NCBI GenBank assembly: GCA_017477685.1
Contig: JAFUUT010000207.1
Span: forward strand, 1-31,322
Length of the DNA stretch: 31,322 bases
Direction of reading: 5' to 3'
From: a bacterium
GTDB lineage: Bacteria; Cyanobacteriota; Vampirovibrionia; Gastranaerophilales; Gastranaerophilaceae
Shown: piece after piece, positions 1 through 31,322 of the stretch
How the letters are laid out: every line of letters starts with the position of its first letter
Numbering within the stretch: the stretch's first letter is position 1
Made by a program: the position numbers and the translations under genes
Notes under the pieces: generated by a model
Databases searched by the model: none
What the model saw: only the letters and a program-made list of their open reading frames with translations
Told to the model about the DNA's origin: nothing

Positions 1-1
1 A

Positions 2-1048
2 TTTATTCCCGATTATGCAGGGCCTGCAACAAAAGAAATTACAGATGAAATAGTTTCAAATTTAGGCTGTGAATTTGAAAGTTCTGTTAAAGGCAAACTT
101 ATATATACCGATTTTTCGAATGCGTATTTTAAGAGAATTAATGAAATTATAGATTTCGAAAAAATAAAAAAATGTTCAAATCATTTTCATATTTTATTTG
201 ATGGTTTGTACAGTTCAAGTATAGGTTATTTTGACAAATTATTATCACAAAATGATATAAAATTTGACAGTATTCGAATGTTTCATGACGAAAATTTCGG
301 CGGTGGGATGCCGGAGCCGAAACCTCAGTATATGCAGGAAGCAATTGATTATATAAAAAGCAAGCATAATTATGCCGCTTTTGCCAATGACGGAGATGCG
401 GACAGGTTTGGTGTAATCAATGAAAACGGAGAATATGTTACCCCAAATGAAATTATGGCAATTTTACTTATGCATCTTAAACAAAACAAAAATTATTCGG
501 GTTGTCTTGTCAAGACGGTTGCAGGAAGTTTGATGCTGGATATTCTTGCTAAACATCTCGGTGTAGATGTTGTAGAAACGGCAGTGGGTTTCAAGCATGT
601 CGGCGAAGCTATGCGCAAATATAATCCGATTATTGCAGGAGAAGATTCCGGAGGATTGAGTATTCAAGGGCATATTCCCGAAAAAGACGGAATTCTTGCA
701 AACCTTTTAATAATTGAGGCTATGGCGTACAGCGGAAAGCATTTGTCCGAATTGCAAAAACAACTCAAAGATTTTGTAGGTTGCGAATTTATAAATACCC
801 GCGTAGATAAAAAGTTAGATAATTTTGATGAAGTAAATCCTACTATTGAAAAATTTTCATCAATGGATGAAATTTCCGGCATGAAAATTATTAAAAAGGA
901 CGCAAAAGACGGAGTAAAATTGTATTTCGATGATGAAAGAAGCTGGATTTTAGTCCGTCCGTCAGGTACAGAACCTCTTTTAAGAATTTATATAGAATCT
1001 GACACTCAGGATAAGATTGATAACATATTAAAAAATATACACATTTAA
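2..1048 (+). CDS. Phosphoglucomutase/phosphomannomutase family protein, 5'-truncated by the window edge
   Basis: The frame is open from position 2 (FIPDYAGPATKEIT...) through the 206..1048 ORF. Metal loop NDGDADR, sugar loop GEDSGG and C-terminal RPSGTEP are present. Confidence 0.93.
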   Translation, partial: FIPDYAGPATKEITDEIVSNLGCEFESSVKGKLIYTDFSNAYFKRINEIIDFEKIKKCSNHFHILFDGLYSSSIGYFDKLLSQNDIKFDSIRMFHDENFGGGMPEPKPQYMQEAIDYIKSKHNYAAFANDGDADRFGVINENGEYVTPNEIMAILLMHLKQNKNYSGCLVKTVAGSLMLDILAKHLGVDVVETAVGFKHVGEAMRKYNPIIAGEDSGGLSIQGHIPEKDGILANLLIIEAMAYSGKHLSELQKQLKDFVGCEFINTRVDKKLDNFDEVNPTIEKFSSMDEISGMKIIKKDAKDGVKLYFDDERSWILVRPSGTEPLLRIYIESDTQDKIDNILKNIHI

Positions 1049-1067
1049 CAATTCTTTACAATCATGC

Positions 1068-1098
1068 AAATCCACTGTTGACAGTGGATTTTGTTTGT
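1068..1098 (+). terminator. Near-perfect palindrome followed by a U-rich tract; likely terminator of the phosphohexomutase gene
   Basis: AAATCCACTGT-TG-ACAGTGGATTT then TGTTTGT, about 20 nt after the stop codon. Confidence 0.6.
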
Positions 1099-1106
1099 CA
1101 TACTAT
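1078..1106 (+). promoter_or_regulatory. Sigma70-type promoter of the S10 operon
   Basis: TTGACA (1078-1083), 17-bp spacer, TACTAT (1101-1106). Confidence 0.7.
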
Positions 1107-1112
1107 TAGTAT

Positions 1113-1212
1113 GCTCAGAGATATTGTCCGAAATATAAAGAATAGCACCCGGGACAAAAACAGGGCGTTGGCGGATTTTCGCCGGCGATATTTTTATACA
1201 AGACAGTTGAGC
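1113..1212 (+). promoter_or_regulatory. Structured 5' leader of rpsJ (candidate r-protein autoregulatory leader)
   Basis: GCTCA/TGAGC closing stem, TTGTCC/GGACAA stem and hairpin CGTTGGCG-GATTTT-CGCCGGCG (1166-1187). Confidence 0.45.
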
Positions 1213-1246
1213 AAAGTAGTACATAGAAAATAAAGGAATGCTAAAG

Positions 1247-1564
1247 ATGGCAAATAGCACAAAAAAATCAAGAATCAGAGTTTGTTTGAAAGCATATGAT
1301 CACAAACTTATTGATGTATCAGCTGAAAAAATCGTAGAAACAGCTAAAAGAACAGACGCTAAAGTAGCCGGTCCTATTCCTTTACCTACAAAAAGACGTA
1401 TATATTGCGTTTTGCGTTCCCCACACGTAGATAAAAAGTCTCGTGAACATTTTGAAATGAGAACTCACAAGCGTATTATTGATATATACGATCCGACTCA
1501 AGCCACTATGGAAGAGTTACGTAGATTAGATTTACCTGCAGGTGTAGATATCGAAGCAAAATAG
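1247..1564 (+). CDS. rpsJ: 30S ribosomal protein S10
   Basis: [22 protein letters not shown] and [19 protein letters not shown]. Start moved to ATG 1247, 9 nt after AAGGA. Confidence 0.98.
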
Positions 1565-1774
1565 TTTGCATACGGTTCCTGCAATGAAAATTGAATAAGC
1601 ATTATGCATATAATGTGAACTACGACCGGGGAAATATTTAATAATCCCGCGGATGACGAGGTGAAAATCCTCGAAAGGTAAAGTAATAGTAGCGCTCGCA
1701 AGCGAAAATGTGCAACTTTGAAAAGAGGCAGAGGAATTCTGCATCAAGTAGGACGAGCACGGAAAGGTAAAAAT
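1565..1774 (+). other. 210-nt hairpin-rich intergenic insert, rpsJ-rplC
   Basis: Hairpins CATTAT/ATAATG, CCG-GGGA/TCCC-CGG, CGAGG/CCTCG, CGCT/AGCG and GCAGA/TCTGC separated by A-rich linkers. Confidence 0.6.
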
Positions 1775-2410
1775 ATGACACTAGGTGTAATAGGTAAAAA
1801 AGTAGGTATGACCCAAATCTTTGATGAAAATGGTTTGGCTGTCCCTGTAACTGTTATCAAAGTTGATGAAACTGTTGTTACTCAGGTAAAAACAGTAGAA
1901 ACTGACGGATACAATGCTATCCAGGTTGGTACAATTGCAGCAAAAGAAAAACATTTATCAAAGGCTCAAATGGGTCACTTTAAGAAAAACAGCTTATCTA
2001 ATTACAGACACTTACAAGAATTCAGAGTAGATAATCCTCAAGATTTCAAAGTAGGTGACAAGGTTGAGTTGTCTGTATTAGACAATGTTGAAAAAGTCGA
2101 TGTAACAGGAAAATCAATAGGTAAAGGTTTCCAAGGTACTGTAAAAAGATGGAACTTTGGCAGAGGACCTATGGCTCACGGTTCTAAAAACCACAGAGAA
2201 CCTGGTTCAATCGGCGCAGGTACAACTCCTTCACGTGTTATCAAAGGTAAAAGAATGGCAGGTAACATGGGTAATGAAAGAGTTACAATCACTAAACTTA
2301 AACTTGTTAAAGTTGATTCAAATAACGGTTTAGTATTAGTAAAAGGTTCAGTTCCTGGTTGTGAAGGAAGATTGGTAACAATCGTTCCAGCAAGAACTAA
2401 ATGGAATTAA
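1775..2410 (+). CDS. rplC: 50S ribosomal protein L3
   Basis: GVIGKKVGMTQIFD, GKGFQGTVKRWNF and GSIGAGTTPSRV. The real start is ATG 1775; the TTG extension from 1718 lies in the spacer. Confidence 0.98.
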   Translation: MTLGVIGKKVGMTQIFDENGLAVPVTVIKVDETVVTQVKTVETDGYNAIQVGTIAAKEKHLSKAQMGHFKKNSLSNYRHLQEFRVDNPQDFKVGDKVELSVLDNVEKVDVTGKSIGKGFQGTVKRWNFGRGPMAHGSKNHREPGSIGAGTTPSRVIKGKRMAGNMGNERVTITKLKLVKVDSNNGLVLVKGSVPGCEGRLVTIVPARTKWN

Positions 2411-2648
2411 AAGGCGTAAGCCGATGTGAAGTGCCGGTGTCGGTTCGCGAGTGCGAAGCGAGCAGGGCTCGAAACATAATATCTCCGCCGTTGTGAATGA
2501 AGCATAAGCGAAATGAACGAACAAATCTTTGATTTGACAGGCGGAATAACAATAACAGACAAGTTATAAAAATCCTCAAGTTGCCATATAAAACGCAAGT
2601 TGCGAAAGGGGTAACAAGCAGTAGTAAAAAGAAAAGGAAAAACAAAAA
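2411..2648 (+). other. 238-nt hairpin-rich intergenic insert, rplC-rplD
   Basis: GGC-GTAA-GCC, AGCCGA/TCGGTT, TTCGC-GAGT-GCGAA, CAAATC-TTT-GATTTG and GTTGCC/GGTAAC stems. Confidence 0.6.
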
Positions 2649-3275
2649 ATGTCAAAAGAAATTTTAAGTACAAATGGTGAAAAATTAGGCGAAATAACAT
2701 TAGCAAAAGAAGTATTTGGCGTAGAACCTAATTTACATGTAATGCACTTAGCATTAAGAAGACAATTAAACAATGCAAGACAAGGTTCAGCAAGTACAAA
2801 AACAAGAGCTGAAGTTGCAGGCGGCGGAAGAAAACCTTGGAAACAAAAGGGAACAGGACGTGCAAGAGCAGGTTCATTGCGTTCTCCATTGTTTGCAGGC
2901 GGCGGTGTAATCTTTGGGCCAAAACCAAGAAGTTACGCTTTCAATATGCCTCAAAAAGCAAGACAATTAGCTTTGAGATCTGCATTATCAGCAAAAGAAT
3001 CTCAAATTGTAGTAGTAAAGGATTTCTCTACAATTTCTGAACCAAAGACAAAGTTAATGGCAAGTGCTTTGAAATCATTAAATGTTAGCGGAAAAGTTTT
3101 AGTAGTAGCGAATACAAAAGCAGATGAAAACAAGAATTTAGAATTATCAGCAAGAAATATTCCAAGCGTAAAACTTTTATTACCGTCAAACTTGAATGTA
3201 AAAGACTTATTGGAAGCTGATTTTGTTGTTATGACTGAATCTGCAGTGAATGAAATTACAGAAAGACTTTCATAG
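2649..3275 (+). CDS. rplD: 50S ribosomal protein L4
   Basis: STKTRAEVAGGGRKPWKQKGTGRARAGS and GGGVIFGPKPR. Confidence 0.98.
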   Translation: MSKEILSTNGEKLGEITLAKEVFGVEPNLHVMHLALRRQLNNARQGSASTKTRAEVAGGGRKPWKQKGTGRARAGSLRSPLFAGGGVIFGPKPRSYAFNMPQKARQLALRSALSAKESQIVVVKDFSTISEPKTKLMASALKSLNVSGKVLVVANTKADENKNLELSARNIPSVKLLLPSNLNVKDLLEADFVVMTESAVNEITERLS

Positions 3276-3300
3276 TCACTAATAGTAAAGGAAAGTAAAA

Positions 3301-3600
3301 ATGAGTAACGAAAAATTATATGATGTAATCAAAAAACCTTTAATCACAGAAAAGTCAGTAGCAGCAACTACAAATGCTCAATATACATTTGAAGTAAAGA
3401 AAGATGCAACAAAAATTGAAATTGCTCAAGCTGTAGAATTGGCTTATCCTGGTCGTAAGGTAAAGAAAGTAAGAACAGTATATATGCCTTCACACACTCA
3501 CAGATGGCAGCGTTTTGGATACAAGTTCGGTTCATCTGACAGTTCAAAAAAAGCTATCGTAACAATTGAAGGCGATCCAATTGAATTTATGGATGTATAA
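3301..3600 (+). CDS. rplW: 50S ribosomal protein L23
   Basis: VIKKPLITEKS, YTFEVKKDATKIEI, KKAIVT and position between rplD and rplB. Confidence 0.95.
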   Translation: MSNEKLYDVIKKPLITEKSVAATTNAQYTFEVKKDATKIEIAQAVELAYPGRKVKKVRTVYMPSHTHRWQRFGYKFGSSDSSKKAIVTIEGDPIEFMDV

Positions 3601-3715
3601 TCATCCGCCCGTCAAACGGGTATTCAGGGCGTATTTGGCACAAGTCCTGAAAGGCGAAAGCCGGTGCGAAGTGCCGGCAAGTCAAAAGTAGTAGAAAGCC
3701 AAAAGGAGAAATAAA
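3601..3715 (+). other. 115-nt hairpin-rich intergenic insert, rplW-rplB
   Basis: CCCGT-CAA-ACGGG, TCAGGGC/GTCCTGA, GGC-GAAA-GCC and GCCGG/CCGGC stems. Shares a 28-nt motif with the rplC-rplD spacer. Confidence 0.6.
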
Positions 3716-4546
3716 ATGGCAATCAGAAAAATTAATCCGACGTCTCCGGGACAAAGAGGCATGACAAAAAGTGATTACCAAGAAATCACAACATCAACTC
3801 CTGAAAAATCATTGCTAAAATCATTGAATAAAAAAGCAGGAAGAAACAACACAGGTAGAATTACATGTCGTCACAAGGGCGGCGGTGTAAAAAGATCATA
3901 CCGTGTAATTGATTTCAAAAGAGAAAAATTCGGAGTAGTTGCAGAAGTAAAAACTATTGAATACGATCCGAACAGAAATGTAAGAATTTCACTATGTTTC
4001 TATGCTGATGGTGAAAAGAGATATATCTTAACACCGGAAGGATTGAATGTAGGTGATAAAATCGTGAGCGGTCCAGAAGCACCTGTACAAACAGGAAATG
4101 CACTTCCGCTTGAATTGATTCCGTTAGGTACGTTTGTTCACAATATTGAAATGACTCCTGGTCGTGGCGGAATTTTAGTAAGAGCTGCTGGTAACAGTGC
4201 TCAAGTTATGGCTAAAGAAGGTAACTATGTAACAGTCAAGCTTCCGTCAGGTGAAATGAGAATGATAAGAAAAGAATGCTTAGCAACAATCGGTGTTTTA
4301 GGCAATTCAGAATTCAAAAACTTATCAATCGGTAAAGCCGGCAGAAAGCGTTATATGGGAATTAGACCTACAGTACGTGGTGTAACAATGAACCCTTGCG
4401 ATCACCCGCACGGTGGTGGTGAAGGAAAAACAGGTCCTGGTGGAAACCCTAAAACACCTTGGGGCAAACCGGCTCTTGGTTATAAGACACGTAAAAAAGG
4501 TAAAGCGTCTGATAAATTAATTGTAAGAAGACGTAATAAGAAATAA
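3716..4546 (+). CDS. rplB: 50S ribosomal protein L2
   Basis: [22 protein letters not shown] and [17 protein letters not shown]. Confidence 0.99.
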
Positions 4547-4576
4547 GATAAACTCAAGTAGATAAAGGAGAAATAA

Positions 4577-4858
4577 ATGGCACGTTCGTTAAAAAAAGGT
4601 GCATATGTAGAAGAATCTCTACAAAAGAAAATCGAAAAAATGAATGCTAACTCTGAAAAGAAAGTTATCAAAACTTGGTCAAGAGCATCAATGGTAGTAC
4701 CTGATATGTTAAACCATACAATCGCAGTACATAACGGTAAAACTCACGTACCTGTTTATATTACTGAAGAAATGGTTGGACACAAATTAGGTGAATTCGC
4801 TCCAACAAGACTTTTCAAAGGTCATGCAGGTTCTGATAAGACAGCTAAAAGAGCTTAG
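4577..4858 (+). CDS. rpsS: 30S ribosomal protein S19
   Basis: IKTWSRAS and [14 protein letters not shown]. Confidence 0.99.
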
Positions 4859-4891
4859 TCAATCCAAAGTAATATTTGTAAATAAAGGATA

Positions 4892-5242
4892 ATGAAAATG
4901 GAAGCAAAAGCAAAACAAACAGACATAAAAATGACAGTACGTAAACTTCGCAGAGTAATTAACGAAGTTCGCGGTAAATCTGTTATTGAAGCTCTAGATA
5001 TGTTGCGTTTTATGCCATATTTTGCAGCAAGAGTAGTTGAAAAGAATTTGAAGGCTGCGATTGCTAATGCAAGAGAACAATATGGTGCAAGTGCTGAATC
5101 GCTAAAGATTTCACAAATCTTTGCAGATGAAAGTACTACATACAAACGTGCAAGAACAAGAGCACAAGGTCGTATGTACGCAAGAACAAAACGTACATCA
5201 CATTTAACTTTAGTAGTAAGTGATACAAAAATAGGAAAGTAA
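4892..5242 (+). CDS. rplV: 50S ribosomal protein L22
   Basis: [21 protein letters not shown] and RAQGR...KRTSHLTL. Confidence 0.96.
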
Positions 5243-5246
5243 TAAA

Positions 5247-5984
5247 ATGGGACAAAAAACACATCCAACCGGATTTAGAGTAGGAATTATTCAAAGCTGG
5301 GCAAGCCAATGGTATGCTCGAGTAAGAGACTACGGAAAATTTGTAGCAGAAGATGCTAGAATAAGAAAATTCGTAAAGAAAAAGCTATACGCAGCTGGTA
5401 TTTCTAAAATATGGATTGCCAGAAAAGGCGACAAGATTACAATCACAGTTGTAACAGCAAAACCTGGTATAGTAGTTGGTCGTGGCGGACAAGGTATTGA
5501 TGATCTTCGCAAAGATGTATCAAAATACATTGGTAAAGATGTTTTAATTAATGTTGTGGAAGTTGCGAGAATTGATGCGGATGCGCAATTAGTAGCGGAA
5601 AATATTGCACAACAGTTAGAAAAACGTATAGCCTTCCGCAGAGCGATGAAACAAGCTATGCAAAGAACAATGAGATCAGGCGTTCAAGGTATCAAAGTTA
5701 TGGTATCAGGACGTTTGGGCGGTGCTGAAATTGCACGTTCCGAATGGGCAAAAGAAGGAAGAATTCCTCTTCAAACATTAAGAGCAGATGTAGATTTCGG
5801 ATTTGCAGAAGCTGATACTATTATGGGTAAAATTGGTGTTAAAGTTTGGATTTTCAAAGGCAACTTAATGCCTGGTGAAAAAGCAGATCAAAACATCAAA
5901 GTAAAATCAAACAGAGAAAACAATTCAGAAAGAGCTGGCAGACGCCCAAGAAGAGCAAAAGCTGCCTCAACTGAAGAAGCGTAA
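5247..5984 (+). CDS. rpsC: 30S ribosomal protein S3
   Basis: [33 protein letters not shown] and [11 protein letters not shown]. Confidence 0.99.
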
Positions 5985-6015
5985 TTAAGGTATAAATAAA
6001 TAGGAGCAATATAAA

Positions 6016-6435
6016 ATGTTACAGCCTAAAAAAACAAAATACCGCAAAATGATGAAAGGCAGAATGAAAGGTACTGAAACCAGAGGTACAAAGCTTGAAT
6101 TCGGTCATTATGGCTTGCAAGCAGTAGAACCTGGTTGGATTACCAGCCGTCAAATCGAGGCTGCACGTCGTGCAATGACTCGTGAAATCAAACGTGGCGG
6201 TAACGTTTGGATTAAGATATTTCCGGATAAACCTATTACTGCTAAACCTGCAGAAACTCGTATGGGTTCAGGTAAAGGTAATGTTGAATACTGGGTATCT
6301 GTTGTAAAACCAAACAGAATAATGTTTGAGTTAGAGTATTTTGATAAAGGTGTTGCTGTACATGCTTTAGAATTAGCTGCACAGAAATTGCCTATCAAAA
6401 CAAAAATTGTAGTGAAAGCTGCAGAAGAAGAATAA
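6016..6435 (+). CDS. rplP: 50S ribosomal protein L16
   Basis: [23 protein letters not shown] and [12 protein letters not shown]. Confidence 0.99.
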
Positions 6436-6506
6436 TCAAACTTGCCTGATAAGATATTCAATAGGTCGAAATATTTAAGGTAAGCAACGTAAAGGAAAAT
6501 ATAAAA
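6436..6506 (+). other. 71-nt spacer containing one hairpin, rplP-rpmC
   Basis: CTTGCCT (6441) pairs with AGGTAAG (6478-6484). Confidence 0.45.
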
Positions 6507-6704
6507 ATGAAATTAAGTGAAATGCGTGAAAAAACAGTTGATGAGTTACAAAATGCAATTGTTGATTGGAAAAAGCAGTTATTAGAATCAAGATTACAAC
6601 TTGCAACTAATAAATTACAAAATACTTCAACAATTTCAAAAACAAAACGACTTATCGCTCAAGCAAAAACAATAATAACAGAGAAAGGTAAGGAAAATGC
6701 CTAA
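6507..6704 (+). CDS. rpmC: 50S ribosomal protein L29
   Basis: MKLSEMREKTVDEL...IAQAKTIITE, size and position. Confidence 0.93.
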   Translation: MKLSEMREKTVDELQNAIVDWKKQLLESRLQLATNKLQNTSTISKTKRLIAQAKTIITEKGKENA

Positions 6705-6942
6705 AAAAGAAAAACAAGGAATGGTTATAAGCAATAAAATGGACAAAACAGTAGTTGTAAAAGTTGCTGATTATGAACCACATCCGAGATACAAAAAAAT
6801 TATGGAATCAAATAAACATTATAAAGCACATGATGCTGAAAATGTTTGCAACGAAGGTGATATCGTTAGAATTGTTGAATCAAAACCAATGTCTAAAGAT
6901 AAACGCTGGACAGTTGCAGAAGTAGTAGAAAAAGCAAGATAG
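6697..6942 (+). CDS. rpsQ: 30S ribosomal protein S17
   Basis: SNKMDKTVVV, HPRYKK, AHDAEN and KPMSKDKRW. Confidence 0.98.
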   Translation: MPKKEKQGMVISNKMDKTVVVKVADYEPHPRYKKIMESNKHYKAHDAENVCNEGDIVRIVESKPMSKDKRWTVAEVVEKAR

Positions 6943-7085
6943 TTGCGTTTCGCATTGCGAAGTTCGCAAGTATCCGGTTCTGAAAATATTTCAGAGCATA
7001 TGCAAAATATCAAAGCAACATTACCATTGAGTAATGAGAGGCAAACAATTAGACCGATAAATTCGGTAAAGAAAAGGAAAGAAAA
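6943..7085 (+). other. 143-nt hairpin-rich intergenic insert, rpsQ-rplN
   Basis: TTGCGA-AGT-TCGCAA, GTTCTGAAA/TTTCAGAGC, CATTAC/GTAATG and ACCGA/TCGGT. Confidence 0.6.
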
Positions 7086-7454
7086 ATGATACAACAAGAA
7101 ACAAGACTGGTAGTTGCAGATAATACAGGCGCAAAACAATTGTTATGTATCCGTGTTATGGGCAGCTCAAATAAGAAATTTGCAGCAGTAGGAGATGAAA
7201 TAGTAGCTTCTGTAAAGGATGCAACTCCTAATATGACTGTAAAAAAAGGTGAAGTTGTACGTGCTGTTATCGTAAGAACTAAAGCAGACATCAAACGTCA
7301 AGACGGATCTGTAATCAGATTTGATGAGAATGCTGCAGTTATTATCGCTAAAGATGGCAACCCTAGAGGAACTCGTGTTTTCGGACCTGTAGCTCGTGAA
7401 TTGCGTGATAAAGGTTATATGAAGATAGTTTCTTTAGCACCTGAAGTTATTTAG
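7086..7454 (+). CDS. rplN: 50S ribosomal protein L14
   Basis: [25 protein letters not shown] and [13 protein letters not shown]. Confidence 0.99.
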
Positions 7455-7554
7455 CCCTTGATAAACCTGATATCAGGTACAGGGATAAATAATCCTGAGC
7501 ATGTTTCAGGATCCCATACAAATGGGAATAGTTAGTAAATAAAAGGAAAGAACA
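7455..7554 (+). other. 100-nt hairpin-rich intergenic insert, rplN-rplX
   Basis: ACCTGATATCAGGT palindrome, ATCCTGA/TCAGGAT and CCCAT/ATGGG. Confidence 0.6.
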
Positions 7555-7893
7555 ATGAAAGATACAACTAAAAAAGACTTACATGTAAAAAACGGCGACA
7601 GAGTTGTTGTTATTGCAGGTAAAGACAAAGGAAAAATCGGCAACATCAAGAAAGTTGATCGTGTTTCCGGCAAAGTAACCGTAGAAGGTTTGAATATGGT
7701 TACTAAGGCTCAAAAACCGATGCCGCAAGCTCAAATTCAAGGCGGACTTATCAAAGTTGAGACTCCAATAGATTCTTCAAATGTAATGATAATGTGTCCT
7801 GCTTGTGAAAAAGCTACAAAACCGGCAATGAAAGTTGTTGACGGTAAAAAAGTTCGCGTTTGTAAAAAATGCGGTGAACAGCTAGATGCTTAA
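7555..7893 (+). CDS. rplX: 50S ribosomal protein L24 (two CxxC motifs)
   Basis: GDRVVVIAGKDKGKIG, SNV, CPAC and CKKC. Confidence 0.97.
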   Translation: MKDTTKKDLHVKNGDRVVVIAGKDKGKIGNIKKVDRVSGKVTVEGLNMVTKAQKPMPQAQIQGGLIKVETPIDSSNVMIMCPACEKATKPAMKVVDGKKVRVCKKCGEQLDA

Positions 7894-8034
7894 TGTATAA
7901 AATACCCCCTTGCCCACAGTGTTTGGGGTGGGAGAGGGTAGAATTTCAAAACCTATGGTTTTAGAAATTCGGGTGAGGGAATTTCCTCATCGGTAAATTA
8001 TGACATTAATACCAATAGTAAAGGAAATGGAAAA
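7894..8034 (+). repeat. 141-nt structured insert, rplX-rplE, containing a CCC..GGGAGAGGG..GGGTGAGGG palindromic repeat module
   Basis: TACCCCCTTGCCCAC...GTGGGAGAGGGTA, GAATTTC-AAAACC/GGTTTT-GAAATTC and GGGTGAGGG (7903-7979). A related module is at 16351-16382. Confidence 0.55.
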
Positions 8035-8592
8035 ATGACAAAAACAAAAGACTTAAAAACAAAATACGTTGAAGATGTAATTCCTGCTTTAAAGGAAAAA
8101 TTCGGATACAAAAATGCTCACCAAGTACCAAAAATGGTTAAAATCGTTTTAAATATGGGTGTTGGTGAAGCTTCTCACAACTCAAAAATTGCAGAAGCAA
8201 TTGAACATCAATTAACAAAAATTGCAGGCCAAAAAGCTGTAGTTACTAAAGCAAAAAAATCTATAGCATCTTATAAATTAAGAGAAGGTATGCCTGTTGG
8301 TGCAATGGCAACATTGCGTGGTGAAAGAATGTATGATTTTATGCAAAAATTAATTTGTGTAGTTCTTCCGAGAATTCGTGACTTCCGCGGTGTAAGTGCA
8401 AAGAGTTTCGACGGCAGAGGAAATTATACATTAGGTTTGAAAGAACAAGCGTTGTTCCCTGAAATTTCATACGAAGAAGTTGATTTAGTAAAAGGTATGA
8501 ACGTTTCAGTTATCACAACTGCAAAAACCGATGAAGAAGCAAGAGAATTATTAAAACTTCTCGGAATGCCATTCAAAGGTATGAATAAATAA
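8035..8592 (+). CDS. rplE: 50S ribosomal protein L5
   Basis: [29 protein letters not shown] and [10 protein letters not shown]. Confidence 0.99.
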
Positions 8593-8627
8593 GATAGTAA
8601 TATAAATAAATCATAAAGGAGAAATTC

Positions 8628-8834
8628 ATGGCTAAGAAAGCGATGATAGACAAAGAAGCAAAACGTGAAAAGTTAGTTGCTGCAGGAAAATATCCGGCAG
8701 TAAGACTTCACAACAGATGCAGTATGTGTGGCAGACCTCATGGTTTCCACAGAGACTTTGGTCTTTGCAGAATCTGTTTGAGAAAAATGGCTCACGAAGG
8801 TTTGCTTCCTGGCGTTACAAAAGCAAGCTGGTAG
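8628..8834 (+). CDS. rpsN: 30S ribosomal protein S14, Zn-binding (type Z)
   Basis: [18 protein letters not shown] and [11 protein letters not shown]. Confidence 0.97.
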
Positions 8835-8865
8835 TATAATTTTAAGTGCTAAAAGCGATTGATAT

Positions 8866-8897
8866 AAAAAGAGTATGGGTTAACTATGCTCTTTTTT
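8866..8897 (+). terminator. Intrinsic terminator ending the r-protein operon
   Basis: AAAAA-GAGTATGG-GTTAA-CTATGCTC-TTTTTT. Confidence 0.85.
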
Positions 8898-8967
8898 AAT
8901 TTTTCCTATGCACAATTACGCTATGCAAAAATGCAACTATAAGTAATATATATTTACCCCTTCCCAT

Positions 8968-8995
8968 TTGAAAAAAAATATTTTCTTGATATGAT
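8968..8995 (+). promoter_or_regulatory. prfA promoter with extended -10
   Basis: TTGAAA (8968-8973), 16-bp spacer, TG-A-TATGAT (8987-8995). Confidence 0.6.
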
Positions 8996-9001
8996 TGTAA
9001 T

Positions 9002-10084
9002 ATGAAAGATATGTTAGAACAGATACTTCAAATAGAAGCGAAATACAAAGAGTTGGGCGAAACTCTTTCTGATCCTGCTGTAATTCAGGATTATAATAAA
9101 TTTAGAGACCTGTCAAAACAAAGAAAGTCAATGGAAGAAACCGTTGAACTTTATTACGAATGGCAAAAAGCAACCAAAACGATTGAAGACGATAAAGAGC
9201 TTTTGCAAGGTGAAAAAGACGAAGAAATGCGTTCTATGTTAAAAGCTGATATCGAGGAGAACGAATCAAAATTGCCTGAGTACGAAGAACGTATGAAAAG
9301 GTTATTGCTGCCGCGTGATCCTATGGATGATAAAGATATTATGCTTGAAATTCGCGGCGGTGCCGGCGGTGATGAAGCTAATATTTTTGCGGGTGATCTT
9401 GCAAGAATGTATTTGAAGTTTGCAGACAAAAAAGGCTGGCAAACCCAAATTCTTTCCAAGACTGAATGTGAAGCAGGCGGTTATTCTGAAATAATTATTT
9501 CTATAAAAGGTGATTCTGTCTATTCTCAATTAAAGTATGAATCCGGTGTTCACAGAGTTCAGAGGGTTCCTGAAACAGAATCACAAGGTCGTGTTCACAC
9601 TTCAACTGCCACAGTGGCGGTTATGCCTGAGGTCGATGATGTTGAAATTGAAATCAGACCTGAAGATATTGAAATGTCTACCGCTCGTTCAGGCGGTGCA
9701 GGCGGTCAAAATGTTAACAAGGTTGAAACTGCCGCAAGACTTTTCCACAAACCGACGGGTATTATGATTTTCTGTACCGAAGAACGCTCGCAGCTTCAAA
9801 ATAAAGAGCGTGCAATGGAAATTTTACGTTCAAAACTTTATGATTTGGAAGTTCAAAAACAAATGCAAGAGGTTACAGACCTCAGACGTTCTCAAGTCGG
9901 TACCGGTGACAGGTCTGAGCGTATAAGAACATACAATTTCCCTCAAGGACGTTTAACTGACCATCGTATCGGTCACAACTTGAATGTTTGGACGGTGATT
10001 GACGGTGATTTGGATGAACTTATTGAACTTTTGATTGAGTATGACCAAAAATTAAAGCTGGAAAAACTTGCCCAACAAGGCTAG
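9002..10084 (+). CDS. prfA: Peptide chain release factor 1
   Basis: [27 protein letters not shown] (PET form of the RF1 PxT motif), GGQ and [11 protein letters not shown]. Confidence 0.98.
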
Positions 10085-10086
10085 GG

Positions 10087-10361
10087 GGGGGTAAATGTTG
10101 CTACCAATGATTGCGCAAGACTTCCCTGCAATTGCGAGCGGGGGTAAATGTTGCTACCAATGGTTGCGCAAGACTTCCCTGCAATTGCGAGCGGGGGTAA
10201 ATGTGTGCCAACACAGGACGCGCAAGACTTTCCTGTAATTACGAGCGGGGGTAAATGTTGCTCCAATAATTGCGCCACTTTGCTCTGTAATTGCGAGCGG
10301 GGGTAAATGCATGTTGCCGCCGGTTGTGCAAGGCTTTCCTGTAATTGCATGCGAAAGTAAA
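10087..10361. repeat. Tandem array of five 52-54-bp units plus a degenerate terminal half-unit
   Basis: GGGGGTAAATG starts at 10087, 10140, 10193, 10247 and 10299; degenerate GAAAGTAAA at 10353. Conserved part is GCGCAAGACTTYCCTGYAATTGCGAGC. Confidence 0.9.
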
Positions 10362-10369
10362 GCAATCTG

Positions 10370-10573
10370 CTAATTAATGGTTTCAATTATTTCCCTGCAG
10401 TTTTCTATTTCCTTAAAAGCAAATTCTACATCTTCTTTAAGAATACTTATTATTGTTCCCTCTTTTGCTTTTCCGTCGATTAAATCATATAAAACATCCA
10501 GCAAATATATTGATTTCAACAGTTTGCCTGAGATATTTTCACTTTTGTATGCGAGTTCTGTTTTATCTTCCAT
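10370..10573 (-). CDS. Small hypothetical helical protein (67 aa)
   Basis: AAGGAG RBS and a strong promoter TTGACA-17-TATACT on the minus strand (10643 to 10615). No family recognised. Confidence 0.75.
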   Translation of the reverse strand: MEDKTELAYKSENISGKLLKSIYLLDVLYDLIDGKAKEGTIISILKEDVEFAFKEIENCREIIETIN

Positions 10574-10584
10574 GACATCTCCTT

Positions 10585-10680
10585 AGTTCTACTTAATTCT
10601 ACTTTATAGAATTAAGTATAATAAAGTAGAATTGAAATGTCAAATAATATGTAATAATATCAAATAAAATGTAATAAAAT
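10585..10680. promoter_or_regulatory. Divergent promoter region with nested inverted repeats and four 10-bp direct repeats
   Basis: 12-bp IR 10590-10601/10607-10618 and 13-bp IR 10595-10607/10621-10633. Decamers CAAATAATAT, GTAATAATAT, CAAATAAAAT, GTAATAAAAT (10641-10680). Plus-strand TTGAAA-17-TAATAT (10632-10660). Confidence 0.75.
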
Positions 10681-10697
10681 GATAAAAAGGTATAACA

Positions 10698-10850
10698 ATG
10701 GCAGAAGAGAAAAAAAGGCTTACATTACTTGTTGATTATGATGTTTTTGAAAAGTTTAAAAAACTTGCTCAAGAACAAAATCGTACAGCGGGTAACTTGG
10801 GAACAAAACTTTTAAAGGATTATGTAAAAGAGAATTACAAAGATAAGTAA
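10698..10850 (+). CDS. Ribbon-helix-helix (CopG/Arc-like) DNA-binding protein, 50 aa, not in the ORF track
   Basis: MAEEKKRLTLLVDYDVFEKFKKLAQEQNRTAGNLGTKLLKDYVKENYKDK: alternating beta-strand RLTLLV, then two helices with an NRT turn. AAAGG RBS. Confidence 0.8.
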   Translation: MAEEKKRLTLLVDYDVFEKFKKLAQEQNRTAGNLGTKLLKDYVKENYKDK

Positions 10851-10851
10851 C

Positions 10852-11100
10852 ATGACAGAACGACGTTGTGCCGGATGTTGGCAAATTAAAGACCGAAAAG
10901 ATTTAATAAAGATAACTAATGCGGCAGGAACCCCCGTCGTTAACCCGAATTCGACCACATTTGGCAGATCTGTATATCTTTGTTATAATAAATCTTGTAT
11001 AGATGCAGCTTTTAAAAAGAACAAAATAGAAAAGTTTTTAAAAACTTCTGTACCAAGCGAATTGAAAGGACAGTTATTAGATGAGTTACGAAACAGTTAG
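10852..11100 (+). CDS. ylxR: YlxR/DUF448 family RNA-binding protein
   Basis: ERRCAGC...KDLIKI...GRSVYLC...CI and position immediately upstream of infB. Confidence 0.88.
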   Translation: MTERRCAGCWQIKDRKDLIKITNAAGTPVVNPNSTTFGRSVYLCYNKSCIDAAFKKNKIEKFLKTSVPSELKGQLLDELRNS

Positions 11101-13582
11101 AATAAGTGAATTAGCAAAAGAGCTCGGACTTCCAAGCAAAGAAGTTGTTGAGAAGTTTGAGAAAATAGGGGTTACAAATAAAACTCATTCAAGTACTGTT
11201 ACTCAAGATCAAATAAAAAGGTTGAAAGAATTTATCGCTGATGGCGGTGTAAAGAAAACTGCCAAACCAAAAGCGTTTGTTGTAAAAAAAGCAAAGGTCG
11301 CAGAGCCTGAGCCTGAAAAAGAAGAAGTTCAAAAACCTGAAGAAAAGGAAGAAGTAAATCCGGAACCTAAAAAAACTATAGAAAAACCAAAAATAGAAAG
11401 ACCTGCTCCGTCAAGAATTGAAATTGTCAGACGTGCGCCGAAGAAGCCTCTTGTTTCTTCTGAAAAGGCTGATCGTCCTGAACGCTCAGAGCGTCCAAAA
11501 CGTCCTCAAAAAAATGACGATGGCAAAACTTTTGACAAGTCTAAAAAAACAGCAGACAATTCTCAAAAAGGTTTTGCGGGCAAAAAACCTATAGAACGCC
11601 GTATTATTCCTCAGGATATATATGAAAATAAAACAGGCGGTGCAGGTAAATTTGGCGGAAGTAAGAATTCCGGTAAGAAAAAGGATAAAGATTTTAATTC
11701 TAAAAAAGAAGAACAAGAAATGATTTCTTTGGAAAAGGCTGCTGCTCAGCACCATAAGAAAAAAGTTCAAAAGGCCGAAGAAGTCGAGGAAGTAAAACAA
11801 ATTGTTGTCACAAATGCAATGACAATTGCCGAGTTATCTGAAAAAATAAAGAAAACTCCTGCTGATATTGTAAAATTCCTAATGATGAACGGAACAATGG
11901 CAACAGTAAACCAATTAATAGATGTCGATATTATTAAAAAAGTTTGTGCAGAATATGGTTTGGAAGTTTTAGAAGAAGATTTGGAAGCATTCATGGAAGA
12001 AGAACTTGCAAAAGAAGAAGAACAAAAAGCTCTTTCAAATGTTGACAAAAAATTGCTCAAAAAACGCGCCCCTGTTATTAGTATTATGGGGCACGTTGAC
12101 CATGGTAAAACTACGTTACTCGATAGTATTCGTGCTTCAAAACATAAAATTGTTGCAACTGAGGTTGGTGGTATAACACAATCTATCGGTGCTTATACTG
12201 TTTATGTCGGTGATAAGAATGACAAAAAAATCGTATTCTTAGATACTCCGGGTCACGAGGCTTTCACGGAGATGAGAGCTCGCGGTGCGCAGGCTACAGA
12301 TATTGCAATTTTGGTTGTTGCGGCTGATGACGGTATAATGCCTCAAACTATTGAAGCAATCAACCACGCTAAAGCTGCTGAAATTCCTATTATTGTTGCG
12401 GTCAACAAAATCGATAAACCGGGAGCAAATCCTGACAGAGTTTTGCAGCAATTGACAGAACACGGTTTGGTTCCGGAAGATTGGGGCGGAGATACGATCG
12501 TAGTCAAGGTTTCTGCTTTGCAAGGAACAGGTATTGATGAACTTTTGGAATACATTTTGCTTGTTGCTGATGTTCAAGATTTGAAAGCCAACCCGAAAGC
12601 CGAAGCGACAGGTGTTGTTATTGAAGCTAATCTTGATAAAGGTAAAGGACCTGTTGCAACATTGTTGGTACAAAATGGTACACTTCGTGCAGGTAATTGT
12701 ATTGTTGTCGGTACTGCTTGCGGCAGAGTTCGTGCGTTGTTATCCGACAGCGGGGAAAGAATTCAAAAGGCAGAGCCATCAACTCCTGTTGAGATTTTAG
12801 GTTTGTCTGAAGTTCCTCAAGCAGGTGATAATTTCAAAGTTGTTAAAAATGAAAAAGAAATGAAAGCAATTACCGCAGAACGTCAAGAAAAAGCAAGGGA
12901 TAAGCGATTAGAAGCTATGCTTCCTGCACATATCAGACGTGAAGCTGTTGCCGGAGATGATAATATTCCTCAGTTGAATTTAATTATCAAAGCTAATACA
13001 AACGGTTCTGCTGAGGCTGTTGCTCAAGCTATTGCACAGGTTGAATCAAAAGAAATCGCAACAAAGATTATTCACGTTGGTGTCGGTGATATTTCAGAGG
13101 CCGATGTTATGCTTGCAGCTGCATCCGGTGCTTTGATTTTAGGATTTACGGTAAAAGAAGATGCGAAAGCTCTTGCGGCTGCGGAAAAAGAAGGCGTTAC
13201 AATCCGTAAGTATGATATTATTTATCAATTGCTTGAAGACATCGAAAAAACATTATTATCACTTCTTCAACCTGAAATTAAACAGGTTGAACTCGGAAAA
13301 GCTGAGGTTAGACAAGTATTTAATATTGGTAAAACAGGTAAAATTGCCGGATGTTATGTTCTTGAAGGTAAAATTGCCCGTTATAAGGATGCTGTTATAC
13401 TTCGTGATGGCGTTGAAATCTTTAAAGGCCCTATCGAGCAGCTTAAACGCTTTAAAGATGATGTTAAAGAAGTCGCACAAGGTTTTGAATGCGGTATATC
13501 ATTTGGTAAGTTTAATGATTTGCAAGAGGGCGATATTATTCAAGTTTCAACCACCGAAGAAATTGAAAGAACCAGCTTGTAA
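11081..13582 (+). CDS. infB: Translation initiation factor IF-2
   Basis: RAPVISIMGHVDHGKTTLLD, DTPGHEAF, NKID and C-terminal LKRFKDDVKEVAQGFECGI. Confidence 0.99.
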   Translation: MSYETVRISELAKELGLPSKEVVEKFEKIGVTNKTHSSTVTQDQIKRLKEFIADGGVKKTAKPKAFVVKKAKVAEPEPEKEEVQKPEEKEEVNPEPKKTIEKPKIERPAPSRIEIVRRAPKKPLVSSEKADRPERSERPKRPQKNDDGKTFDKSKKTADNSQKGFAGKKPIERRIIPQDIYENKTGGAGKFGGSKNSGKKKDKDFNSKKEEQEMISLEKAAAQHHKKKVQKAEEVEEVKQIVVTNAMTIAELSEKIKKTPADIVKFLMMNGTMATVNQLIDVDIIKKVCAEYGLEVLEEDLEAFMEEELAKEEEQKALSNVDKKLLKKRAPVISIMGHVDHGKTTLLDSIRASKHKIVATEVGGITQSIGAYTVYVGDKNDKKIVFLDTPGHEAFTEMRARGAQATDIAILVVAADDGIMPQTIEAINHAKAAEIPIIVAVNKIDKPGANPDRVLQQLTEHGLVPEDWGGDTIVVKVSALQGTGIDELLEYILLVADVQDLKANPKAEATGVVIEANLDKGKGPVATLLVQNGTLRAGNCIVVGTACGRVRALLSDSGERIQKAEPSTPVEILGLSEVPQAGDNFKVVKNEKEMKAITAERQEKARDKRLEAMLPAHIRREAVAGDDNIPQLNLIIKANTNGSAEAVAQAIAQVESKEIATKIIHVGVGDISEADVMLAAASGALILGFTVKEDAKALAAAEKEGVTIRKYDIIYQLLEDIEKTLLSLLQPEIKQVELGKAEVRQVFNIGKTGKIAGCYVLEGKIARYKDAVILRDGVEIFKGPIEQLKRFKDDVKEVAQGFECGISFGKFNDLQEGDIIQVSTTEEIERTSL

Positions 13583-13679
13583 TATTTCTTAATAATTCAT
13601 AATATGTGAGCAATTTTTCTAAAATAAAATCCTTTATAAATATAAGGGTTAGGTTATTTATTTTAGAAAGGTTATTATT

Positions 13680-14258
13680 ATGTTAAGCACTGGTATGAAT
13701 TATGGGTTAGGTACAACAGGGATGTCATCTCCAAAGGATATTTTGACAAATGCTTATGCAAATCCGATGACAACATGCTCTGCAACCGGCAGTATAAATG
13801 TGAATGGTGCAGTATTGCCAACGAATTATGACAATGATTTTTTGATGCCCGAGGAGTTAAAAATCGGGAATTACCTGAACGGTCAGGCTTCAATGCAAGG
13901 TAATCCTTATCAAACAACTCAAACAGGTGATCAATTTGTAAGTTCTCAAACTCCTGTTCCTCAGCAGCAGGATTATTATCAACAGACTCAAATGCAAAAT
14001 CCTGAGCAAGCGCAAGCAGAAGTGCAAGAGCAAGAACAAGATGCAGCGTCTAAAAAGGGATTTTCTCTAAAGACAAAAGCAGGTATATTAGGTTTTGCCG
14101 CTCCGGTGCTTGCTTGTGCGTATAAGGTACTAAAGGGAGCAAAAGCTTCAACTGTCTTTAATAAAGAATTACTGGTTAAATGCCCAATCTTAGCTGCAGT
14201 AGGCTTTGTAGTCGGCGGTTTGGCCGAAAAATTCTTTGGCAATAAAGCAGCAGCTTAA
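13680..14258 (+). CDS. Hypothetical Gln-rich protein with two C-terminal hydrophobic segments
   Basis: 192-aa ORF with AAAGG RBS. Q-rich middle region; GILGFAAPVLACAY and ILAAVGFVVGGLA segments. Confidence 0.7.
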   Translation: MLSTGMNYGLGTTGMSSPKDILTNAYANPMTTCSATGSINVNGAVLPTNYDNDFLMPEELKIGNYLNGQASMQGNPYQTTQTGDQFVSSQTPVPQQQDYYQQTQMQNPEQAQAEVQEQEQDAASKKGFSLKTKAGILGFAAPVLACAYKVLKGAKASTVFNKELLVKCPILAAVGFVVGGLAEKFFGNKAAA

Positions 14259-14653
14259 CCTCCTTCATTGAGTTTGGCTTTAAGTCTTGCTTTTGCTCTG
14301 GCAATTGATGCGGAAACTCTTTTTGAATCAATTCTGGCGTTGGCTTCTCTCAGGAGCCTTCGCCCTTTTTCAAGAGATTCTCTTGCACGCATCTCATCTA
14401 TTTCATCACCGGGTTCTGCAAGTGTTGTGAGAATTATGCATTCGTCATCCTTAAATTGCAATATTCCGCCCATAGTTGTGAAGGATTTATAATTATCTCC
14501 GGTTTTAATTTTGGTTACCCCAATATCCAGAGCGGACATCATTGCAATGTGTCCTTTCAGAATACCGAATTCTCCGTCTGTTCCGCGAGTATAAATTTCA
14601 TCAACATCGCCGTCAAATACAATTTTTTCTTGTGTGATAATTTTCAATTTCAT
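14255..14653 (-). CDS. atpC: ATP synthase F1 epsilon subunit
   Basis: LKIITQEK, GEFGILKGH, GGILQ, position after atpD. Confidence 0.95.
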   Translation of the reverse strand: MKLKIITQEKIVFDGDVDEIYTRGTDGEFGILKGHIAMMSALDIGVTKIKTGDNYKSFTTMGGILQFKDDECIILTTLAEPGDEIDEMRARESLEKGRRLLREANARIDSKRVSASIARAKARLKAKLNEGG

Positions 14654-14655
14654 AA

Positions 14656-16092
<1,437 letters not shown>

Positions 16093-16128
16093 CTATATTA
16101 TATAATAAAGATTAAAATAAAAAAAGTA

Positions 16129-16674
16129 ATAAATAGTACTATCGGAACTAGCACAATTTTCCACTTATGTTCACTTTTTCTTTCCATTGCGACGGGAAAG
16201 AAAAAGTGAACCGAAAAAGAAAGCACGCCAGACAACAACGCTGCCTGACGGCATCGTTCCGCTCGGAATATGTAGGCATAAAATACTCATACGTTTTTGT
16301 CCTACGGACAAAAATCTCTAAGCGCAGCTAAAACAACGCTGCGCATTATAACCCCCACCCTGACCCTCCCCCTTGGAGAGGGAATTATTCCCCGACTTTT
16401 ACGACAATTAATGCAAAATATGCTACACCGATAAACTACATTTACCTCCGACCTTTGCGCAGTGAGTAATCATTGTTTGCGACACAGGTTCAAAGCGGAA
16501 TTTGTCTGAGGACGTCAGTCCGAGTTATTCCGCTTGATGTGGAGCAAATACAGATGATTAACGAACGAAGCATCAGGTCGGGGAGTTTCTGGGCGCCACC
16601 CGTCTTTGCGGTCAAAGATGGGTGGCATGGGTAGTTTCTTTTTGTAAAAAGGAACTACTGATAGTACTATTTAT
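16129..16674. mobile_element. Non-coding MITE-like, highly structured element bounded by 15-bp inverted repeats
   Basis: ATAAATAGTACTATC (16129-16143) and GATAGTACTATTTAT (16660-16674). At least eight internal hairpins, including a perfect 17-bp stem (16169-16211). No long ORF and no transposase. Confidence 0.55.
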
Positions 16675-17452
16675 GTGTTTTTAAACAGAGTATTATTCCC
16701 GTCAGTCCTGTTAAAAACAGAATTACAGATACGATTTGTGCAATAGGAAATGCTCCTATATTCATGGCACTATCTATTCTTATTTGTTCTATAAAAAATC
16801 TTATTATTGCATAGATTATTAAGTATGAAAAAAATGCTATTCCAGGATATTTATTTGCGAATTTTTTAAAAATAAATAATAAGATAATAAAAGCTAATAA
16901 GTTCAATACACTTTCATATAATAATGTCGGGTGGAATAGTGAGAAATCGGAATATTGTGCTAATCTTCGAGCTTGAGGAATATATAATCCCCAATTTTGG
17001 TTTGCTGTTGGCAGCCCATATGCTTCTGAGTTGAAGTAATTCCCCCAACGACCGATTGCTTGCCCTAATATTGTTCCGCACCCAAAGCAATCAAGTACAC
17101 TCAAAAAAGAAATCTTATTCTTCTTTGCCATATAAAATAGCGCAAGTATTCCGCCGATTAATGCTCCATGAATTGATAATCCGCCCTCTCTAATATCAAG
17201 TATCTCCGGCAGATGTGCCAGATAGTGGGCGGGGTTAAGCATACAAAAATATATTCTTGCTCCCAATATCCCAAATATGATTATTAAAGGTGCGTATTCA
17301 ACTGCTAAATCTTTTTTATTAAACAGAATATTGCATAATTTGTTTGCTGTCAGAATAGCAATTAATATTGCAATAGCCATAATAATCCCATACCAATATA
17401 TGGAAACAGAACCAATATTGAATGCGACATCAGGCACCGCAGGAATTATCAT
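16667..17452 (-). CDS. lgt: Prolipoprotein diacylglyceryl transferase
   Basis: IYWYGIIM, GARIYF, GGLSIHGALIGG, GQAIGRWGNYFNSEAYG, HPTLLYES and RFFIEQIR. Confidence 0.96.
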   Translation of the reverse strand: MIIPAVPDVAFNIGSVSIYWYGIIMAIAILIAILTANKLCNILFNKKDLAVEYAPLIIIFGILGARIYFCMLNPAHYLAHLPEILDIREGGLSIHGALIGGILALFYMAKKNKISFLSVLDCFGCGTILGQAIGRWGNYFNSEAYGLPTANQNWGLYIPQARRLAQYSDFSLFHPTLLYESVLNLLAFIILLFIFKKFANKYPGIAFFSYLIIYAIIRFFIEQIRIDSAMNIGAFPIAQIVSVILFLTGLTGIILCLKTHK

Positions 17453-17455
17453 CGG

Positions 17456-18034
17456 TTACTCCTCATCAGAAGGTTTGTTTTCCCCTGCAAGATATTCCAT
17501 TTGTTTTTCCACTTCAGCTTTATTTTTTGCATTAGGATTCAAATCTAAGTACTTTGTGTAATTTTGTAGTGCAGAGTCTTTTAATTCTTCACAAAGAGAG
17601 GTTTCTTTTTCGCTCATCTCATATTTTTCATCAAAATTTAAATCCTCTGCTTTTGGGGTATATAAGCTGTCATCAACATTCATTCTTACTCTGCCCTGTT
17701 CAAGGTCAATAATCAAATTATTTTGTGCGGTTGCAAGTGAGTAATATACTTCCGGAACATCAGATTTGATTTCAATTGCTTTTTTGTATTCTTCTACCGC
17801 ATTTATATAATCCTCCGATTGGGTATATGCAACAGCAAGATTGTAGTGGGTTTCAAAAATCGTAGGATCAAGGTCTATACTTGATTTCAATCTCTCAATC
17901 GCTTGAGCATAATCTCCTTTTTGCATGTATGTTTGGGCTTTATTATTTAAATCTTGAACGGCAAAATTATTTATGCAAGCTGTAGATATAACCGCAACAA
18001 GTAATATACTTACTAATAAAAGAACCTTTTTCAT
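17456..18034 (-). CDS. TPR-repeat lipoprotein
   Basis: Signal peptide with lipobox ISTAC; TPR patterns such as HYNLAVAYTQSEDYINAVEEYKKAIEI. Confidence 0.85.
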   Translation of the reverse strand: MKKVLLLVSILLVAVISTACINNFAVQDLNNKAQTYMQKGDYAQAIERLKSSIDLDPTIFETHYNLAVAYTQSEDYINAVEEYKKAIEIKSDVPEVYYSLATAQNNLIIDLEQGRVRMNVDDSLYTPKAEDLNFDEKYEMSEKETSLCEELKDSALQNYTKYLDLNPNAKNKAEVEKQMEYLAGENKPSDEE

Positions 18035-18144
18035 ATTTTCCCTCTTATAATCAAACGCGTGTTAATTAATTATAATTTAATCATAAAAATATGGCAAATT
18101 TAATTAATTTAAGTTACAATAAATTTTATAAAAGGAGAATTTGT

Positions 18145-18408
18145 ATGTCAGATGATAAAGTAGTAAGTCTTGGTTCTAAAAAGAAAAAATCATCAAAGCA
18201 TGAGGAAGAAAATATAAATCAAGATGTTGTATATTGTAGTTTTTGCGGCAGACCAAATACTCAAGTAATTAAAATGATTAAAGGCCCTGGGGTAAATATA
18301 TGTTCTGAATGTACTATGATTGCAGTACAATACTTGATACTTCAAGACAGGATGCCGTCTGCTGAAGCTCAGCAAATCTTGGATGCATTTTGGGGAAAGG
18401 CAAGATAA
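18145..18408 (+). CDS. Stand-alone ClpX-type C4 zinc-finger protein
   Basis: CSFCGRPNTQVIKMIKGPGVNICSECT matches the ClpX ZBD pattern CSFCGK..V..L..GPGV.IC.EC. No ATPase follows. Start at ATG 18145 after AAGGAG. Confidence 0.88.
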   Translation: MSDDKVVSLGSKKKKSSKHEEENINQDVVYCSFCGRPNTQVIKMIKGPGVNICSECTMIAVQYLILQDRMPSAEAQQILDAFWGKAR

Positions 18409-18411
18409 AGT

Positions 18412-20004
18412 TTGAGTATTAAAGTGAAACAATTGAATCCTTTTGAATTGAAAACCACATTAATAAAATTATTATCAGGTATAAATTCAGTAAATGATAT
18501 TCAGAATTGTCTTTCTGAGATAGAACTTCTTGATGCCCAAGAGGATAAGACGGTTCTTTCAAAGTTGCTATTTAAAGAATTAATGAATGCGGATAATGCA
18601 AAAATTCCGGTAATATGTTTTCTTTTAGAACATTTTATTAAGAAAGAGGATTTGGTAAGCGGACTTTGGGAAACATTAAATAACAAGTCAGTTAAAAGTG
18701 AGGCAAAAATTACTATAATAAATCTTTTGAGAGAACTGGATGCGGATTGGTCTTTTGAGGATTTTGCGGATTATGCGGAAGATGCGGATGAAATTCTGGA
18801 CGAAAATACAAGGCAGCTTTTGAATAATGCAATAATCAATCCTGAAGTTCAAATTGATTTTATGGATTTTATGGCATCTATAAAGGTTGAAGATAAAATA
18901 ACTTTACTCAATTCTTTCGGAAAAGATTTTAGTGATGATGCATTGGCCAATATATTGATTCCTGTTTTTGAGTCAAACCCAAGTAGTCCTGAGGGGAAAG
19001 AAGCTTTGAGAATGCTGGGCGAAACAAAATCTCAACTTGCTCTAAGTGTGCTTGAAAGAATGCAGAATTTAACCGAAGGTGAACTTAATCAATCTATTCG
19101 CAAGAGTTTAGCAACATTAAAAATGTCTGGTATAAGAGAAGATAATACAAAAGAATTTTATCGTGAAATTCTTTCAAACAGTAAACCGGATAAGTTCTAT
19201 GTTACATATCCTGACGGGCATGGTGATATGGCTATGATATGTACAAGAATTACCGAAGATAAAAGGATAAGATTTATTTCCGTTGTTACAAATATTGATA
19301 CTGGAATAAGAGATTGTTTCGGGTTTTATGATATTTCGCAGTTCGAGTGTGATAAAATTCTTGAAAGATTTTTGAAGGATGAAAAAGTTGCCTCTGTATC
19401 TGCGGAAACATTTAAAAATATTCTGTATAACAGCGAAATTCAAACTATTAAATCGAATAGTAATAATTGGGAGCTTCCTTATGAATATGTATGCTGGAAA
19501 AATCTTTTGATTGATATTGATTCGGAGGATGTTTTGATTGAGGATGTAGTGAAATCAGATGTTTCCGGTGTAGAAGTTGATGATTCAATTTTTACAAAAT
19601 TAAAAGAGATGAAAGTTTCTTCACATTGGTTTCTTGACGGATACTACAGCGATGAATTCGAAGAATTGCTGAAATATTTGAAAGGAAATAAGGATTTAGA
19701 TTCTGCCGAAAAACTTTATATTGATAAGGTCTTTTATAAAGAGGAAAAAGAATCATGGGTCAAAAAGCTTTATGTGTCTGCATATATCAAGTTGATGCTT
19801 GGTAAAAAAGATGAGGCAGAACAGATATACGGTTTGATTAGCGATAAAGTATTATTGGATAAATTTTTCGACAATTTGTTAAAACGTAGTATTTATGAGT
19901 ATTTTATGACGATAAAATATAATAAGGATATGAATGTTTTGCACTATTGTGATGATGAAATTATTTCAAAGATTGAGTATATAGAAAAGAATTGGGTAAG
20001 TTAG
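18412..20004 (+). CDS. Hypothetical protein, probable HEAT/alpha-solenoid region
   Basis: 530-aa ORF with TTG start 3 nt after the previous stop. HEAT-like segments such as EALRMLGETKSQLALSVLERM. Confidence 0.8.
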   Translation: MSIKVKQLNPFELKTTLIKLLSGINSVNDIQNCLSEIELLDAQEDKTVLSKLLFKELMNADNAKIPVICFLLEHFIKKEDLVSGLWETLNNKSVKSEAKITIINLLRELDADWSFEDFADYAEDADEILDENTRQLLNNAIINPEVQIDFMDFMASIKVEDKITLLNSFGKDFSDDALANILIPVFESNPSSPEGKEALRMLGETKSQLALSVLERMQNLTEGELNQSIRKSLATLKMSGIREDNTKEFYREILSNSKPDKFYVTYPDGHGDMAMICTRITEDKRIRFISVVTNIDTGIRDCFGFYDISQFECDKILERFLKDEKVASVSAETFKNILYNSEIQTIKSNSNNWELPYEYVCWKNLLIDIDSEDVLIEDVVKSDVSGVEVDDSIFTKLKEMKVSSHWFLDGYYSDEFEELLKYLKGNKDLDSAEKLYIDKVFYKEEKESWVKKLYVSAYIKLMLGKKDEAEQIYGLISDKVLLDKFFDNLLKRSIYEYFMTIKYNKDMNVLHYCDDEIISKIEYIEKNWVS

Positions 20005-20409
20005 ATGTATAAAGTAATGGCGCTTGATGTGGGAACAAAAAGAATAGGAATTGCTTTAAGCGATTTTCTTTTGATGCTGGCTCAGGGGCATTCTTATATC
20101 TCTCGTAAACCCGAGGATAAGGCGTTAGAGGCTATATACAAAATAGCGAAAGAAAACCATGTAGAAAAAATTGTTGTCGGTTTACCTCTAAATATGGACG
20201 GTACAAAGGGGTTTCAGGCGCAGGATTGCGAAGAATTTGCTTCAAAGATTCAAGGATATGAAATTATTTTTGAAGATGAACGCTTGACTTCAGACTCTGC
20301 GGAAGAAAATCTTAGAGCAAAGAAAATAGATTTTAAAAAAGATAAAGGACTGGTTGATATTGAAAGTGCTTGTATTATACTGGAACAATATATATCAAGA
20401 AAAAAATAG
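20005..20409 (+). CDS. ruvX: Holliday junction resolvase-like / pre-16S rRNA nuclease YqgF
   Basis: ALDVGTKRIGIALSD, VVGLPLNMDG, EDERLTS and D..SACIILE. Confidence 0.95.
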   Translation: MYKVMALDVGTKRIGIALSDFLLMLAQGHSYISRKPEDKALEAIYKIAKENHVEKIVVGLPLNMDGTKGFQAQDCEEFASKIQGYEIIFEDERLTSDSAEENLRAKKIDFKKDKGLVDIESACIILEQYISRKK

Positions 20410-20418
20410 GAGGCTGAT

Positions 20419-20685
20419 ATGGCAGAAGAAGAAAACAACATTATTGAAATTACAGATGATGAAGGCAATACTATCAAATGCGAATTATATGATATAATTG
20501 AATTTGAAAACAATCAATATGCAGTGTTGATTGAGGCTGAAACGGAAGAAGAAAATCCGGAAATGGTATTGATGAGATATACTGAAGAAGATGGTGAAAG
20601 CTATTTTGAAACTATTGAAGATGATGAAGAATTTGAAAAAGTTTCAGAATATATAGAAAGTTTGGAAGAAGTAGAAGAGGAATAG
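20419..20685 (+). CDS. DUF1292-like acidic protein
   Basis: IEITDDEGN...FENNQYAVL...IEDDEEFEKV, located downstream of ruvX as in Firmicutes. Confidence 0.82.
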   Translation: MAEEENNIIEITDDEGNTIKCELYDIIEFENNQYAVLIEAETEEENPEMVLMRYTEEDGESYFETIEDDEEFEKVSEYIESLEEVEEE

Positions 20686-20689
20686 AGTC

Positions 20690-22048
20690 TTGTTTGAAAA
20701 ATTTACTGAAAAAGCGTTAAATGTAATTCTTGAAGCGCAGAATATTGCAATTTATGACCAAAGTGACAAGGTTTTATCCGAGCATTTGCTTTTGGCTCTT
20801 GTAAAAGAAACGAAAGGATTTTGTGCAAAGATATTCAGTTCTTCCCATATCACTTATGATGCGCTGGCAAAAGAGATTTATATGACGCTGGATATTGAAG
20901 AGTCCGATTTAAACTCGGCTATTCCTTTCAGTGAAGATTTCAAACGTATTCTAAAAAGAACAATGGATTTGGTTGACGAATCGGGAAATTCTACTGTTCA
21001 TTATGAACATTTGGTTCTTGCCGCAATAAATGACAAGCATTCCAAAATTTCTCAGTATCTTGAAAATTTAGGTTTTGATATTGACAAGTCCCGTCCATTG
21101 ATAGAAAAACTTGTTCAAAGAAAAGTTAAGAACGATTTTCATCCTGAAAATGATGATAATAAAGAACCGGAGATTAATCTTACGCAGGAAACGGATTCTC
21201 TGTTTGATAATCCGGAATCTTCAAAGGTTTTTGAGCGTGCAGTTTCAAAATTGTCCACTTCTGACTATGAAATTTTAGGAACAGAGCAAATCATATCTTC
21301 AATATTGGAAGATAAAGATTCCTCTTTGACAAAAATTCTCGCGCAATTCGGAATTACAGAGGAGGGATTTGATGAAAAACTCTCAAAAGTCCAATCCCGC
21401 AGTGCGGAGTATGAAGGACGACAGATAGTTTTTACTCCGAATGCTTTTATTGCAATGAGTCTTGCGCAGCAAACAGCAAAAGAACTTGGTTCATCGGAAG
21501 TCTTGCCTGAACATATGATTTTAGGTCTTTTGAAATCTAAAAAGGGTGTAGCCTATAATATTTTGAAAGAATTCAAGATTAATGATGATGATTTGGCTCA
21601 TACAATTATAAAACCGATTGAAAAAGAAATGCCTGAAACACTGACAGTTTTGCGTCTTGCAAAGCAAGAAGCACGCAGAATGGGAAAAAGTGTTGTCGGA
21701 ACAGAGATGTTTTTACTTGGCATAATAGGGGAAGCTACCGGAGTAGGCGCTCAAGTTTTAAAAGGACTGGAGATAAATATAAAAGATGCGCGTCTGATTG
21801 TTGAACAAATGATTGGTTTTGGAAATGATTATTTTGATAGTGAAATGTCATTTACAAAACGTGCAAAAAGGGTTCTTGAAACGGCTTGGGATTATGCCAA
21901 AAAAGCCAACAAAACCAAAATCAGTTCATCTGATTTGTTATGGGCAATCACGACAGAGCCTGATTCTACTGCAATGCAGGTATTGGAACAGCTGGGTACC
22001 GACGTATTGGAAATCCGGGAAGGGGTTAAAAAGTACTTAGCTAAATAG
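20690..22048 (+). CDS. Protein of three tandem Clp N-terminal (Clp-R) domains, no AAA+ module
   Basis: MFEKFTEKALNVI...EHLLLAL; six Clp-repeat-like motifs (SEHLL, YEHLV, GTEQI, PEHMI, GTEMF, SSDLL). No Walker A. Confidence 0.85.
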   Translation: MFEKFTEKALNVILEAQNIAIYDQSDKVLSEHLLLALVKETKGFCAKIFSSSHITYDALAKEIYMTLDIEESDLNSAIPFSEDFKRILKRTMDLVDESGNSTVHYEHLVLAAINDKHSKISQYLENLGFDIDKSRPLIEKLVQRKVKNDFHPENDDNKEPEINLTQETDSLFDNPESSKVFERAVSKLSTSDYEILGTEQIISSILEDKDSSLTKILAQFGITEEGFDEKLSKVQSRSAEYEGRQIVFTPNAFIAMSLAQQTAKELGSSEVLPEHMILGLLKSKKGVAYNILKEFKINDDDLAHTIIKPIEKEMPETLTVLRLAKQEARRMGKSVVGTEMFLLGIIGEATGVGAQVLKGLEINIKDARLIVEQMIGFGNDYFDSEMSFTKRAKRVLETAWDYAKKANKTKISSSDLLWAITTEPDSTAMQVLEQLGTDVLEIREGVKKYLAK

Positions 22049-22077
22049 TTTTTATATACTAAGGTCTGCCCTGCATT

Positions 22078-22296
22078 TTAAACATACGGCTTTGTTCTTA
22101 CAAATTTTAGGTCGTAACCGAGGATTTGTCCGATTAATTTTGCTTCTTCATATTTTAATGTCTTGCGAGATAATTTTTGAGAGAGGTTAGAGCGTGTGTA
22201 ATTATGTCCAGAAATTCTAGTCATTTCTTTTGCCACAAAAGTTATTGTAGTTTCGTTTTCAGTAAGTAATAGCTTTATATCTTTTCTTACGCTCAT
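22078..22296 (-). CDS. Small HTH-like transcriptional regulator (72 aa)
   Basis: MSVRKDIKLLLTENETTITFVAKEM...YTRSNLSQKLSRKTLKYEEAKLIGQILGYDLKF. AGGAGG RBS 5' of ATG 22296. Confidence 0.75.
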   Translation of the reverse strand: MSVRKDIKLLLTENETTITFVAKEMTRISGHNYTRSNLSQKLSRKTLKYEEAKLIGQILGYDLKFVRTKPYV

Positions 22297-22309
22297 TTTT
22301 CCTCCTACA

Positions 22310-22400
22310 ACATATTGACACATTTAAACTTTTTTGATAATAGTCGTAATTATATAGGAACGAACGTAAAATATTTATGACGAAATTGTATACAAAATTA
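22310..22400. promoter_or_regulatory. Divergent promoter/operator region
   Basis: TTGACA at 22315, minus-strand TATAAT at 22349-22354, imperfect IR GTCGTAA/TTATGAC and palindrome TTGTATACAA (22386-22395). Confidence 0.5.
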
Positions 22401-22417
22401 CATATTAAGGAATATTT

Positions 22418-22753
22418 ATGAGATATAAACCAATTATACAAATTGATTTGGATGGGGTTTTGAACACGTATAACGGGGATTATGATAAGGATTTTATTCA
22501 TCCTGTAAAAGAGGGTGCAAAAGATTTTTTAGAAAAAATGTATGCAAAATACAAATTGGTTTTGTTTTCTGCAAGGGATACCGAAATGACAGCAAAATGG
22601 CTGCGGGATAACGGAATACGAGAGTATTTTTCCGATATAACAAATGTTAAGACAAATGCTTATTTAACTGTCGATGACAGGTGTGTATGTTTTAGAGGTG
22701 ATTATGAGTCTTTAATTTGTGATATAGATAACTTCAAAGTTTGGTATAAATAA
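22418..22753 (+). CDS. Small capless HAD-superfamily hydrolase
   Basis: Motif I IDLDGVL, motif II FSAR and motif IV VDDR. Confidence 0.8.
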   Translation: MRYKPIIQIDLDGVLNTYNGDYDKDFIHPVKEGAKDFLEKMYAKYKLVLFSARDTEMTAKWLRDNGIREYFSDITNVKTNAYLTVDDRCVCFRGDYESLICDIDNFKVWYK

Positions 22754-22784
22754 TGATATTCGTGATAAAATTTTATTATCAATT

Positions 22785-24131
22785 ATGAATAAAATTCATC
22801 AGATAATAAAATCTTTTCTTGTTGATTACAATCTGAATAATCCGGATTTAGTTTATCTTGTTGCGTTTTCCGGCGGGTATGATTCTATGTGTCTTTTGGA
22901 TTCTTTAAAAAAGGTTTGCCCTGATAATAAAATCATTGCGCTTCACCTAAATCACAACTGGCGCGGGGAAGAAAGCGACAGTGAGGAACAAAATTGTGCC
23001 GATTTTTGTAAAAAAATCGGGGTTGAATTTTATAGTGAAAAATTAAGTTCGGATGTTCCTAAAAATGAAACTGCCGCACGTGATGCCCGTTATGAATTTT
23101 TCTATAAGTGCGCAAAAAAGTACAATTCAAATATTATATTTACTGCTCATAATAAAAATGACAATGCCGAAACATTAATATTTAGAATTTGTCATGGTAC
23201 GGGTGTAAACGGACTTCGAGGAATTTCGCCTAAAAGAGATATTTTTTACAGACCGATTTTGGGTATTGAAAGAAAAGATATTGAAGACTATTGCAGAATA
23301 AATAATTTATCTCCGAATTATGATTCCTCAAATGATGATAATATTCACAAAAGGAATTTAATTCGTTCTGAAATTTTACCTTTAATAAAAAAAGAATTGA
23401 ATGAGAATATTCTTGAAGCGTTAAATTCCTTATCTGTTGTTGCAGCGGAAGAAACTGAGATAGTTAAAGAATATATATCAAAAATCAGGGAGAAAATATG
23501 TTTTGAAAAGTCAAAATATAAAACAAAAGATTTTTTACAGTTGTCAGAAAGTGTTCAAAAGCGTGTTATCTACGAAATTATGACTCCATTAATCCCTGAA
23601 AATTATGATAGAGAACGTTTACTGATTTTATGGAATTTTATTAAAGATAACTGCAATTTAAAATCCGGAAAAACTATTTCTGTTACAAAAGGTTATTTGC
23701 TTTTTGTAAATGATAAGTTTTTTGAAATTATTTCTGATAATGTCAAAGAGGAAGTATCTATTAATATAAAAAGTGCAGGAGAATATCGTTATGGAGGATT
23801 TAGTTTCAATATTTTCGAATGTAATTCAAACACTGATAAATGTGCTGGCATTTCTGGCGGGTCTGTTTTCGTGGATTTGTCCGATGTAGATTTTGATTTT
23901 GTGTTGAGAACAAGACAAGACGGAGATATAATTCAACCTTTTGGAATGTCAGGACATCAAAAATTAAAAAAATATCTAAATGCTAAAAAAATTCCTAATC
24001 ATCAAAAAGACAAATTATTATTTTTGGCTCAAGGTAAAGAAATTTTGTGGTCTGAAATTGGTATGAGTGAGAAAATTCGTGTAAAAACAAGACCTACACA
24101 TGTGATTATAATAAAGAAAGAAGGTATATAA
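22785..24131 (+). CDS. tilS: tRNA(Ile)-lysidine synthetase
   Basis: AFSGGYDSMCL, ARDARY, TAHNKNDNAET, RGISP, YRPIL and RNLIR. An extended -10 (TG-A-TAAAAT, 22763-22771) lies just upstream. Confidence 0.96.
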   Translation: MNKIHQIIKSFLVDYNLNNPDLVYLVAFSGGYDSMCLLDSLKKVCPDNKIIALHLNHNWRGEESDSEEQNCADFCKKIGVEFYSEKLSSDVPKNETAARDARYEFFYKCAKKYNSNIIFTAHNKNDNAETLIFRICHGTGVNGLRGISPKRDIFYRPILGIERKDIEDYCRINNLSPNYDSSNDDNIHKRNLIRSEILPLIKKELNENILEALNSLSVVAAEETEIVKEYISKIREKICFEKSKYKTKDFLQLSESVQKRVIYEIMTPLIPENYDRERLLILWNFIKDNCNLKSGKTISVTKGYLLFVNDKFFEIISDNVKEEVSINIKSAGEYRYGGFSFNIFECNSNTDKCAGISGGSVFVDLSDVDFDFVLRTRQDGDIIQPFGMSGHQKLKKYLNAKKIPNHQKDKLLFLAQGKEILWSEIGMSEKIRVKTRPTHVIIIKKEGI

Positions 24132-24655
24132 TGACTATGAACTTGAAAGTTCTTTATAGTGAAGCAGAAATTCAAAATAAAATTAAGGAGCTTGCTTCTA
24201 AAATGAATGCTCTGTATAACGGTGAAGAGGTTACGGTTATATGTGTGTTAAAGGGTGCTGTTATGTTTGCAACAGACTTGGTCAAGTTTCTTGATATGCC
24301 CGTGCAAATGGAATTTATCAGACTTTCAAGCTACGGTTCATCTTTAACTACTTCAGGGAAAGTTAATGCTGTAGATATTAAACTTCCTGATTTGAATAAT
24401 AAAAATGTTTTGATTGTTGAAGATATTGTTGATACAGGACTTACCGCAAAATTTTTAATTGATTTTATGAATATGAATTTTCATGTTAAATCATTAAAAT
24501 TCTGCTCTCTTTTAGATAAAAAAATTACGAGAAAAGTTGATATAGAACCTGATTTTTACGGATTTGAAGTAGACGACAAATTTGTTGTTGGATATGGTCT
24601 TGATTATGACGGCTATTACAGGAATTTGCCGTATATAGGTTATAAAGAAAATTAG
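24131..24655 (+). CDS. hpt: Hypoxanthine phosphoribosyltransferase
   Basis: VLKGAVMF, SSYG, VLIVEDIVDTGLT and FVVGYGLDY. TAATG overlap with tilS. Confidence 0.96.
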   Translation: MTMNLKVLYSEAEIQNKIKELASKMNALYNGEEVTVICVLKGAVMFATDLVKFLDMPVQMEFIRLSSYGSSLTTSGKVNAVDIKLPDLNNKNVLIVEDIVDTGLTAKFLIDFMNMNFHVKSLKFCSLLDKKITRKVDIEPDFYGFEVDDKFVVGYGLDYDGYYRNLPYIGYKEN

Positions 24656-24704
24656 CATTATACGAAGTTTTATGGTAATATTTGACTATATTGGAGTAAA
24701 AAAA

Positions 24705-25301
24705 ATGACTACAACACAAACAGAAACAGTAAAATTTGACCCCGGATATGCTCAGCATACAACTATATTGTCAATAAGTTTGGAATATATTTATTCTTCA
24801 TTAAATTCGTATAAAAATTTCGGGCAGAAAAAAGCAAAATTCAAAATGCTTTATCCGCAAATTAAAAGAATGGTGGATAATAATGTCGGTTTTTGTTTGG
24901 GAAGTCTTTTGTGGGCTGTTTATATCAAATCATTGGGGGATATAAAAATAGAAGGCAATCCTTGTTTTGGGGACACATATGACAAAGAGGAAACTTGTTC
25001 TGAGGTAGATTTTTCAATTGAATACTATGAGCAATTGAAAAAAGATGCAAAATATTATCTCGGTCAAGATTATCAAATTAATCCTTTGCATATTACAATA
25101 TTGAATTTGTATAAGGAATTCCTTACAGAAAATATGAATTTTGTTAATACTAAAACAACAAATGATGTCAAACTTCCTGAAAAATTTAAGATGCCGTCAA
25201 AGGATGAACTTTTGGCAATTTATTCAAAAATAAATGAGGTAATTCAATCCGGCAATCTTCTTGATTTAGCAGATGTCTTTAGTTTTGTTTATGAAGGATA
25301 G
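24705..25301 (+). CDS. Hypothetical protein
   Basis: Long ORF; start taken as ATG 24705 after GGAG. No family recognised. Confidence 0.75.
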   Translation: MTTTQTETVKFDPGYAQHTTILSISLEYIYSSLNSYKNFGQKKAKFKMLYPQIKRMVDNNVGFCLGSLLWAVYIKSLGDIKIEGNPCFGDTYDKEETCSEVDFSIEYYEQLKKDAKYYLGQDYQINPLHITILNLYKEFLTENMNFVNTKTTNDVKLPEKFKMPSKDELLAIYSKINEVIQSGNLLDLADVFSFVYEG

Positions 25302-25302
25302 T

Positions 25303-26274
25303 ATGGCTGATTTGAAAACAAAATTATATCAAATGTTTATACTCGGGCTTGAAGGAGGGGAGTATAAAAAAGTGCTTTCGAACGGTCTTGGCGGGGTTAT
25401 ATTTTTTACTAAAGATATTCAAAATGTTGAACAGTTCAAATCTCTTATTTCACAAATAAAAAATATTAGTTTGATTTCTCCGTTTTTATCAATCGATCAA
25501 GAAGGCGGGCGAGTCGAAAGAACTGAAAATATTCACAATGGTAAAAAATATTTATCCGCTAAATATGCTTTTGAAAAAGGAGAAGATTTTCTTGCCTTGC
25601 AAACTGATACAATGGCAGCGGAATTGAAAGATTACGGCATAAATTTGAATTTTGCGCCATGTATTGATACAAATACCAATCCAAATAACCCGATAATAGG
25701 TGAAAGAGCATATTCTTCAAATCCTGATGAAGTTATTATTGCAGAGAATATTGTGTCAGGTATTTATCGAAAGTATGGAATTATTCCTTGTATAAAACAT
25801 TACCCCGGGCATGGAGATGCAAATGCGGATAGTCATTTGACTCTGCCGGAGATAAATTTATCAATGAACGAGATGAAAGATATTCACATTAAGCCTTTTG
25901 AAGCTGCAATAAAAAACGGCGCAGATATGGTTATGGCGGCTCATCTTCACTGCATGTGTTTTGACAAAGAAGTTATTCCGACCTCTTTGAGTAAAAATGC
26001 TCTTTCATATTTGAGAAATGAATTAGGATTTGACGGGGTAATAATTTCTGATGATATGGTTATGAAAGGTGTTGCCGATTTTGGCGAAGTTGAAGCCTTT
26101 ATTATGGGTATAAAAGCAGGCTTAAATCTTTTTATTTACCGTAATTCCGACTCGAAAATAATTAATGTAATTGAAAAAATATACCAAATTGCATTAGAAA
26201 ATATTGAAATCAGATCAAGAATTGAAGATTCTTATGAGAGAATAATTAATCTAAAAGAAAAATTTTCGGTATAA
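25303..26274 (+). CDS. nagZ: GH3 beta-N-acetylhexosaminidase
   Basis: SIDQEGGRV, NFAPCID, KHYPGHG, DSH and ISDDMVM. Start taken as ATG 25303. Confidence 0.88.
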   Translation: MADLKTKLYQMFILGLEGGEYKKVLSNGLGGVIFFTKDIQNVEQFKSLISQIKNISLISPFLSIDQEGGRVERTENIHNGKKYLSAKYAFEKGEDFLALQTDTMAAELKDYGINLNFAPCIDTNTNPNNPIIGERAYSSNPDEVIIAENIVSGIYRKYGIIPCIKHYPGHGDANADSHLTLPEINLSMNEMKDIHIKPFEAAIKNGADMVMAAHLHCMCFDKEVIPTSLSKNALSYLRNELGFDGVIISDDMVMKGVADFGEVEAFIMGIKAGLNLFIYRNSDSKIINVIEKIYQIALENIEIRSRIEDSYERIINLKEKFSV

Positions 26275-26372
26275 ATATTTTTGTTAAAATATTTACCCAT
26301 TGTAAAGATATTAGCCCACTATAGCTTGTTTGTGCTATACTTTTATTATTAGGATAGACTTGGAGGGAATAC

Positions 26373-28952
26373 ATGACTACTCAACAGAACATGTTTGGCG
26401 ACGGAAAAATTGTTCCGGTTAATATAAGAGAGGAAATGAAACGCTCATATATCGATTATGCGATGAGTGTAATTGTGGGACGTGCATTGCCTGATGTAAG
26501 AGACGGTTTAAAACCGGTTCACAGACGTATTTTATATTCTATGAACGAACTTGGTATGTATCCGGATAAACCGTTTAGAAAATGTGCAAGAATTGTCGGT
26601 GAAGTTCTTGGTAAATATCATCCGCATGGTGATAGTTCTGTATACGAAGCTTTGGTTCGTATGGCTCAAGACTTTTCTACAAGATATTTAATGGTTGACG
26701 GGCATGGAAACTTTGGTTCTGTTGATGGTGACGGTGCAGCCGCAATGAGGTACACTGAGGCTCGTATGCATAAAATTACTCAATCTATGCTTGCCGATAT
26801 AGATTGTGAAACCGTTGAATTCCAACCAAACTTTGACGGTTCGCTGCAAGAACCAACAGTTTTGCCGGTTAGATTACCAATGCTATTATTAAATGGTGTT
26901 TCCGGTATTGCCGTTGGTATGGCTACAAATATTCCTCCGCACAATCTTTGTGAAGTGGTAGATGGAACTATTGCATTGATTGATAATCCAAATATTACAA
27001 TCCCTGAACTTATGGGTTATATTAAAGGTCCTGATTTTCCTACCGCAGCTACAATTGTCGGTACAAGTGATATTAAACAAGCCTATGAAACAGGCAGAGG
27101 ATCTATTACGATGTCTGCTGTTTCAGGATTTGAAGAAATATCAGGCGGTGCAGGACGTCAATCCAGAACAGCAATTGTTGTTACCGAAATTCCATATCAG
27201 GTTAATAAAGCATTACTTATTGAAAAAATTGCCGATCTTGTTAAAGATGAAAAAATCAAAGGCATTTCTGATATTCGTGATGAGTCCGACCGTGAGGGTA
27301 TGAGAATTGTTATTGAATTGAAACGTGATGCTAAACCTGATGTTGTAAGAAATAATTTGTATAAGTTTACTCAACTTGAAACAACATTCGGTGTTAATAT
27401 GGTTGCTTTGTGCGGTCAACAGCCTCGTTTAATGAACTTGTACGAAGTTTTGAACGAATTTGTTGAACACAGAATTGAAATCGTAACAAGAAGAACAATA
27501 TTCTTCTTGAAGAAAGCAAAAGTCAGAGCTCATATTTTAGCAGGTTTAATTATTGCTTTGGGTTCAATTGATGAAGTAATCGAACTTATTAAAAAATCTA
27601 AAACGACAGATACTGCTCGTGAAGGTTTAATGAGCCGCTTTGGGCTTGATGCTGACCAAGCGAATGCAATTTTAGAAATGCAATTACGTCGTTTGACAGG
27701 TTTGGAACAAGACAAAGTTAAAGCTGAATATGATGAGTTATTAAAGAAAATTGATGAATATGAATCAATTCTGGCAAGCCGTCAAAAGATTTTGGATATA
27801 ATTAAAACAGAACTTCTTGAAGATAAGGAAAAATATGGTGATGAGAGAAAAACTCAAATTGTTCCTGAACGCGGAGAAGTTACGATTGAGGATTTGACTC
27901 CAAATACTCCAATGGCTGTATTTATTACTCATCAAGGATATTTGAAACGAATTCCTCTGGATACATTTGAACGCCAAAACCGTGCAACTCGCGGCAAATC
28001 AGGTATCAAAACAAAAGAGGACGATGATATTCAGCATTTCTTTACTGCGATGATGCATGACAAAGTATTGTTCTTCTCATCAAAAGGTACTGTTTATAGC
28101 TTGAATGTGTATGATTTCCCTGAAGGCGGAAGACAATCAAAAGGTTTACCGATAATAAATGTATTGCCGATAGATCAGGATGAAAAGATTACTGCGGTTG
28201 TACCTGTAAGCAATTTCTCACACGAGTTGAATTTGATTATGCTTACTAAAAAGGGAAATATTAAACGTATTGAGTTAGACAATTTCTCTAATATCAGACG
28301 AAACGGTATTATAGCAATCGGTCTTGACGAGGGCGACAGTTTGAATTGGGTAAAACTTGCCAAATCTATGGACGAAATTATTATCGGAACATCCTGCGGT
28401 ATGGCAATCAGATTCCCGATTAAAGACTTAAGACCGCTCGGACGAAGTGCAAAAGGTGTAATTTCCATGAAATTACGTTCCGGTGATGAAATTGTCGGAT
28501 GTGATATTATACCTCGTGATTATGATGCAGATTTGCTAGTTGTAACATCTGACGGATTTGGAAAGCGTACAAAACTTTCTGAATTCCGTGCTCAAAACAG
28601 AGGCGGTATCGGTTTAATTGCAACCAAGTTCAAGACTTCAGCATCCCGCCTTGTTGCATTAACTATTGTTGAAGATAGTGACGATATTATGCTTGTTACG
28701 GCAAATGGTGTTGTAACTCGTATAAATGCCGGTTCAATTTCACAACAAGGACGTCCTGCAACGGGTGTAAGAGCCCAAAACTTGAATGAGGGTGATAGTG
28801 TTGTTTCGGTTAACAAAATCTTGAATCCTGATGAGGATGATGTTACTATAAAATCTTCCGTATCAGCAGAAATTGGTGCACCGGAGCCTGAAACACAGCA
28901 AACAAGTTTACTTGATGATTCTTTAGAAGAAAATACCTCAAGTGAAGAATAA
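26373..28952 (+). CDS. gyrA: DNA gyrase subunit A
   Basis: [33 protein letters not shown], GyrA-box variant [10 protein letters not shown] and acidic tail. Extended -10 TG-C-TATACT lies upstream. Confidence 0.98.
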
Positions 28953-28974
28953 TTATAAGAAGGAGAAAAATAAA

Positions 28975-29211
28975 ATGGCAGATGCAAAAATTTTAGCAAC
29001 GATTGAGCGTTCTGAAACAGAACAGCTACAAATTTCACTTAGTGAATATAAAGGTACAAGTTATCTTAATATGAGAATATTTTTCACAAATGATGGCGGA
29101 GCAACATGGATTCCGACTAAAAAAGGCGTAACATTCACTGCCGATCAATTGGATATTCTGACAGAAGCAATTGAAGAAGCAAAGCAAGAATTTATGGCTG
29201 AAGCTGAATAA
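28975..29211 (+). CDS. PC4/YdbC-like ssDNA-binding protein
   Basis: ISLSEYKG..YLNMRIFF......W.PTKKGVTF signature. ATG 28975 after AAGGAG. Confidence 0.85.
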   Translation: MADAKILATIERSETEQLQISLSEYKGTSYLNMRIFFTNDGGATWIPTKKGVTFTADQLDILTEAIEEAKQEFMAEAE

Positions 29212-29227
29212 GTAAATTTTGTCAAAT

Positions 29228-29259
29228 AAAAAAGACCGACTGAAATGTCGGTCTTTTTT
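29228..29259. terminator. Bidirectional intrinsic terminator
   Basis: AAAAAA-GACCGAC-TGAAAT-GTCGGTC-TTTTTT between convergent genes. Confidence 0.9.
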
Positions 29260-29274
29260 ATTTGATTAGATGTG

Positions 29275-29751
29275 TTATCTATTGTGCGAATGGTGTTGAT
29301 GATTGTGATGATGAGAATTATCTCTGTCACGCGGTGGCGGAGGCGGTCTTCTGTCCCTGTCATTCCTGTAATCATCGCCATCGTCACTTAGTAATGTAAA
29401 TGCTGCCGCTCCCAGTACCAATGCTCCGATACCAAGCCCTGTAAGGATAGGGTGTCTGTCAGAGAAAGAGGCTTTTTGCGGCTTATACTCTGTATTATTG
29501 CTTGTTGTCTGAGTATTATATGTGTATTCTTGTTCTCTTGGAATAATATTTGTTGTTACAGTTCCATAATACGCATCATCAGATGAATACGCTTGATATG
29601 GTCTGTTTGACTCAACAGGTTGAGCGTATGTATTGTTGTAATACGTCGAATTGTTACTGCCGGGGGCAGTAAATACCCAGTTTTCCGCACTGAATGCCAA
29701 ATTTGATGCCGACATTAATAGCACCAAAAATATGGCAAGTATTCTCTTCAT
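29275..29751 (-). CDS. Exported/membrane hypothetical protein with Pro- and His-rich tail
   Basis: Signal peptide MKRILAIFLVLLMSASNLAFS, hydrophobic segment ILTGLGIGALVLGAAAFTL, tail RRPPPPPR...HHHNHQHHSH. GGAGG RBS. Confidence 0.8.
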   Translation of the reverse strand: MKRILAIFLVLLMSASNLAFSAENWVFTAPGSNNSTYYNNTYAQPVESNRPYQAYSSDDAYYGTVTTNIIPREQEYTYNTQTTSNNTEYKPQKASFSDRHPILTGLGIGALVLGAAAFTLLSDDGDDYRNDRDRRPPPPPRDRDNSHHHNHQHHSHNR

Positions 29752-29835
29752 TCTTCACCTCCGTGTTTATATATTTTTTAGCTGATACTTATATAAAAAA
29801 TTTTTAAGAGGTGAATTTCAGAAATTTTATTTATA

Positions 29836-29853
29836 GTTACAAAACTTTACATT
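29836..29853 (+). promoter_or_regulatory. HLR1-type (RpaB/OmpR family) direct repeat
   Basis: GTTACAAA-AC-TTTACATT matches (G/T)TTACA(T/A)(T/A)-N2-(G/T)TTACA(T/A)(T/A) at all positions. Confidence 0.6.
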
Positions 29854-29862
29854 TTTGAATGT

Positions 29863-30906
29863 TTATATGTCGTAAAAATTTTGTACAAATTTTGATCTGA
29901 GTAAAACTTGCATTCTATGTGTTGAAGGGAAGTATAAATACAATCTTTCGCTATTTTTATCATAATAGCTGTATGCTGTTTTTACTTTGTTGTTATCAAA
30001 ACCTTTTTGCGGAGTAGAAAGGTATTTTATTGTTTTTATTTCTTTTGAATCAATGTCATGACCTGCAAATTCTTCCAGTCTTTCTTTAAAAGGAGCATAT
30101 ATGTCTTCTGTTCCCTCAGTTTCATCTAATTGAGAAGTTTTGCTTTTTGCAGGGTTTCCATTTAGTACGAGTGTTTCGTCTTTTTTAATATCAGGTGTTC
30201 TTTCTAATATATACGGGACGAAGACTTCTATATTGTCATTTCTGATAAATTCCCCATGAAGTGTATCTTTTAGATTTTGAATCATTGAGCCCAGAGATTT
30301 TTCGTTTTCATAATCTTCTAAACTTCTGCAAGCTTCTTCTCTATTTTGTGCATATATTGAGAATTTACATGGTTTACCTTCTACTTCTAAATATACAGCA
30401 GCTCTTTGTGTTGTCGGGTCTTTTTCAAAGTGAACTATATTTATATCTTTTGCAAGGGCATTTCTATATATTTCAAGCTGTGCTTTGTGGTCATTATTTC
30501 TGTATAAACCGAGCTTGTCAGCGATATCCATCAATTCAAAAGGTATTTCTTCATTGTATGAATTTAATATACTGTCAGCCAGCCAAAACTTGATTTTTTC
30601 TTCTTTATTATCTCCTGCTTGGAAACATTCTATAGGGATTTTAATTTCTCCAAAATCTCCGTTATTGTTTTCCAGTGCAACAATGTTTTCAATGGTGTCT
30701 ATTTTTGCAATATTACAAGCTTCCATAATCTTGTCCATGTCTTCATCGTTTAGTATTGGTTCTGCAAAATCATCATTATTGCCGTGGAGTTCAAAAATAT
30801 CCTGCTCTAAATCGTTCCCTTTGAATGCAATATGTTTATTTTGATTTAAGAGATTTGTTTGGTAATTGTAATTACTTGTAATTTGATAATTTGATAATAT
30901 TTTCAT
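29863..30906 (-). CDS. Hypothetical protein (347 aa), paralogue of the truncated gene upstream
   Basis: Long ORF with AAGGA RBS. N/Q-rich N-terminus ending IAFKG; C-terminus aligns with the 31081-31320 frame. Confidence 0.82.
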   Translation of the reverse strand: MKILSNYQITSNYNYQTNLLNQNKHIAFKGNDLEQDIFELHGNNDDFAEPILNDEDMDKIMEACNIAKIDTIENIVALENNNGDFGEIKIPIECFQAGDNKEEKIKFWLADSILNSYNEEIPFELMDIADKLGLYRNNDHKAQLEIYRNALAKDINIVHFEKDPTTQRAAVYLEVEGKPCKFSIYAQNREEACRSLEDYENEKSLGSMIQNLKDTLHGEFIRNDNIEVFVPYILERTPDIKKDETLVLNGNPAKSKTSQLDETEGTEDIYAPFKERLEEFAGHDIDSKEIKTIKYLSTPQKGFDNNKVKTAYSYYDKNSERLYLYFPSTHRMQVLLRSKFVQNFYDI

Positions 30907-31012
30907 AAAAATAGTCCTTATTTTTTTAATACTCTTTTATATGTAAACCCGCTGAAGAAAAAATTTTCCATTTTTGACAAATAAGTTTTACAATTCTTAA
31001 CCTGTAAATGCT

Positions 31013-31057
31013 AAAAAAAAATTGATGCTTAAAAATATGAAGTTTGAGCATCAATTT
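31013..31057 (-). terminator. Intrinsic terminator of the truncated minus-strand gene
   Basis: AAATTGATGCT/AGCATCAATTT stem with A8 at 31013-31020, which is a U-tract on the minus strand. Confidence 0.75.
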
Positions 31058-31080
31058 AATGGTAATAATTTTGTTTATAT

Positions 31081-31320
31081 TTAGTATATATCGTCTTTTA
31101 TTTTCGGTATATCTATATTTTTAGTTTGTCCGTTACTGTATAAAAGTTGTATTCTTTTTTCTGACGGGATGTATAAATATGTTTTAGCTTGTTCGCTGTC
31201 GTAATATCCGTACGCTGAGTGCAAGATATTATTATCATACCCTTCATACGGTTTTTCTATATAGTAGATTAATTTTATTTCTTCAGGGTTGTGATTTTTA
31301 GGTAATAATTTTTCAAATAT
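31081..31320 (-). CDS. C-terminal part of a hypothetical protein (5'-truncated, not in the ORF track)
   Basis: Manual translation: IFEKLLPKNHNPEEIKLIYYIEKPYEGYDNNILHSAYGYYDSEQAKTYLYIPSEKRIQLLYSNGQTKNIDIPKIKDDIY*. Homologous to the C-terminus of 29863..30906. Confidence 0.85.
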   Translation of the reverse strand: MFEKLLPKNHNPEEIKLIYYIEKPYEGYDNNILHSAYGYYDSEQAKTYLYIPSEKRIQLLYSNGQTKNIDIPKIKDDIY

Positions 31321-31322
31321 TC

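Follow-up and report, generated by a model that had tools for sequence, protein, structure and literature searches.

Composite spacers in the S10-spc operon of Gastranaerophilaceae join single-copy conserved cores to lineage-variable insertions

Classic ribosomal-protein operons combine one operator with translational coupling, and autoregulatory ribosomal-protein leaders include those of E. coli, namely the S10 leader (L4) and the spc operator (S8). Structured elements that lie between cistrons and define processed ends are familiar from organelles, as chloroplast intercistronic elements and as mitochondrial tRNA punctuation. Repeats also occur within genes: STRR repeats lie in helix P12 of the RNase P RNA of heterocystous cyanobacteria, and the palindromic elements of Rickettsia lie inside genes. 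Helix P12 of cyanobacterial RNase P RNA is described as sometimes dispensable (PMC2858038), and a conserved structure before rplC has been reported in cyanobacteria (PMC12873609). BIME/REP, ERIC, BOX/RUP/SPRITE and Correia elements are described in PMC3049150 as attenuating transcription, triggering cleavage by RNase E or RNase III, or stabilising upstream mRNA.

The window analysed here is a 31,322-nt stretch from a rumen/gut member of Gastranaerophilaceae (Melainabacteria), in which gene calls and Pfam identify 15 ribosomal-protein genes from rpsJ to rpsN. The initial annotation had reported seven expanded spacers among them, and its coordinates and lengths are exact. All are on the + strand: S1 (rpsJ-rplC, 1565-1774, 210 nt), S2 (after rplC and before rplD, 2411-2648, 238 nt), S3 (after rplW and before rplB, 3601-3715, 115 nt), S4 (after rplP and before rpmC, 6436-6506, 71 nt), S5 (after rpsQ and before rplN, 6943-7085, 143 nt), S6 (rplN-rplX, 7455-7554, 100 nt) and S7 (after rplX and before rplE, 7894-8034, 141 nt), 1018 nt in sum; the remaining S10-spc junctions measure -8 to 35 nt. 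The gene upstream of rpsJ is of phosphoglucomutase type, and tuf was rejected for that position. Terminator-like sites lie 5' of rpsJ (1068-1091, just past the upstream gene, and 1166-1187) and 3' of rpsN (8866-8896). The scan found none on the + strand inside the seven spacers, in keeping with the earlier remark that they have no convincing U-tail.

Spacer expansion is a trait of the whole Gastranaerophilaceae family. Expanded junctions are present in all 24 species of the genus and in five further genera of the family, whereas in four sister families of the same order the junctions are 2-30 nt; spacer length tracks L4 protein identity among 62 named Gastranaerophilales genomes. The rpsJ-rplC gap is long throughout the order (91-467 nt), even where all other junctions are compact.

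Each spacer is composite, with a single-copy core at the downstream ribosome-binding site and lineage-variable insertions. The core before rplC is conserved order-wide, those before rplD, rplB and rplN family-wide, and those before rpmC, rplX and rplE genus-wide. Every core far exceeds synonymous sites in conservation, with just 26% of third codon positions being invariant. When each spacer was searched against the whole genome, no core had a second copy; multi-copy sequence was confined to parts of S2 (nt 1-140), S3 and S7 (nt 12-89), which belong to repeat families. The claim that the spacers are mostly not copies of each other therefore holds within the window, where the sole piece common to two spacers is 28 nt long (2410-2437 and 3650-3677), but not for these parts, which copy genome-wide families. 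Orthologous spacers were also aligned, as had been suggested: the cores are kept at fixed junctions across genus, family or order and several of their stems covary, with compensatory changes in stems of S2, S6 and S7 and in the outer stem of S1. Neither S1 nor any other spacer motif matched Rfam, and no sequence match between any core and rRNA was found beyond chance.

These observations bear on the reading that the spacers are wholly decayed remnants of selfish repeats with no function in cis. Parts of S2, S3 and S7 are indeed repeat copies, in a genome where some 337 short repeated regions account for about 48 kb. The cores are nonetheless single copy, fixed in position, near-invariant while synonymous sites vary, and in several stems covarying; these conservation data already contradict the reading, and we consider it highly improbable.

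Folding energies were compared with those of dinucleotide shuffles. The initial annotation had named folding no better than shuffled sequence as a result that would count against structured spacers; this was found for S1 (z = -1.1 and -1.3), S4 (-1.1) and the 3' half of S2 (-0.8), but the 5' half of S2 (-2.5), the whole of S3 (-3.7), S5 (-4.0), S6 (-2.6) and S7 (-3.2) all beat the shuffles. Paired segments of the spacers have 36-72% GC (lowest in S4) versus 19-26% for unpaired segments, and the spacers overall have 39.6%, above both coding sequence (36.6%) and the genome (34.4%). Their minimum-energy folds contain 27 hairpins, just one with a strict GNRA loop, so the earlier mention of such loops was overstated.

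S1 (1565-1774) is interpreted as a leader RNA of rplC. Its invariant block (1585-1623) includes a hairpin (1599-1616) and ends in CUAC (1620-1623), which pairs with GUAG (1689-1692) to form an outer stem around a lineage-expanded insert; the insert holds a second hairpin (1657-1673) and an SD-like AGGUAAA, and the conserved GCGCUCGCAAG follows the outer stem. Among 15 species of the genus 75 of the 210 columns are invariant. A minimal leader of about 90 nt is present in every examined family of the order, across which the outer stem covaries (CUACG/CGUAG, CUGCG/CGCAG, CUGU/ACAG). Some conserved blocks, this one chiefly, could instead be DNA signals such as internal promoters, in which case rplC would start its own transcription unit. 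The block contains TTGAAT and TATAAT-like hexamers, the rpsJ-rplC gap is long in the order whether or not other junctions are compact, and in three of four runs the RNA-library contigs have zero depth in the S1 bin; the conserved structure reported 5' of rplC in cyanobacteria (PMC12873609) is also compatible. Yet the hexamers are 12 nt apart (alternatives 19 or more) at a distance that differs by 0-3 nt among species, a promoter scan gave no prediction in S1, the block carries a hairpin followed by a covarying stem, and strain divergence can itself produce gaps in contig depth. A promoter role is thus unlikely in our judgement.

The S2 core (2553-2648), before rplD (L4), has an outer stem (2580-2585 with 2610-2615) that surrounds a variable apical hairpin (2594-2604) and the internal loops AUAUAAAAC and GAAAGG, both conserved, with the ribosome-binding site next. 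The core is kept in all six genera examined within the family and is missing from four sister families; its outer stem shows compensatory changes (CG:8, GC:6, UA:2). Before rplB (L2), the S3 core is a hairpin (3626-3649) whose loop has a conserved GGC that could pair with the conserved AAAGCCAA at 3696-3704; it is conserved genus-wide and in four of five other genera of the family. S4 (6436-6506), before rpmC (L29), is a genus-level motif in which an outer stem and an inner hairpin accompany a conserved GGUCG. It is found at 17 of 21 loci in the genus, the other four having a junction of 18-20 nt instead; both stems covary by eye in the alignment, although RNAalifold returned no consensus structure from the MAFFT alignment.

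The core of S5 (7015-7042), before rplN (L14), is a hairpin of the form CAUUAC...GUAAUG with a GC...GC closing and an asymmetric internal loop. It does not vary among 17 species of the genus; the other genera of the family keep it, with covarying variants, and the sister families lack it. Upstream of it (6977-6997) lies a hairpin of a recurrent type, GUCCUGAA...UUUCAGGAC, which recurs in S5 and S6 of many species; this genome has it also at 7492-7512 of the window and at a single site elsewhere. The copy at 7492-7512 is one of three hairpins in S6 (7455-7554). In the genus S6 exists as two alternative spacer types, the other having a conserved CAUG...CAUG with a covarying inner stem. The S7 core hairpin, before rplE (L5), starts just past the rplX stop codon (~7894-7905), and its 3' arm, an invariant A-rich tract and the ribosome-binding site occupy 8003-8034. 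At 16 of 17 loci in the genus the tract hardly varies, and four of the seven pairs in the stem show compensatory changes.

At the tip of this S7 hairpin is a structured insert, a copy of repeat Family B (7905-7982, + strand); others are on contigs C120 and C218 (two each), C150 and C282. Family B is missing at this position in most species of the genus, where the spacer is 46-55 nt long, and in close rumen relatives a 22-nt hairpin replaces 7897-8001 (in RNA-library contigs, for which DNA carry-over is possible).

The repeat in S2 and S3, Family A, is a previously undescribed, well-folded RNA module without a match in Rfam. It is a multi-helix fold of about 135 nt with conserved unpaired bases, built from a three-way junction and two hairpins, one small and capped, the other long and interrupted. 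Across 30 copies, its 32 pairs are 98.4% paired versus 88% in shuffled copies and 31-37% when the partners are slid; compensatory changes occur at 18 of the 32 pairs, and the observed value was reached by none of 500 shuffles. G-U pairs are fixed on the sense strand, and the unpaired bases are invariant among paralogous copies just 70-85% identical overall. The full-length copy in S2 (2411-2550, + strand; 163 bits with covariance model R1) begins at the base after the rplC stop codon and is 82% identical to an insert in the RNase P RNA of the same genome; only some species of the genus have the module at this junction. S3 carries a 5' fragment (P0 and the start of P1; 3650-3679, + strand) that matches 2410-2437 at 25 of 28 bases. 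The fragment motif is also on contigs C43, C2 and C273, and the S3 junction of another species (L021) is filled by a full copy.

Family A was found by BLAST in 45 of 61 genomes of the genus and by covariance model in 48 of 86 of the family, and 100 genomes drawn from 28 further families of the phylum yielded none. Sense orientation holds for all 16 copies at S10-operon loci and for others wherever a neighbouring gene or RNA reveals the direction of transcription. Relative to a stop codon on the same strand, 48 of 84 distinct copies start at -13 to +1 nt (-4 to +1 nt in 45 of these 48); other copies follow a T-run (7) or the SRP RNA gene (3) or lie within RNase P RNA (4). The sites include those after ribosomal-protein genes, ssb, a GroEL-like gene, tRNAs, SRP RNA and terminators. 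Genes identified 5' of the module encode L3, L23, L2, L6, S8, S9, S11, S13 and SSB, and one further ORF, read by eye, has a GroEL-like C-terminal tail; the module concentrates in transcripts of the translation machinery, a highly expressed class. RNase P RNA is 480-511 nt long in three species and 413 nt in a fourth, compared with about 350 nt elsewhere in the genus; the insert is a 135-150 nt folded module between J11/12 and P12. A site filled in some species is empty at the orthologous position in others, and the occupied junctions differ between species.

Another reading is that Family A, and maybe Family B too, serves the host as a signal for punctuation or stability at the 3' edge of translation-machinery genes, which might recruit an endonuclease, cleave itself or cap upstream RNA against 3' exonucleases; the cistrons of the operon would then be separately processed and dosed. 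The sense orientation, fixed sense-strand G-U pairs and invariant unpaired bases agree with this, as do starts placed very closely at stop codons and behind tRNA and SRP RNA genes, the near-exclusively ribosomal-protein identity of upstream genes where identified, and several sites kept across species (among them ssb-rpsR, rpsK-rpsD, downstream of rplF and downstream of SRP RNA). Against it, closely related genomes range from 0 to 26 or more copies and 16 of 61 have none by BLAST, orthologous sites frequently lack the module, copies are commonly partial or in tandem, and a cleavage signal is hard to reconcile with the RNase P RNA insert. One genus, moreover, has near-identical copies within a larger composite repeat, away from stop codons, which looks like recent proliferation. 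Strict sense orientation and conserved unpaired bases are as compatible with a host function as with a selfish one, and the orientation bias could stem from the replication strand rather than from transcription, ribosomal-protein genes usually being on the leading strand. A host function is accordingly a tentative alternative, and one we doubt.

Mobility is deduced only from patchy distribution, because no terminal inverted repeats or target duplications were seen at Family A copies and no transposase or reverse transcriptase tracking the modules was found among the genomes compared. The modules may be non-autonomous derivatives of IS200/IS605 or REP/RAYT type that move as single-stranded DNA, a mode of transfer that would account both for absent target duplications and for an orientation fixed relative to replication. 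Their fixed polarity and lack of terminal inverted repeats suit this origin; in the one complete genome + copies cluster in one half of the chromosome and - copies in the other, and Y1 transposase genes are found in the order, one in the source genome. Those genes, however, occur in 27 of the 86 family genomes and in 12 of 34 from outside the family, unlinked to module content. Genomes with 9-25 module copies have no Y1 transposase, no module adjoins any transposase gene found, and Family A is far larger and more complex than REPs, with no inverted pairs seen. Descent from such elements therefore seems to us rather improbable.

We consider it probable that the spacers have two layers, cis-acting cores specific to each junction and selfish dispersed RNA modules inserted beside them. 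The initial annotation had offered cis-acting structured RNAs and small palindromic selfish elements as alternatives, and both are partly right because the conserved cores and the dispersed modules sit in separate parts of the spacers. The first describes the conserved, partly covarying cores but not the variable parts of S2, S3 and S7; the second captures the multi-copy, patchy modules there, which may or may not be the old, domesticated elements it envisaged, although Family A is no simple palindrome. Each core most likely acts in cis on translation initiation of the downstream cistron, either as a feedback-control operator or as an insulator that lets the cistron initiate independently. Translational coupling, expected where related families have junctions of 2-30 nt, is ruled out by gaps of 70-240 nt; the operator idea gains no positive support at the sequence level, given that no core matches rRNA beyond chance. 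The modules would be selfish, mosaic interspersed repeats that persist because self-contained folding leaves neighbouring signals undisturbed; an incidental effect would probably be to obstruct 3' exonucleases or draw in endonucleases.

With chloroplast and mitochondrial punctuation the elements described here share the concept only, being known from sequence and not tRNA-like, and we know of no PPR-type partner for them. The cores resemble autoregulatory leaders in being conserved structured RNAs directly 5' of a ribosomal-protein cistron. They differ in having no Rfam match or detected rRNA similarity and, to our knowledge, no protein partner; and unlike classic operons, this one has up to seven separate motifs, one per expanded junction. 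The RNase P RNA insert, like STRR and the Rickettsia palindromic elements, is a dispersed repeat tolerated in an essential RNA or gene at a peripheral, dispensable site. Unlike the short tandem heptamers of STRR, it is a folded module of 135-150 nt at the J11/12-P12 junction, and the same module also punctuates ribosomal-protein operons. As with BIME/REP, ERIC, BOX/RUP/SPRITE and Correia elements, the modules are multi-copy, intergenic, probably co-transcribed with their neighbours and extensively base-paired. Their mosaic make-up recalls BOX A/B/C, and their patchy presence parallels the strain variability of BIME/REP-type elements. In contrast to the latter, Family A lacks detected terminal inverted repeats, target duplications and a partner transposase, and is a non-palindromic three-way-junction fold of about 135 nt with invariant unpaired bases; it is sense-oriented wherever this can be judged, begins at the stop codon and is concentrated in ribosomal-protein operons and stable RNA genes.

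Few bacterial gene arrays are as compact and conserved as ribosomal-protein operons, and the expanded, structured spacers in the S10-spc operon of the window are real. The operon, as read from the ORF listing, the sequence and Pfam, occupies positions 1238–8834 of the plus strand in the order rpsJ, rplC, rplD, rplW, rplB, rpsS, rplV, rpsC, rplP, rpmC, rpsQ, rplN, rplX, rplE and rpsN. Its seven long junctions—rpsJ-rplC (S1), rplC-rplD (S2), rplW-rplB (S3), rplP-rpmC (S4), rpsQ-rplN (S5), rplN-rplX (S6) and rplX-rplE (S7)—measure 210, 238, 115, 71, 143, 100 and 141 nt, 1018 nt in total, exactly the lengths given in the initial annotation, and the remaining junctions are, as also stated there, compact (−8 to 35 nt). 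Its remark that the spacers lack a convincing U-tail was borne out: intrinsic terminators (a GC-rich hairpin plus U-tract on the coding strand) were sought and none was found within the seven spacers, and the operon scan placed terminator-like sites only ahead of rpsJ and downstream of rpsN.

The gene upstream of rpsJ (2–1048) encodes a phosphoglucomutase-type enzyme, which rules out tuf at this place, and for that reason the reading of S1 as an operon boundary of the cyanobacterial type, after tuf-rpsJ, was dropped. The interval before rpsJ (1049–1237) contains a terminator-like hairpin directly after the phosphoglucomutase-type gene (1068–1091), a near-consensus promoter that overlaps this hairpin (TTGACA-17-TACTAT, 1078–1106), and a second hairpin with a T-tail (1166–1187) that could be an attenuator. 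S1 was also considered as a promoter and rejected, as its hexamer spacing is unsuitable and the promoter scan reported none within S1. At the other end the spc operon is broken up: after rpsN come a terminator-like hairpin (8866–8896, within 8835–9001) and then a gene for a peptide chain release factor. The rpsH-rplF-rplR genes are on a separate contig (C273; locus L033 853–2700) with an rplF-rplR gap of 195 nt, and this cluster ends not in rpsE but in a terminator and a module related to Family A, a dispersed structured RNA of ~135 nt.

Close homologues of the window belong to Candidatus Melainabacteria, Gastranaerophilales, Gastranaerophilaceae, from rumen and gut metagenomes, and the RNA libraries that match best come from the gut of cattle and sheep. 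The initial annotation had looked to relatives for conservation of position, and this is what is found: expanded spacers of varying length recur at the same junctions in all 24 sampled species of the genus, and expanded junctions are also present in five further genera of Gastranaerophilaceae, whereas in four other families of the order the junctions are 2–30 nt, with the exception of rpsJ-rplC. Spacer expansion is therefore a family-level trait, neither an artefact nor the peculiarity of a single strain; among 62 named Gastranaerophilales loci, spacer length drops where L4 identity falls below about 78%. A whole family has put ~1 kb of structured RNA into its S10-spc operon, disrupting the tight gene spacing that underlies translational coupling and single-operator feedback.

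Folding of the spacers is better than that of dinucleotide shuffles for S3, S5, S6, S7 and the 5′ half of S2 (z −2.5 to −4.0) and no better for S1, S4 and the 3′ half of S2, so that the proposed excess of folding over shuffled sequence stands for part of the set only. Structures in S1 and S4 were under-called by RNAalifold on the MAFFT alignments wherever variable hairpins were misaligned. The spacers, described as comparatively GC-rich hairpins joined by A-rich linkers, have GC-rich paired segments (36–72% GC) and AT-rich linkers (19–26% GC), and strict GNRA loops, which had also been described, are rare. Rfam 15 covariance models, which include ribosomal leaders, self-cleaving ribozymes, riboswitches and known repeat RNAs, gave no match at E ≤ 1 in window positions 1–12000, and on other loci that carry modules they matched only RNase P RNA, tRNA and SRP RNA.

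Genus-level alignments show that the spacers are two-part, with a variable portion after the upstream stop codon and a conserved portion—the core—next to the downstream start codon. In S1, 75 of the 210 columns are invariant, including runs of 9–11 invariant bases; among third codon positions of the flanking genes only 26% are invariant. Elsewhere in the order S1 is reduced to ~90 nt, and these short versions retain a motif containing AAUGUGAUCUAC, a covarying closing stem and GCGCUCRCAA; the interior of the closing stem is enlarged by 70–100 nt in Gastranaerophilaceae. The rplD, rplB and rplN cores extend through most or all of the family's genera and are absent from the sister families, and those of rpmC, rplX and rplE are genus-level. 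Compensatory changes back four stems (S2 outer, S6 inner, S7 hairpin and S1 closing).

In position and conservation the cores fit what is expected of an autoregulatory leader, a conserved structure lying immediately ahead of the cistron that it controls; they are conserved at the level of genus, family or order, and some of the stems covary. Because they directly precede each ribosome-binding site, are conserved, and occur where close gene spacing has been lost, the most economical reading is that they act in cis on translation initiation. This is an inference, since neither rRNA similarity nor a known partner supports a specific feedback loop. Mimicry of rRNA is unsupported: a short-word BLAST search of a same-family relative's rRNA operon gave chance-level matches only, a sequence search being a weak test of structural mimicry. 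In cyanobacteria a conserved structure is reported upstream of rplC (PMC12873609), to which S1 has no evident sequence similarity. Candidate cis-regulatory motifs before rplC, rplD, rplB and rplN are now available to test.

Comparison of each spacer with the rest of the source genome, a check that had been proposed for copy number, separated single-copy from repeated sequence. No second copy of any core was found, and S2 positions 1–140 and the middle of S7 are multi-copy. The S2 segment shares 82% identity with a stretch of contig C43 that lies within a class A RNase P RNA of 501 nt (Rfam). For the middle of S7, copies were found on four further contigs; a pair of these contigs start or end within the repeat, which suggests that the repeat breaks the assembly; in practice such modules hamper metagenome assembly of Melainabacteria genomes. 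Self-comparison of the source genome yielded 337 short repeated regions (~48 kb), and the S7 element belongs to the biggest single-linkage cluster, of 58 regions. Two other stretches of the window fall in the same cluster: a tandem array of five ~55-bp units directly after the release-factor gene (10087–10361, up to 5 other matches in the genome) and a hairpin-rich non-coding stretch (16114–16393, up to 7 matches elsewhere). Contigs assembled from rumen RNA libraries, whose best runs represent close relatives and not the source strain, include a close relative without the insert of Family B, the second dispersed module (window copy 7905–7982, in S7).

Foremost among the new findings is Family A (window copy 2411–2550, in S2), a well-supported family of structured RNA with strong covariation and without an Rfam entry; no description of these elements in Melainabacteria was found in the searchable literature. 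Thirty copies from many loci align over ~140 columns, and RNAalifold gives a fold with seven helices, comprising a small capped hairpin context, a long interrupted hairpin and a three-way junction. Compensatory changes occur at 18 of the 32 pairs, and 98.4% of cells are paired, compared with 88% when partners are shuffled and 31–37% when they are slid by 1–3 columns; the observed covariation was reached in none of 500 shuffles. At two positions G-U pairs of the sense strand would be mismatches on the opposite strand, and many unpaired bases are invariant although the copies are only 70–85% identical overall. The family is also modular. Domain 1 stands alone in S3 (3650–3679), with tandem partial copies elsewhere, and is joined to a different 3′ domain on contigs C2, C273 and C352; Family A is further found joined to Family B and to a recurrent hairpin (6977–6997 in S5, 7492–7512 in S6).

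A covariance model built from the 30-copy alignment was used to examine the distribution of Family A. It finds 5 matches in the draft source genome, matches in 48 of 86 genomes of the family (up to at least 26 per genome), a few in three sister families, and none in 100 genomes from 28 other families of the phylum. By BLAST, 45 of 61 genus genomes have 1–15 matches each.

The placement of Family A follows an unusual rule: it lies on the sense strand, at stop codons, by translation-machinery genes, and is tolerated within RNase P RNA. S10-operon loci contain 16 matches, every one of them sense-oriented, at rpsJ-rplC, rplC-rplD, rplW-rplB or rplB-rpsS according to species. Contexts were counted for 84 distinct copies with flanks. 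Measured from the final base of a stop codon on the same strand, model position 1 falls between −13 and +1 nt in 48 of them, 45 of which are in the narrower range of −4 to +1; the start of the element thus touches the stop codon or overlaps with it. Seven copies follow a T-run (a terminator or tRNA trailer), three are just 3′ of SRP RNA, and four are in RNase P RNA. A near-identical composite repeat of one genus, which follows poly-G and is away from stop codons, accounts for about a dozen, and the others are in tandem or without clear context. Sixteen of 19 scanned ORFs upstream of or flanking the element were identified, as L3, L6, S4, S8, S9, S11, S13 and SSB (rpsF-ssb-rpsR operon); operon alignments add rplW and rplB, and the C-terminal tail of one upstream ORF is GroEL-like.

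Several individual sites may be described. The ssb-rpsR spacer on contig C2 (L032 1726–1947) is 222 nt long and contains a Family A-related module 1 nt past the stop codon plus a short Family B-like element, and other species have a full Family A copy at this site. In two species (G139 and G072) a copy lies ~55 nt past the SRP RNA gene on the same strand (L237 648–745 and L255 1000–1095), and a copy in the source genome (C102:1098–1268) is preceded by the same flank sequence. The complete genome G155 has many near-identical larger composite repeats (L113–L120, L125), with a Family A-like module after 13–14 G, a pattern that suggests a recent burst. The RNase P RNA of the source genome (C43:11420–11920, minus strand; L031 921–1421) is 501 nt long because a ~150-nt Family A module is inserted between J11/12 and P12, without duplication; in most species of the genus this RNA is ~350 nt and insert-free. 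In genome G063 a Family B-like element is additionally inserted at the P12 tip of this RNA.

The patchy occurrence of modules between species, the different junctions occupied, the tandem and partial copies, the recombining domains and the recently amplified composite argue for repeated gain and loss. The initial annotation had offered two explanations, cis-acting structured RNAs or colonisation by selfish elements, and each proved partly right, the conserved cores agreeing with the first and the comings and goings of modules with the second. Neither a transposase nor a reverse transcriptase was seen to track the modules among genomes of the family. Y1_Tnp is present in 27 of 86 without correlation to module copy number, and no Family A match adjoins the six Y1 genes examined, so a Y1 (RAYT-type) transposase was rejected as partner. 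Reverse transcriptase is enriched in the family, at 46 of 86 genomes versus 7 of 34 elsewhere in the order, but there are module-rich genomes without the gene and module-free genomes with it. The source genome has one Y1 (RAYT-like) transposase gene and one reverse transcriptase gene (C280:497–832 and C296:894–1334), neither linked to modules.

If Family A is selfish, it illustrates how folded RNA parasites are able to establish themselves in the transcripts that are under the highest expression and the strongest constraint. We think it unlikely that it is instead a new functional class of structured RNA—a small ribozyme or a protein-recruiting processing module—that punctuates translation-machinery transcripts exactly at gene 3′ ends. 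The sites punctuated would be ribosomal-protein cistrons, tRNA, SRP RNA and RNase P RNA; Gastranaerophilaceae would have swapped S10-spc translational coupling for cistron-by-cistron processing and control; and Family A might invade abundant transcripts by an RNA-level route. Should it prove functional, Family A would represent a novel form of operon punctuation.

Tested against defining features, the modules qualify neither as REP/RAYT elements, MITEs or terminators nor as members of any Rfam family. REP/BIME sequences, mobilised by RAYT, are imperfect palindromes of 20–40 nt, often in inverted pairs, that co-occur with and flank a Y1 transposase gene; Family A differs in size and shape, and its copies are single or in direct tandem, with no inverted pairs seen. 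MITEs have terminal inverted repeats and a target-site duplication, whereas Family A insertion is clean, its ends not being inverted repeats and filled versus empty sites in the rplC-rplD spacer and RNase P RNA showing no duplication. IS200/IS605-derived elements lack target duplication, have fixed polarity and insert 3′ of a short specific target. Family A agrees with them in the first two points; its 5′ flank usually ends in TAA, TAG, TGAA or a T-run, from which no single target word emerges, and no TnpA link was found. BOX-type repeats consist of separable, recombining modules in tandem or partial arrays, a modularity that Family A shares in its lone domain 1, swapped 3′ domain and tandem partial copies. 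Among known kinds, small interspersed structured repeats and ribosomal-protein leaders come closest. Autoregulatory leaders are further defined by mimicry of the rRNA binding site of the encoded protein and by binding of that protein; the cores share their position and conservation, and rRNA mimicry is unsupported. BIME, BOX, ERIC and Correia elements are known modulators of mRNA stability and processing (PMC3049150), and the modules resemble them in repeated gain and loss. Compared with such repeats Family A is unusual in its strict sense polarity, stop-codon placement, conserved unpaired bases and preference for the translation machinery, and these features give the functional reading some weight.

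Follow-up and report, generated by a model that had tools for sequence, protein, structure and literature searches.

The window analyzed here, the whole 31,322-nt stretch of DNA, belongs to a metagenome-assembled genome (MAG) of a gut Melainabacterium (Gastranaerophilales) that is 84% complete. It contains five co-oriented genes whose spacing, in order, is 3, 0, 9 and 4 nt, as taken from the open reading frame list and read at the junctions:

18131..18139, + strand: Shine-Dalgarno sequence AAAGGAGAA, which precedes the ZBD gene (read from sequence)
18145..18408, + strand: zinc ribbon gene (ZBD); 87 aa, stand-alone ClpX-type C4 zinc ribbon
18412..20004, + strand: U530 gene; TTG start, 530 aa, acidic
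20005..20409, + strand: RuvX/YqgF gene; RNase H-fold nuclease
20419..20685, + strand: DUF1292 gene; 88 aa, very acidic
20690..22048, + strand: ClpN3 gene; TTG start, 452 aa, three tandem Clp N-domains

The first-pass annotation of this DNA had described the same five reading frames, domains, gaps and two TTG starts, all of which we found as claimed. Because the Shine-Dalgarno sequence ends 5 nt upstream of the ATG at 18145 and orthologues begin there, we take this ATG as the start of ZBD and rejected the ATG at 18091. The 110-nt gap at 18035-18144, which faces a divergent TPR gene, is likely the promoter region; promoter-like matches near the operon are consensus matches only and are uninformative in such AT-rich DNA. 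A terminator scan found no intrinsic terminator within 17900-22900. PADLOC defence models returned no match for ZBD, U530, DUF1292 or ClpN3, and on this ground an anti-phage defence system was rejected as a reading of the locus.

ZBD scores 51 bits against Pfam zf-C4_ClpX (PF06689; cut-off 27) and 29-31 bits against the ClpX equivalogs TIGR00382 and NF003745, whose cut-offs are 359-371 (NCBIfam). Because it is 87 aa long, falls below the ClpX cut-offs and lacks a Walker A motif (which sequence inspection also found absent from ClpN3), ZBD belongs to the domain family but is not itself a ClpX. Its likeness is to the N-terminal ZBD of ClpX, with a C4 ribbon of the form CSFCG...GP.V.IC.EC followed by a helix, and the core CSFCG...GP..ICxEC resembles the ClpX ZBD of its own lineage. 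Unlike ClpX, however, ZBD has no AAA+ module, is encoded beside U530 and ruvX rather than beside clpP, and makes up an orthologous family of its own throughout the order. Both ends of the protein are conserved, with a KVVSL motif at the N-terminus and a DRxPxxEAQxILxAFW helix at the C-terminus, and it also has a charged linker that varies; in an alignment of 82 distinct orthologues, the four cysteines are kept in at least 90%, and the family-specific motifs (KVVSL and AFW) set these proteins apart from the ZBD of their lineage's ClpX. The protein is basic (pI 8.4), with a Lys-rich tail, and is the sole PF06689-type ribbon match in the window's own assembly. Across the class sample, a second ZBD match is present in every genome only in the window's own family, Gastranaerophilaceae (f1), and in f11, a sister lineage of the Gastranaerophilales order; extra copies also occur in a few large f12 genomes. 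Free ZBD mini-genes sit between clpP and clpX in two relatives, small ZBD-like proteins are present in phage families of unknown function, and one JGI annotation names a ZBD orthologue ribosomal protein L37AE/L43A.

U530 is an acidic protein (pI 4.7, 61 kDa) that matches no Pfam or NCBIfam family above threshold and whose own family comprises 245 clusters at 50% identity. An AlphaFold2 (AF2) model with a pLDDT of 91.8 over the full length and 95.6 over residues 254-530 predicts an N-terminal HEAT/ARM-like alpha-solenoid (residues 1-253, with 14 helices in 10-238), a four-stranded alpha/beta domain (257-348) and, after it, a C-terminal helical domain. Most invariant residues, among which D268, G269, R279, Y357 and E358 are listed, fall in the alpha/beta domain. 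The window protein itself has no match to Pfam HEAT_2, which is found in 10 of 68 U530 homologues; together with the modeled solenoid, these matches sustain at the level of fold the earlier description of this protein as HEAT-like. Foldseek against the PDB found nothing at E<=0.001 for either the full model or residues 254-530, and VIA returned only generic solenoid matches for residues 5-243 (MIF4G, HEAT and VHS domains, Z ~8). For the alpha/beta domain VIA gave no significant structural match, the best being WGR-like at a Z of 5.2-5.5, which is too weak. Pfam DUF7401 was rejected as an assignment, being sub-threshold at 15 bits in the window protein and present in just 2 of 68 homologues. 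A metagenome scan with the distant U530 representative P0343 found no relative.

RuvX is a full-length, ordinary housekeeping copy, the only one in the genome, which scores 128 bits against PF03652 and 109 bits against TIGR00250 (cut-off 43). Its ALDVG, FEDERLTS and VDIES segments, located where YqgF proteins have their catalytic carboxylates, show acidic residues when the unaligned sequence is read by eye. The YqgF proteins of E. coli and Deinococcus act on pre-16S or ribosomal RNA. YqgF has been described as an RNase acting on rRNA (PMC9601230). The DUF1292 protein, likewise single-copy, scores 54 bits against PF06949 (cut-off 24) and has a pI of 4.05, with 35 Asp and Glu residues vs 3 Lys and Arg. 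Its gene comes next after ruvX in f11 and in all families of the order but f8, where tblastn detected no DUF1292 beside ruvX.

B. subtilis has a DUF1292 gene, and YrzB belongs to this family. The Firmicute gene reoM/yrzL immediately precedes yrrK(ruvX)-yrzB, the three being consecutive as BSU27400-27380 (PMC3814617). This Firmicute protein of ~90 aa encoded before ruvX-DUF1292 controls ClpCP-dependent proteolysis (PMC7286690, PMC8528326), and ReoM drives the degradation of MurA by ClpCP (PMC7286690). The locus studied here resembles the Firmicute yrzL(reoM/ireB)-yrrK(ruvX)-yrzB(DUF1292) cluster in that a ruvX-DUF1292 pair is preceded by a gene for a ~90-aa protein; it differs in that the small upstream protein is a zinc ribbon rather than an IreB/DUF965 fold, and in that a 530-aa protein sits between it and ruvX.

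ClpN3 matches six Clp_N repeats (173 bits), which make up three N-domains at approximately residues 1-150, 181-312 and 313-452. It is made of N-domains alone, with neither of the two AAA+ modules of a class I Hsp100, and it scores 26-92 bits against ClpA, ClpB and ClpC models whose cut-offs are 885-1900 (NCBIfam). When ClpC of the same genus is compared with ClpN3 by tblastn, the match is confined to residues 1-152, and ClpN3 begins with MFEKFTEKA, much as ClpC begins with MFERFTEKA. Domain 3 shares 44% identity with same-genus ClpC and gives the closest PDB match of the protein, the N-terminal domain (NTD) of chloroplast ClpC1 (5gui, E 7e-30). A conserved phospho-Arg pocket of the ClpC2 type combines a Thr at the N-terminal end of a helix with the Glu of the GTE motif. 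Domain 1 keeps the equivalents of ClpC-like T6, E31, K85 and E106 and has S at position 81; in domain 3, M, K or R replaces T6 and, in f1, S replaces E106. Of the six repeats, five retain the GTE/PEH glutamates, which we regard as general features of the Clp_N repeat. Full-length ClpN3 orthologues of 450-500 aa are found in 57/61 genomes of the order and in both (2/2) f11 genomes.

Two known groups of proteins resemble ClpN3. Actinobacterial ClpC2 is likewise a motor-less ClpC-type N-domain protein that coexists with full-length ClpC (PMC10030653, PMC13345244), and it acts as a transcriptional repressor and antibiotic sponge (PMC10030653, PMC13345244) and also binds phospho-Arg (pArg). ClpC2, however, consists of one N-domain and an N-terminal DNA-binding/dimerization domain, whereas ClpN3 has three N-domains and nothing else; the two come from different phyla, and ClpC2 chains in the PDB match ClpN3 weakly. 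Plastid ClpT1 and ClpT2 are stand-alone proteins with a double Clp-N motif that accompany ClpC and ClpP in the cyanobacterial/plastid lineage (PMC4243950), ClpT1 being a protease accessory (PMC4243950), and the ClpT-related PDB chains 4y0b and 4y0c match ClpN3 domain 3. Unlike the triple ClpN3, ClpT has a single N-domain of ~180 aa and attaches to the ClpPR core; by contrast with this core of plants, the ClpN3-bearing genome has a single clpP.

Full-length ClpX, its own zinc ribbon included, is encoded in 58/61 genomes of the order, among them the same genus, and relatives also encode full-length ClpC and ClpP. The window's own assembly has no clpX, and its clpC ends at a contig end. McsB makes the pArg tag in Bacillus, and the first-pass annotation had named the presence of mcsB as a check on its proposal; this arginine kinase (PF00217) was found in 0/61 genomes of the order (44 of high quality) and gave no match in the window's own genome either. 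ClpS was not found in the window's own MAG. On these two negative results we rejected a pArg route through McsB. The lack of McsB is not decisive against pArg binding as such, because mycobacteria also lack this enzyme (PMC13345244).

The five-gene arrangement is not due to chance: all five genes stand in the same order at 79 of 80 related loci of the family, with contig ends accounting for exceptions. Nine other families of the order, with 10 loci between them, keep the sequence ZBD-U530-RuvX, as do 2/2 f11 loci; ZBD lies directly upstream of U530 in all families of the order and in f11, and DUF1292 accompanies these three genes at all but one of these loci. U530 adjoins ruvX in 16 of 20 distant loci, and outside the order and f11 the two are not neighbors in 4/8. 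In f14, f18 and f20, three further families of the class, U530 and RuvX are adjacent (with a 16-nt overlap in genome G122) and neither a free ZBD nor ClpN3 is present; tblastn detected no DUF1292 beside U530-RuvX in these distant families. Even where lineages differ in the surrounding genes, ZBD still joins U530 (3-70 nt) and U530 still joins RuvX. ClpN3 adjoins DUF1292 in f1 only, is unlinked from the block in 9/10 families of the order and in f11, and outside f1 lies on other contigs or at other positions, with no shared neighbors among 12 loci. Thus the neighborhood conservation proposed as a check by the first-pass annotation holds for ZBD-U530-RuvX-DUF1292, and for ClpN3 extends no farther than the window's own family. 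These four genes are the durable unit, of which U530 and RuvX are the oldest layer. These small, related genomes broadly share their synteny, with lgt and the TPR gene on the upstream side and tilS and hpt on the downstream side, so being neighbors within the order is a weak argument by itself. ZBD and ClpN3 have an identical phyletic range, the order and f11; since this range amounts to a single clade, only one evolutionary event is involved, and the pattern could equally mean that the two proteins work together. In five f18 genomes, clpC lies 6-8 kb upstream of U530-ruvX.

We tentatively favor, at a little short of an even chance, a lineage-specific Gastranaerophilales housekeeping operon built around the single RuvX/YqgF, rather than a unified Clp decoy system; all of its functional steps are inferred from gene order and fold. 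U530, an acidic solenoid with a conserved alpha/beta domain, may act as a scaffold or specificity partner that places RuvX on a ribonucleoprotein substrate. By analogy with the ClpX ZBD, the free ZBD probably dimerizes, and its own conserved motifs at the two termini probably serve to dock it on U530; once docked, it could also link the complex with ClpX or imitate the ZBD of ClpX. As in Firmicutes, RuvX would have the DUF1292 protein as its acidic accessory. ClpN3 would stand apart from the block as a ClpC N-domain derivative present across the order, most likely competing for or multivalently holding ligands of that domain (adaptors, unfolded substrates, ClpC M-domains) in a role that may resemble ClpC2 or ClpT and be independent of McsB, and its co-transcription with the block in Gastranaerophilaceae would be a secondary rearrangement.

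The first-pass annotation had instead proposed that the free ZBD and the triple N-domain form one system, perhaps scaffolded by the HEAT-like protein, in which clients of ClpX and ClpC are titrated or redirected and proteolysis is also coupled to RuvX-dependent ribosome maturation, a combined claim that we consider unlikely. Part of it stands: both modules are intact, strongly conserved, motor-less paralogues of true docking domains, additional to full-length ClpX, ClpC and ClpP, and they share their range across the order and f11 and are co-oriented and tightly spaced in Gastranaerophilaceae. A Clp theme also recurs around ruvX in Firmicutes, where reoM drives ClpCP degradation of MurA, and this model can further draw on the f18 clpC genes and on the ZBD mini-genes between clpP and clpX. 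The joint decoy itself is not supported, as ZBD and ClpN3 are not conserved neighbors (ClpN3 being unlinked almost throughout), three families have U530-RuvX with neither module, and it is RuvX, not the Clp genes, that the HEAT-like protein accompanies. Also counting against it are the missing McsB and ClpS, the single-clade origin of the shared range, and the fact that ReoM is not homologous to ZBD.

Somewhat improbable, if still a credible contender, is a reading in which unrelated housekeeping genes are simply packed together in a small genome, the ribbon being a generic zinc protein (for example nucleic-acid- or ribosome-binding, with no Clp connection) and ClpN3 an unrelated chaperone-like holdase. 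The synteny of the whole region from lgt to hpt fits such packing, and the basic, Lys-rich ZBD, the L37AE/L43A label and the ZBD-like phage proteins fit a generic ribbon; yet the ZBD-U530 and U530-RuvX junctions persist where the surrounding genes differ, and the score of the ribbon clears the ClpX-ZBD cut-off by a wide margin, its core being like that of its lineage's own ClpX ZBD. That ZBD and ClpN3 are instead remnants of broken clpX and clpC genes is vanishingly improbable. The assembly does lack clpX and cuts clpC at a contig end, but the MAG is incomplete, intact clpX is present in nearly all relatives, the same genus among them, equally long orthologues are spread through the order, and a search of the whole window turned up no AAA+ similarity to ClpX or ClpC at E<=1, which bears out the earlier statement that no frameshifted ATPase sequence is visible. 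Given these intact order-wide families and the lack of AAA+ debris, we rejected the remnant reading.

Within the favored housekeeping operon, a link to Clp stays conceivable, given that ruvX-DUF1292 in Firmicutes is preceded by the gene for ReoM, a regulator of ClpCP. A more speculative proposal, to which we give a low probability, is that RuvX/YqgF operons repeatedly recruit regulators of Clp proteolysis, ReoM in one case and a ClpX-ZBD paralogue with a ClpC-NTD triple in the other; ZBD, U530, RuvX and DUF1292 would then assemble into a complex, and either its abundance or its ribosome-associated clients would be passed on to ClpXP and ClpCP or protected from them. If so, U530 would be a previously unrecognized adaptor scaffold.

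Regulatory roles are known for Clp docking domains that stand alone (ClpC2 as sponge and repressor, ClpT as protease accessory); to our knowledge, neither a triple N-domain protein nor a conserved free ClpX ribbon has been studied before. The near order-wide distribution of ZBD and ClpN3 suggests that both contribute regularly to proteostasis in Gastranaerophilales, which are common gut and rumen bacteria. YqgF is widely essential and poorly understood, and U530, encoded beside it and sometimes overlapping it, is a concrete candidate cofactor; the small gene that recurs ahead of ruvX-DUF1292 in two phyla is a further one. Look-alikes of U530 in the ESM Atlas include 'Y4lR' proteins and HEAT_2 proteins of other phyla, which we treat as leads only.

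The locus consists of five open reading frames on the plus strand, separated by gaps of 3, 0, 9 and 4 nt, as the first-pass annotation had described:

18145-18408, plus strand: ZBD gene, an 87-aa stand-alone ClpX-type C4 zinc ribbon (Pfam zf-C4_ClpX, 51 bits, cut-off 27)
18412-20004, plus strand: U530 gene, a 530-aa HEAT-like protein with a TTG start and no family in Pfam or NCBIfam
20005-20409, plus strand: RuvX gene, 134 aa (RuvX, 128 bits; TIGR00250, 109 bits)
20419-20685, plus strand: DUF1292 gene, 88 aa (DUF1292, 54 bits)
20690-22048, plus strand: ClpN3 gene, 452 aa with a TTG start; six Clp_N repeats forming three tandem N-domains

Reading of the junction sequences revealed Shine-Dalgarno-like purine runs ahead of each of the five starts. 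We place the ZBD start at 18145, not at the ATG at 18091, because AAAGGAGAA lies 5 nt upstream and because of the N-termini of its orthologues. None of the five products contains a Walker A motif, and when ClpX and ClpC from a relative in the same genus served as tblastn queries against the window, they matched the ribbon and the N-domains only and no AAA+ sequence at E≤1. The RuvX and DUF1292 genes are each present in one copy in the genome.

ClpN3 has thousands of relatives, with 82-100% identity and equal length among the matches listed; ZBD has about 2000 small relatives, named by NCBI, where a name is given, 'ClpX C4-type zinc finger protein'; and U530 has 1231 relatives in a word-indexed search, forming 245 clusters at 50% identity, with identity falling to about 23% at unchanged length. 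The contigs carrying relatives come from rumen and gut MAGs labelled Gastranaerophilales, Melainabacteria or 'Cyanobacteria bacterium'. Order and strand of the five genes are preserved in 80 related loci, as far as the contigs reach. Because the flanks (lgt and a TPR gene upstream on the opposite strand, tilS and hpt downstream) are syntenic as well, this family-level conservation is by itself weak evidence.

Coordinates from whole-genome searches were set side by side for ten families of the order (f1, the window's own, to f10) and ten from the rest of the class (f11-f20), and 20 fetched loci were read. ZBD, U530 and RuvX occur together in all ten loci of the nine other order families and in both f11 genomes; DUF1292 comes next after RuvX in these loci except that of f8, in which tblastn did not detect it. 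U530 adjoins RuvX with free ZBD and ClpN3 both absent in f14 (one of four loci), f18 (two of three) and f20 (the single locus); in the genome G122 the U530 and RuvX genes overlap by 16 nt, with a radical-SAM gene upstream on the opposite strand. Beyond the class but within the phylum, U530 turned up in 5/6 genomes of one more family, and a second family gave a single match, weak and partial; most of the cyanobacterial families sampled yielded none. A ClpN3 gene encoding 450-500 aa was found in 57 of 61 genomes from the order and in both from f11; except in f1, it is on a different contig or far from the block, and 12 such loci have no neighbour in common. Of the families sampled in the class, only f1 and f11 have a second ZBD match in every genome; a few large f12 genomes carry extra copies as well. 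Together, these comparisons establish ZBD-U530-RuvX-DUF1292 as the durable unit, with U530-RuvX its oldest layer, and ClpN3 as a gene that joined the block in Gastranaerophilaceae only.

The two motor-less genes are additions to the Clp machinery, not replacements for it, since full-length ClpX occurs across the order. The window's MAG (1.6 Mb in 390 contigs, 84% complete) carries one clpP, with clpX not downstream of it, a ClpB-like gene, and a clpC cut by the end of its contig, C135; the clpP and ClpB-like genes lie on contigs C10 and C45. No clpX was found in this assembly. As 58 of the 61 order genomes, the same genus among them, have a ClpX with zinc ribbon that exceeds the curated cut-off, the missing clpX, like the truncated clpC, is a gap of an incomplete assembly and not biology. 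McsB was found in none of the 61 genomes.

We aligned 82 distinct ZBD orthologues and, from the same lineage, the N-termini of four ClpX proteins. The ribbon (CSFC..., GP.V.IC.EC) is common to both, and the orthologues also share conserved motifs absent from ClpX, an N-terminal KVVSL and a C-terminal DRxPxxEAQxILxAFW, which marks ZBD as a long-standing paralogue with its own constraints. Two relatives have additional free-ZBD mini-genes located between clpP and clpX: a 90-aa frame of two tandem ClpX-type ribbons (L134:1433-1705, genome G060) and a 53-aa single ribbon (L135:334-495, genome G061). These mini-genes suggest an origin of free ZBDs in duplications of the 5' end of clpX, and they may act with ClpXP.

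U530 is modelled confidently, with a pLDDT of 91.8 and a pTM of 0.81 at full length, and with a pLDDT of 95.6 for residues 254-530. In the model, residues 1-253 form an acidic alpha-solenoid and residues 257-348 a four-stranded sheet with helices, where most of the invariant residues lie; the C-terminal domain is helical. Structure searches returned only generic solenoid matches for the N-terminal part and no significant match for the rest (best WGR-like, Z about 5). Language-model look-alikes include Pseudomonadota proteins of ~520-550 aa with the new Pfam families Y4lR_2nd, Y4lR_C and DUF7401, and HEAT_2 proteins of Chloroflexota and Thermodesulfobacteriota; a larger, uncharacterised superfamily may include U530. 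In genus g2 (e.g. genomes G052, G058, G043, G053, G211, G229 and G253) the profile match crosses one or two C-terminal stops and the open frames reach only 504-526 aa; the last helix seems shortened or lost.

Domain 3 of ClpN3 is 44% identical to same-genus ClpC, and its best PDB match is the N-domain of chloroplast ClpC1; domain 1 begins MFEKFTEKA, as compared with MFERFTEKA in ClpC. The ClpC N-domain gates ClpC activation, and E32 and E106 mark its pArg pockets (PMC12583610). The equivalent glutamates, which we regard as general Clp_N features, are kept in five of the six ClpN3 repeats, the E106 equivalent being lost from domain 3 in f1; the T7-equivalent threonine occurs in domain 1 only. 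The most useful comparison for ClpN3 is with ClpC2 (PMC10030653, PMC13345244) and ClpT (PMC4243950). ClpN3 probably competes for, or holds, the ligands that the ClpC N-domain binds.

The first-pass annotation had proposed that ZBD and ClpN3 act jointly as Clp decoys, perhaps on the HEAT scaffold. Gene neighbourhood does not support this picture: ZBD, U530, RuvX and DUF1292 form a conserved block across the order families and f11, and ClpN3 lies outside the block everywhere but f1. U530 tracks RuvX, and ClpN3 behaves as an independent gene; we consider the unified model unlikely. Our reading is therefore a housekeeping operon centred on RuvX. U530 would be the ancestral partner of the RuvX nuclease, ZBD a later partner that arrived with U530, and DUF1292 an acidic accessory, the same as the one following ruvX in Firmicutes. 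In Deinococcus and E. coli, YqgF works as an RNase whose targets are rRNA or pre-16S rRNA (PMC9601230).

A Clp connection of the block is nevertheless possible, on several grounds. In B. subtilis the locus tags of yrzL, yrrK (ruvX), yrzB and yrrL run consecutively (PMC3814617), which places beside yrrK the gene for YrzL/ReoM, a protein that promotes ClpCP degradation of MurA (PMC7286690, PMC8528326). Five f18 genomes carry a full-length clpC on the strand of U530-ruvX, at a distance of 6-8 kb upstream (G122:C5, fetched as locus L113; G146:C2; G140:C1; G152:C4; G137:C6); in L113 the intervening genes are an unknown one of 340 aa, a TPR gene and, on the reverse strand, a radical-SAM/DUF512 gene. 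The mini-genes for free ZBDs that two relatives have next to clpX, after clpP, point the same way, as does the identical phyletic range of ZBD and ClpN3.

Clp N-domain proteins without a motor belong to known kinds, as do genes annotated as free ZBDs. The variants that are undescribed, all from an uncultured lineage, are the architecture of three N-domains, a free ZBD family that spans the order, and the block of ZBD, U530, RuvX and DUF1292.

Elsewhere in the window, the ORFs at 24672-25301, 13680-14258, 29275-29751 and 29863-30906 (157-346 aa) have no Pfam family. A small insertion (22049-22784) separates ClpN3 from tilS and holds an 81-aa gene with no family (22078-22323, minus strand) and another of 111 aa (22418-22753), which has a HAD-type motif, DLDGVL, and matches the phage families phrog_1238 and phrog_415 weakly. 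Neither was found in related loci, except for one weak HTH match elsewhere in locus L046; tilS directly follows ClpN3 in nearly all related loci that reach that far.
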